DNA of 64,000 bases. It comes from Octopus vulgaris. Taxonomy: Eukaryota. The notes beneath the pieces are model-generated. The model was not told the DNA's origin and did not search any database. It was given only the letters and a program-made list of their open reading frames with translations. The DNA is taken from contig OX597819.1 of NCBI GenBank assembly GCA_951406725.2, forward strand, positions 93,434,001 through 93,498,000, given 5' to 3'. Positions 1 to 64,000 of the stretch are shown piece by piece. Position 1 is the stretch's first letter. Every line of letters starts with the position of its first letter. A program made the translations under genes and the position numbers.

Positions 1-630
1 GCGGATGATGTCATATTTTTATTGCAATCGTTGAGTGCGATAATTTTCATATTTGTAAATCCAAGCGCACATACGCACATTGATATTCTCAAGCCTTCAT
101 TTCCACCATTTTAGGTCACTTTGACACATCCAACGAAATATTTCTAGGATTTGCAATTAATTCTTTATAGTTCGCATTTCTGATCGAGATATGGGTATGT
201 ATAATTATTAGCTACCATGTTTGTTCAATACAACAAAAAAAAACAAAAAAAAATAATGAACAATATACAACATATACACATGCATATATCAGGACATATT
301 CAGACATATGTACACACACACACACACACACACACATATATGTACAGTTACCTAAATGTATATAGATATATAGATATATATAGATATGTATGTGCAAACG
401 CACATTCACACACTTTTACGCTTACGCCTACATACATACAGGTTTTATGATTTTGTGCCACGTGAGTGTTATTTTTTTATATATATATAAGTGTAAAACG
501 CTGTTTGTACAAATCTGGTGTGAGTGGTTTGTTTTGTTTAATTTTATTGTGAGTATGTAGCTCTGTAAAAATCACAATGCAGCGACTGGTTTAACTCGTA
601 GCTACAAATACAAATATTTACCTCAAACAA

Positions 631-645
631 TATAGATAGACAGAC

Positions 646-714
<69 letters not shown>
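631..714 (+). repeat. (GATA)n/(GACA)n microsatellite
   Basis: Direct tetranucleotide tandem array. Confidence 0.95.
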
Positions 715-715
<1 letters not shown>

Positions 716-1707
716 GTGTGTGGGGGTGGATGAAGGGCAACAAGATGGAGAAGTTTAAATGTACTTTACGGTTGATACTCAGCATGAAATCCTATCGGTT
801 GATGCCCGAGGAATCATGGGCGAGTAGGCAATTTTTGTAAGATTTTTATTCACAATAGAACAATTGGCTGTATTTGGAAAGTAACCAGCACGCATTTTGC
901 AAAAAAATATGCAAGCCATTTCTTGCTATTGTTAGTATTATCTAAATTCCAGCAAGAATTTTCGCCTCTTGCTAGAAACCAGCTGCTTCTTCATATAAAG
1001 AATCCAAATATTGTTAAAATAAACATAGTCTTTACAAAAAGCAAAAGACAACGGACATTAAATTTGAGTTCAGCTGTAATATTTTTCGCCTGAATTCAGA
1101 GCTGGATTTAGCAGACTGATATCTATGGCCTCAGACTTTAGAAGGCCTCGGGCCAAGATATGTACTTATACGATTATTTCTGTCTATCAGCCCTTTCACG
1201 CTTATTCGTTCATTCCACTCTTCGTTCTTTTGCTCCCCCTCTCTCACATTTCTTTGCCTTCTCTTCTTGCCTACTTTCCCTCCACTTTTCACTTCACTAT
1301 GTCCCTGTCATTTTTTCTCGCCCCTCCTTAATTCTTCTGTCCCTCTGCTTCTACTTCTCTCTCTTTTCTTCCCACGTGACCGGCGTTCGGCCAAGCCTGT
1401 TCTTTCTTTCTTGGTCTGGTCGTTGTCCGTGCAACATCGATATTCTTCCCAATGTTTGTGAAAGTTTTGTATCTCTGCCGTAAGGCTTCATTTCCATACA
1501 CGCCAGCTTAATTCAATTCGTCCTTAGTCGAAAGACACCTGTTGTTATGTTCTGTTATTATTTTTATTGCATTTGTATTTGTGTAACATTGTCCGTTTAT
1601 TCCGTCTTTGTCTTTGTATACACTCGCTGCTTTCTTCCAAGGAATCTAATGCTCTTAGCTTAGTTTTTCCTTGGGGCTGGCCAGATTAGAGCATCTCAAG
1701 TATAATC

Positions 1708-1868
1708 AGCCGAAATTGCGAGGATAATTTGGTGCTTGACTGAGGAAAGAAAACTTCGAATGACTCGTCCTTGTTTACTTTGTATCGTCTATCTGGATGT
1801 TTTGTAGTCCCATTTATATATCACCTAGCTGCCTGGATGTTTTGCGTTCTTGTCCCATTTTGTATTTT
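1708..1868 (+). repeat. Dispersed repeat family P, copy 1 (element probably extends upstream to ~1200)
   Basis: gccgaaattgcgagga...gactgagga...cttcgaatgac...gtatcgtctatctggatgtttt...tgcgttcttgtcccattttgtatttt recurs at 3581-3737 and 13535-13696; each copy ends at a TA/TG microsatellite. Confidence 0.8.
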
Positions 1869-1879
1869 AGAGTAAAAGA

Positions 1880-1881
<2 letters not shown>

Positions 1882-1918
<37 letters not shown>

Positions 1919-1942
1919 TATGTATGTATGTCTGTATGTGTG

Positions 1943-1995
<53 letters not shown>

Positions 1996-2284
1996 GTGTG
2001 TGTGTGTATATATATATATGTGTGTGTATATATATATATATATGTGTGTGTGTGTATATATATATATGTGTGTGTATATATATATATGTGTGTATATATA
2101 TATGTGTATATATATATATATATATGTGTGTGTATATATATATATATATGTGTGTGTATATATATATATATATGTGTGTGTATATATATATATATGTGTG
2201 TGTATATATATATATATATGTGTGTGTATATATATATATATATGTGTGTGTATATATATATGTGTGTGTATATATATATATATA

Positions 2285-2326
<42 letters not shown>

Positions 2327-2350
2327 CATGTGTGTGTGTGTGTGTGTGTG
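1882..2350. repeat. Compound (TA)n/(TG)n microsatellite
   Basis: Direct observation; source of many spurious YI/CV/HT ORFs. Confidence 0.97.
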
Positions 2351-2855
2351 TTGATACCGGTGTGAATGGTTTTGTTAAGTGGTGTCGAGTTTTACAATTC
2401 TGTAAATAATAATAATGGTATTTTATAAGCTTAAAGCTTATAGCAATCACCGCGCAAATGACTAAAGAAAATAGTCTAATAATGGGGCATATAAGCCTTC
2501 GACAGAAAAATGTAGGCTTTCCCGTACGGAAGCCTATAAACAGTAACACAGATGGGTTATTGTTTATTCTTCATCTAACTCGAAACCTTTAATGCGTTTG
2601 GATCTGGAGCCTATATACACGACGGTGGATTATGTGCAGTAGCGTACCGATGTGTGGTTTTCAATACACGTCGTGTTATCAATCAGTATTTGTGAATGTG
2701 TGCGTAATTAGAATGACAAATCTGTATTTACATTAGTAAGTAAATATATGTCAGTACACGTTGTTAGTGCACAGGTGCGCTATCCCCGACTGTACCTTGT
2801 TGTTTTTACTATTTAAATGCCTGATTCTATTGGATCTTGAAAACTTATGATACCT

Positions 2856-3053
2856 ATGTATGTGTGTATGTATGTATGTATGTATGTATGTATGCATGTA
2901 TACATATATATATATATATATATATGTAATGTGTGTGTGTATGTTTGTATATGTATATATGTAATGTGTGTGTGTGTATGTTTGTATATGTATATATGTA
3001 ATGTGTGTGTGTATGTTTGTATATGTATATATGTATGTGTGTGTATATGTATG

Positions 3054-3086
<33 letters not shown>

Positions 3087-3101
3087 CCATGTATATATAT
3101 G

Positions 3102-3132
<31 letters not shown>

Positions 3133-3152
3133 ATATATGTGTATATATATAT
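2856..3152. repeat. Compound (TATG)n/(TG)n/(TA)n microsatellite
   Basis: Direct observation. Confidence 0.95.
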
Positions 3153-3190
3153 AACAATTAAGTAACACGGATGTGATGTCAAGGTATTAG

Positions 3191-3277
3191 TGCATTACGG
3201 CCGTTTCAAGCGGCTCCATTTAATCGAACAATACAAGCATTATATCAATTTGAAATGCACCGCCATCTTCGGATGCA
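3191..3277 (-). ncRNA. Type I hammerhead ribozyme-like motif (core variant CCGAAGA, U4C)
   Basis: Minus strand: UGCAU-CCGAAGA-U-[GGCGGU...GCCGCU long stem II]-U-GAA-ACGGCCGU-A-AUGCA. Stem I UGCAU/AUGCA, palindromic stem III, GUA cleavage triplet. Confidence 0.75.
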
Positions 3278-3580
3278 TAAGGCCATATAGGTTTTCGACA
3301 TACTGGATACTCCATTATAATTTTTAGTAAACATTTCATCAGAACTAGAGAATGAAAGAATTACATGTTGCTATTATTATGGCAGAATCAACTTTGGGAG
3401 AAAAATACCCCAACTATAATTTGGAGTGGCGGAAGAGAATAACAATGGGGGTCATTAAATGGTAATATAGCTACAATTTTCATCTGTCTCCTTATCACCA
3501 TCCAAAGATCTAATGCAGCCAGTATTCTCCGTCTACTAAGTATATATATATGAGAGAGAACAAAGTGTACGTGCGCCGCT

Positions 3581-3737
3581 AGCCGAAATTGTGAGGATGA
3601 TCCGGTTCTTGACTGAAGATAGAGGGCTTCGAATGACCCGTCCTTTTTGTATCGTCTATCTGGATGTTTTGTTGTTCTTTTTTGTATCACCTAGTTGTCC
3701 AGATGTTTTGCGTTCTTGTCCCATTTTGTATTTTATT
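3581..3737 (+). repeat. Dispersed repeat family P, copy 2
   Basis: Aligns by eye with 1708-1868 and 13535-13696. Confidence 0.8.
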
Positions 3738-4393
3738 TTATGTGTGTGTGTATATATATATATATACGACTGGTTTAAATTGGGAGAGTTCAGTCAAGCG
3801 TGACTCAGCTAAACACCAGTAATACTAAGGAAACAATATAGCTCCGTTTAGTGGTTGCCCAACTTCACTATGTTTACTTTGGGACTGAGACATCAAAATT
3901 GTTGCCATCGATTACTATTTGCAAGTTCCTTTTGTGTATAAAGCAGTTTCACATTTTTATTGTCCCCGAGACAACTGAAATGTTATTGGTTCTGCTGAGA
4001 TTTTGCACAGGAGATTTTTCGAAACTTCAAAGTTTCTATACTTTATTCCATATAATTTTTGAATACTCACATTTTACCTGTAAGAAAATATCAAAAAGTT
4101 CAGATTCTTTTAACACCAGGTGATTGAAGAACCCAGTGCATGCCCATTTGAGATAAGGTGGTGTGGTTTTATTGCCGTTGTTGTTCAACAGATCTGTCAT
4201 CAGAACCATTCTAGATTGCGACTATTCCGTTTTTACGTATATTGTGGTCTTCGGGGTATATGTACATATTAGTTCCAGGATTCGCTAAAATCTAAGTGCA
4301 TCAACAGGTACGATACCATAACACTGAATTCACAATGAGGTAAAACACAACAGATGTAGTAAATTTTAAACCCCATTTGTGTTCTTCTTCATG

Positions 4394-4430
<37 letters not shown>

Positions 4431-4470
4431 GATCTCAGATCAAATTACTTCCTATGCGAGTACATCTCCG

Positions 4471-4506
<36 letters not shown>

Positions 4507-4661
4507 GCATGCGCGCACATACATGCATACACACACATAAATTATCATGTAAGCATAGTAGATGTACATCATGGACACTCTGCGTCCTTTAATCAAGACT
4601 ATAGAGAGGACATTTTACACCAATTTCTAGTAAGTGTGGAGGCTCTATTGTTGGTTATACA

Positions 4662-4774
4662 GAGTTATACAACGGGTTATACAACGGGTTATACAAAGGG
4701 TTATACAAAGGGTTATACAAAGGGTTATACAAAGGGTTATACAAAGAGTTGTACAAAGAGTTATACAAAGGTTA
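4662..4774 (+). repeat. 12-bp minisatellite (GGGTTATACAAA)n, ~9 units
   Basis: Direct tandem array; gives the RVIQ-repeat ORF. Confidence 0.95.
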
Positions 4775-6565
4775 CTGTTAGTTTCTAAGTTAAAATTCCA
4801 TACAAGTCCTTCCTTCAAAGATATTTCAGATGTAAACTAATACCTATATAATTCTGAGGGTTGTATCTATAAAAGTTCTAACGTTTTAAAGAGGTTGAGT
4901 TGATCAATAAGCACGCGTGTTCCCGTGAATGTTTTCTGGGTGCTTTTAATTCATTTGTGATTTTAGTATAGGAAAGAAACCCAAATTTTCTACCGGTTGA
5001 GAATAGATATGTTCCATAAAATTAACAATACTCCCTGTGATCTCGTATTTTATGCGTTCATAAATCAATTACATCAGACGCCTACAGTTGCTAAGAGTTG
5101 AGCAATACGGGGAGGAGATGATCTATTCAAGTACCAGATCCTACAAATGAAATCCCATACTGAGCTTATGACTACATCGAACTGCATGACATTGTTAATA
5201 ACAATAAGACATAAACATTTGCGTATTAGTATGTTCATACATTTAGTAAAGGATGCGTAGTTCACATCGAAACGCATCGCCTGCTAAGCGAATAAACCTA
5301 CCACAATTATATAACGGGAACATTATATTTAGCAAAAGATGAAAGGCTACTTGTTAAATCAAAGAATGGATATATTTCTCCTTGTTGACTAAATACTTCT
5401 AAAACTGTAGATGTTGTTGTATCTTACATAACAAAGTAAATTAGCACTACACAGAATTTAATTTCTGTGCATTATAAACGAATCTTTTTCAAGTACAAAG
5501 CTGCTTTTGAAAAGGGGAGAGTAATGAAACCAATCACCTCGATAGCTACATGTGACTACATTGAACGTATAAAATATTTATTTCCTTTCTTATACCGCCA
5601 TCACCAACGGCAACACCCTCACCACGTACAAATATATAATAATGATTTCTTAATTAGAAATTATGCCCTCGAGGTCATAATGGAAGCGATATGGAAAATT
5701 GAAACATTCATAGCTAATCTAAGAAGGTTACTGGAATAATTGAAGTGGCTCGAATTGGGAATTAAAGAAGAAGAGGAAGGAGAGGAAGGAGAGGAAGAAA
5801 ACTACAAATTTTTAGATTCGATTCGTCGAGAACTTACTGTTGCACTGCGGGATATAAAGTTAGATTGTTGTAGAGTATAATCAATTCACATCCGTCAGTA
5901 CCATGGCGACCCCACTAAATCCAACAGACCGTAGGGCCATAAACGACGAGTTTATTTTCAAGTGATGGTGTATCTAAGACAAATCAGATTGATAGAGAGA
6001 CACTAGTTATCAGTAAGAAGAGTTGAATTTAAGACAGGCGGTGATAGCAGTCTTCAAGACAAGTTGGCAGGTCACAGTCACTGAAAAGATTGCAAATGGC
6101 GACGAAAGAACTTTGACGAACGAAAATATATGAACGAATGAATTAATTAATTAATAAACCATTGACTGTCTAACAATCGAGTAGTTAGTCGAATAGATAT
6201 TTAACCAATTGACTGGTAATAAAGAAGTGAAGTTGAACCAGCGCGTGTGTTAATATTGGCGTAATGACTCTCCCAAAACCAAACAAAATTTGTTTTAACA
6301 TACGAATTCACATAAGGAATCTTACAAATCAAATACAAAAACGAAGTTGAATTTAAATTATACAAAATAGCAAACTCTCAAGATTTTGATGAAACTAACA
6401 AAACACTCGTGAATTTTATAGTGCTGCTGCTGCCTGCAGCATTGTCTACATTTTATTGATTTCTGCACTATTGTTGTTGACGATACTGCGATCAGATGGG
6501 CCTATGATTAAAAATGCTCTTTACATGATATGAGCGTGGATGGCCTAGTCGGGTCCCTTGGTAAC

Positions 6566-6915
6566 ATCTTTTAACTTGCTTGTTGTAGTCATTGGACTGC
6601 GACCATGCTGGGGCACCTTTTTGATGGACTTTGTGGAACAAATCGATATCAATACTTATTTTTATATCAGGTATTTATTCTACCGGTTTCTCTTTCTTGT
6701 CGAACAGCTATGGTCTGTAGACGCAAACAAACCAACACCAGTTGTCGAGCGGTTAGAAGGGACCAACACATGCACACATACATAAACACATACATGCACA
6801 TATATACGAGGGCTTCTGCACAGTTTGCATCTACCAAATTCACTCACAAGGCACTGGTCAGCCCAGGGCAATAGTAAAAGGCAGTTGCGCAAGGTGATGT
6901 GTAGTGGGGCTGAAC
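6566..6915 (-). mobile_element. SINE family A (tRNA-derived, internal microsatellite), decayed
   Basis: Reverse-complement similarity to 39549-39966. Confidence 0.75.
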
Positions 6916-8254
6916 ATATCAGTAATATTCAATAGAAGCGGTATTAAATTAAAATAGTCATCTACGTATCATGCATAATGTAAATACATTGTTGAAAGGC
7001 AAATTTACTGTGGTGTTCGTCCAGAGACAATATCCCTTATGGATGTGCTGTGTTAAAAAAACACTATATGTATTAGATGGAGACGAAAATGCATCGGTCG
7101 ACCAGGGTCTACTGTAGAAGATATTCGCCCGAGGTGCCACGCAGTAGGACTGTACCTGAAACCACATAGCTACAAAGCGAATATCTCACCACACAACCAA
7201 CCAGTAATATGCTCAGATCACAGCAGTAGAATCAATTAAAAATTGTGTATTAAATAAGTGTTTATTAAACCATTGACTTTTAGTTGTTGTTGTTTAGTTA
7301 ATAGTCATTCTGAGCAAGGTGATATAAGATCGAGGATATTCCAACCATAGCCACCCTTCATTAAAAGGAATAAAAATAATGGCATATACCCAATATACCA
7401 TTCCTTTTATTTATACGAGACGGCAAGCTGTGATTTGAAAGGTATTTGGCTGTAACTTGAGTCATTACGTTGAAGTTCCCTCGTTTTATTGTCTGCATAT
7501 TCATTGAAAACATTTGTAAACCAATCGGAAATTAAAGAAACCAAAATAATAAGGGAGATTCGAAACCCTGTTTAATAATACCCAAGTGCAAGAACTGGTC
7601 ATGACCACATCTTGATATGTTTCATTTATAACCTAACTTTCATTGGAGAAATGTCTATAAACTTTCCCTCCGTGTTTTACACGATTTTATTGCTTTGAAT
7701 CTCTACCAGGAGATAGTAATATATCTTAGATTTGGCCCTTATCGCGAGAGAAACTGGCAACTTTATTACAAGCCTTCGCCAAGGGAACCACAGAACTTAA
7801 ACAAATTTATCGAGAGAATTAAGAAGTCGTTATTCAAAACCATTACCAAGAAGTCGACTAAGTATTTTTTATAATCTCCTCTTATAGATCCCGTAAAGTT
7901 ACACTTTATTGGAAAGAACAATTTTAATTCGTACCTTTTGTTAGGAGAGGCAAAGGCTGATGGTGGGTACTATCGATAATTTCAAGAGTAAGTTTGCCGA
8001 CTTACTGTATGTATTCGTGCATACTGCGCAAAATTTAATACCCAAGATAAAATTAAAAGAAAAAAAGACGCCAAAGTTAAAATTGGAGGATAGCATTATA
8101 CTCGAGTATAAAACAGAAGATAAGTGGATTAAACTATATATTACAAACAGAGCTGGCACAAGAACTAGTGGGAATCACATTATATTCGAGATTACATTGC
8201 GCCAGAATAAATAAGGTAAATATTTAACTGAAATAAATGATCTTGGTTGATTTA

Positions 8255-8365
8255 GGTGCAGGCATAGATAAATGGTAAGAAGTTAGCTTCCCAACCACAT
8301 GGTTCTGGGTTCAGTCCCACTACGTAGCACCTAAGACTAGTGCCTTCTGCTATAATCTCGAAGCT
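8255..8365 (+). mobile_element. SINE family A head fragment
   Basis: ggtgcaggc...ccaaccacatggttctgggttcagtcccactacg matches the family A head. Confidence 0.75.
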
Positions 8366-8677
8366 ACCTACACACACATGCACACAAATACTTCTGAGTT
8401 CAATTATCACTGAGATCGATAAAATAAGTACCAGTTGAGCAACTGGGGTCGATGTAATCGACTTACTTACTTCCCTGAATTTACTGGACTTATGCTAAAT
8501 TTTGAACCGAATATACAAATGTAATATACACATTGTGTGTGTGTGTGTTTTATAATATATTATCAATATCAGGAAATCAATATTAGAAAATTATAATATT
8601 TATATATGTAAATATGTATAAGTATAAATATATAATGTATATGACAGTTTAAAAGTTTTGAATTAAGTTTTTAAAGC

Positions 8678-8767
8678 ATCTTACGATTGTTTCGCAGAAG
8701 TGCTGTCCCTATAATGGAATCCTATATTGATAAGCATTTATAGACAACTCTTCTGCTCTTCAGAGAT
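8678..8767 (-). ncRNA. Type I hammerhead ribozyme, canonical core
   Basis: Minus strand: AUCU-CUGAAGA-GCAGAAG...CUUCUGC-GAA-ACAAUCGU-A-AGAU. Perfect CUGANGA and GAAA cores, 7-bp perfect stem II extended by GUUGUC/GACAGC, stem I AUCU/AGAU, short near-palindromic stem III, GUA cleavage site (A = nt 8682). Confidence 0.85.
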
Positions 8768-9218
8768 ATAATTTGAATTTTGTATAATATATCGAATGGT
8801 AGTTGTTGTTTTTTTTAAATATGAAGTTATACTATAAAATGGTATTTGTTTGAAATATAAATTAAAAATTGCTGCTTTTGATTTTGGTAAGTACACTTTA
8901 GTATGAGAGTCTTTAAATCCATATATACTTCCTTGGTTAGTCTTCTGTAATAATCCATAATAGTTATGCGTAAAATCCATTATATTGTCTTGTATTCCAA
9001 ATATAGTTCATAGACTTAGATAATATAGAATAATGGAATCCTACATTGATAAGCATTTATAGATAACTCTTCTGCTCTTCAGTAATATCAAATGTGAAAT
9101 TTGTATAATTTAATGAATGGTAGTTTTTGTTTTTTTTAATTATGAAGTAATATGGGAAAATGAGGTTTGATTTAAATTTTAAATTACTGCTTTTGATTTT
9201 GGTAAGTAAACTAGTATG
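8711..9218 (-). repeat. Partial tandem duplication (8711-8905 and 9030-9218, period 319 bp) carrying the HHR; Penelope-like/retrozyme-type relic
   Basis: ataatggaatcctaYattgataagcatttatagaYaactcttctgctcttcag and tgcttttgattttggtaagta occur in both copies; the second copy keeps the CUGAAGA core at 9076-9082 but lacks the GAAA half. Confidence 0.75.
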
Positions 9219-9236
9219 TATGTATATACATACATA

Positions 9237-10690
9237 CTAGCAGAGATACCCGGCGTTACTTGGATTAAAATGGCATAGTTTGTATATAATATATTACAGT
9301 TATGTTGAAATAGGTGATATAGGAAAGTGCAGCATTGACAGCAAAACATTTGTGGAGTAAATGATGGGCTAATTCGACTAAGCAACATGCTATGCCTTTG
9401 TCTGGAGTACCTCAGACAGGCCCTAACCTGTCATGGAAAATGGGTGTGGGCTGTTATGTGATTTTTGAACGCACCGAAAAGCTGTCAGTGGATATATTCT
9501 CTTTTGCAGCAGTCGGCGCTGTGTCTAACACGACTCATCATCTGAAATTTTAACACCTCCTTGGAGGAACTGTGGTTGTTTCTTTTTCAGTAATAAGGAA
9601 CCAATGAGGTGATAGACTTGCCCTTGAACTTTGACGTCGGCACAAATTCATGTTTACCTATCTTCTCATATGAACCAAACGATGTCATTTCATATGTAGA
9701 GTTGTATTGTCTGATAGAGTTCAGAAAATCCTTTGACTGGATGGAAGTGCCTTCTAGAAGATCCATAAGAGGTTGAGAAGGAGCCGGTAGTGCTGGCAAT
9801 GTTACCTGACCGCCTGAGCAACACATACCATTTGTTTCATTTGAAAATTTTAAAGCTCTACAGAAAAGACAATTTGTGTTTAGCACACCAATTTGTACGG
9901 AGTTAATATTTTTATAAGAATGGGAAGGATCATATCTGAAAACAGCTTCAGGAGTTGTGAAGAACGAATTTGTACGTAATCTGTTTCTGAGAGCTATTCT
10001 ATTAGGCCTCTGTCTAATCATTAAAACATTGATTAATGATCCAGCATTAAATGCTGCAACATGCATTTGCTGATGTTTAGAAAATCTCATCTAGCTTCTC
10101 TCTTCAGGCTCTCGCCTTCGGTTTTATACTTGTTTCTGGAAAGATTACGTCTTTTCTTTGGTGACATTTTTTTTTTTCAATATTGTAAACAAATAATTAT
10201 GAACATAGAAAGAAATTATACATTTATCCCTATTTTTGTAAGTAACTGTATCCATAAAAATTTATTTGAAGAGAAGAGAAATTGAAAGAAGAGAAAGCGA
10301 AAAGGAGAAAGAAAATTAAAGATGTATGTACGTCTATAGGAAATGGACGCGTGTGTGTGTGTATACCTGCGTGCGTGCGCGTATGTGAGAGAGAAAGAGT
10401 GAGTGAGGGTGTGTGTCATGATGACTGATGTCTTTTAAGGTAAACACACATGTAGAAAATGGACGTCGTTGTATAAAATGTTTACGATAGTTGATTTGCG
10501 GAAAAGATTACAATGTTAAATTTTTGAAATGCAACTACGTGAATGGAAATTAAGTTTAATTTGTAGCCGAAATAGTACTAACTCTTTTTATACCCCATAC
10601 CTCAAAATCTGTAACTCGGTCTGAGGCCGTATGGGAAAATGAATGGAGGTAATAATGTCGCCATTACTAGTGACTGGTTGTTTGATTTTT
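9237..10690 (-). mobile_element. Helitron, internally deleted non-autonomous relic
   Basis: 3' end on minus strand: decayed hairpin TCCAAGTAACGCCGGG then TATCTCTGCTAG|T; contains a RepHel N-terminal fragment; 5' boundary uncertain (abuts a mariner fragment). Confidence 0.85.
9590..10167 (-). pseudogene. Helitron Rep/helicase N-terminal fragment (frameshifted)
   Basis: MSPKKRRNLSR start; FRYDPS...IG..NTNCLFCRALKFSNETNGMCCSGGQVTLP...PLMDLL...SKDFLNSIRQYNS...MTSFG; after a frameshift KVQGQVYHLIGSLL. These match the Cys-rich N-terminal motifs of RepHel proteins. Confidence 0.88.
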
Positions 10691-11339
10691 GTCGCTCACG
10701 GTACTTGTTTTGGGAACAAGGCAAGCCAACAGTTGTTGTGTGTGTTCACCATCTGATCCTGGCAGAAATTTTTCTTGTCTGAGAAAAACCAAAGCATGTT
10801 CGGTTGAAGGGGATGGTAGAGTTTGTTCAAAGGTTTTGTAGCGTGGTCTTTCCTCTTGTCCTTAATGGCTTGGGATAAAAATTGGCCTTTTCTGATCTTG
10901 TATGAGGAAGACCGAATGTCTTCATACACTGCCTGATAAGAAACTCAGACACCCCAGTGTCCCTTGCGATTGATCTGATTGATTTGGAGAGATCGTTGTC
11001 AATCATGACCTAGAGATCACCAACAAATTCAGGAGTTCTTTCCTTAAAGAACGAGTTTTCCGAGCTGCCGTACCTTCGTAATCACCATTAGACTCACCTA
11101 ACTCTTTCCGAATTCTCTGCACTGCCCCTAGATTCACACCCAAACACCCTGAAATATTCGTATTGGAGCTTCCGGCGCAAATGCCAAGCGGTTCAGCATG
11201 TCATTTCTGGCAGAGGGAATTGCATCATGGTCCTGTTTTTCTCACAGACGGTGCCCAACTGTGTAGTCAACAAAAGCAAAAACAAGCAATGCACGTGCGA
11301 GAAATTAAAAATATATGATTTCGACAATTTACTCATCGC

Positions 11340-11345
<6 letters not shown>
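10690..11345 (-). mobile_element. Tc1/mariner (DD37D/maT-like) transposon 5' fragment with TIR
   Basis: EDIR..SYK.RKGQFLSQA.KDKRK...KLYHPLQPNMLWFFSDKKNFCQDQ..N..NN.WLA (first catalytic D in the FSDEK motif); terminus TA|TAGGGTGCGATGAGTAAATTGTCG abutting (TA)n. Confidence 0.85.
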
Positions 11346-11381
<36 letters not shown>

Positions 11382-11476
11382 CATACATACATATACATAC
11401 ATACATACATATATATATACATATACATACATACATATATATATATACATATACATACATATACATACATACATAC

Positions 11477-11529
<53 letters not shown>

Positions 11530-11576
11530 CATACATACATATACATACATACATATATATACATATGCATACATAC

Positions 11577-11615
<39 letters not shown>

Positions 11616-11630
11616 CATATACATAAATAC

Positions 11631-11671
<41 letters not shown>

Positions 11672-11726
11672 CATATATACATATACATATATATATACAT
11701 ACATATACATAAATATATAAACATAC

Positions 11727-11760
<34 letters not shown>

Positions 11761-11917
11761 ACATACATATATATACATATACATATATATACATACATAT
11801 ATATACATATACATATATACATACATATATATACATATACATATATACATACATATATACATATACATATATATATATACATACACATACATATATATAT
11901 ATATACATACATATATA

Positions 11918-11971
<54 letters not shown>

Positions 11972-11990
11972 CACATACATACATACATAC
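11344..11990. repeat. Long (TA)n/(TACA)n compound microsatellite
   Basis: Direct observation. Confidence 0.97.
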
Positions 11991-12340
11991 ACCTACACAT
12001 TTGGAATGCATTTTCTTCAGTATATAAATAGGCAATTATCTTCTTTTGTATTATTTTCACAGACTGTATTTATCTGTATACCTTTTTTCTTCTGTTATCA
12101 TAAGTTTTTAGCAGGCTTGAGCATAGGTGTGTTGTGAGTATGTGTGAGTAGATGTGGCGTATTGGTGTATATGTGCTTTGTGGGCTTGACTGCATACGTG
12201 TGTGTGATTATATTTGACATTTTTCGACAACTCTCTGCTATCAATTTTAATTTCTTTCATTTTAATTTTAGACCTCCTAATCCATATCACAAACAGCTCA
12301 TTAAGTTTAAATTCAAATGCACATACATGGTATGTACATG

Positions 12341-12389
<49 letters not shown>

Positions 12390-12740
12390 TGTGTAATCAG
12401 ACACCAAAGAGATTGAAGTTGGTCTACGTCAGCAAGACAATTATTATGTAATAAAATCAACAAAAAAAAAGAGTACACTGAATTCCAACCAGTATCTTTC
12501 CCTCCTTTTTTTCTTACAATTTATCTCAGTTTAGAGGATGTAAAACTCTGCTGTCTCACATTAATTTCACTCTTGTTAACTTTTCTCTCAAAAAAAAAGG
12601 AATGTTTGAAACGTCGGATTTTTCCACTCCTCCATGGCAAATTCGCTGCACTCTTTTCATCGATTTAACTATACACACACATACACATATATATATATAC
12701 ATGTAAATATATATATGTGTATGTATGTATGTATGTGTGT

Positions 12741-12995
12741 GTGGAGGCGCGTGGCTTTGTGGTTAGGGTGTCAGCATCATGGTCGTAAGATTGTGGTTGG
12801 TTTCGATTGCTGGACAGGGCGACACATTGTGTTTTTGAGCAAAACAACTCATTTCACGTTGCTCCAGTCCACTCAGCTGACAAAATTGAGTAACGCTGCG
12901 ATGGACTAGTGTCCCGTTCAGCTGGGGAACACATACGCCATTGAAACGGGAAACCGGGCCCATGAGCCTAGCTAGACTTTAAAAGGCACATTTAT
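12741..12995 (+). mobile_element. SINE family C (tRNA-derived, CORE-like central domain)
   Basis: A-box-like gtggctttgtggttagg, B-box-like ggtttcgattgc, CORE-like ttgtgtttttgagcaaaacaactcatttcacgttgctccagtccactcagctg, tail gcgatggactagtgtcccgttcagctgggg shared with 41807 and 60346. Confidence 0.8.
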
Positions 12996-13344
12996 TATTT
13001 TCATATATATAGGGGGAGAAAGAGAGAGAGATGTACATACATGTATGTGTGGATGGATGGAGTGAAGGAACTATAATACGGGTCAACATTTCGCTTTAAT
13101 TTCAATATGACAAGGCTGTTCTGTTGATTAGATCATCCGAAACCCTTATTGTCATAACCGACGGAGTGCTAGTAGTAGTAGTAGTAGTAGTAGTAGTGTG
13201 TGTGTGTGTTCTCTTTCTCTTTTTAATTTAGAATGAATTTTGACCAGTTGCCTGCTTGGCAGCAAGGTTGTGAAGGAAAGCATCTTGTTTTGTCCATCGT
13301 CTTTTAAATCTTAAGAAGCTCTTGCAAATTTTTATAATCCCACT

Positions 13345-13505
13345 ATGTATGTATACATGCATGTATGTATGTATGTATGTATGTATGTATGTATGCATGC
13401 ATGTATGTATGCATATATGTATGTATGCATGCATGCATGTATGTATGCATGTATGTATGCATGCATGTATGAATGCATGTATGCATGTATGTATGTATGT
13501 ATGTA
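13345..13505. repeat. (TATG/CATG)n microsatellite
   Basis: Direct observation. Confidence 0.95.
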
Positions 13506-13696
13506 TAAAATACAAAATGGGACAAGAATGCACAGCTGAAATTGCAAGGATTATCCGGTTTTTGACTGAGGATAGAAAGCTTCGAATGACCCATCCTTAT
13601 TTTTTCTTGTATCGTCTATCTGGATGTTTTGTTGTCCCTTTTTGTATCATTTAGTTGTCCGGATGTTTTGCGTTCTTGTCCCATTTTGTATTTTAT
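13505..13696. mobile_element. Family P copy 3 with ~28-bp terminal inverted repeats
   Basis: ataaaatacaaaatgggacaagaatgca at the left, tgcgttcttgtcccattttgtattttat at the right; flanked by TA-rich microsatellites. Confidence 0.75.
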
Positions 13697-15895
13697 ATAT
13701 ATATATATGTATGTATGTATGTATGTATAAATACATGTATGTGTGTATGTATGTATGGAAGAGGAGGAAGATACACTTAGATGTAAATCATAAAGGCTCT
13801 ATCAGGCCATAAAGAACATCTGGGTTATCAATTAGCCCAGTGCCTTCAAATTTTCTACATTTCTCCCATTTACATCCCATTAAACCAACAAAATCTCAAA
13901 TACCTGTTCTAGCATACAAAATCATAACACAGAAATAACTACAACATGCATGTGCACATTTGTTTTTCCTAAATAAGCTTATCTTTCTTGATGTTAACAT
14001 TTCCTCCCACCACCACCACTATCATTACTTAATATATCAGATTAAGATTATAGAGATGACTTAAATTACCTACATTTATCTCTTTATATCCAGTTATATA
14101 TCTACAACAATCTTAAATTCTATGTTCTGTAGAAAAGCACAATTTCAGAATGATTACAATAAGTGTATATGCGTTTGATTGTTTTATTTTTGCTTTCTTT
14201 TTTTTTTTTTTTTTTTTTTGGTAAACAGTCTTGTTTTCTCAATGTTACCACACATCGTATCACTGCTTAATTTATCAGATTATTGCGATGACACTGTTGT
14301 CAAGTGTACAACTGTCAATGTAATTTCTTCCAGTATGAAGAACCTGATGTGCAGACATGCATTGTGTTCTTTCTTGACATGAATGTATCTGAGTTAACTT
14401 CATTCATTCCACAACAATGAAAGATATTTTATCGCACTGCATATTCTGTATACCCAAACTATGTCTTGCATTGCACATTTTCTAGCTGTATTATGTTACA
14501 CAATGTGCAAGTATCTTTATATACAACCCCAGGCCAATGCAAACCTTGTGTGTAGGTTTTGGTAGATGAACTCTTGAAGGAAGCCCATCGAATGCACACA
14601 CATGTGTGTGTGTGAGAGAGAGAGAGAAACAGAAAGAGAGTGGGTGTGTGTTTGTGTGTGTGTGTATGCATTTGTGTGTAACTCTTTGTCTTGATATTGA
14701 TGTTGTAATTGTAAACAAACCTCACTGGCCTACAAGCAGTGTCGTTTGTTTGCAGTCTTCAATGAAAGCATGCCCAAGCATTGTTTCTGTTTGTGCTCAA
14801 AGGACGATGGGAAATATTGCTTGGCTTGAAAACATGTGGGAGCAGGTGACAGGAAAAAAAAAATATATGGATGAAGGAAAAATTCATTTAAACAAATTTC
14901 CTATGATTCATAAAATACTACAAAAAGTAAACGCGTAAACATTAAGATGATGATAACGACGACAATGCTAACGATGATTTCATTTCTATACAGCATATTT
15001 GAAATATGCTGTAGCTAGCAAGAAAAAAAACTTAAAACAGCATAGAGCATATGAATTAATTAATTCTATATAAGAATAAATATTTAACTTTGCTCTAAAG
15101 TCATTTAGTGAAATATAGCTCTCTGGAGATAACATACAGTGCTGATGACTGAAAATTAATGATATAAATCTAATTGGAATATCATACAGCTTCTGTGCAG
15201 TCAGAATTACTTATAATCTTTTAGATTACTTATTTAATGATAGAAAGTAAAAATTAATTACCATTAAACTTCATGTGTAATATGCATATTTTTCTTCAAA
15301 ATCTTGATTAAAAATTAGTGGTATGATATAATAAATGATATTAAACCGCAAAATTTTGTCCCCAGTTGGTTTTATCAAGAAAAACAAGACAAAAAAAAAC
15401 ATGGTAATGTAATGAAGATTTATTATTTCTTTTTAGATTATTTTCTTATATGTATCAGCATCATCATCATCATCACCATTATCGTTGTCATCATTATTTA
15501 ACATCCACTTTTCCATGTTCGCAAGTGTTAGATGGAATTTGTTGGGGCAGGTTTTCTATGGCTGAATACCCTTTCTGTTGCCAAGCTTCACCTATTTCCA
15601 AGCAAAGTTATATTTCTCATAGTCAAAGATGTTTTCCATGGAAGAATGGAAATGAGCTAAATCACTTGTACACATATGATGGTGAAGCACGTTGACAACC
15701 ATCATGAGATGTCAAGACAAAGATATATATACACACACACTCATACACACACATACAGTTTCCACTTATCAAAACTATTTACAAGGTTTTGGTTGATCCA
15801 GGGCTACAGCAGAAGATAGCTGACCATGATGCCAGACAGTGAGGCTGAACCCGAGACTGCATGATTGGGAAGCAAGCTTCTCAAACATACATTCA

Positions 15896-16110
15896 TACTC
15901 TTTTACTCTCTTTTACTTGTTTCACTCATTTGACTGTGGCCATCCTGGAGCACCACCTTTAGTCGAACAAATCAACCACAGGACTTATTCCTTGTAAGCC
16001 TAGTACTTATTCTATTGGTCCCTTTTGCTGAACTGCTAAGTTACAGGAATGTAAACACACCAGCATTGATTGTCAAGCAATGGTGGGGGGACAAACACAG
16101 ACAAAAACAT

Positions 16111-16145
<35 letters not shown>

Positions 16146-16279
16146 CAATTAGCTTCATTCAGCTTCTATCCACCAAATCTACTGAAGCTATAGTAGAAGA
16201 CACTTGCCCAAGGTGCCATGCAGTGGGACTGAACCCATAACCATGTTGTTGGTAAGCAAGCTACTTACCACACAGCCAC
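15896..16279 (-). mobile_element. SINE family A, near full length
   Basis: Reverse complement of the family A head, internal (CA)n(TA)n and (CTCTTTTA) tail. Confidence 0.9.
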
Positions 16280-16334
16280 ATACTTGAACCTTTAATATAT
16301 ATATATATCTATACATTTAATATAAAAAATGAAT

Positions 16335-16850
16335 TATTGGTTTCATATTTGGGCACAAGGCCAGTAATTTTGGGGGAGGGGGTAGGTCAATTGCATCAAC
16401 CCTGGGGCTCAAATGGCACCTAGAAAGATGAAAGGATAAGTCAGCCTTTGCTTAATTTGAACTCAGGTGCTAAGCATTTCGCCTGGCATGCTAGCAATAC
16501 TGCCAACATATTTGTACCTGCACCTAATATTTGCATATCAATATATTTAATATAAAATGAAAAATCAATTTCAAATTTTGGCACAAGGCCAGTAAGTTTT
16601 GAGGATGGGGTAAGTCACTTAGATTAACCCCAGTGCTCAACTGGTACTTATTTTTATCAACCTCCAAAAGGATGAAAGGCAAAGTTGGCCCCCAGAAGAA
16701 TTTGAACTCAGAACATAAAGATGGACAAAATGCTGCTGAGCATCTTGCCTGGCACACTAACAAATGAGTCAGCTCAATGCCTCATAAAATGAAATATTGA
16801 TTTTAAATTTTAGCCCAAGGCCAGCAATTTTGGAGTAGGGGTAAGTCAAG
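16335..16850 (-). mobile_element. Cluster of 2-3 decayed SINE family B copies
   Basis: Repeated ggcacaaggccagtaatttt...ccccagtgctcaactggtact...gatgaaaggcaaagt...tttgaactcag motifs. Confidence 0.75.
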
Positions 16851-17167
16851 ATATGATTTGCAGGAAACTTAGTTGTTATTTCTAGAAGATTGAGCAACCA
16901 AGTAGAGACAGACTCACTGATTCTGACTGCATATATTAGAATATTGTTCATAGGTTGTTGTTGTTGTTGTTGCTACTATTGCTGCTGTTGCTGTTGTAGT
17001 TGTTTAGTCTCTGGACAGCTCTGATCATACAACCTTGTAATCAAAAAAACATCTTCTGACATACTGCATCTTGGACCATATTATCCAATGTCTATTTTTA
17101 AGTGCATATGGAGTGGTCTTAGGGAGTTTTGGCTGCCATTTCTAGAGAAATAAATGGTCATCTAGAG

Positions 17168-17530
17168 CAGGTTTTTTAACCAATTTTTATTTATTTATGG
17201 ACCCTCTTGCTTTAGTACTTTATTCTGGAGGACCATGCCACATGCCATAACCATTCGATATTTAAAAACTAGTTTTATAGAAACTTCTTTCAAACTTCCT
17301 ATTTTGGTTTATCCCACATTAACTTGTGTAAGTTGAACTTTGAAAATGACAGGGAAAGAAACCTGGCTCTTTCTTGCAATAGATACATTTAAATCAAAAC
17401 TGTAAATAGATATTTAAAATACTACTGTGGATCCCCAATTTTCTATTTTGCTAGTGTACCCCACCCTAAAAAAGAAATCTTATATGAGCACCCCAGAGGT
17501 CTATGGACCCTGGTTGAGAATCAACCGAGG
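17168..17530 (-). mobile_element. hAT-type MITE (same family as 41523-42138)
   Basis: Decayed TIRs caggttttttaacc / ggttgagaatc; near-identical flanks (a/t)tctagag; internal similarity in reverse to 41640-41780. Confidence 0.7.
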
Positions 17531-19049
17531 TTCTAGAGTCATTTTTTTTGTAGGCTTGTCTTATTCTTTTCTAAATGAAACTGGTGTTTAGACTGCTCAT
17601 TAGCAAAAGTCACAACTGACCTGTTGATATTTTGCATTATCATTCACATAATGACAAGATTTGAATTCAAATTTTAATTTAAACATGAACACTTCTATGC
17701 AGGTGGTCTCAAAAGATGACACTAGGCTAAGGTGTCACTTGGTGGAATCAAACCCTAACTCAAACAGTTGCAAACTAGACTTCTAAATCACACAGCTTTT
17801 TCCATTCCTATATTTCATTAATAATTTGAGAAAAAGGCAATATTCCATTGCAACAGTGTTATTGATTTATGAATAAAAATTGATTACATTTATTCATCTA
17901 ATTATTTATTCATTCATTTATTTATTTTGAATACAATTTTTGGCTTGATAATTCCCATCCTTAGGTAACCATTGAAAGAAAAAAACAACAACAGAAACAT
18001 ATTGTTCTATTTTTGCCTTTATTTCATTTATTTACCTTCAAACCACAGTTTCTGAAGGATCTCTACAGAAAAATTAATGTGAGAGAAAGAGAGAAAGAAA
18101 AAGAGAAAGAAGGAGAGGAAGAGAAGGGGGGAGAGAGAGAAGTGTAAGAGAAAAATAACAAGAAAGATAAAGAGAGACAGAGAAAGAGATGGAAAACAAA
18201 TTAATGGCTTTTCTGCCTTTGTAAATAGCTGCTTTTAGTGAAGTACCTTATATCAAAGGCATCAGGCTAATAACAAGTTAGTAACGACAGAACAAATCTA
18301 ATAATTACACTTGTATTCTAGTCATTAGAACATGAGAAAAATGGAATTGCTGCACAATGGAAATATAGCGTCATATGAACTCTTATCTTTTAATAATTGG
18401 CTAGAATATTTTATTGTGAGAAAGACTGTACTGTTTAGAGAATAATGCTTTATAATACAATATTATGTTTTGTAAATATTATGTATTATACCAATATTCG
18501 CGATATTTTGTAAATAACATCTGTTACATTTTGACTACTTATGTTTTTATCATTAGTCTGGAAAATTAGTAATGCCCATAGCTTTTTTTTTTTTTTAAAA
18601 GATCTCTTAGACTGGGTGATAGACAATAAAGACAAAGTATAAAGCATGTGGTCTTGAAGAGTGTAATTCTGAGATATCGGGCATGGTGTTGTTATGAATT
18701 CTGTATATGTGCCACTAGGTTAAAGAAGATTTATAAAATATGATAATTCTAGATCACTTCTCAGTTTTTTAACCCTTTTGATGCTAACTCATCTGAGGCT
18801 AACTTTGGTTCTATCATACAAATTTCCTGTTTTAAATTGATCTAAATCAAAACCCATCAAAATTTAATGTTAGCTTATGTTCTAAACATCAGTATTATAA
18901 TGAGCTATTTTATTTAAACTCATTATTATTTTCCGAATAAATTTAAACAAAAGCAGTATATTTCAATAGACATACAGTAACAAAAGGGTTATTATACTGG
19001 GTCTGGAAGACTCAGTATAATAACCCTTCTGTTTAATAACCCCTGGCTG

Positions 19050-19485
19050 AAGGAGCAGGGTCCATGGCTTTCCTAGACAATGGATATTAATGCCATTGGT
19101 GTTCCTCTTGAACATTTGTAAGTTAAACCTGTAGGAAAGACATGACCAATGAGGGAATTCCAAAACCTCGATGTTCTGGGAAGTAGTGATTAGTGCAGAC
19201 CCTGGAAGGGTTGGGCGCAATAAAGATGATGAGATAAGGAAAGATGTATTGGTTGAGAAAATCTGAATTGGAGTGACTTGAACTCAATCATCTCAAAGGA
19301 GTAAATACCATTATATACTAATGGTAGAGAAGACAGAATAAGGAGATAGTATGCCAGTGAAACAGAGGCTGAATCATCTGTCAGTGACTTTAAGCTAATC
19401 AGATGAATGACCCATTTCTGGATGAAGTCTAGGGTCTCTGTGGATACAACAACAGCACTGTCAAAGCTGAAATAGCAATACTCCT
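19050..19485 (-). mobile_element. CR1/Jockey-group LINE 3' ORF2 relic
   Basis: EYC...LDFIQKWVIHLI...FPRTSRFWNSL..HVFP..FNLQMFKRN motifs typical of the ORF2 C-terminus, with frameshifts. Confidence 0.75.
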
Positions 19486-19897
19486 TTACTCTTTTACTTG
19501 TTTCAGTAATTTGACTGCAGCCATACAAGAGCACCACCTTTAGTCGAGTAAATCAACCCCAGGACTCATTCTTTGTAAGCCTAGTACTTATTCTATCAGT
19601 CTCTTTTGCCGAACTACTAAGTTACGGGGATGTAAACACACCAGCATCAGTTGTTAAGCAATGTTGGGGGACAAAAACACAGATACACAAACATATACAC
19701 ACACATACATATATATATACATACATACATTTATACGACAGGCTCCTTTCAGTTTCTGTCTACCAAATCCACTCATAAAGCTTTGGTCGGCCCGAGGCTA
19801 TAGTAGAAGACACTTGCCCAAGGTGCCATGCAGTGGGAATGAACCCAGAACCATGTGGTTTGTAAGCAAGCTACTTACTACACAGCTACTCCTGCAC
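19479..19897 (-). mobile_element. SINE family A, full length
   Basis: High reverse similarity to 39549-39966. Confidence 0.92.
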
Positions 19898-20414
19898 TGA
19901 GTGAGTTGCACTAATCTGAGTTTTTCTCAAAAGAATTCTATTTCCTACACCAACCAATGTACAAAGTTATACATCTACCCAATGACTCTAAATATTTACT
20001 GATGAAGTCATAATAATTCTGAAACATAAACCAGGCTTGTCTCCCATACTGGCAGAAATAATTTAAACATTAGTCACTGATTGATATTGCTTTTATTGTT
20101 TATTTTTTCTCACTATATAATTATTACTAATTAGTTTTGTGAAGCTCCCTAAATTAAATAATTGGACATGAATGTAGCTATTATGTGTCATTGGTGTGTA
20201 TTTTCAATAAATGAGTCACAAAATTCTTTTTGATATTCAATGAATACAAAATGATTTTTAAATCCAATAAATATACAAAGGGGAGAAATTCTGAGCAACA
20301 ATGCTGTGTGAATTGTATACTGAATAATTTTTCAATTGTTTGTAATCCATACAATACATAAATGCATACATACATATGTACATACACTCACTGAAATGTA
20401 TGTGTATACATACA

Positions 20415-20460
<46 letters not shown>

Positions 20461-21289
20461 GGTCTTGTAATATTTCTTCCAACTTCTTATGTTCATAGTC
20501 TAAATGACGCCAAGGTCTTTCATTCTTTCAAGATCAACGGTATTAACTAACCTTGACACCTCAAAATTACTGGCTATATGTCTAAATAAGTAACCTTTAT
20601 GGAACAGTGATAGCTTGGTGGAATTGTTAAAGAGCTAGCAATTATTTTGGCTTTTAACATTCTGGGCCCCAGTATGGTCGCAATCCAATGAGTGAAACCC
20701 GTAAAAGGTAAATGACAAATAGAAGGTAGCTTACAAATTTTCCTTTGTTAACCATTTTCATCATCAGATAGTTTTAAAAAAAATTGACAAATGACTCAGT
20801 GTTATTCATGGTTTTTATCAAAGGTTATTTAACGTTGACAATCTGGTGTACATTATCAACGGTTTTCACTTCTTTTTTTCTTTTCTCACACCTTGTATGT
20901 ATGATGTGTAGGATGGTTTTACATATTGAAACATTTTTATGTGCTCTTGCATCACAAAGTCAGTTGTTTTGTTATTTAATGCCAACAATAAAGCAGCTGT
21001 GATGCATATTTTACAGTTTGGTAAAGCAAGTTCCAATTCAAAAAGTGTGTGTGTTATTTTTTTTCTCTCCTCTTTAAAATGTAAAATACAAAATTAAATA
21101 TGTTTTTTGTTTTTTTTTTACTAAAGAATAAAAACAATAATTAGTGTAGATATAGAATGTCGGTAAGAAGACAATCTCTATAGTTTGTGGCCACTGTGAT
21201 AGTTAATCAATAGTTAATCTACAAGTAAAGTGTCTTCGTTTTATACGATATCTATCAATGTTTCATAAAATACTAACCATATATATTAG

Positions 21290-21303
21290 TGTGCATATAT
21301 AAT

Positions 21304-21380
<77 letters not shown>

Positions 21381-21597
21381 TATGTGTACATATGTATATA
21401 ATTATATTAATCATATACATGTATACATGTAGGTATATTTATATATATGTGTATATTCATATATATAAATATATACATATATATATATGTATATATATGT
21501 GTATACATACACACACATATATTTATATATACTAACACATACACATATGCATACATATGTATACAAGCATACACACACACACACACACACACACACA
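21290..21597. repeat. (TA)n/(CA)n compound microsatellite
   Basis: Direct observation. Confidence 0.95.
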
Positions 21598-21618
21598 GAA
21601 TCCAAATCAGCTGTATAC

Positions 21619-21944
21619 CTATTTGTGTACAGTTTTGGTATGTTTAGAATTGCAGTTTTAAATCTTCTTAATTTGTATATTATACCATCAGTTTCGAAAC
21701 ATAATAAAAATTGTTCAAGGGCTGTGATGCTGGTGGAGTCGGTGGCGTTGGGTGGGGGGGTGCAGGTGGTGTTGGCGGCACTGGTTGTGTTAGTGTTAGT
21801 AACGATGGCGTCGGTGGTGGTGGTGCCGGTGATGGTTGGGTGTGTGGAGAAGCCGGATGGTGGCAAGGAGAAACAAACTGGCATGTATGCCAAGTTAAAA
21901 TTGGCTTGAGTAACATAATGATGCCTATCTGTGACTGAATCTTT
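21619..21944 (-). CDS. Possible coding exon of unknown gene (Thr/Pro-rich then LEQFLLCFETDGIIYKLRRFKTAILNIPKLYTN)
   Basis: 326-nt open frame between TATTTAG acceptor and a weak AG|GTATAC donor; locally raised GC; no recognised homology. Confidence 0.22.
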
Positions 21945-22013
21945 CTAAATATTCAATATGAACATAACTTAGATGTTTGATTAGAATAATTGTAGTTTGG
22001 GGGGAAAATATAT

Positions 22014-22075
<62 letters not shown>

Positions 22076-22337
22076 AACATGTTTATTTTCGATTTTCTTT
22101 TCCTTTTCATTTTTTGTAGCTGATGAGTCATAATCACCATTCAATAACATTTTATGTATTCTTTAGTAAAGCATGGCACTTTAAGACACTTTTTACTCTA
22201 TTTTTAATGTTGTTTTGTGGTTTCTCCACAGGACAAAAGAAGTTTAATTTAAACCATCGTTTTGTTCTCACTTTTCTATTTTTGTTGTCTTTTTCTTGTT
22301 TTTGACTTTGTTTTTGTTTTGTATTTATTTCTGTAAC

Positions 22338-22922
22338 TGTATGGTTTAAAATTTGGGCGAGCATGACTATGAAGTAACAAATTCACTTCCACCAACAACC
22401 ATATGGTCTTGAGTTCAATCTCATGGTATGGCGCTATAGCCTTGGGATGATCAAAACCTTCTGAGTAGATTTGGTTGATGGAAACTGAAAGAAACCTGTT
22501 GTACATTTATGTGTGTGTGTGTGTGTGCATGCATGCATGTGTGTGTGCATGCATGTGTATACGTGCATGCATGCGTGTGTGTGTGCATGTTTGTGTGTAT
22601 GTGTGTGTATGTGTAGTCCAACCCATACCAGCATGGAAAACAGATGTTAAAGGATGATGAGGAAGTGGAAGATGGTGATGATGCCTGTGTGTTTATCGTT
22701 GTGTTTGTGCCATCCACCACCACTTGCCAACCGGCGTTTGTTTGTTTACATTCCTGTTATTTAGTGATTTGGCAAAAAGAGACCAATAGAATAAGTATTA
22801 GACTTAAAAATGATAAAAATAAGTACTGGGGGTTGATTTGTTCAAGTAAATCCTTCAGGACAGTGCTCCAGCATGGCAGCAGACCAAAAATTGAAGCAAA
22901 TAAAAAAAAAACTAAAAGATAA
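22338..22922 (+). mobile_element. SINE family A, decayed, with inserted family D tail fragment
   Basis: Head and tail motifs of family A; ccaacccataccagcatggaaaacagatgttaaa(gat)n at 22618-22660. Confidence 0.7.
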
Positions 22923-23478
22923 AGTATAATATTTACACTTTCTGTCCCCAACATTCCAGTACCCGGGTGACCAATAGATGAGCTTTAAACCAGTGGCTGC
23001 AAGGATCAAACCAACACTTGCATCAAACGTGGCTGAATCGCTCAGCTGTTAGGCAAAATCTTTTGTCATATTTAACAATGTCATTTTACATTTGGTTTTC
23101 AGATCTTACCTAGATCAATTGTGTCTTTCATCTTTCGATAGTCCATAATCTAAGTACTAGGTATCAGACAAATTCCCTTACTATATTCAGCTATGTCATT
23201 TTACATTTGAACTTCAAATATTTCTGTAGTTAAACTAGTTTACTACAGTTAAGTACTAGGGCAAATCAATTATTCTCATTCGAGCCAAGAAAGGCAAGAA
23301 AAAACCCCCAGCTAAATAGAGATGTACATACATATATATATGAAGAATTGTTGCCAATATTAATAGTATTAAGTTATTAACTTAATATGGTGGCTAGCAA
23401 TTTCACACCGTTATAGTGGTTTTTTTGAGCATCGGCTCTGATTTTTGCAAGTGGTATTATATACCCTACTGAATATAA

Positions 23479-23522
<44 letters not shown>

Positions 23523-23886
23523 ACATATACATATATACACACTCATATATGTATATATACATATATATAATCAGCAACACTAGTATTTAACATGTGTCTT
23601 CTATACTAGCATGGGTGGTTGTATTGTTTGACAGGATCCAAAATGTCAGAGAACTTCATTCAGCTCAAATATTTCCTCTAGTATGTGTTCTGCAGCTGGA
23701 TAACTCTTCCTAACATCACATATGTGTGTGTATTTGTGCAAGTTACTCAGTTTTTGCCCACACCAGCCTTAAAACCAGTGTTACTATATTCTAATCATGT
23801 CCCTTTTATATCAACACAAGACTAAAATAATCACGAGGCTCAATGTGATTCACTAAAACCATTGAAGGTGATGAATATCCTTGCAT

Positions 23887-24296
23887 GGCATAGGAGTGGA
23901 TGTATGGTAAGTAGCTTGCTTACAAACCACATGGTTCCAGGTTCAGTCCCACTGCATGACACCTTGGGCAAGTGTCTTCTACTATAGCCTCGGGCCGACC
24001 AAAGCTTTGTGAGTGGATTTGGTAGACGGGAACTGAAAGAAGCTTGTCGTATATTTGTATATATATATGTATGTGTGTGTATATGATTGTGTGTCTGTGT
24101 TTGTACTCGCCCCCAACATCGCTTGACAACCGATGCTGGTGTGTGTACATCCCCGTAACTTAGCGGTTTGGCAAAAGAGACCAACAGAATAAGTACTAGG
24201 CTTACAAAGAATAAGTCCTGGGGTCGATTTGCTCGACTAAAGGTGGTGCTCCAGCATGGCCACAGTGACATGATTGAAACAAGTAAAAGAGTAAAG
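23887..24296 (+). mobile_element. SINE family A, full length
   Basis: tRNA-like head ggttccaggttcagtcccac, accttgggcaagtgtc, internal microsatellite, tail gaaacaagtaaaagag. Confidence 0.92.
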
Positions 24297-25049
24297 TATG
24301 GCTGCTGTCCAATGAATGAAACCAGTCAAAGAATATAACTAAATTAACCAATCAAAAACAAAGTTCATCTATTCCACTATTTCACTTCTCATCTCTCTAT
24401 ACAGTAATGTGTTTGTTCATTGATATTCTACTCAGTTTGGTGTAAACACAGCTTTTATAATTCTTTTAAAAGTTATTTCTTTACTTTTACGTCTGAAGGT
24501 ATTTATAATATTTACTATCAAATTTCTGTCTAGTCTGGAACAATCTCTCACAGTACATTTTGCCACATCATCTTTACTTGTGAACCATAAATAAATAATT
24601 GGATGGATCAATAGTTTTACTTCCAGTATCTTAACCTATTATTTGGTAAGGGTTATTGTACATGTGTATATATCTATATGCATATACAAGTATGTATGTG
24701 CATGTGTGTGTGTATATATATATATATACATATATGTATGAACATATACATGTATATAAGTACATACATATAAATATATATATTTATATATATAGATGTG
24801 TGTGTGTGTGTGTGTATTTATATAAATATGTGTGTATGTATGTCTTTATACTGTGATAAAAAGTAACTAAAATTAATTGCAATGCACAATATCCACAGAA
24901 CATCTATTTTGTGTTTGTAAACATATTTACTATAAGATATTGGTGGATGTGTCTCACTAATACTCAGAAATTTTAAGATTCATAAATTTTAAGGAGAATT
25001 TAAATTAGATAATCCCGTTGCAGGATCATTTGCTCTCATGGACTCAGCT

Positions 25050-26400
25050 TTCAAAATAATCTTTAGAATATGTTTATATACACAAAATGGAATATATGGA
25101 AGAGAGCAAATTACAAGCCACCAAAGAGATGAGTAAAAGGATGCAAATAACTCAAAACACAGCTCACAGAAAGATTTAAAGCCTACTTCACTGTTAACGT
25201 CAACAAACCACTAAACAAAAGAATAGCTGTAACATGTGATCAATAGAAAACCTACTGACTTCATGTTATCCATGATCAATCAAGTTTCTAAAGAACAATT
25301 TGTACAAATTGAGCTCCCAGCTATTGGACATTGAATGTCCTGCTGTACTGAGTTGGAATTACCATTTGTCAACAAATGGTAGTAACAGAAATCAATTGAA
25401 ATGATAACGTACTGCCAAGATGGATTACTTCTTTCCAAAAGAATATTGACAGAGAAAGAATAAGACATTGATCAGTTAGATCCTATCATTAGATGCCATG
25501 TGAATAATGGAGTCGGAAATCACAAGCTACAATTTTATGATAATCTATCCAAAGTCTACAAGGAACTGCTTGTGAGAGACCTGTACAGGTAAATTAATTG
25601 CCCTTAAATGCAAAGTTTGAGAAAAGACTTCTTCTCATAAGAAATTACAAGAGTGTACAGTTATCAACTGTCAGTTTACTTAAACCCACAAGCTCTATAC
25701 CACAGCAACAAAGACCATGCCATCAAGGTTTAAAGGCTCCACTTTGGGATAGTCTTGAAATATTCTGTGGGTGGGGAGCTCAGGAATGTAAATAAACAGC
25801 ACAACCATGATGCAGTATGGTTAAATGAGCAGTGGAATGATTACTGAGAAAAAGTTTCTTCTAAAACATATGACATTCCCAATGAAATTCTTCTGACGGT
25901 TGTGGAAAACTACTGAATGAAAAATCACAAGTTGAACTAATAGTTGCTTATTGATATAGGAAGTTCACATTCTACAAGGAATCTCTCATCAACACAAAGG
26001 AAAAGATCAAGGACATTGAACACAGTGAGCCAGGCTGGTTGATGTTTGCATGCATATCTGTACATAGAGGGAGAGACTCATGAGGCAAAAATCTACCTTC
26101 TTATAATAGACTAAAATGTTATGTATAAACTATACACAGGTTGCTAGAATGTATTGCTCCATTATCTTGGCAAAACAGATGATGAGATTGAATGATTCAC
26201 AAGCAAGATGAAAGGAAGTTGTACTGAACAGCTCCTATCAATAATGCTGCCATAAGGAGGTGAGGCAGAATCACCAAAGTTTACTGCTTGCATGGCTAGA
26301 TATCCGAAGATGCTTGACTCCATCACATGCAGACTATCAGAAAATTATAGCTGCTACTGACTATGCTACACCTACTATATACATTTGTAAGTAATGAACC
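25050..26400 (+). mobile_element. R4/Dong-clade LINE relic (pre-RT and RT N-terminal region), heavily decayed
   Basis: Remnant motifs HN.DAVWL, ETHEAK.Y...NVMYKLYTG, CTEQLL.NN, AWLDY.K..DS matching NYRPITCLN.MYKL, GC.EQLLIN and AWIDYKKAFDS. Confidence 0.65.
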
Positions 26401-26452
26401 TGCAGAAGTGGTGGTAGTTCATCATAATATTTTTGTAACAGCCTCAACAGCA

Positions 26453-26767
26453 GTGAAGGCGCAATGGTCCAATGGTTAGGGCAGCGGACTCGCGGTCGGA
26501 GGATCATAGTTTCGATTCCCAGACCGGGCGTTGTGTGTGTTTATTGAGCGAAAACACCCAACTCAACTTTCTCTCGCTCTTTCTTCCTGTTTCTTGTCTC
26601 CGACTTCCTACGCAACCGCTGAACCTGGATGCGCATTCATCCATCCGTCGATGCTCTCGGTGTCGGGGGTTGACCTGCTTTCTCTTCTGCAGGTCTTACA
26701 AATAGCAAAGGACCATGTTTCGGACTTCTCCCACTGGACAAAGACTGCTGCACTCAACAGCAACAGC
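26453..26767 (+). mobile_element. SINE family C with alternative tail and TSD
   Basis: Head gaaggcgcaatggtccaatggttagggcagcggactcgcggtcggaggatcatagtttcgattccc; TSD cagcctcaacagca on both sides. Confidence 0.85.
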
Positions 26768-27398
26768 AGCCTCAACAGCAATCACAATACCTTGAGATTT
26801 AATATCCATGATTTGTATTGCAGGTGAAGTTGGTAGCCCAGTGCAGGTTAGTAGTGATGCTGGGAGGTACATTTCCCAGTATCACTGTCTTTGCTATGAA
26901 AAAGATGGATCCAGGAACAAAGCTACCTCGAGACAACTGCAGGAGGCCAACATGCATTCAGTCTATTGGAAACTGCTCTAAAGCAGACAGACGCTTGTTT
27001 TGCATTCAGATTATAACTTCTTTGCCTTTGTCTTTCTGAATGCAGGCAGTTCATCTTCACCATCTTCCTAAACAGATGTTCTGACAGGTTTTGATCAACT
27101 CAAAGTACATCAGAAATCTAACCCAGAACCAAGCTAAATTTTTAAATAAATAGCCATTCCTAACTTTAACCAAACATAACTATATCAATAAATATATCCA
27201 CCAAATTTTGGGGCAGTAATTTGTTCCTGCCCCACTCATAAAACAATGAAATTCAAGCAGCAATTTATTATGTCATAAATACAAGCAGTAAATCACTGTC
27301 ATAAAAATAAAAATGTTTATTCACTAGAAAATCTTTAAAATCATAAATCTTCATTTAATATTCCTTCAGTTTTGTATAAGTCTATGATTTCTTTGTTT

Positions 27399-28327
27399 TT
27401 GGCTTACTTTTGTTCTAGTTTACAAACAAAAAAAAAAATTATAATTGGGGTTTGTTTCTCTTTTCTATATATTTGAAGTCATCAACTTAAATCAAATTTG
27501 AATATGAAAAATGTAATATATGTCAGAGATTTGAAAAATATATCTTTTATCATCATCATCAGCATCATCGTTATCAGCATCATCATCAGCAGCAGCAGCA
27601 GCATCAGCATCCTCATCATCATCACCACCATCATCATCACATTGACGTCTGTTATTCTAAGCTGGTATGAATTAGAATTTTTAGGTGAATTTTTTTTATA
27701 GCTAGATGCCCTTCCTTGATGGTGTTAACTTGTAATAACAGTATTTCAAACTGACATTAATTTATCATCTATTGTCACTGATATTACTAATGTTATGGTG
27801 GTGGCTTAGTTTAGACCAGAGGTTCTCAAACTTCTTAGGCCACAGCCCCCTTCATGGCCACATAATACCCACAGCCCCCTTCATGGCCACATAATACCCA
27901 CCCCTATTTTTATGTATAAATAAATATTTTATACTTTACTAATTTATATATATATACTATAAATCATTTGATATATAATATAATATTATATAATTTGTAT
28001 ACAATACTATGATAATATTATAAATTCATAGCATCCCCCAACTCACTGCCTCTTTGTTCTCTACCACCCCTGCAACCACTGCTCCCTTAGGCATCAGCGC
28101 CCACCAGGACTGTTTCAATGCCCACCGGCAATGATAATGACATTGACGATGATGACACTGCTGATGATGATGATGATAAAAGATATATTTTTCAAATCTC
28201 TGACATATATTACATTTTTCATATCCAAATTTGATTTAAGTTGATGACTTCAAATACATATAAAAGAGAAACAAACCCCAATCATAATATTTTTTTTTGT
28301 TTGTAAACTAGCACAAAAGTAAACCAA
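27399..28327. repeat. Long inverted repeat: arms 27399-27564 and 28159-28327, ~600-bp spacer
   Basis: tttgaagtcatcaacttaaatcaaatttgaatatgaaaaatgtaatatatgtcagagatttgaaaaatatatcttttatcatc is reverse-complemented in the right arm with few mismatches. Confidence 0.92.
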
Positions 28328-29208
28328 TGTTTTAGACCAAGCTTTATTGAACAACATACCTATAATCAAAGGCATTCCGCCTATGACAATCACATCTGTT
28401 TTAAGTGTATTTGGTACTGTGTTATCAAATATATATCCTTTAAGGTGGTAGAATGTGATTTGAAGGCGATTTGACTGCTAATTTTAGCCAGTCAAGTGAT
28501 CGTGTAGTGGCTGTTTTTGTTGGGATTTAGTTTTAGATCAGTTCTGATAGAGCTGACACTTGACCAAAGGTGTTCCAGCTGTGACCAGATATTTGAGGAG
28601 GAGAGAGACAGTCAATTACATCAAACATAGTGCTTGAATTATACATTATTTCACTGATCTGGTAAAGATGAAAGGTAAAGTCAACACCATCTGGACTTGA
28701 AATTAGAACTTGAAGAAGCAGAAATTAAATTACTTCACTGTATTTAGTCATATACCTACATGCAATTACCTACATGTTATTACCAGTTCAAATGTGCCTG
28801 TGGTATGTTTGGACTAATAAACAAGCCATTCTCTGCTATTTATCAAAGAGGAAACTTCTTGGTGTTGACAATGGTGTAAATACTCCTAGACCAGTGTAAA
28901 TACTCCACAGTGCCCCTTTCCAGACTTATATCACTGCTTAGCACTCCTACTTCATAATATACCTACATGTTTCTGTAAATCATGAGATCTACATTAATAG
29001 GTGGGTGTGTTGGCAAAATTAATAGAATGTTGGATAAGATCTTGTGGTACGTAATAATGAGTCCTTAAATTTAAATCTCACTAAAACCAATTTGCAATTC
29101 ATACCATTCAACAGTAAATAAAATAAGCCTCAATTTAGTACTGGGGTTGATTTAACTGACTGCATTATCTATATTAGAGGAGCCTTGTATCTATATTAGA
29201 AATTAATA

Positions 29209-29675
29209 GGTGCAGGCATAGCTCTGTGATAAGAAGCTTGCTTTCCAACCACATGGTTCTGGGTTCAAGCCCACTACATGGCACCTTGGGCAAGTGTCTT
29301 CTACTTTAACCTCGAGCCAACCAAAGCCTTGTGAGTGGATTTGGTAGACAGAAACTGAAAGAAGCTGTCATGTCTACACACACGCACGCACACACGCACG
29401 CACACACGCACGCACGCACGCACGCACACACACACATCTGTGTATGTCTTTGTGTCTGTGTTTGCCCTCCTGTCATCGCTTGACAGCTGATGCTGGTGTG
29501 TGTACATTCCTGTAACTTAGCAGTTTGGCAAAATAGACTGATAGAATAAGTTCCAGGCTTATAAAAATTAAGTACTGGGGTTAATACATTCGACTTGGCA
29601 AGTGCCTTCTACCATAGCCTCAGGCTGGCAAATGTCTTTTGAGTGAATTTGGTAGATTGGAAACTGTGTGGAAGC

Positions 29676-29712
<37 letters not shown>

Positions 29713-29926
29713 TTGTGTGTGCCTTTGTGTTTGTCCTCCACCAGCTGACAACCGGTGTTGGTTTGTTTATACTCCCATGACTTAGTAGTTTAGCAAAAGA
29801 GACCAATAGAGTAAGTGCCAAACTTAACAGCAATAAGTGTTGGATTTGATTTGTTTTCTGACTAAGCCCTACAAAGTGATGTCCCAGCATGGCTGCAATT
29901 CAGTGACTGAAACAAGTAAAAGATAA
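29209..29926 (+). mobile_element. Two tandem SINE family A copies (29209-29595 and 5'-truncated 29597-29926)
   Basis: Two successive body/tail motif sets. Confidence 0.85.
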
Positions 29927-30606
29927 AATATATTATAATTCACATTAAATTTGTCATCAAATTTTCTTGCTATTGTGGTTGCTTAGCTTCTCATTAGCCT
30001 CGACTAAAGAAATATTCCAATCAAAGCTGTATTTTAAATAAAACCTACAGGTCTTATTTGAATTAATGCATCCTGTAATTTTCTAAAATGGTGAGTTGTA
30101 ATTTTGCAAGAATATATTTCAACAGTTATTCAATGTAGGTTGACCATCCGAGCAGAAGCCTCATCAGTGGCTCATATTTTTATGGTCACATGAGATTTTA
30201 AACGAGATAGCTTATCATTTATTTCACTTGATTCTTGATTCCCTCTTTTGTCTGATGCTCTCTAAGGAGCAATAAACTATAGGAACAATTCGCATCACCA
30301 GCTTTGTGTATTTATTTTTGGTTGCAAAGATAAGATATACAGAGGATATGTGTGTGCATAAACTCGCGCTCATTCATACACAGACAATATATCTATCAGA
30401 CAATAAATTATGATGGTAATAATTCTAAGTGTTTGTATACAGATATATAAATATAGAGATGGTCCATTTAAGTGAATATTGCTATAAATGTGAATAGTTA
30501 TCCTTATACATATTTATAGTAGTAAGTAAACAAAGTAAATATTACTTTTGGCCATCATTTACACACAAAGTTGTACAAGCATATATAAAAATGTATGCTT
30601 CTTGTT

Positions 30607-31062
<456 letters not shown>

Positions 31063-31199
31063 TCATTTAATCATCTTTGAAAAAACTCAATATAAAGATA
31101 CCATCATATTTTTAAATTATACACAATCAAACATACACCCACATATATAATGCATACTTAACATCATCTCCATCACTATTTTTATATCCAATTTGCCAT

Positions 31200-31600
31200 G
31201 TTTTTTGCCATGTTTTTTTTTACCATGTTTGCATTGGTTAGAGGAATTTTCTCATGCACAGCATCTCATTATTTGTTTTGTTGCTATATTATATCCTTTG
31301 TGAGATTCAGAAGCCCTCCTGAAAATAGCTTTCAACATGTCTTGTCTTCCCTATTTTTTTCTCCAGTCTTAACACTTCTGCAAATTCCTTTCATATGGTG
31401 TGCTTAGCATTTGCTTACTCATCTATCATCTTCTGTATTGCATTGCATTGCATTGCAATACTACCTCAGTCCTCTCTTAAGTTCACAACATCTGATTCCA
31501 CCTTTATCTAATTTTCTCATTAGGTATGATCTGATCACCAGTGCAAATAACAAGGGCATATCCTACTTCATCAGATATTTTCACTATCTTAGCAATGCTC
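31200..31600 (-). mobile_element. RTE-clade LINE 3' end relic
   Basis: Decayed match to R.KL...GIRC....R.LRWYGHV...GR..KTW and tail ctaaccaatgcaaacatgg. Confidence 0.55.
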
Positions 31601-31989
31601 ACTAATGACCTACTACTTTTCCTTACCTTCATCCCCTTAATTATGCTTTCAACATTGTAACTCTCAACATCAGTAGATGGTCCCTAAATTGGGTTTCCTT
31701 GAGGAAGTCTCTCTCTTCCTCTTCTTCATTATCTTTTCCCTCTCTCTCACCCTCTCACACTCTCTCATACCTTGTTCCATTTTCTTCATTTAGCAGCTTA
31801 GCAACCTCCTTGTAACATTACTATGCTTTTGATCATATCCAATAGAGCAAGTGGACCATTATTACTCTTCTCTACTTTCCCCAATGAAGTGATTCATAGT
31901 GATATGGTGGTTTACAATTTGAAACGCCTCTTATTTGACTCTAACCTTGCTACAACTGCAGATCTAGTCTGTACCTTGCAACAAGTTTC

Positions 31990-32345
31990 ACAGAAACTCC
32001 CACTTATTTTTATCTTCTTCTTCTCATAGATGTCAATTAGTACTCCTTTGAACATACATCTGGCCAAAGAATCTTGCAGCTTCCACATTTTCTCTAGATT
32101 GTTTTGTGTCTCTGAGGTCATCTAGCTCTTACCTTGAGTTCACTGATCACAAGCTTATACTGAGTGGTATACGTTCCCCAGGGGTATCTTACTCACAATC
32201 AGTTGCTTTTCTCTTTCTCAGTGAATATGAAGTCTAACTGGTATGTTCATTTGATTTGTAGATGGTCACATTACTGGCCTGTTTCCTGATGTTAACATTG
32301 CAAATAACTGGTTTAAGTGCATCACAAAACTCAAAGAGCTTTGAT
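31990..32345 (-). mobile_element. RTE-clade LINE AP-endonuclease relic
   Basis: LFEFCDA...ICNVNIRK.AS...IYKS..HTS..DFI...YKLVISEL, the C-terminal APE motifs, with stops. Confidence 0.65.
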
Positions 32346-34175
32346 ACCAAGTACATAGCCTCCAGGTATATCAGTGTAGCAATCATGTCCATTTAAGTTA
32401 TCAGTCATGATAATGAGGCCACTGTCATACATTACTGAATTAATCTGCCAGAGAATCTAATAGCAATGGCCTTTCTGCTTGTTTGTCAGTTCAGACTGCA
32501 AAGCATGTGGAGATAGACTCTGTGTTGTAAATTACTTTTTTAAATTTAATTACTCAGTCACACATTCTGACAACCTCAGTTACTTTATTTATTAATTTTA
32601 TTTCCAGCAATATGCCAACTCTACTCACTCTATAGCTGTTGCACATCTAAAAGAATTTGTACTTATCTTCATTGCCTGTGCTGATTTTGCAGCAGCCATT
32701 CTCAATGCTATTTATTGTACACAATATGCTTTTACCTATCTCCACTTTACCACAACTACAATCTCACTACAGCTAAAAGTTTTACACCTGACAGGGAGAG
32801 AAGAGTTCCAGGTGGTAGGTGGGTCGTTTGATGTCTATTTCCTGAATCTGAAAGGAAGAGGGTTGGTGTGTTGTTTGATGACAGTTAATGAGTTCTCAAA
32901 TATGACCAAATGTTTTCACTTGACTCCCTTACTACTGTGTACAGTATTATGATGGTGTTAGTCCTGTGGATACAAAAAGTATTTTTTTCATTGTATTTGT
33001 AACTGTTGTGATTGAGGTATGTTTTTTGGTTTGATGCTCTTCCTATTGTCAACAGACTTTAAAACATGGACTGGCATTTAATCATGTCATAAACACCAGC
33101 AAGGTTATATGTTGGGGCTAAAGTGTCTTCTTAAAGTTGCAATACTTTTATTTTTTAACATTACTAGTCTCCTGGAAAGGTTACCTTTAATGTAGCTTAG
33201 AAAATCTGTGTCATTCATCCATAAAGAATTTTATTCAATTCAGAATTTCTACTCTCTGAAAACAAGTTGCTTTTACAGCAGCTTGTGAAACCTACTTCTT
33301 TCCAATACAGATTCCATTATGCTCTCCTTGTCAAGACATCACTATGACTGAGAAACCACATTTCTACATAAAGCTACTGGAGGAGAGCACAATGTAGTGG
33401 TAGAAAGGAGAAGCTTACAATAGATTGAAGAATTTGTTTAGAGTATATAAATTCCTTGAAATGATGGTGGAGTTGCAGTAGGCTGGTGGATTTGTTTTAA
33501 GTGTCAATATCCTTTAGATTGTATTGTGGTGACACATCTCTGTGTAATGTAGGCAGAGTGCAGTATTTAAATACCAGTCACTGGGTCTCTCCTGGAGTTG
33601 ATTCCATACTTCTGTCTGGAGAAGATGGGTAAGAATGTGTTTCCATGGTACAAAGCATTTAGGTGAGAGTCAGTGTGGCACTAGCTTAAAAAAGATATGT
33701 GGAGATTACCTTGCAAGTAATTGGGCATACATACATACATACATGCATATATATATATATATATATATATATACATGCATACATAAATACATACATACAG
33801 TCATACAGACAGGCAGACAAACATACATACATATTAAATCAGGGTTAGAAAATATCTTGATTTGATCTTGAGAATATATCTTTATATAAATACGTATACA
33901 TTTATATCAATACATGTACATATATATTTGTGTGTATGTATGTGTGTGTGTGTGGTGTGTGTGTGTGTGTGTGTGGTGCATTTGCAAATGATCATGTGTT
34001 TACCTTTCACATTATAACCAGATCATCTCTTCCTAATCACATTTACATTACTAACAGGAAAAGGATGAACTAATTTAACACTAGACTAGCTAGAATGTAA
34101 CAAATTATACAAACATCAAATAGCACTATATCTTCTCCTTTTCTCAATTTCTTTTCTTCCTTCTTTCTTGTTCTC

Positions 34176-34225
<50 letters not shown>

Positions 34226-34513
34226 TTAGCTTCACCTCACTTCTTCATATATTCAGATCTAATTATTAACAAATGAATCAAGAACCAACTAAACGAAGCA
34301 TATCAACATACAGATAGTTATTCCTTGCAGTTAATCTGTAAACTGAAATACAACTTACCATTCTACCAAGAGCAACTATTAGCGTTTTTACTCATAATTC
34401 CAGATTTGCCACCGTTCCCAGCTTATTACTTCAAAGTAAATAACTCTCACTCATTTCGTTTTTTTTCATTAAATTTAATTATTAAAAACATTTCAATTTA
34501 AAAATTCTTGTAC

Positions 34514-34663
34514 AGGTGTAGCTGTGTAGTAAGAAGCTTCCCAACTACATGATTCCAGGTTCAGTCCCATTGTGTGGCATCTGGGGCAAAGTGTCTTCTA
34601 CTATAGCCACAGGCTGAACAAAGCTTTGTGAGTGGATTTGGTAGATGGAAACTCAAAGAAGCA
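34514..34663 (+). mobile_element. SINE family A 5' half
   Basis: Head and body up to gaaactcaaagaagc. Confidence 0.8.
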
Positions 34664-34899
34664 GGACTTACATATATATATATATATATATATATAAATT
34701 GTATAAAATATTTTTATACATCGAGAGGAGACCATTGACAGGACTCCTTACATGCTAGAAAGGGTAGTTAAAATCCAAACCATGAAAAAGGAATTCATGA
34801 GGCACACTGTTACGACACTAGAATGAACAAAAAATAAATTAGTTAATCCCAAACTCAAGTTTCTCTAATATTTGTTGAATAAATACATTATGCGATACA

Positions 34900-35310
34900 T
34901 TATTTGCGCCATGTGGAAAATATTTCACCAATATTATCCAAATGATATTGGCATTATGTTTAATTCACCCAAGACTAGACCCCTGTGCAATGCGTCCCCT
35001 ACAAAGGTCATAAGAACATTGTAACACAATTTCTTCACTACAAATGGTCCTGCACTTTTCAATGTTATCCCAAAAGAAATTAAAGTAGGAAAAGACCCCA
35101 CAACTTTCAAACAGTACCTGGACAAATTCCTCCAGGAAATACTGGATAAACCACCTATACCTGGATGCATCTCAACCAACAACAATTCTCTGCTTGAGTG
35201 GTCCATAGTGTCCCAAAATAATTAACTAATAGACTTTTCCAGGTGGTGCTATTGAATTAGTAATGACCTGGGCTGATAATGGCTAAAACCAACCTAAGTT
35301 ATCTAAGTTA
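34900..35310 (+). mobile_element. CR1-group LINE 3' end relic
   Basis: HNFFTTNGPALFNVIPKEIK..KDPTTFKQYLDKFLQEILDKPPIPG....NNNSLLEW. Confidence 0.8.
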
Positions 35311-35317
35311 TATATAT

Positions 35318-35550
35318 ATCATCATCATCATTTAACGTCCGTTGTCCATGCTGGCATGGATTCGATAGTTTGACTGGGCTGGCATGCTGGAAGGCTGCAC
35401 CAGACTCCCATCTGATTTGGCATGGTTTTCTGTGGCTGAATGCCCTTGGTAATGCCAACCACTCCGAGAGTGTAATGGGTGATTTTACATGTCACCAGCA
35501 TGTAAAATGGTATCTGCCACAACTGCAATTTTGCTCAGTTTGATGGGTCT
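35318..35550 (-). mobile_element. Short retroposon family D (RTE-like tail ending in (GAT)n)
   Basis: catcatcatttaacgtccgttgtccatgctggcatgg...tgcccttggtaatgccaaccactccgagagtg; reverse of 47620-47850 and 49905-50280. Confidence 0.75.
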
Positions 35551-35556
35551 TCTTCT

Positions 35557-35935
35557 CAAGGTGCAGTGAATATATTGTTGTCTAAATTACACAAAAATGA
35601 AAATAACACTGACATCTCCTTTTAACAAATATATTTGCCAAAATTACATAAAAATATTTTGAAATACTAAAGAGTAAATTTATTCAATAAACTCATTATT
35701 GGCTTCAACCAAAGCCTGCAGACAACTTTGGAATCTCCTGCAACTCTTCTGGACGTTTGCCTTGTTTAAGTTGGGGCCATAATCCTTGCCTTCAGTTCAC
35801 CGTTGGTATTACAAGGAGTTTTGTTGGTCTCTCACTCAACTGTGCCCCACACATAATAATCAAGGGGGTTAAATAGTCTGAGGAGTTAGGTTGCCAGATG
35901 TTAGGGGTGATGTGGGTGCAGAAATTGTCTGACCA
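35557..35935 (-). mobile_element. Tc1/mariner (DD37D/maT-like) 3' fragment with TIR
   Basis: SDNFCTHITPNIWQPNSSD..PLDYYVWGTVE*ETNKTPCNTNGELKARIM...VQKSCRRFQSCLQALVEANNEFIE*; TIR caaggtgcagtgaatatattgttgtc resembles the terminus at 11345. Confidence 0.85.
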
Positions 35936-36039
35936 TCATAACAAGCAATATTAAATCTCTGAGCGAGAAGTAAACAGTAGCAGCACGGAATCACAAAATA
36001 TATTTGCCAACTAACTGTGGTAGTCCCATATATACACAT

Positions 36040-36073
<34 letters not shown>

Positions 36074-36626
36074 TATATATTTCATCTTATAAGAAAAAGG
36101 CCTGTTGTAAACTCAGAGTCTTAGCCCGCTGCCATCCTGTAGATGTTTAGAATTAATTTTGTGTCATAGTGTATACAACAGAAGTAATTTTCTAGTGCAA
36201 AGTATATAAATATGTCTGGTAAAAACTGCACAAATATTCATGGATAAACTAGTTTTTCGTTTTGCACAAGAAAGCCATATTTAGTGAAATGAATTACACT
36301 GGCTATTACAAATTGTTTGGCCTATCATGAGTTGTGATTCGATTTGGATGTTATTCATGGAAAGTATACGTACAGCAATATGGTTATTTATCTTCAGATG
36401 TTATGAAGCTCTCTATTCATCGAAGATGTGCTAATCTGGTCGGTAGCATTTGAAGGTTACATGTGAACCACAATAACTGTATGCATGAAGTGAGAAATGG
36501 CTGCTTAATGGTGTTATTAGTGTACAGGTAGTAACATAAGCATATGAGCTGCTTCACTATCAAAGGGATTCTATATTTAACGATGCCAAAACTTTCGTCC
36601 AGTTCAGGATTGTAGACCTTCTCGAA

Positions 36627-36723
36627 ATATATCTTCTTTTTCTCTCACATAGCTGTTGATTCAGTATCATAATTATAGCTTTATATTGTACAAGTATTTA
36701 CTCCTTGGATTGAAATATTTAGC
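36627..36723. repeat. ~97-bp direct duplication, copy 1 (copy 2 at 37899-37995)
   Basis: atatatcttctttttctctcacatag..tgttgattcagtatcataattatagctttatattgtacaagtattta.tccttgg.ttgaaatatttag occurs twice. Confidence 0.9.
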
Positions 36724-36837
36724 TGCATTTAGATTTGTAAGTATTTCAAGTTAGTTATATTAATGTCTAATATTACTGGTTCTGTTTAAGAGTTAACATC
36801 AATAAGTACATTTTTAGCATCTAAGGTTTATCTTTTT

Positions 36838-37175
36838 GTTTTACTTTTTGCTTGCTTCACTCATTACATTGCAGTCATGCTGGGACATCACCTTGAAGTG
36901 TTTAGTCGAACAAAATGACCTAATACTTATTTTATTGGTCTCGTTTTCTGAACCGCTAAGTTACACAGATATATAGACAAGCTAATACTGGTCGTCTAGT
37001 GGTGGTAGGTATAGACGCAAAGATACAAACACATACACACGCAATGAGCTTTTACTCTGTTTCTGTCTACAAAAATTAAATACGCAAAGCATTGGTAACT
37101 GCCATGCAGTGGGACTGAACCTATAGCAATATAGTTGCCGTGAGCTTTCTTAACAACACAGTCATGTCTATGCAT
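36838..37175 (-). mobile_element. SINE family A, decayed
   Basis: Reverse similarity to family A tail and head. Confidence 0.7.
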
Positions 37176-37412
37176 ATAAAAGTCAAAAGCCACTCTTGGG
37201 ACTTGAACCCACATCTTCTATGGTCATAACAAATGTGCTACCATACTATGCTAAAGAAAGCAATAATTATGTTACAGCCCCTGTAACAAACTGGGAGAAA
37301 AATCACCGAAAAGGTTGCAGATTGCAATGAAAGAACTTTGACAAATGAACCAAAAACAAAAACAATTTGCCGTTTAACCAACAATTGATTGATCAGTTGG
37401 TTAGATACATAT

Positions 37413-37558
37413 TTACCCTTTAGCATTTAAACTGGCCATATCAGACCAAAATAATCTATCTGTTTTGTCTTCAAGCTGGCCAGATCTGGCCTCTCACAAT
37501 TATCTTACAATATTATTCTAAAAATAAACCATCATATCATTGAAATCTCAAAGCTACA
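37413..37558 (-). mobile_element. piggyBac-type MITE fragment
   Basis: ccctttagcatttaaactggccata...; reverse similarity to 53108-53326. Confidence 0.7.
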
Positions 37559-37743
37559 GGTTCGTTTTCCATGGGTTCGCAAATGAGATTTGAGCCCAGC
37601 AAAAGAAAGGCATTGTCTGTCACAAACTGTGCACACTAAAAGGTCATTGTGATTCACCTTGATCATAACATTCTTCCTTAAATCTCTCTTACGTCTTGCA
37701 TGCATTATCCTGGCCTCTTCAAATGCTTTCACTCCACTCCACA

Positions 37744-37745
<2 letters not shown>
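37555..37745 (-). mobile_element. RTE-clade LINE C-terminal zinc-finger fragment
   Basis: W.GVKAFEEARI...RKR..RK...CTVCDRQCLSFAGLKSHLRTH, the typical C2H2-like RTE ORF terminus. Confidence 0.8.
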
Positions 37746-37790
<45 letters not shown>

Positions 37791-37861
37791 AAAAATAAGG
37801 TATTCAGAGTTCTGGATGGTTGTACATATACAAATATTTATTAACATGTCATATGTTTTTA

Positions 37862-37905
37862 CAAATCACATATTTTCATCTACTCTAGTAGATTCTTCAT
37901 ATATC
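37862..37905 (-). ncRNA. Degenerate hammerhead-like motif
   Basis: AUGAAGA-AUCUAC(UAGA)GUAGAU-GAA-AAUAUGU-G; perfect stem II but C3, stem III and H17 defective. Confidence 0.35.
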
Positions 37906-38063
37906 TTCTTTTTCTCTCACATAGATTGTTGATTCAGTATCATAATTATAGCTTTATATTGTACAAGTATTTATTCCTTGGCTTGAAATATTTAGTAACT
38001 GGGAACGTTTTGTGTGCGACAAATCCTTTCTAGTTCAGGCTTCCACCATTGGAAGCCAATTGT

Positions 38064-38109
38064 TGCAACACTCAGGCATGAGTTTGCCGACTGGCATCAT
38101 CAGCTGAAG
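38064..38109 (-). ncRNA. Degenerate hammerhead-like motif
   Basis: CUUCAG-CUGAUGA-UGCC(AGUC)GGC-AA-ACUCA(UGCC)UGAGU-G-UUG; intact CUGAUGA and perfect stems II and III, but G12 missing and G at the cleavage site. Confidence 0.4.
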
Positions 38110-38728
38110 TCATACTAACACATGGTGCATTTTTGTTTTGCCATGCTTCTCCCCTGTTCATCGATTTTTGCAATGGCTGAAAAGTATAGACTTTCAGTAA
38201 GAAACTCTTATAAAATACTAGAAATTTCAAGTATGCACAGATATTTACTTGTACTTCATATGTGGTTTTCTCTGTGTATGTTTCAATTCATAATTTCTGG
38301 GAAGTGTTTACATTTTGATCAGCTTCTGATACAGACCTTCAAAATGTATATTGAGATTTTACATCAACTTGGTGTCTTCACAGAAGATTTCTGTTTTAGA
38401 CTGAACAGAGCTTCATTCTAAACTATTTTCTCTAACATATAATGGTGTGGCTGCTTTCTATTTATAAACTGTTTAAATTTAGAATATTTACATTAACCTT
38501 CAACACTTCACATACCCAAAAGTTGCCTGTTTCATATGCACCTTCTCACTAAAAGATATATTACCATAGTAATATAAATGAATTAAAAATACCAAGAACA
38601 ATTCACATTACCATTCCATAAGCAATGAATAAATTTCTACATATTTTATACATATATTTGTATTTACTTTTTATATTATCAAAGGAAAAAACATATTAAA
38701 TTATATATGTATAGACATACACACGCAC

Positions 38729-38759
<31 letters not shown>

Positions 38760-39548
38760 AATACATGTGTGTATGTGTATGATATTTTATACATGATTAA
38801 CTGGATGTCAAATCTTCATTTCTTTAACTATCAATCAAATTTTATTATCATAAACTCATTTGATATTCTAATTTAATCTTCAAAATATATGCATAAGCCT
38901 CGTATATACACACATATACATTGACAAATTAAATGATAGCTGTATTTCCATACATATGATTTCATGGATCTGTGAACATGTGCAACCAGATATGTCAAAT
39001 CATGTATGATAATGCTATATAGCCATTTTTTGTGTGTTTGTTTAAGTGCGGACACCTACACAAATACGCACACATATACATATACATATGGATGTTTGTG
39101 TATATATATAAATATATATATGTATATAGATAGAGAGAGAGAGAGAGAGAGAGCATGGAGGGGAAAGACACACACCTGTATGTGTATATGCATGTGTTAT
39201 GTATATGTATGTGTATATATAAATTGTTTATAATCTGCTAAATGCAATTTGAGATTAAATATAACTAGCAGAGCCATAAATTGCTGGATTAATATGCATC
39301 GATTTATGTTAAATACTTTATTTGCCAACATAACTTGTATTTTCATCATTACCATTAGTTTAAGATATATATATGATGTTGTTTGAAATATGTACATGAA
39401 TTGTGAGTGTGTTTGTGTGTGGTGGGGGTATTTGTGTGCGTAATATACACATATATTAATCTAAGCAGCTTCAGAAGGCCTTCAAAGCCATGGTTCACTG
39501 CCCCTTCCTCCAGCCAAACCAATAAAAAATATAAACACTTAAAATATA

Positions 39549-39966
39549 GGCGTAGGAGTGGCTATGTGGTAAGTAGCTTGCTAACCAACCACATGGTTCC
39601 GGGTTCAGTCCCACTGCGTGGCATCTTGGGCAAGTGTCTTCTGCTATAGCCCCGGGCCGACCAATGCCTTGTGAGTGGATTTGGTAGACGGAAACTGAAA
39701 GAAGCCTGTCGTATATATGTATATATATATATAAGTGTGTGTGTATATGTTTGTGTGTCTGTGTTTATCCCCCTAACATTGCTTGACAACCGATGCTGGT
39801 GTGTTTACGTCCCCGTCACTTAGCGGTTCGGCAAAAGAGACCGATAGAATAAGTACTGGGCCTACAAAGAATAAGTCCTGGGGTCGATTTGCTCGACTAA
39901 AGGCGGTGCTCCAGCATAGCCACAGTCAAATGACTGAAACAAGTAAAAGAGAGTAAAAGAAAAGAG
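39549..39966 (+). mobile_element. SINE family A, full length, least diverged copy
   Basis: ggcgtaggagtggctatgtggtaag...ggttccgggttcagtcccactgcgtggc...; CpGs retained; tail (gtaaaaga)n. Confidence 0.93.
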
Positions 39967-40142
39967 AGGTAAGCATGATCCAGGAATCTGAGTGTAGGAA
40001 GTTAGTAAGCTTCAAACATTTAGGCAGCTACTATATGACTAAAAATGTATAATTTACAAGAGAATATATTTATTAACATACACTTCTTCCCATATCAAAA
40101 TTAAAAGGAATTTCAATAGGCATGCATATATATATATATATA

Positions 40143-40376
40143 AGTTCAGTAAAAATTTAGATTCAGATGAATATGGTACTTAACTTGAAGGTACCAGAAT
40201 TTAGTATGGTATTATCTACACAATTTAAAATAAGGTGATTATAATCAAAATAAGCAACAAGGATATCCAGAGGTAATGCAGTACGATCGTTTCATGCAAC
40301 TCTATTTAATTGAACAATGCAAACATTACATCAATTTAAAATGTAGAGCAATCTTCAACTGCACAAAAATATAGAA

Positions 40377-40382
<6 letters not shown>
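40143..40382 (-). mobile_element. Short non-autonomous element between two (TA)n tracts, carrying an HHR (related to 3153-3290)
   Basis: Shares atttaatYgaacaatRcaaRcattaYatcaattt with 3218-3251. Confidence 0.6.
40277..40363 (-). ncRNA. Type I hammerhead ribozyme-like motif (core variant UUGAAGA, C3U)
   Basis: UGCAG-UUGAAGA-U-[UGCUCUA...UAGAGUUGCA long stem II]-U-GAA-ACGAUCGU-A-CUGCA; stem I 5 bp, fully palindromic stem III, GUA site. Confidence 0.8.
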
Positions 40383-40426
<44 letters not shown>

Positions 40427-41522
40427 TGTATCCATGTATTAAGCTATATTTAATATATATAGATGATTGTTGTCTCCTAGTGTCTCCTCATTGTCGATGG
40501 CATTTCTATCTTTCCTTCCATGATCTCTCAGATGACTATTCAGTCCCACTGCAGGGATCTTCATAGTTTGAAGCATAGGTGATAGACAACACATAATGCA
40601 AACCCACTAATTTTTTCATAATACAGTTTTAAATTAAAACCTTCCAAAATAATTTCATTTCTGAAGAATGTTCTAAACATTAGCTTAATAATGAGGAATA
40701 TTAGTTACTTTATTAAAACCTCACCTCATGTTTTGATTATTTTCAGAATTAATTGGGAATTATGTTTCAGGAGAAATATGATCATAAAAGAGTTAATGTT
40801 CAATTAGTCAAGTTTATTAGGTCAGTTGGGATGACATACTAAGAGAAAAACCTGTTTGAATGAGATTTTAGTTTCACCTAGCTATCATAAGTACTGAGAA
40901 AGATATTATTTCATTATCAAATTTATATTAAGTAGCGCCATTGTCAGTTCTACTTTTATATATCTGGAAGAAACAGAGAAGTTGTCAAGCAAACATGAAC
41001 AATTCATACGGCTTCAGACATATCATAATTCACTCTGTTCTGGGATTTTGTTGTTGTACATTTTATTGTTGACCAAATGGTGTACAGAACAGTAGTTAGG
41101 ACAACTTTAGTCTTTTTGTTTTTTTATCTCTATGAACCTGTAAAACTGGCAAATCTGCAGAGATGTTATTAAGGTAATGAATAAAGTGCCTGTTTTTTGT
41201 TCTGGTTCTCAGCACCCTGACTTCAAATCCTGATGGGTTTAGCTTTGCCTTTGCTCTTTCCAGGGTCAATAAATAAAATACAAGTCATGTGTTGAGTCCT
41301 TTTCTCCTATCACCATCTCCCCTCTTGCTTGCTTTCTCTTTCTTTGGACTAAACCATTAAATAAAATAATCAGGGCCAGTACCAGATTTAGACTTGGTGA
41401 AATTCTAACTTATATAAAATTTATAAAGGCCCCTTATAAAGAAATTACAAATATTAGAAGCAATTTTTTAATTATTTCATAACTCATTGGATTATGACCC
41501 CTAAGCAGGAGTTTGTTTAGCT

Positions 41523-42138
41523 CAGTGGCTCTCAACCACAGTTCATACAATCCCTTAGAGTCCCTGTAAGATTTCTGGAGGTCCACACAAGTAAAATAGT
41601 AAATTGGATCTACTGTAGTATTTTATGGGTCTATTGAAAAATGTTTGCTTTAAATCTATTTATTATAAGAAACACCTAGGTTTCTTTCTCTTTCAACCAA
41701 CAAAAGTGAATGTATGATAAACAAAATAGGAATTTCAAAACCAATATCTACAAAACTAGTGTTTAAAGCATTGAATGACTGTTGGGATCCACCAGAATAG
41801 AATAGTGTGGAGGCACATGGACTCGCGGGTTCGAATCTCAGACCGGACGATGTGTGTGTTTATGAGTGAAACACCTAAGTTACACGCGGCTCCAGCAGAA
41901 GGTAATGGCGAACTTCTGCTGACTCTTTTGCCACAACTTTCTCTCACTCTTTCCTCCTGCATCTTGCAGCTCACCTGCAACGGACCGGTGTCCAGTCCAG
42001 GTGGGGAACCTATACGCCAAGGAAACTGGGAAACTGGCCCTTATGAGCCAGGCATGGCTCGAGAAGGAACAAACAACAACAACAGAATAGAATAGTAATC
42101 AAAGAAATCCATTTGTTATAAATGGTTGAGAACTACAG
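41523..42138 (+). mobile_element. hAT-type MITE with 8-bp TSD gtttagct, interrupted by a SINE
   Basis: TIRs cagtggctctcaacc / ggttgagaactacag; TSD at 41515-41522 and 42139-42146. Confidence 0.88.
41807..42082 (+). mobile_element. SINE family C (internally deleted head) with 14-bp TSD
   Basis: TSD cagaatagaatagt at 41793-41806 and 42083-42096; (AAC)n tail. Confidence 0.88.
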
Positions 42139-42195
42139 GTTTAGCTTACACTTAAATATTCATACTATCTGAGACTATATTATACTAACGCATCA

Positions 42196-42500
42196 AGGTG
42201 GCAAGCTGGCAGAATTGTTAGCATGCTGGGCAAATGCTTGAGTGGTGTTTCATGTCTTTATGTTCTGAGTTCAAATGCCACCAGGGTCGACTTTGCCTTT
42301 CATCCTTTTGGGATCGATAAATTAAGTACCAGTTGTGTACTGGGGGCGATCTAATCGACTGGGCCCCTTCCCACAAAATTTCAGGTCTTGTGCCTAGAGT
42401 AGAAAAGGATTAATTAAGTACCAGTGAGACCCTGGGGTCGATGTAATCAACTGGTCCCCTCCCCCAAAATTTCAGGCCTTGTGCCTATAGTAGAAAGGAT
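42196..42500 (+). mobile_element. SINE family B, full length with duplicated 3' module
   Basis: Head ggtggcaagctggcagaattgttagc, B-box-like gagttcaaatgcc, gcctttcatccttttgggatcgataaattaagtaccag; 3' module repeated at 42412-42500. Confidence 0.85.
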
Positions 42501-42779
42501 TATTCTAATACATCCTTCCTTTTTTTTTTTTTTTAAGATTTAGAGATTTGAGGAATGAATAATTTGGCTGCTATTTCTAGCGGATCAAAGAATGGTTTAT
42601 TAGAGGCCTCCCTCAAAGACTCGTCAGGTTGCACTGTTATTATACATTAGTGACAGTTCAGTTGACTGAGCAGTTCTCTGTTTGATCTGTCCAGTTTTAA
42701 TACATAGTGCATCAATGATTAGTAACAGCACTTACAGCAACAGTTGCAGCAACAGTAGTGGCAGTAGAGTTTATAAACT

Positions 42780-43100
42780 AGTAGATGGTGGCGGTAGAGG
42801 GGGAGATAGCTGTATTGGTGGCAGTGAACATGTAGCGATGGTAATGGTGGTGGTGGTGGTGTTGTTGTTGTTGGTGTTGGTGGTGATGGTGGTGGTGGTA
42901 ATGGTTGTCGTGGCAATGGCTGGTTAGTGGTAGCTGGTTTTTGTAGCAGTTGTGGTTGAGGAGTAAGTGGTATTGATGGTAAAAGGATGAGGTAGTAGCT
43001 TTCATGGTGGTGAAAAGAAACTATTGGCTTTCTTAGTAGTAGCTCAGGTTGCAGTGGTGATGAAGGTGGCTCAGATTATAGAAGTGGTGATTGTATGGTG

Positions 43101-43132
<32 letters not shown>

Positions 43133-43330
43133 GGGGGGCGGTGGTCGTCGTCATCATTGTAGTAGTGGTGTTGGTGGTGGTGGTAGTGGTGGTGGTGGTG
43201 GTGGTAGTGGTGGTTGCGGTAGTGGTTGTCGTCATCATTGTAGTAGTAGTAGTAGTAGTGAGAGGATAGGATACTTTTTATACTATTGGTAGTGGTGGTA
43301 ATGATATGTGACATGTAGTGGTGGTGGCCA
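42780..43330. repeat. (GGT)n/(AGT)n/(GTT)n low-complexity tract
   Basis: Direct observation. Confidence 0.9.
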
Positions 43331-43369
43331 TATATTGATAGATGGATAGCAGATCTATCCATCTATCAA

Positions 43370-43608
43370 TATATGCATATATATACATATATATATAGAT
43401 GTGTATATAAATATATGCATACACCCCACCCACACATATATATATATATATATTTACATATGTATATACAAACATAAATACATATATAAACATATTTATA
43501 TACCTATATCTCTTTATATATATATATATATACATATATAAAAATACACACACACATATATACATATATATATATGTATATATATATATATGTATATATG
43601 TATGTATA

Positions 43609-43656
<48 letters not shown>
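43370..43656. repeat. (TA)n compound microsatellite
   Basis: Direct observation. Confidence 0.95.
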
Positions 43657-43660
<4 letters not shown>

Positions 43661-44692
43661 AAAGTACTCATGATAATGGTGTTGGTTAGTTTTGTCATGC
43701 ATCAAATAAAAACTAGTTGACAATCAGACAAACAGACAGACATATCCATCAACACATAGTGTTTATGAAATGGAAATCTCTTGCATCAGAAGCAGAAGAG
43801 AAAAATCAGTCAACCTCTGCGAAAGAGGAATAGTAAGAAATACACAGAGAGAGGGAGAGGAGAGAGAGAGAGAGTGAGTGAGAGAATGAGAGAGCGAGAG
43901 AGCAAAATGCATCCATACCAATCAAGGTATCATATCATGCCATAGCATGATAAACTATACCATGTATTTCACTGCTTTGTTTTTGTTGTTGTTGTTGTTG
44001 TCGTCATTGTTGTTGTTGAAATGATGCTGTAATGGAATTGTCAATTATAAAGGTAAGAGACAGAGGACAAGTCAGAGTAAACGATGAATTTTTATGCATG
44101 CAGAGTACTTCTCTTTCAAACAAAACAAAAAAAATCAACAGATTGCATCACGAAGTACACAATGCACACCTTATTCTAGGGAAGACTAGCTAGCTCTCCC
44201 TTGAGATTCCTGATAGACATTGATATAAAACCCATAATGGATTAAGCATAAAACCACAGCTGACATGATATAGCTGAGAGGAGATTCATCAATAATATAA
44301 TCCTAAAGTTCTTTCATATGGATATTATTTCACAGAATATTTCAAATAATTCAATTGAAAGATATTCTACATTAGGTAGATGGGAAAGGAAAGAAGAGCA
44401 TTCTTTTTATTTTATTTTATTTTTTTTACATATTTCCCCACCCTAGTTTTTTTCACCCCTACCACTATAAACTCCCCCACCTTGCCATTATTCCCTGCTA
44501 GTGTTTTATTGTTTTTTTTTTCGTGTGTATGTGTGTTAATATGGTGATTGTGAAATTCTTGTTATCATGTTCGGCTTTCATCAAGCAAGACGGCAAAAGT
44601 GTTTAGCTTATTTTAGAGGGAAAATATGACATGAAAGGAATTTATTAATATACTTACTTTCTATTCTTTGTACATTTAAAAAAAAAAAAGAA

Positions 44693-45434
44693 ATATTTGT
44701 AACTGTTCCCTTGATACAGTTTCCAAATACATCTCTGTGTGTATACAAATAAATACATTTATGTATGCGTTTGCCTTGTATACACCCATATATATGCACA
44801 CATATATATACATATATATATATTTACATATTTATATATATATACATATGTATATGTATACACACACACACATTATACACATGCATGCACATCTAAAATA
44901 AATATAATTATTTTGATTATTAAATCAGATATATTTGTGTATATATATATGTATATATATATTATATATATGTATATATATACACCCTTTTACCTTTTTA
45001 CACATTATATACACATATATATATATATATATATATATACCCTTTTATGCTTTATATATATATATATATTTATATATGTATGTATTATGTATGTATTATG
45101 TATGTATGTATATGTGTATTGGGTCAGGAATTTAGTTCATATACACACACAAATGCACACTCACTCTCACAAAAAGACATATACACAGACAGATACAAAT
45201 TGGCATAAAACCAAACACAAAACACACACATAAATACTTACAAACCTTATTAGTAAACAGATAAACGGTTCAATATTCAATATATAAGCATTCACAAAAT
45301 TCAAGATATTGTAACATTTTGGGTAAGAAGGGCAAAGGATATGCCATATTGAACAGAAGAGGATAACACAAGAAACCCACATTCAGAAAGTGCCATTCTT
45401 ATTTATTACATAAGTAGTGTATTCTTTCATGTGA

Positions 45435-45484
<50 letters not shown>

Positions 45485-45590
45485 AACCATTCCCTTGATA
45501 CAGTTTCCAAATACATGTGTGTGTGTATACAAACAAATACATTTATGTATGTGTGTTGCACTGTATATACACAGACACACACATATATAT
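44693..45590. repeat. Direct duplication ~110 bp (44693-44800 and 45477-45590)
   Basis: atatttgtaac..ttcccttgatacagtttccaaatacat...gtgtgtatacaaa.aaatacatttatgtatg occurs twice. Confidence 0.85.
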
Positions 45591-45642
45591 GTATACATAT
45601 ATGTATTTTATATAGGATACATGTATGTAAGCATATTTATGC

Positions 45643-45673
<31 letters not shown>

Positions 45674-47517
45674 ATACAATATGTATATATACATAATATA
45701 GGTACATACATGATAATGATTGGATATGCAGATAAGTCTCTTTTTCATTTGCATTGAAGGTTTATATACACACACACCCATACATACATACATATATATT
45801 AATATACACAGGTACAGTTGTGTTTTTTGTTTATTTTGTTTTGCAAAACCATAAAAGCGATCAATGCAAGTTTGAGTTCGAAGTCTGTAGAGTGTGAAAT
45901 ATGTTTATCTATGTCTTAGAGAAACAAGAATGCATTCGTAGACCATGGTTCCATTTGGTCATCCTTTCATTTAGTGTGTAAGAAAGAATAGAAATGGAAT
46001 GACTCTCATTAAAGTAAATACTGCTAGCAGAGTAAAGCACAACACATTTAGTAACTCAAGGATCAGAGGCTAGAGGTACTTTTTTTTATTTTTTAATTTG
46101 ATGCTCGGGAAAGTGAGAAAGTCTTTTCAACAGAAAGGAATAAGAGAAAATAAACAGAGAGAGAATTATAAGCACAGCAATCCTCAAACTAGAAGCCTGG
46201 TTCAACTATCTGCATCTAAGTAGACACCTTAAAAGTCATGCAAACATCATATGGTAGTGTCAGAGGGAACGATGATTTTAATCTGCCAACTACTCATTTT
46301 CATGTATTTTCACATATTTTCTGCCTGCTAATGTTACTCAAAAAGCATTGACTGACTGAAGTTTCCATATATGAAACTTATCAAAGTTGGTTTATAGTGG
46401 AATCAAACATAAAACTCCATAGTTTACAGGAAACATTTTAACCACATGGCCATGCCAGCACCCATAAAATCTTGTTGTATTAAAGGCATTTGAATCAAAG
46501 TAAGACTCATTTCATTGTAAATGTTGTCATTGTGATGAAGGAGAAGCATCTGGTTTCAGAATCATTCACTTTAAATTCTTATAGAATTTTCATTGAAACT
46601 CTGGTTTGATTCTAAATGATGCAGAGAATGAAGCATAAAAAAAGCAAATATTACTCACACTGCTGTGAAGCCTCAAATTTAAACAGACACAGAATATAGA
46701 AAGTTGTGATGTTTGTGCTTTTACCATAGCAAATGCATTAGTGATGAAAGGAGAATGGTTTTGACTGAGAATCAAATCCAGATTACTGTGAGTGTGCGTG
46801 GCTTCTCCCCCTTATATTTGATATATAGTTATTTAGTTAGGAATATAGTTTGGGAAATGAAACCAGCTTTAGGTATTTTACTAATGGAGACAACATGTTG
46901 CCAAATTACATTGACTTTTTTTTTTGTTTTATTAAAGGAAAGAAATAGGAATTAAAATTCTTATCATCTCAGTTAATGTTCCAACAATATTTAGAATTGA
47001 AAACATAGATATAAAGGTTAGTTCTCTATAGCTTTAAGTTGGTTCTGTAAGATTAAATAACAATTATCAATGTTTTACAGTAACTTTAAGCTTAAACCTG
47101 ATATTGACTTCTAAAGTTCCTAAGATTGGTTTACTAAGCAAAGAGAAGGTTTATTACTTAACAGTGTGTTATTTCCATGCAGTAACATTGGTCATAGAAG
47201 TCCAATGTAATTATAGAAATAGCCTGTGTCTTTTGTATATCGTGATTTAATAAATGGGTGATCACATTAAAGGATTATTGAAATTTTTTTCTGTGTAAGT
47301 TTTGTAAGGGGAACAAATGAACAAACAGAACACATGACATTTGTAGATCACAGCAGACTGGTGAGATTAACTTGTTTGCAGTAGTTTAGTGTAGGTTTCA
47401 GTACCCAAAGTGGTTGCTCCCTTTCTTTAGCATAACATACCTTTGAATACTGCAAACACATTTTACACAGCCTGACACTCACCCCACTCCCCATCACATC
47501 ATCACCACCTTCTCTCT

Positions 47518-47554
<37 letters not shown>

Positions 47555-47619
47555 CCCCTCTCTCTCTCTCCGTTCTTTTCCCATTTGAGGCAACCTCAGT
47601 TGAGGTGTCATGTCCTGCC

Positions 47620-47850
47620 AGTTACTTGGTGACCTTGCTGTAGCTGGTGCCAAGTAAAAAGCAGCCAGTGCACTCTGTAAGGTGGTTGGTGTAAGGAAGG
47701 GCATCCAGTCATAGAAACCATGCCAAATCAGACAATAGGAACTGGTACAGTCTTCTGATTTGCCAGTTCCTGTTAAACTGTCCAACCCATATCAGCATAG
47801 ATAAGGAACATTAAATGATGACAACAGCAACAACGAATGATGATGATGAT
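47620..47850 (+). mobile_element. Short retroposon family D
   Basis: ggttggtgtaaggaagggcatccagtcatagaaacc...ccaacccatatcagcat...(gat)n. Confidence 0.75.
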
Positions 47851-49599
47851 GATATTATTACCATCATATGCTTGATATTCATCCAGAACATGCAAAAAGC
47901 ACAGGGTTGGAAAGGGCATCTAGAAAATTTTTCTTCTCGTGGGGAAAGGGAAATAAAACTGAAGGAAGTGCAAAGTCTTGGAGATGTAACACATAAGAGT
48001 GAGATATGAAGAGGGGTAGATGGAATATGTAGGACCGGGATTGTGATGGTATGAAGCTAGTGCAAAGGTGTTAAAGGCCATTTAAGAAGTAAGAGAAGAA
48101 AGAAATGTCACATGTGTAGGAATACTGGGAAGGATGGGAATTGAACCACAGGCTAGTGGCTCATGGCTTCTTGCAGTTTACTTTCAGTGAAGAATTCAAG
48201 CAGTCCGGCAGTAGCCATGCTTAAATGAAATTTTAAAAAAAATATAAATAAATAAAACAATGTTAAAAGAAAACAGAACAAATCAGGTTTTGATTTTGGC
48301 ATTGTCATAAATGCTAACAACATTGAAACAAGCTTGCTATACTTAAGAAAAAAAGGTTTACTCATTAGCAATTAAAGAGAGTTAACATGCACCTGAAGCT
48401 TAGTTTACCAAATAACTGAACTGTGCACCTATACTGAATGCATATACACCATCTCTCCACTGGAAACTCTCATTACTAAGCAGATGTATGATTATTTTAG
48501 TTCTCATAAATCTATAAGCATAATTTACAATCAATATACTTAACATGAATATTTGTGGCTGAAGAATTATGTGGAAATTTATGTGACTAGGTTTATGTTG
48601 ATTAATTAACACTCAATGAGAATCAGGTAAGGTTATCTACTGAGCAGACAGCTATATATGGTTTCTTCTAAAATCAGAAACTGGTGCATGTATAGTCTAG
48701 CAAACACAGGATTGCAGATGGAGAAAAATCTAGGTCATTTACTGGTGTTACCATTATTGATGAAAATCATCTGTAATATAATGCTTTGCCATTATATACC
48801 TTTTAGAATGTATATGATATTGAATCAGCCTTGATGGAATCTGGATAAAGTATTGAATATGACTGATAAGCCACTTATAAATCAAATCGGCACGATGTTA
48901 TGATGCTTATACTTAGATTAAGGGAAGTTAATGGGATTTACAAAATGTTGTCTGCTGATTGGATTGGCCAAAAAAAATAATCAGTGCAGTGATAAAAGAT
49001 GGATACAATAAACAAACTTTTAATCAAGATTAACACTTTATCCACAGACCCATTCAAGATAGTTAAAAAAAAGGGATTCAAGTTCTAGGTATATCGCTCC
49101 ACATCTGAGAAGCTAATGATGATATCTACAAACAAACAGATGATCCTTTAGACAGAGCTCCAGAAAGAGCAGTCAAATCTTTCTCAAATTACACACAACA
49201 GTTTTACTGCAAGGGCATATTGTTGGAATTATCCAGCAATGGACTTGCAGAGAGATATATAGATGGGGTGGGTATGGCTGAAATATCTTTGATTATAGGT
49301 TTGCATTATCAGAGCTGGTGTGGGGCTAAGGAACAACCACAATTCTAAATCCATAACACAACAGTCACCAATTGATAGTAGTATCCATCAGCCTAACTGC
49401 AGGTAAAAAAAAAACACCAAGAAGATATTCTCATTTTAATTGGTATAAAATTATCAGTCATAATGCAAAATTATATGTAAGGGTGTTATATATTCCTGTT
49501 TGTTACCTAAATTGTAGCTGGAGCATTTAATCCTTCCTAATAGGCTTTTCACATGAAAACAATCCTTTTACTTGCTTTTTTTGAAATTCTATAAGAAAG

Positions 49600-49795
49600 A
49601 ACCCTACAGACAAATCTCCAGCATTTATTTTCCATTTTGTTTTTAATTCCACTCACAAAAATACCTCCAAAGCCAACCCTCTTTGACACTAAATGCAAAA
49701 CTTCTGAAAGAAAATACCCTGACAATATCCTTGCTTCCACTTTCAAATAGGGAAACACTAAGCTAGCTCCTGTTTTCACCAAAAATTTCTACTCT
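49600..49795 (+). mobile_element. Possible LINE ORF2 relic (pre-RT)
   Basis: PDNI..ST.K...KLAPVFTK.F resembles GPD.IP..LK...ELAP.L..LF. Confidence 0.4.
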
Positions 49796-49904
49796 GCTCT
49801 CAATTAATGATGTTACTTGATTTGTCAGAAATATTCACAATATTTCCCTCAAAGTGTACCCTATCATCTTAAAAAAAGGGATGTCAGAGACATATGATAA
49901 TGTG

Positions 49905-50280
49905 AGTCAAATGAAGTCATTGTTGTGGCCGATGGCAGTACCACCTAACTGACACCCATGCTGGTGGCACGTAAAAATCATCATTTGAGCGTGGTTGATG
50001 CCAGTGCTGCCTGACTGGTCCTGTGCTGGTGGCACGTAAACAGCACCATTGAAGCATTGTCAATACCAGTACTGCCAGACTGGCCCTTGTGCCAGTGCCA
50101 CATAAAAAGCGCCCACTAAACTCTCAGAGTGGTTGGTGTTAGGAAGGGCATCCAGCTGTAGAAACTTTGCCAGGTCAGATTGGAGCCTGGTACAGCCTTC
50201 TGGCTTGCTAGCCCTCATCTAAACCAGCCAACCCATGCCAGTATGGAAAGCAGGCATTAAACGATGATGATGATGATGAG
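49905..50280 (+). mobile_element. Short retroposon family D with three ~65-bp internal repeats
   Basis: Repeated tgctggtggcacgtaaa..cacc unit; tail aacccatgccagtatggaaagcaggcattaaacgatgatg. Confidence 0.8.
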
Positions 50281-50484
50281 TCCTAGATGTACTAAAGACA
50301 ATAAGGTTTTCAAGATGAAGCTGCCTTTTAGCACAGGCTTATTTAATCAGGCTGATTTGGGGATTAAAAAATAGCAAAACAACCAACCATGATTGTTTCT
50401 CTATGCTTATCTAACAAGCTAATCTTATAAGTATACAATTTTTGTTGCCATGGTCAAGAGTAAAGTTAGTTAATTACTTAAGCC

Positions 50485-50775
50485 TTTTGCTCCCTATGGA
50501 ACATAATCCATTGACAAGTTATCTCAACTTTTCTCAATTCTGGGCCGTCATCTTCCAGGTTTTGTCCTTGATGCTTCTGCAGCTCTACATATTTTTCTAG
50601 GTAGGAATGCTGACCCTATGCAAACCCATTTTTACCTCTGGCAAGAAATGATTAGTATTAGTCTAGTCTCAATCCTTTGACTGGTCCAGCATGAGGACTC
50701 CTGTCAAGAGCTTGTGCTCCACTAACTTAGCTCTCGAGATCATTAAGGCACACAACCACCACATCACAACAAGGA
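50485..50775 (-). mobile_element. Non-autonomous RTE-derived element (5' UTR-like part)
   Basis: Minus strand ccttgttgtgatgtggtggttgtgtgccttaatgatctcgagagctaag resembles the conserved RTE 5' UTR motif. Confidence 0.5.
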
Positions 50776-51324
50776 TTAGACTGGACCTTGTGGTGAAAGG
50801 TTAAGATAAGGTGGGGTATATAATTCATAAGAATTAGACTACTACAAGGTTTTTTCACTCACTTGTATTAGAAAAACACATAAAAATATAACATTTTTAT
50901 TTTCTTTAGATTAAAATATTTTTATGTATATCAATGTATTTTATCTCATATGAAATATTAAGAATTAATATTGTGGATTATAACTGATTATCTACACTTG
51001 TAGCCATTCTAAGATGTTTCTTGTTATGTATAGTCTTTTAAGACAACTTAGGCTAATGTACTATTCATAATCTTTTGCGATAAAATGTAATTTTTAACTG
51101 GCTTCTTAATGTTAGCATATATGAATTTCTTGTACATAAAAATACTATACTATGTATCAGATATGATATGTGAGCTACTGAGATTAAATATTCTATTTGC
51201 TGGCTAAAAATTTACAAATTATTCGTTTTATTTCAAGAGTTATGTGGAATCACATTTATGTGTGAATGTGAATGTGCGTGTGTGCATGTGCGTATGTGTG
51301 TGTGCATGTGAGAGAGAGAGTAAC

Positions 51325-51553
51325 AGACAGTGTGTGTGCGCGTTTGTGTTTGTATTTGTCTCCCTACTCACATGATAGCTGGTACTAGTTTGTTTGAATT
51401 CCTATAACTTATCAGTTTGGCAAAAAGAAGCAACAGAATTAGTACCAGATTTAAAGAATAAGTCCTGGTGTCAAACTTGCTCGACTAAACTTCCCAAGAT
51501 GGTGCCACAGCATAGGCACAATCCAATAACTGAACCAAGTAAAAGATAAAAGA
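51325..51553 (+). mobile_element. SINE family A 3' half
   Basis: Tail motifs aagaataagtcctggtgtc...tcgactaa...caagtaaaagataaaaga. Confidence 0.75.
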
Positions 51554-51904
51554 TTTATTTATTTATTTAGTAATTTCTTATCTTTAAGTCGGTAGGGGAT
51601 TTAGTTGGCATGACTCTTTACAGGGCCTCCAAGACTGATGAGTGAGGTGGAGAGAAGCATTCTCTAATCAGAGACCTAGGCTAAATACTTGAAACTGAGT
51701 GAACTTTGCTGAAGGTCTACAGACACCCAATGTGTCAGACTGTGGGTAATGGGTTAACTACTATACAAATAGACCATAGATGGATTTGAACTCACAACAC
51801 AAAGAACTGCAAGAAGTACCACAAGGTGTCTAGTATTATGTTTTTACAATTCCAATCCAGCATCCTGAAAGGGAACCTTTTTTCTTCAAATCTGGTTAGA
51901 TAAA

Positions 51905-52208
51905 AGCAGCATTGACTTCAGTGTGATTATGAAGTATTATAAGATTAGATGGCACTGACTCAACCTGTTAAAAATAGCAGTTAAACCTCTCTCAAATCTC
52001 ACCTTAATGGTGCACTGGATAATGCCATCCAATTGACCACCCAAAAATGGAACTTTTCTTTTCAGCATTGGGAAGATGAGAGGCAGCACTGACCTCAGCA
52101 AGATTATAAAGCTTTATAAGATAAGATGGCATTGACTTGACCTGTTAAAAATAGCAGTTAAATTTTCTGCAAAAATCTCACCCCAGTCTTGCATTGGATA
52201 ATGTCATT
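51905..52208. repeat. Tandem duplication, period ~177 bp
   Basis: gcagcaYtgacYtcag...tataagatWagatggcaYtgact..acctgttaaaaatagcagttaaa...ggataatg at 51905 and 52082. Confidence 0.85.
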
Positions 52209-53107
52209 ATGGATAAACAAAAAATTGGATAATTGTAACTAGAATCTTCTTAATATAGACCAGCCTCGTCAAAAGTGAGGTTAGGTTAAATGACAGCAAT
52301 AACAACAACATCATATCCATGAAGAATGCTTAATTTCACATGGCTAACGTGTCATTTGTTTTCTGATTTAGAATTTTATTAATTTTCATTAGTCTTCATT
52401 TATTCTTTTACCCTATTTACCATTTCTCTTTCTTTTCAATTATATACCATTCGTCTTCATTTGTGAAGTCTTCCCATCATATGTGCATGTGTTAGCGTGC
52501 GTGCGGGCGGGCGCACGCATACGTGTGTGTGTGTGCATGTGTGTGTTTTGCATATCATCAAGTATATTTTTCATTTTCTACTATTTGCTGCATTACTTTC
52601 CCATTTACTCCTAAAGCCAATTCTAGCTATCTAATTTCAAATCTTATTTGGCACACTTCTAATTAAGTTTGTAGCAATCAACTGCTCAGAACATTAGTTT
52701 TTGTCTAAATCTTAGCTTCCATTCCCATCATATTGTCTATCTAGCATTACAAATTACATTTTACTCAGTGCAGTAAACAAGCACATAATATCATCAAACT
52801 CATTCACCATTGAAAACTTAGCCTGTAGCTTAGATTTGTTCAGTTTCCTCGAGACATAATAGATATACAAACTAAGATCTTTGATAACAGAGCTGTGGAA
52901 TTAAATCGTCTATTGGAAATGTTTAAACATTTAGTTTCTTTATTTCAAGCATTGTCATTTTCATTCCAAAAGTACTGAAGGCAGGTAAGGTAGCAGAGGA
53001 AGCAAAAAGAAAAAAAAACAGCCCCAAAAAACCCATAATCTCTGAACTCAAAAGTTAGTTTCGTTATTCTGTATTTGAAGTTCAAATTTTACTGGGGTAT
53101 ACTTTAA

Positions 53108-53326
53108 CCCTTTAGTGTTCGGATTATTCTATCAAACATAATGCTTATTGATTCACATTGATTTGAATTAATCATGCATTATCTCATATCTTCACCATCT
53201 TGATGGTGTAATTACTTAATGTAGAATAACATTGTAGGGTAGGTGTGAGGGCCTGGATCTGGTCAGTTTGAACGTAAGGCAGATTAAATATTTTGGCTGG
53301 ATATGACTGGTTTAAATACTAAAGGG
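53108..53326 (+). mobile_element. piggyBac-type MITE, TTAA TSD
   Basis: TTAA|ccctttagtgttc ... aaatactaaaggg|TTAA. Confidence 0.88.
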
Positions 53327-53493
53327 TTAATCTTGGTAACATTGATAACATAATAGGTGGTGGTGGTGGTGGTGGCAAAGGCTGCAGTGATGGTGGTGGC
53401 GTTGGTGGTTACTGTTGCTGTTATTATTGTTACTGTTTAGATCCAGATCAGCTCTAGATTGACCAAGCATGCATTTAAAAATTCTTGCTTTAA

Positions 53494-53714
53494 CCCTTTA
53501 GTGTTCAGATTACTCTGTTAAATGTAATACTTTTTCACTCAAATTGTTTTGAATTGATCCTGGATCATCTTACAGCTTTGATGTTTCAATGATGTGATTA
53601 CTTATTTTTAGAATGGCATTGTAGGTTAGGTGTGAGAGGCTAGATATCGCCAGTTTGAATATAAAACATGTGGAATATATTGGGCCAGATTTGGCCAGTT
53701 TAAACACTAAAGGG
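53494..53714 (+). mobile_element. piggyBac-type MITE, TTAA TSD (same family)
   Basis: TTAA|ccctttagtgttc ... aaacactaaaggg|TTAA. Confidence 0.88.
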
Positions 53715-53764
53715 TTAATAATTGTTTTGATCTCAAGGAAGGGGCTTTAAATCTTTTTTTTACG

Positions 53765-54004
53765 CTTTTACTCTTTTACTTGTTTCAGTCATTTGACTGC
53801 AGCCATGCTGGAGCATCACCTTTAGTCGAGCAAATCAACCCCAGGATTTATTTTTTGTAAGCCTAGTACTTATTCTATCATTCTCTTTTGCCGAGCCGCT
53901 AAGTTACGGGAACGTAAACACACTATCACTGGTTGTCAAGCAATGTTGGAGGGGACAAACACAGACACACAAACACACACTCATATATATATATACATAT
54001 ATAC

Positions 54005-54035
<31 letters not shown>

Positions 54036-54210
54036 CATATACATATATACGGTGGGCTTCTTTCAGTTTCCGTCAACCAAATCCACTCACAAGGCTTTGG
54101 TCGGCCTGAGGCTATAGTAGAAGACTTGCCCAAGGTGCTACACAGTGGGACTGAACCTGGAACCATGTGGTTGGTAACCAAGCTACTTACCACACAGCCA
54201 CTCCTGCACC
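53765..54210 (-). mobile_element. SINE family A, full length
   Basis: High reverse similarity to 39549-39966. Confidence 0.92.
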
Positions 54211-54385
54211 TTAGCCATAGCATTTTTTATTTTGCAATACTAGTTCCAATTTGATGTATACATAACAACAAGGGAATTCCAATGGGATAGAAACTTTGGA
54301 GTAGAAGGACTGGATGATTAAACAAATAGAGTAGTCCTAGATACACTATACTGTAACAGACTAGTCAAAGTTAGAACACCTATCA

Positions 54386-55215
54386 TTAATCCATTAACAT
54401 TTAAACTGGCCATATTTGGTCCAAATATTCTACCTGTTTATGTTCAAACTGATCAGATCTGGCCTCTCCCATCTACCCTACAATGTCATTCTAAGAATAA
54501 ACAATCACAACGCCAAAATTTCAAGGCTACAAAGATAATCCCTGATTAATTCAAAATAATATGAATAAGTGAGCACTATATCTTACAAAGTAATAAATAT
54601 CCTTTCTGCTGGAAGCACAAGGCCTCAAATTTGGGGAGTGGGATTAAGTCGAAAACATCGACTCCAGTGTGCAACTGGTACTTAATTTATTGAACCCAAA
54701 AGTATGAAAGGCTAAGTCGACCTTGGCAGAACTTGAACTCAGAACATAGCAAGAGATGAAATACCTATTTCTTAACTACCCACAAGTGTCTAAACACAGA
54801 GAGGACAAACAAGGACAGACAAATGGATTAAGTAAATTATATCGACCCCAGTGCATAACTGGTACTTAATTTATTGAACCCAAAAGTATGAAAGGCAAAG
54901 TCGACCTTGGCAGAACTTGAACTCAGAACATAGCAAGAGATGAAATACCTATTTCTTTACTACCCACAAGTGTCTAAACACAGAGAGGACAAACAAGGAC
55001 AGACAAATGGATTAAGTCGATTATATCGACCCCAGTGCTTAACTGGTACTTATTTAATCGACCCCGAAAGGATGAAAAGCAAAGTCGACCTCGGCGGAAT
55101 TTGAACTCAGAATGTAGCGGCCGATGAAATACCGCTAAGCATTTCACCCAGAGTGCTAACGATTCTGCCAGCTTGCTGCCTTATCTCACAGAGTAATATG
55201 AACACAAAAGAGTTA
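54386..55215 (-). mobile_element. piggyBac-type MITE interrupted by a multimeric SINE B
   Basis: Left end ttaatccattaacatttaaactggcc, right end acaaaagagttaa; tatctYacaRagtaata duplicated on both sides of the SINE. Confidence 0.7.
54597..55180 (-). mobile_element. SINE family B with triplicated ~183-bp internal module
   Basis: Units at ~54642-54826, 54827-55009 and 55010-55180. Confidence 0.85.
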
Positions 55216-55996
55216 AAGATGTTACAAATAATTTTAATTGAACTGGTTACAAGTACTACTTCAGCTGCTGTGAGCTACCATGGGTTGCTGTGGGCTGCAG
55301 CTGTAGAAGCAACAGCAACAACTGTCTATGCTTCAACTCCATATCTGAAACTATTCCTTCGAAAGATGTGTTCTAATTGTCAACTGACAGCTGGTTTCTA
55401 TTGCCACACATCGTAACTAATAGTGAATCTCAGTAACATCTTTTCCTGTTTCTTTGTCAATCTTCAACTATCTATTTGTCTATCTATCTATCTATCTATC
55501 TACCTGTATGTATGTGTGTATGTGCTCATACATACATGAATGTATATATATATAAATATGTAGATATGATGTCTGTCTGTAGGTATGTATGTATGTGTGT
55601 GTGTATGTGCGCATACATACATGAATGTATATATATAAGTATGTATATATGATGTCTGACTGTATGTATGTATGTATGTATGTATGTATGTATGTATGTA
55701 TGCATGTATGTCTCCATAAGTTTTCTACTTGTATATATGGTATGCAACAATTTTGTTTGTGCATGATTTTATACGTGATCAAGTAAGAATCTAATAAGTC
55801 AGAAAATACACTGAAAATGTAGGCATCCACCACGACCACCACTACTGCTACTAATGCCACCACTGTTGCATCACTTACCTTCCCCTATGACCTCCTCTCC
55901 TCTGGTTCATAGATACACCTAAATCTGGAAAGTCATTGTATTGGTAATGATTTGAGTAAGATTTGATTTGGCTGTAATCATCTATGTCCTTCTTCA

Positions 55997-56282
55997 CATG
56001 TATGTGTATGTGCGCACGTCTGTGTACGTGTGTGTGTGCATGCATACATGTGTGTGTGCATGCATACATGTGTGTCAGTGTTATAGATATATGTATATAT
56101 ATATATATGTGTGTCCATGTATATATATATATATATATATACACATATATATACATACATATATGTGTATGTGTGTATGTATGTATATATACATATATAT
56201 ATATATACATATATATACATTACATATATATGTATGTGTGTATGTATGTGTTTATAGATATATACATACACACACACGTGTG

Positions 56283-56313
<31 letters not shown>

Positions 56314-56470
56314 AGATATGTGTATGCATATGTATGTATGTATAGATATGTGTATGCATATGTATGTATGTATGTATAGATATGTGTATGCATATATATA
56401 TATATATATGCGTGTATATACATGCATATCTATATGTGCATATGTGTAATCACATACTCACATACACACA
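55997..56470. repeat. (TA)/(TG)/(TATG) compound microsatellite
   Basis: Direct observation. Confidence 0.95.
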
Positions 56471-57392
56471 GGGAAGGTGAAGAAGAGGAAAATAGAGATG
56501 CGTTTGTTTTTATTTACTCTGTTTGCATTTTTCTTTCTTTATTTTTCTTTTCTTTTCTTTTTTTTTAGTTAATTCTTTCTCATTTATTTTCCTGTTCAAA
56601 ATTCTAAATTCAGATGTTTGCTCAAGAAATACAATTCATGCTGCATTAAAAATTCCTTAAATAATTTTCTATTTCATTCCATTTTTTTTTTTATTATTTT
56701 ATTCTATATTTGATATATTTTCCATTTTATTTTATTTTTATTCTATCTTTTATTCAATACAATTTGTTGGAAAATACAGCAGCGAATAGATTGCAGAATC
56801 TATTCAGTTTTGTTTCTTTTGACCAATATCATCTATGTTGTTGTGTAGAAAGCAGAATTAATATAATGCAGGCTGTAGTGGTTTGTAAATTTAAAAACAC
56901 ACACGCAAAAAAAAAAATAGAAAAAGGTAAAACAAAAAAAATAAAAACTACAAATAAACAACAAGAAAAAATAAATAAATTAAAACTGTGATTAAAGATG
57001 AAATTTGTGAAAACAAGACAATAAATAAGAACCTTAACATGTGTTGATGTCAGCCAGTCAAGGTCTAGTTGATTCAGGTTTTAAAACTGGCTGCAGGGTT
57101 AAAAAAAATGGAAGTAAAATTGAAAAAAAAATTTCCTTAAATTTAGTTTAATCATAGTTGACAGCCCTTATGTTGTTTTTCACACTTATGCAAGCTTTAA
57201 CTTTTAACTAAGAATGCAATCATCATCTCTGTAAAAAAAAAAGCTTTGTCAAATTGCTCGTTTTCTTTTATTTTTAAGACTTGCACAAAGTCTGACAGTA
57301 TGTTTTCCTATCAGTAGGGTTTCACCTTCATTGTTGTTGTTGTTGTTATTATTATTATTGTTATCACATCATCATCATCTTCATTATTATTA

Positions 57393-57962
57393 AGGTGGTG
57401 AGCTGGCAGAATCGTTAGCACACTAGTCAAAATGCTTACTGGCATTTCATCTTTTTATTTTTACATTCTGAGTTCAAATTCCACTGATGTCAACTTCATC
57501 TTTCATCCTTTTGGGGGTCATTAAAATAAGTACCAGTTGAGCACTGGAGTTGATGTAATCAACTTACACTCTCCCACAAAATTTCAGCCCTTGTGCCTAT
57601 TAATAGAAAGCATCACCATCATCATGGCAGAATCATTAGTATTCTGGACAAAATACTTAGCAGTATTTCACCTGTTGCTATTCCACCAAGATCAACTTTG
57701 CCTTTCATTCTTTCAGGGTCAATAAAATAAGCACCAGCTGAACACTGGGTCAATGTAATTGACTCATCCCCAAATTTCTTTATTGCCCACAAGGGGACAA
57801 ACAAGTACAGACAAAATGATTAAGTCGATTACATCGACCCCAGTGCGTAACTGGTACTTAATTTATCAACTCCGAAAGGATGAAAGGCAAAGTCAACCTT
57901 GGCGGAATTTGAACTCAGAACGTAACAGCAAACGAAATACTGCTAAGCATTTTGCCTGGTGT
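57393..57962. mobile_element. Three SINE family B copies: + (57393-57610), + (57625-57778), - (57786-57962)
   Basis: Family B head and central motifs in both orientations. Confidence 0.8.
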
Positions 57963-57999
57963 GCAGTAGCAAAATATCTTCATGTAATACATGAACATT

Positions 58000-58935
58000 T
58001 AAATTGATAAGGTTTTTCCAGGATGTGGACAGTACTTGTCAGCATAATCTTTCGGATTTCTCTGAGACAGGATTCTCTTGGGATATTATCTAGATGTTTC
58101 TGACATCCCCTTTTTTTTATCATACCTGGTGCACCTACAATAACAGGAATAGTTCTCACTTTAAGATGCCACATCTTTTGTATTTCAATTTCCAGGTCCT
58201 AATATTTATTTAATTTGTCAAATTCCTTACAGATATATTTTTGTTTAGTGGGAACACTTACATCTGTTAGTCTCAAAGTGTTTTCTTCCTTGTCTTTAAT
58301 CACTATGTCTGGTCACTTAGCCTGGATTGTTCTGTCAGTGTTGACTGGAAAATCCCAGAGGATAGTGACATTTTTACCTTCAACAACTGGCTCAGGATGA
58401 TGTTCATACCAGTAAGCAGGAGTGCCGATTTTGTAGTGTTTACATATTTTCCAATGTAAATACTGTCCTACACAATATACATGGTGGTTTTTGTATTCGT
58501 TTGGTGTCAGCACAGGACATCCCGAGATGAGATGGTCTGTTGTTTCATCAAATGTATTGCTGAATCTGCATTTAAGGTCAGAACTGTTTTGAAGAACGTT
58601 AGCTTGGTAGCTATTAGTAAGCAAGCTTTGATCTTGTGCTACCAATGTGAAACCTTCAGTCTCTGCTTTCAGTCCAAAGCTTCTCAGCCACTGATGGGTT
58701 GTTGTTTGGTCTACATCAGCATTTCGGCTTTGAAGCATATACTGCCCATGCAAAGGCTTCTGGCTCCAACATTCCTCAATTTGTTTCTACCTATTCTTTT
58801 TTGCAGTCTGCTTGATCAATCTTGCTTGTTTGGTGGCAGTAGAATCAGGTTCATCATCTAATTCAGGGTTATTGCCAAGTTCCCTTTCGAATTTGCAAGC
58901 TTCTTTGACAATAGAATGTGATTTTTTGCTGCTTA
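58000..58935 (-). pseudogene. R4/Dong-clade non-LTR retrotransposon 3' region (zinc knuckle + restriction-like endonuclease)
   Basis: MHGQY...WLR..GLKAETEGF...AQDQSLLT..Y...CRF....ETTDHLISGCP.L...EY...WYEHHPEPVVE...TILWDFPV.TDRTI.A*PDIVIKDK...DV..P...KY*DLEIEIQKMW.LK...IPVIVGA.G; stops and frameshifts. Confidence 0.9.
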
Positions 58936-59370
58936 TTTTTATTATTGAATGAGAGAGCAGTGCATGCCATCAAAGTGATACTGGAGTAAAATATATGAAG
59001 CCCAGTATACCTATCTGATAAGAGTACCCCAGGCACATGCATGACATGGTGATCTCATATCAAGATAAACAGTGCAAGACCTTGCAGGTGGGGCCCTTTT
59101 AGAATTTTCTTCAAGTCAAGCAGACCATCTTATTCAAATGTTCCCTGAATAAGGTTTGTTTAAGGATGTTGAATGAAACACCCATGCTTCCAGAGATGAA
59201 TTATTCAAATCTTGAAGAATTCCTCTCCACACTTGGCTATGATGCTCTACTTTTACTTGTGATCAGAGATGGACATTTCGTCAGCCACTAAAGAACATGC
59301 TCAACTGGTTAAGGTCAAACAACTGACAAGCAAATCTGTGGTATTGAGCAGAATATTTACTGTAACCTAT
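58936..59370. repeat. Unclassified repeat adjoining the R4/Dong relic
   Basis: Bounded by (TAT)n tracts; resembles from memory a high-copy octopus repeat; no second copy in this window. Confidence 0.4.
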
Positions 59371-59444
59371 CTTATTATTATTATTATTATTATCATTATT
59401 ATTAAAGTGTCAAACAAAATATATATACATATATATATATATTT

Positions 59445-59660
59445 GTGTGTGTGTGTGTGTGTGTGTTTTCCCCCTACCATTGCTTGACACTGATGCTGGA
59501 GTGTTCATATACCCGTAACTTAGCGGTTCAGCAAAAGGGACAGATAGAATAAGTACTAGGCATACAAAGAATAAGTCTTGGGGTGATTTCCTTGACTAAA
59601 GCACTTTAGGGTGATGCTCCAGCAAGACTACAGTCAAATGACCTAAACAAGCAAAAGGAA
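59445..59660 (+). mobile_element. SINE family A 3' half
   Basis: ccgtaacttagcggttcagcaaaag...aagaataagtcttgggg. Confidence 0.8.
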
Positions 59661-59675
59661 AAATGAATACATATT

Positions 59676-59707
<32 letters not shown>

Positions 59708-60316
59708 AATATATATATATCATGTGTATATTAAAGTGGATCCCATTAAAAGTTATAAAGCAACAGAAAATGAAAACACACTCTTATGTTTCCTGTGTCC
59801 TATCTTTATTCCAGTTGCCATTAGGCATCAACACAAACTTTATATTTTCTTTTTGATTTTGTTTTTCCTATGCTTCCATAGATTTATCCATTTTTATCAC
59901 ATATCCCTCCCAAATCATGAAAAGCTGTTTTTTTCCTCTTTTGATGATTAATTTCTCTATCATATACAAGCAGGCAGTTAGTGAGGATTCATATATATCC
60001 AGTTGTAGTAGATGTCTAATTATTACTTTGTAAATTTATTTTTCTGTGTGTTATGAAGTTTTTAACACATTTCTTATCTAATATTTGTATGATATGTATT
60101 ATAAATTATGCAGATACACTTCTATTTTAAATATGAAACTGTGAGTGTATATGTGTGTTTGTGTGCATGTGTGCTCATATATACATGTCTATATGTGTGT
60201 GTGTATATATATATATATATATACATTTATGTATTATCATGATTGACCTGAGATTAAAAAATAAAATGCAAACTAAACAGCCCATACACGTGTGTATGTG
60301 TGTGTATGTATGTATG

Positions 60317-60345
<29 letters not shown>

Positions 60346-60348
<3 letters not shown>

Positions 60349-60630
60349 GAGGTGTAATGGCCCAGTGGTTAGGGCAGCAGATTACAGTTTCGATTCCCAG
60401 ACCAGGCATTGTGTGTGTTTATTGAGCAAAGACACCTAAAAGCTCCACAAGGCTCCAGCAGGGGGTGGTGGACAACCCCTGTTATACTCTTTTGCCACAA
60501 CTTTCTCTCACTCTCTCTTCCTGTTTCTTAAGTAACACTGCGATGGACTGGCGTCCTGTCCAGCTGGGGGGAGCACATATGCCACAGAAACTGGGGCCAT
60601 GAGCCTGGCTAGGCTTGAAAAGGGCAACAT
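60346..60630 (+). mobile_element. SINE family C
   Basis: gtggaggtgtaatggcccagtggttagggcagc...gtttcgattcccagacc...ctgcgatggactggcgtcctgtccagctgggg. Confidence 0.85.
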
Positions 60631-61066
60631 TCATCATTTTATATATTTACATACATAGATATAGGGCTGCTAGTTTTAGCATATAGGTTGATGATATTTT
60701 TTTTCCATTTTTTTACTCCCAGGTCAATACTGATTAATTTATTAAAAAAATATTGCAATTATCCGTGGATTATTATTATACATCCTATCTAGATACTTCA
60801 AAAAGTTTCATATGTAGAATCAAATAGCTAAATAGAAAAGGTACTATCTTTTTCCAAAGCCTTTGATGTGTGTCTCAAGGTAAAGAAATTAAATCTATTT
60901 ACCCTTCAATCAATCCTTATATATTTTTTTTTATAATTCATGGAGATCTATATGCTTGGTGTAGTCATATAATATTGATTTTTAACATTTCTAAATATTG
61001 ATTTCTTACATGATGTGTTCCTACAATACTGCTGTGTTAATTGGAAGGTTCACAGAAATCATGGTA

Positions 61067-61136
61067 ATACCATATGAAAATATCAAACACATAGTTTTTC
61101 ATGAAAAACTATATGCTTGATATTTTCATATGATAT
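61067..61136. repeat. 70-bp spacer-less palindrome (3 mismatches)
   Basis: ataccatatgaaaatatcaaacacatagtttttca|tgaaaaactatatgcttgatattttcatatgatat. Confidence 0.92.
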
Positions 61137-61647
61137 TTGGCCATGTTAATTAAAAGCTTCATACAAAACATAGCAATATCATGCCCACATATCAAGCATA
61201 TTTGTATGATGTTTCTGTGCTAATGAAAGGTTCTTACAAGATAAAACTACAGTCATGCCAAGTAAACATTTCCGAAGTATGTCACAAAAGCTGACATAAC
61301 TCCATTTTAAATTATAACCTCCCAAAGATTTAATATTAGCTTAAATCATTAAAATTTTAATTTCTTTTCAGAAAAATGTTATTAGTTATGAATTGACCTA
61401 AATATGCATAAACAAGCACACTGTCACAAATTCACAGATCCACACAGAATATGCAAAACTAATTACACACACATCAATACACATATCATTAACTTTGTAA
61501 GTAAGAAGTTTACCGTAAATCTACATGGTCCTGTGCTCAATCTCATTGCTCAGCTCTTTGGGAAACTGTCTACTCCTTTTGTATTATCGGATTAACCAAT
61601 GCCTTGTAAGATGAATTTGCAGATTTTGTGAAGACTGCATGTGTGCA

Positions 61648-61681
<34 letters not shown>

Positions 61682-61682
<1 letters not shown>

Positions 61683-61992
61683 CATCGTGATCACCGTGAC
61701 CGACCAGGCTATCAGATGTTGTTACACATCGCTGGTCACAATGTGCTTCACATTGTTTTAACCTTCAAATGATGCCACCCCACTGGCTAAGCAAGCAGGC
61801 CAACAGAAAATAGAGTGAGAGAAAGTTGTGGCGAAAGAGTACAGCAGGGCTCGCCACCATCCCCTGTCGGAGCCTCATGGAGCTTTAGGTGTTTGCGCTC
61901 AATAATTACTCACAACGCCCAGTCTGGGAATCGAAATTGCGATCCTACGACTGCGAGTCCGCTGCCCTAACCACTGGGCCATTGCGCCTCCA
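61682..61992 (-). mobile_element. SINE family C with a third tail type
   Basis: Head gtggaggcgcaatggcccagtggttagggcagcggactcgcagtcgtaggatcgcaatttcgattccc; tail ...gatagcctggtcggtcacggtgatcacgatgat. Confidence 0.88.
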
Positions 61993-62324
61993 CACATATA
62001 TATATACACGCACACACACATATATGTGTGTTTGTATGTATGTATATATATATATATATATATACACATACACACATGCATGCATGCGTGCACACACACA
62101 CACACACACACAGAGGCATAAATAGATAGATAGCTGGAGAGAGGGAGAGAGAGAGTGTGTGTGTGTGTATCAAACAGAGAGAGAAAGAAATGAGCAGACA
62201 AACAGGCAGACAGACAGACAGACAGACAGATAGATAGAAAGATAGATTGATAGATAGATAGATAGATCCTTTATTTTAAAATAGTCTTGTATATTGTGTG
62301 GATGTTACCTACACTTCTTCCTTT

Positions 62325-62720
62325 TCTACCAAATATCAACAAGTCTTTCTGAACATCTGGCACATGAATCTCCTGTCAAAATTGTCCTCCTATAGGCGCC
62401 ATCATATCTGATTGGTGGCTTCCTGTCGGAGCATTTTCTTATGATGTTGGCTACACAAACTCAACCCTATACACACAACACATCTGGTGTACTCCAGGGT
62501 TCAATTTTCTATCTCAAACTCTTTTTCTATACATCATTGACTTACTGTCACTTCCAATAACGCTCACTTCTATGAAAATAATACCACATTCCATTTCTCT
62601 CCAGCTTTCCACACCAAAACATCATCCATCCACATGCAGCCTAGACATCACACATAAATCTACATTGTATCTATGAACAGCGATTTGCCATGTCATTCTC
62701 ATCAATATAAAACAGAATTC
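62325..62720 (+). mobile_element. CR1/Jockey-group LINE reverse transcriptase relic
   Basis: NINKSF..IWHMNLLSKLSSY (DISKAFD.VWH), SGVLQGS, HFYENNTTFH (decayed YADD). Confidence 0.75.
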
Positions 62721-62901
62721 AACCAGAGCACTCATAAGGGTTTCAAATACAAGGTCTCACCGTCACATGCTCCGGTTTGACATGATTGTGTCATTTTACT
62801 GTTGAAGGAAATGACATTGGCTTAATTCCATTAGAAGATGTTTTCTGAACAGCGATGCATAGATAATTTATGTACAGATACACATGCATTACCATGCATA
62901 A

Positions 62902-62940
<39 letters not shown>

Positions 62941-63580
62941 TGTTTGTGTGTGTGTGTGTGGATATGTGAGTGTACATTTGTGTGCATATCTGTGTATGTG
63001 CAAATGGTATGCAGGTGTATATATAAAGATATATACACATACACACATGCTCACATACACACATCCTTCTTCATGTATACACAAACACTCACATGGACCA
63101 CACAAACATATATGTTAATACATTTCTCAAATCAACACTTTCTTTAGAAATTGCTAAAGAGGATTGATTTTTTTTGGTTTTTGTTTTTTGTTTTTTGTTT
63201 TTTTTTGGTTTTCTACTCCTTCCTTTTCTTCTTGCTTCTCTCCTCCACCCAACCTCCACAACCTTTTAATTATTTGCTTCTTTATTTATTGGCAAGGAGC
63301 TGTTTGACAGAAATTTAATTCCTCTTATATCCAGGAGATGGTATCTCATTCGCTATTGATTGTAAAATAAGAATTTTGCAGTGAAATTCAATATACAGAT
63401 ATTTGGTACATTTCATTTTTCTCACAAAAACTTTCCCCCAACAATGTTACAAATTTTTTTTCTTTTTATTCCTTACCTACGTTTTAGAGTTTAGTAAACG
63501 TCGTTAGTTTATTATTGATATTATTTTAAGTTCTTTTTATAATTATTATTATTTTTGTTTTAATTCTACCACCATTACCA

Positions 63581-63614
<34 letters not shown>

Positions 63615-63754
63615 CAATAACAGCAGTTACATCAATAACAACAGCATCACCACCAACACTTTTGTCAGTATATTGACAATCCTATGGCTGAACTGACTAC
63701 TTTGTTAAATTGAAGAAAAAATATATATACAATGTGTATGTGTATGAGTTTACA

Positions 63755-63789
<35 letters not shown>

Positions 63790-64000
63790 ATGTATGTCAC
63801 TGTTGCTGTCAACAGTGTTTTTCTTTTTCTTTTTTTTTTCCAATGTAACAAGGCATGGTTCAGCTTGTATCGGAGTTTTTTAACAGATTGTCAATACTTT
63901 TTTATTTCGTGTCTGACAAGTAATTTGCAAATCTTCATCAATTATAAGAGAAATAAATGAAATTATGAAACATAACACACACACACACACACACATCCAT

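What the first reader, a model, noticed from the sequence alone, without database searches (positions are those of the whole stretch)
3191..3277. HHR copy whose three stems covary with the homologous copy at 40277-40363
Seen: the two copies, 37 kb apart, share the stem II distal sequence but differ in paired positions while keeping pairing. Stem I UGCAU/AUGCA vs UGCAG/CUGCA; stem III palindrome ACGGCCGU vs ACGAUCGU (both perfect palindromes); stem II base GGCGGU/GCCGCU vs UGCUCUA/UAGAGUUGCA. Both have a U.U pair closing stem II and a GUA site. Inference: selection on RNA structure in the source elements, including the dimer-enabling palindrome. This copy has U4C in the core and may be dead.
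Basis: partly seen in the sequence, partly recalled or inferred. Interest (0 to 1): 0.8.

Follow-up and report, generated by a model that had tools for sequence, protein, structure and literature searches.

The report
Octopus-type Penelope retroelement long-arm hammerheads
Both motifs are real hammerhead-ribozyme sequences at the tail ends of two broken Penelope-like jumping-gene copies, among about 30,000 such motifs in this genome, and the way their palindromes vary suggests they likely cut RNA only when two copies pair; this is a known kind of sequence, here with an unusually long second arm.

Summary
In detail: both 87-nt motifs lie on the minus strand, with the stems, palindromes and GUA site described. 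Each ends a 5'-truncated Hydra-clade Penelope-like retroelement (PLE) inserted in (TA)n. Intact relatives read hammerhead - RT/GIY-YIG ORF - hammerhead. An exact core pattern matches 20,482 places with a 48-62 nt helix II (control 255) and 10,273 with 17-47 nt (control 568). Across 37 sequence clusters, stem I, helix II and the palindrome covary in positions the search left free. The innermost palindrome pair, which cannot form within one motif, is Watson-Crick in 29 of 37 (shuffle mean 10.2). The G-U-compatible variant outnumbers its A-C mirror 1,869 to 289, favouring an RNA dimer. One correction: U4C is not private damage. It is the family state (33 of 45 copies) and is also fixed in an unrelated young family with an intact ORF. 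The copy is dead as a transposon because it is truncated. PLE hammerheads, including Hydra-clade and octopus ones, are published, and the scan found this kind before on other DNA. New here are the long helix II, the scale and repeated U4C. Cleavage was not tested.

The parts
3191..3277 (-). Type I hammerhead motif, family A: stem I 3277-3273 with 3195-3191; core CCGAAGA 3272-3266 (U4C); helix II 3265-3208; GAAA 3207-3204; predicted cleavage between 3196 and 3195
   Evidence: Sequence, descriptor scan, pair counts
3197..3204 (-). 8-nt self-complementary stem III ACGGCCGU (predicted dimer helix)
   Evidence: Duplex -14.1 kcal/mol against +2.4 for the monomer hairpin; 28 of 45 family-A copies keep CGGCCG
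3154..3543 (-). 5'-truncated 3' end of a Hydra-clade Penelope-like element, family A (3' UTR, hammerhead, about 37-nt tail)
   Evidence: 80-86% identity to family-A copies over 3543 to about 3150; family colinear with RT and endonuclease in L134 and L107/L108
2855..3153 (.). (TA)n-rich microsatellite directly after the element's tail (insertion target)
   Evidence: Tandem Repeats Finder
40277..40363 (-). Type I hammerhead motif, family B: core UUGAAGA (C3U, a minority state), palindrome ACGAUCGU at 40290-40283, predicted cleavage between 40282 and 40281
40126..40387 (-). Very short 3' end of a family-B Penelope-like element with the long tail; its truncated 5' side abuts (TA)n at 40383-40416
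   Evidence: 93-94% identity to L043 and L046; TRF

Best explanation
The two motifs are type I hammerhead sequences at the 3' ends of two truncated Hydra-clade Penelope-like retroelements, and in the source elements they likely cut the element's RNA as a pair joined through the palindrome. Shown: the element is a long ORF with RT and GIY-YIG-type motifs, then a 3' UTR, the hammerhead and a tail. In partial-tandem insertions one motif lies just upstream of the ORF and one downstream, 2.9-4.7 kb apart. Inferred: in a transcript holding two copies, the 8-nt palindromes pair with each other and complete stem III of both cores (a double hammerhead). Each then cleaves after GUA, releasing a unit-length RNA from a read-through transcript, possibly with help from the element's protein. 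A lone truncated copy, like the two in this window, would form only a 2-bp stem III and be nearly silent. The long helix II is a conserved imperfect hairpin whose job is unknown; a protein-binding or folding role is the likeliest guess.
For: Element identity: RT, endonuclease, 3' UTR and part of a family-A motif lie colinear on one strand in L134. A family-B 3' end is joined inverted to an RT fragment in L131. Intact relatives: L162 (motif 7042, 981-aa ORF, motif 2364, plus an inverted copy) and L291 (motif 4467, 778-aa ORF, motif 7330). Hydra traits: DKT and CxCX5C, (TA)n targets, and RT segments that resemble by eye the Hydra proteins in PMC8557442's supplement. The distance from GUA to (TA)n is bimodal in families A, B, D and G (about 37-39 or 114-140 nt in A/B; about 37 or 149-155 in D). 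That fits the two RT start sites reported for a Poseidon PLE (PMC11167929, passages). RNA structure: stem I pairs 1-3 are Watson-Crick in 35, 31 and 29 of 37 clusters (shuffle means 13.4, 11.0, 10.7; 0 of 20,000 shuffles reach them), and the four off-register controls are null. Dimer: the innermost palindrome pair is WC in 29 of 37 with all four pair types. Of 96 sampled motifs, 67 are perfect palindromes and 89 pair when G-U is allowed. CGATTG occurs 1,869 times and its mirror CAATCG 289 times. Dimer-type function of PLE motifs is published (PMC4209133, parts 1-2 of 4 read).
Against: No cleavage was tested. In a Poseidon PLE, the hammerhead needed protein, was dispensable for insertion in vitro, and no RNA-seq reads began or ended at its site (PMC11167929). 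Two-pair stem III motifs with a tetraloop are described as similar to invertebrate hammerheads, most of which cleave efficiently in retrozymes (PMC7229834, passages), so a dimer may not be required. The 37 clusters are single-linkage groups at 82% and are related, so the shuffle counts are not probabilities. The GATT excess is partly inherited from expanded families (family D among them). No full-length colinear family-B copy was found. The intact ORFs hit no relevant Pfam model; one matches a Pfam-positive PLE only weakly (25%, E 6e-8).
Confidence: 0.8

Rival explanations
1. The motif cleaves as a monomer. The long helix II supplies a distant tertiary contact with stem I or the tail that makes up for the weak stem III, and the palindrome is secondary.
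For: Helix II is a conserved, covarying hairpin with internal loops (helix 37-44/48-55 is 95.8% paired in a 27-copy alignment). U4C is tolerated in two lineages, and tertiary contacts are proposed to offset core variants (PMC3088659, passage).
Against: A monomer gives no reason for the loop's innermost bases to stay complementary (29 of 37 clusters). Helix II length runs from 17 to 62 nt across families, which argues against a fixed contact.
Confidence: 0.1
2. The fold is kept as a protein-binding or RT-positioning structure (a dimerisation handle for the RNP), and cleavage is slow, protein-assisted or incidental.
For: In the one PLE reconstituted in vitro, catalytic mutants did not affect insertion and cleavage needed the protein (PMC11167929). 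U4C lowers activity in vitro (PMC3088659), yet is fixed in a recently mobile family.
Against: Exact canonical cores are far commoner than U4C ones: 20,482 against 1,338 matches, with controls of 255 and 563. That suggests the catalytic core is normally under selection; this is an inference, because other core variants were not counted.
Confidence: 0.08
3. The palindrome is a DNA-level site (for example for the dimeric endonuclease), and the apparent RNA covariation reflects descent.
For: The site is a perfect DNA palindrome in 67 of 96 sampled motifs. The PAc protein is predicted to be a dimer.
Against: A DNA palindrome should decay symmetrically, but the G-U-compatible form is 6.5 times commoner than its mirror and is the majority state in the young family D. 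Eight different central palindromes occur, with four more (CTAG, CGCG, TGCA, TATA) in the listing. They sit exactly between GAAA and the UH site.
Confidence: 0.02

Closest known systems
Hammerheads of Hydra-clade Penelope-like elements, including Hydra-1_Obim from Octopus bimaculoides (Craig et al. 2021, PMC8557442; text passages from the bioRxiv version, supplement File S1 sheet 3 and File S2 read)
   Same: Type I motif on the sense strand near the 3' end; frequent U-U or extra base at the foot of helix II; C-terminal endonuclease; DKT; CxCX5C linker; (TA)n target.
   Different: The 26 published Hydra rows have a loop 2 of 3-10 nt and at most about 26 nt between the core halves; here that span is 58 nt, and 48-62 nt in the main class. 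Most published rows have a 1-3 nt loop in a 3-4 bp stem III; here it is a perfect 8-nt palindrome. None of the 26 has U4C. Units here reach 4.7 kb, against the 'generally <3 kb' given.
Minimal and near-minimal hammerheads of metazoan PLEs (Cervera and De la Pena 2014, PMC4209133; parts 1-2 of 4 and supplement passages read)
   Same: Located in pseudo-LTRs; short stem I (here 3-4 covarying pairs); extra base after position 9; palindromic stem III proposed to work as a dimer; thousands of solo and inverted copies; families full of covariation.
   Different: Their helix II is 6-8 bp with short loops, and the counts given were 130 to about 9,000 per genome; molluscan rows seen (Lottia, Crassostrea) have short helices. 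Here helix II is a long multi-stem hairpin and there are about 30,000 exact-core motifs.
Amphibian satellite-2 and axolotl retrozyme hammerheads (PMC7229834, passages)
   Same: 1-2 bp stem III capped by a palindromic or 4-nt loop, a U-U at the base of helix II in one class, and higher activity as dimers.
   Different: Those lie in 330-350 bp non-coding tandem repeats with loop 1/loop 2 contacts; these lie in autonomous 3-5 kb coding elements.

Membership tests
Type I hammerhead ribozyme | Core CUGANGA ... GAAA ... UH in order | tested here: met
   Canonical in 24 of 31 family-B copies; copy A and its family carry U4C; window copy B carries C3U
Type I hammerhead ribozyme | Three helices around the core, supported by covariation | tested here: met
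   stem I pairs 1-4, helix II pairs 1-4 and both palindrome pairs exceed shuffles; off-register controls do not
Type I hammerhead ribozyme | Match to an Rfam hammerhead model | tested here: not met
   No hit at gathering in the window and no hammerhead family at E<=10 in five loci; probably because of the long helix II (inference)
Type I hammerhead ribozyme | Site-specific self-cleavage | not testable with these tools
   Only assembled contigs were available; they cannot show RNA ends
EN+ Penelope-like element | Single ORF with RT followed by a GIY-YIG-type endonuclease | tested here: met
   Broken RT and endonuclease colinear with family A; intact 981-, 842- and 778-aa relatives. Called from motifs and similarity; no Pfam hit
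EN+ Penelope-like element | Partial tandem (pseudo-LTR), inverted 5'-truncated partner, optional tail | tested here: met
   L162 and L291; inverted partners in L005, L008, L010, L012, L043, L047; bimodal tails
Hydra clade of PLEs | CxCX5C linker | tested here: met
   Present in family-A-related fragments L117 and L127 and in families D and E; absent in L112 and in the U4C family L291
Hydra clade of PLEs | DKT in place of DKG; no CxxC inside the endonuclease | tested here: met
   DKT upstream of the RT core and no CX2-5CxxC match in the intact relatives. No intact family-A or family-B N-terminus was found, so DKT is shown only in relatives with 60-66% RT identity
Hydra clade of PLEs | Insertion into (TA)n | tested here: met
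Hydra clade of PLEs | Placement in the Hydra clade on an RT tree | not tested
   Reference proteins were seen only in a paper supplement and compared by eye
Non-LTR retrozyme | Short (150-450 bp) head-to-tail non-coding repeats each holding a motif | tested here: not met
   The window copies are solo truncated 3' ends; same-strand repeats in intact loci are 2.9-4.7 kb apart with an ORF between

The most novel reading that the evidence does not exclude
Octopus-type Hydra retroelements carry a distinct long-arm, dimer-only hammerhead. The palindrome acts as a two-copy switch, so that only full tandem transcripts are cut while about 30,000 solo copies leave host RNA intact. The palindrome walks between sequences through G-U intermediates (GATC, GATT, AATT within one family), and the long helix II is a functional module that lets a U4C core work, which evolved at least twice.
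Probability: 0.25. Interest if true: 0.65.

Novelty: new variant of a known kind. Interest (0 to 1): 0.4.

Why it matters
What PLE hammerheads do in vivo is an open question. This genome offers dozens of families, young intact copies and a natural series of palindromes, helix II lengths (17-62 nt) and core variants. That makes the dimer model directly testable and gives quantitative comparative support for it. The motifs are missed by Rfam. Seven literature searches (and the text look-up) found no description of this long-arm class in an octopus; subscription papers and Repbase were not searchable. The kind of object is well known, so the overall interest is moderate.

Tried and rejected
1) Antisense coding overlap. 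The reverse strand of both motifs reads in one frame as a similar peptide with synonymous-looking differences. Rejected: all three antisense frames are interrupted by stops nearby, family C does not keep the peptide (read by eye), and the real ORF lies upstream on the motif's own strand.
2) The Neptune-like 781-aa PLE found by the GIY-YIG search is not the source; no motif of this family was found in six loci of it.
3) Covariance model R1 was built on a structure that was off by one column and was not used; the corrected structure was counted.
4) Rfam gave nothing. Pfam gave no relevant hit on Hydra-type fragments or intact ORFs.
5) Expression: no RNA holder listed. Four guessed-RNA contig sets were laid on family D, but contigs cannot show ends, strand or level, so nothing is concluded.
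6) Palindromes as family-specific keys: weak, since unrelated families share GATC or ATAT.
7) Single-sequence folding of the window motifs is not better than shuffles.
8) Supplement file 1 of PMC4209133 could not be searched, and supplements of the 2026 retrozyme preprint were not seen; either could hold long-helix examples.

Full report
Observation. Each is 87 nt: a 5-bp stem I, the core (CCGAAGA in copy A, UUGAAGA in copy B), a 58-nt helix II, GAAA, a 6-nt insert that makes an 8-nt palindrome with its flanking A and U, and a GUA site. Between the two copies there are about three true double changes. Neither motif folds better than shuffles alone, and Rfam finds nothing, so the pair by itself is thin evidence.

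Both are repeat copies. DNA searches of the own genome (2.8 Gb, microsatellite-rich; octopus-like by my recall) gave 2,112 and 1,553 first-look candidates, of which 40 each were scored. Copies share a fixed downstream end followed by (TA)n, are truncated at varying distances upstream, and often have an inverted partner 100-1,000 bp away. In the window, copy A spans about 3543-3154 and copy B about 40387-40126. Family A is older (mean 89.5% identity to its column majority, 45 copies) than family B (96.9%, 31 copies; only rows of full length without indels were counted, 76 of the 90).

The source element. Walking upstream led through a long AT-rich 3' UTR to broken endonuclease and RT frames on the motif's own strand. 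L134 holds RT, endonuclease, UTR and part of a family-A motif in order. For family B the link is indirect: an inverted 3' end joined to an RT fragment in L131. An RT fragment as query found 6,193 candidates, many in long open frames. Of 20 fetched, several are complete: L162 reads motif, 981-aa ORF, motif, 4.7 kb apart, with an inverted copy upstream. These proteins have DKT, a CxCX5C linker and no CX2-5CxxC, the traits given for the Hydra clade (bioRxiv version of PMC8557442, passages), and they resemble by eye the Hydra proteins in that paper's supplement. No tree was built and Pfam gave no relevant hit. Distances from GUA to (TA)n fall into two groups in families A, B, D and G, as expected from the two RT start sites reported for a Poseidon PLE (PMC11167929, passages).

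Scale. The pattern CTGANGA-N48-62-GAAAC-NNNN-GTA matches 20,482 places against 255 for the reversed control. With N17-47 it matches 10,273 against 568; a few places match both. With U4C it matches 1,338 against 563.

Covariation. I fetched the places of the first 99 of the 100 matches listed (all on contig C1), which gave 96 distinct motif instances in 37 clusters. Of the 96, 67 have a perfect central palindrome and 89 pair if G-U is allowed. Taking one majority per cluster, in positions the pattern left free, stem I pairs 1-4 are Watson-Crick in 35, 31, 29 and 18 of 37 (shuffle means 13.4, 11.0, 10.7, 9.6), while pairs 5-7 are at chance. Helix II pairs 1-4 are WC in 30, 30, 22 and 25. The two palindrome pairs are WC in 32 and 29 (means 21.2 and 10.2). 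Four off-register controls are null. In a 27-copy alignment of families A-C, 91.4% of cells pair, 12 of 27 pairs change on both sides, and sliding the partners drops pairing to 30-47%; that structure was drawn from these same sequences. The clusters are related, so none of these counts is a probability.

Dimer. The innermost palindrome pair would close a loop of zero bases in one motif, so its covariation points to pairing with a second copy. The duplex is predicted at -14.1 and -10.0 kcal/mol for the window copies, against +2.4 for the monomer hairpin. A DNA palindrome should decay symmetrically, yet CGATTG (G-U compatible) occurs 1,869 times and its mirror CAATCG (A-C) 289 times. One family shows GATC, GATT and AATT side by side. 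Caveats: the excess is partly inherited from expanded families, and strand-biased change such as A-to-I editing before reverse transcription (recalled, untested) could add to it.

U4C. 33 of 45 family-A copies have CC at core positions 3-4 (4 CT, 1 TC, 7 unscorable). A second family with U4C has copies 98-99% identical across six of seven fetched loci (L292 shared no long match with the others) and an unbroken 778-aa ORF between two motifs in L291. The family-A-linked RT fragment is 60% identical to canonical-core family D and 40% to this family, so U4C likely arose twice. A natural U4C viroid variant has low in-vitro activity but supports infection (PMC3088659, passage). U4C therefore does not mark this copy as broken.

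Mechanism. Shown: element anatomy, motif position, covariation and asymmetry. Inferred: pairing of two motifs in a tandem transcript, cleavage after GUA, release of unit-length RNA, and near-silence of solo copies. Against: in the one PLE tested biochemically the hammerhead was protein-assisted and dispensable for insertion in vitro, with no RNA ends seen at its site. Expression and cleavage could not be assessed here.

Known and new. Hammerheads in PLE ends with dimer-type palindromes are published (PMC4209133; PMC3088659 figure S8 legend), and so are those of Hydra elements, including one from an octopus. The 26 published Hydra rows have at most about 26 nt between the core halves and none has U4C; a long loop 2 appears in that table only in two plant PLEs marked as deviant, and Chlamys-3 deviates otherwise. 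A 2026 octopus repeat annotation mentions Penelope-like elements but not ribozymes (PMC13282606, term search). A 2026 retrozyme preprint has no octopus mention in its main text. Earlier notes of this scan report the same kind in other genomes; none were on record for this genome. Verdict: a real, well-supported variant of a known kind; interest 0.4.

Noticed in passing
window 8677-8768 (-): A third hammerhead of another family: canonical core, 5-bp stem I, 7-bp helix II base, 64-nt helix II, insert CAATCG (A-C type, probably decayed). Folds at z -2.7. A truncated second copy starts near 9083.
   Followed up: partly
window 9590-10090 (-): 167-aa open frame that resembles, from recall, the region upstream of a Helitron Rep/helicase.
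   Followed up: no
window 58316-58786 (-): 157-aa frame resembling, from recall, the C-terminal zinc-knuckle part of an RTE-type LINE.
   Followed up: no
L101:930-6172 and L102-L106: Young Neptune-like PLE (CxxxxCxxC linker) with an upstream frame of up to 479 aa overlapping a 781-aa RT/GIY-YIG frame and 456-bp direct repeats. My hammerhead scan found no motif in it.
   Followed up: partly
G000:C1:2714563-2714626 and similar rows: A family whose insert is CCGAGG, not a palindrome; in a dimer it would give tandem G-A pairs, recalled as a stable RNA motif.
   Followed up: no
L290-L296: The young U4C family lacks the CxCX5C linker and has a short 3' UTR (2.9-kb unit), unlike families A, D and E.
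   Followed up: partly
window 39762-39990: Abundant SINE-like repeat just beyond copy B, recalled as the common octopus SINE type; not tested.
   Followed up: no

Follow-up and report, generated by a model that had tools for sequence, protein, structure and literature searches.

The window analysed here is a stretch of 64,000 nucleotides from Octopus vulgaris (contig OX597819.1, positions 93,434,001 to 93,498,000) that is AT-rich and dense in microsatellites. It contains an element of 240 bp (40143-40382) bounded by TA runs of 17 and 34 nt, as an initial annotation made from the letters alone had recognized. The lack of an open reading frame reported there also holds, the longest stop-free frame inside 40143-40382 reaching at most 46 codons. 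The features of the element and of its relative near the start of the window are the following:

3153 to 3543, minus strand: copy of a sister subfamily in the short-end form, matched by 1238, 1411, 83 and 950 contigs in four runs, with 25-28 of 28 bins covered
3191 to 3277, minus strand: hammerhead motif of the sister copy, core CCGAAGA (U4C), found as a descriptor match
40126 to 40142, no strand: TA run of 17 nt at the RNA-sense 3′ (long) end of the element, likely the target DNA
40143 to 40382, minus strand: 5′-truncated, long-tail copy of a high-copy hammerhead repeat, from contig matches in four runs
40143 to 40243, minus strand: optional tail of about 100 nt between two fixed 3′ ends, from loose ends at TA
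40277 to 40363, minus strand: type I hammerhead motif with 5-bp stem I, long stem II, palindromic minimal stem III and GUA cut triplet
40283 to 40290, minus strand: stem III, 8 nt, self-complementary, predicted to pair between two ribozymes
40294 to 40351, minus strand: stem II, 58 nt, with a U·U base, a 3-bp proximal helix, an internal loop and a 17-pair distal hairpin
40358, minus strand: core position 3, U in the 240-bp copy (U3·G8), C in the family ends displayed
40383 to 40416, no strand: TA run of 34 nt, point of 5′ truncation

Left of the element, at about 39790-39965, lies a repeat tail that we take to resemble octopus SINEs. Elsewhere in the window, a 184-bp unit is present in 2.6 tandem copies with 91% matches (54657-55133), and a long imperfect hairpin with a sub-threshold Rfam match to MIR8007 (57691-57895) is likely an inverted repeat pair. 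Since the window holds 102 TA runs of at least five units, with 16 of the 101 intervals between them measuring 150-600 nt, the TA flanks of a single copy are weak evidence; support comes from the other copies of the family.

The hammerhead had been described as UGCAG-UUGAAGA...GAA...CUGCA. This motif is indeed present at 40277-40363, on the minus strand. In that orientation it runs from a stem I arm (40359-40363) through the core UUGAAGA (40352-40358), the 58-nt stem II and GAA to the palindrome ACGAUCGU (40283-40290), with the predicted cut after the A at 40282 and the closing stem I arm at 40277-40281. A descriptor tuned to the motif finds exactly two sites in the window (40277-40363 and 3191-3277) and none in 200 local shuffles, a null that is post hoc because an earlier, stricter rule for stem II had missed the 240-bp copy. 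Under a loose descriptor, which returns 0-2 matches per shuffle, weak hammerhead-like matches appear at 19995-20067 and 47833-47940 (both plus strand), possibly by chance. Rfam gave no hammerhead match on the element at E-values up to 10 and none among the 150 of 287 matches listed for the window, and a covariance model built from the two sequences found no third copy within the window (next best E 0.14).

The sister copy is the only relative of the element within the window (79.5% identity over 83 bp, E 1e-15). It had been placed at 3153-3290 and said to start at TA; the relative is real and adjoins a TA run, but that run marks its RNA-sense 3′ end, 37 nt past stem I as in the short form, and the copy spans about 3153-3543. 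Back-to-back with it lies another TA-bounded element (3553-3745, plus strand), in which GAAA stands upstream of CUGAAGA. Over the two hammerhead copies, 55 of 56 pair cells hold, with two double changes (in stem I and in proximal stem II), and the distal helix of stem II has 97% of its cells paired; control structures slid along the alignment retain 30-46% of their pairs. With only two sequences, the covariation fails to reach significance (120 of 500 shuffles). In the sister copy, GC replaces AU at the centre of the stem III palindrome, a double change that keeps the self-complementarity.

Energy calculations bear on how this ribozyme might act. The palindrome paired with itself yields −10.0 kcal/mol, and the hammerhead fold of the copy yields −15.0 kcal/mol, which becomes −14.7 when stem III is added within the monomer, that is, without any gain in stability. 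The unconstrained fold is a different structure of −20.4 kcal/mol; because it is more stable, ribozyme activity of this copy is not assured. The family ribozyme is predicted to be weak as a monomer and to need a second copy through the palindromic stem III, perhaps together with a protein; the 240-bp copy, being single and carrying U3·G8, is likely near-inactive. Both the stem III energetics and the palindrome fit the dimer model proposed for animal hammerheads of Penelope-like elements (PLEs) in the text available from PMC4209133, and cleavage by hammerhead dimers is treated in a review (PMC6765202). The U·U that replaces G10.1-C11.1 at the base of stem II is a tolerated mismatch according to the portion of PMC3088659 at hand.

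We then turn to the family beyond the window. At 80% identity, the element is matched by 7107, 7285, 768 and 3077 contigs in the four runs, with 30 of 30 bins covered, so that the single-copy case, which the initial annotation had named as its own counter-argument, does not apply. Words of the element occur in 20 of the 24 runs listed, spanning five organisms and 12 studies. Although summed contig depth is not a copy count, we infer thousands of genomic copies. Genome and viral contig collections returned no match to the element, and five metagenome matches were rejected as chance 20-mers in GC-rich contigs.

The ends of these contigs define the boundaries of the family. Of the loose ends, 24 of 630 were listed for the 240-bp query and 24 of 542 for the sister query. 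Among the former, ends abut TA at 40240/40244 in all four runs. Among the same 24 of 630, TA-abutting ends also occur at the 40143 end, before 40152, in 29 and 27 contigs of runs X1 and X2. The 3′ end of the family thus takes two fixed positions, at 33 and at 134 nt beyond stem I, each next to TA, and both ends of the 240-bp copy adjoin TA as well. In the long tail (40143-40240), peak depth relative to the stem II level is 0.62 in X1, 0.71 in X2 and 0.12 in X14, a run from another organism, where the drop may stem either from divergence or from the two ends being used differently. The tail as a whole folds no better than shuffles (z +0.9); a 6-bp hairpin within it (40174-40196, minus strand) reaches z −2.0 when a stretch of 41 nt is selected to surround it and would, as a weak lead from folding, be a candidate signal for positioning the reverse transcriptase. 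A hairpin resembling it was seen by eye in the available sequence of Hydra-2_Amil.

At the opposite side, the family does not stop where the 240-bp copy does. Behind 40380, 25 contigs of X2 and 3 of X3 (again among the 24 of 630 listed ends) continue with family sequence other than TA. Because other copies go on in this way beyond its TA-flanked 5′ end, the 240-bp copy is 5′-truncated, and the 240 bp are a piece and not, as had been proposed, the unit. This 5′ continuation has no match elsewhere in the window. The truncation point cuts through the centre of a 7-bp inverted repeat (40374-40382) that is complete in the family loose ends and is possibly a pause site. Joints between opposite strands make up 3 of 15 joints for the 240-bp query and 5 of the 15 listed out of 37 for the sister query, each seen in one contig per run; such joints would be expected of inverted, 5′-truncated arms, which they fit. 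A hammerhead near the 3′ end, 5′ truncation, an optional tail of about 100 nt and, at the level of single contigs, inverted arms were therefore all found.

A central claim of the initial annotation was that the family carries a C3U-variant ribozyme. U3 is present in the 240-bp copy, but the displayed family ends read the canonical C3 in all four runs: ends clipped at 40340 carry CUGAAGA or CUGAGGA in 79, 123, 10 and 83 contigs. Clipping at this position favours copies that differ from the query. The same subfamily was, however, also captured with the sister query, a sample unselected at core position 3, and the ends behind 3251 again show C3 (26, 27, 2 and 28 contigs). The C3 reading rests on such clipped ends, as the table of differences omits the outermost 40 nt or so at each end, position 40358 included. 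Family ends accordingly contain the CUGANGA / GAAA / UH core with its three stems, and the 240-bp copy contains it with one core change. U3 is most likely a private decay of this single copy. The U4C of the sister copy is likely of the same kind, since loose ends of its subfamily read the canonical core, and private decay is the simplest reading of both changes.

It is unlikely that the family instead works with a U3·G8 core. Apart from the U3 of the 240-bp copy itself, such a core could draw on a natural U3 core without A8 that is mentioned for halophiles in the text seen of PMC7151607. Set against this are the C3 ends in all four runs, including those captured with the sister query, and the variant on record for PLE hammerheads, which in the available part of PMC4209133 is U3-A8; here position 8 is G and the family reads C3. 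C3-G8 is described as a required pair (PMC3088659, PMC11167929), and in the available text of the latter the single changes C3G and G8C, the two that were assayed, each abolish cleavage of a PLE ribozyme. A core change in one repeat copy should thus not be taken for a ribozyme variant until the family has been checked.

The TA flanks raise a different question. Such flanks are typical of Tc1/mariner-type MITEs, and the element could in principle be a remnant of a MITE or another DNA transposon in which the hammerhead-like motif arose by chance. We consider this highly improbable, and the DNA-transposon origin as largely refuted: the terminal inverted repeats that the initial annotation had named as counter-evidence were not found, the 3′ ends are fixed while the family extends 5′, and the hammerhead core is conserved and accompanied by compensatory changes.

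A close likeness exists to Penelope-like elements of the Hydra clade. Elements such as Penelope-5_HM and Hydra-1_Ajap share with the octopus repeat TA targets and a type I hammerhead near the 3′ end, and in the material available on this clade we further find a stem III that is nearly palindromic (AC..GU), inverted truncated arms, and 3′ ends that follow the ribozyme at a distance of about 30-40 or 100-150 nt. Craig et al. (2021, PMC8557442) list 27 Hydra families, 26 of them with a preference for TA, and also describe inverted 5′-truncated arms for PLEs. In the 25 Hydra consensuses with a ribozyme row in Files S1/S2 of that paper, ends lie 25-45 nt past stem I in 10, 46-90 nt in 3, 91-150 nt in 10 and further in 2; the match of the two octopus ends to this distribution is suggestive, consensus ends depending on curation. 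Counted by eye, 14 of these 25 rows have U·U at the base of stem II. The octopus ribozyme nevertheless stands apart from them in the length of stem II, 58 nt against 10-26 nt in the Hydra rows; by eye, only two Selaginella PLE-X rows of the same supplement, marked as deviant, come near 50 nt. It also differs from the ribozyme of Hydra-1_Obim given there, and a search of the supplement for six family motifs gave no match.

Other known systems resemble the repeat in part. The minimal PLE hammerheads described by Cervera and de la Peña (2014, PMC4209133) share its short stem I, palindromic stem III and predicted dimer, but, as far as the text at hand goes, they differ in having U3-A8 in place of U3·G8, G10.1-C11.1 in place of U·U, and a stem II of 7-8 bp that is far shorter. 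Metazoan non-LTR retrozymes are likewise short, AT-rich and non-coding (240 and 391 nt were seen here), carry a type I hammerhead and are related to PLEs. They are defined by tandem units and circular RNA in the accessible text of Cervera and de la Peña (2020, PMC7229834); two ribozymes and self-cleavage also belong to the traits of this class, and the octopus element is known here from its sequence. In Poseidon PAc of Anolis (Frangieh et al. 2024, PMC11167929), the target is likewise AT-rich and two internal start sites follow the ribozyme, but this element belongs to another clade, and its tail measures 30-40 nt, the length usually described, compared with about 100 nt here. For O. vulgaris, active PLE families are reported in a repeat paper in whose main text neither hammerhead nor ribozyme appears (PMC13282606), and we found no description of the family in the literature on octopus hammerheads, cephalopod retrozymes or long-stem-II retrotransposon hammerheads.

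We conclude, with a probability of roughly 0.8, that the 240-bp element is a 5′-truncated copy of a high-copy hammerhead repeat, most likely put into a TA microsatellite by a Hydra-type PLE reverse transcriptase-endonuclease, with U3 likely a later mutation. Of the microsatellite-targeting ribozyme retroelement first proposed, a TA-associated, hammerhead-bearing and Penelope-related repeat is thus supported, shorn of the C3U variant and of the 240-bp unit. The element appears largely ordinary, a known kind of genomic debris whose unusual feature is the long, conserved stem II.

How such a copy could arise is suggested by a purified Penelope-like protein that, in the accessible text of PMC11167929, cuts AT-rich DNA, uses two internal starts that define the tail and takes uncut RNA as its main substrate. 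By analogy with this Poseidon protein, a PLE reverse transcriptase-endonuclease would nick AT-rich DNA or a TA run, and reverse transcription would be primed within the RNA, at either of two fixed positions that lie about 39 and 140 nt beyond the predicted cut. Copying would then proceed back across the uncut or re-ligated ribozyme and stop early; for the 240-bp copy, priming would have taken place at the far site and synthesis would have ended about 19 nt beyond stem I. The RNA template would have been uncut or re-ligated because reverse transcription must have passed over the cut site in all copies that retain an intact ribozyme, and circular RNA is not required, since uncut RNA is the main substrate in vitro in that study.

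What kind of RNA supplied the template is a separate matter. A Pfam scan of the 100 longest of 270 window segments revealed no reverse transcriptase or GIY-YIG domain, and scanning the window for reverse transcriptase and endonuclease motifs gave one chance-like match among eight patterns. Over the up to 30 nt by which the family was followed beyond the window copies, no open reading frame with reverse transcriptase (DKT, RWK) plus GIY-YIG was linked to it, and neither window locus shows a tandem arrangement. Non-autonomy of the family is plausible.

The parent could have been a short non-coding unit, either a non-LTR retrozyme or a non-autonomous PLE derivative, that stands in tandem at some locus, is processed into monomers or circles and relies on the enzyme of a PLE; we give this close to even odds. 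The sister copy has at least 266 multicopy nt upstream of its ribozyme, with 2, 11 and 7 stops in the three frames and no Hydra C-terminal motif, while in five of six Hydra consensuses, read by eye, the stop codon lies only about 45-170 nt from the ribozyme; in Hydra-1_Ajap, however, the conserved C-terminal motif is placed by eye about 280 nt upstream. Retrozymes derived from PLE ends, including solo monomers, are described in the portion seen of Li, Clavereau and Pollet (2026, bioRxiv 10.64898/2026.07.22.740005). Against a short tandem unit, no head-to-tail joint occurs in any of 15 joints for the 240-bp query or among the 15 of 37 listed for the sister query, although such a joint would escape notice if the unit exceeded the stretch in length. 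The idea that the 5′ part of the sister copy is a permuted copy of the long tail was rejected, as the two share no homology (1407 of 2000 shuffles score as high).

Alternatively, the repeat could be what 5′ truncation has left of an autonomous Hydra-like Penelope element whose 3′ UTR is long, namely the pLTR and tail at its 3′ end, a reading to which we assign somewhat less than even odds. The core architecture and both end distances match the autonomous Hydra consensuses available, and the text at hand from PMC4209133 regards the majority of single PLE hammerheads as truncated copies. Contig coverage of the sister copy drops about 4-5 fold over 200 nt toward the 5′ end, as truncation would give, but summed depth also tracks local divergence and is not a copy count. 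No open reading frame was reached, and the difference from the Hydra-1_Obim ribozyme speaks against this parent. Taken together, a short non-coding, retrozyme-like derivative appears slightly more likely as the parent RNA than an autonomous element.

Both Hydra 3′ end positions, which are separate among consensuses, occur here in one family. This points to the use, by Hydra-type enzymes, of two start sites separated by about 100 nt. For the contact with a protein that PLE hammerheads reportedly require, the long conserved stem II offers a concrete candidate. Between the two subfamilies, 35 of 41 positions are identical in its distal hairpin, compared with 22 of 39 in the tail and 11 of 21 upstream; recombination between subfamilies could explain this likeness of stem II next to divergent tails as well as selection does. 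On a speculative reading that we regard as doubtful, a non-autonomous family common to several related species would conserve the 58-nt stem II beyond what pairing requires as a docking site for a Penelope-type reverse transcriptase, so that cleavage would be gated by protein and the RNA admitted to copying from two starts 100 nt apart. If this were true, ribozymes with such long stems would evade Rfam and standard descriptors, and the class would be under-counted in animals.
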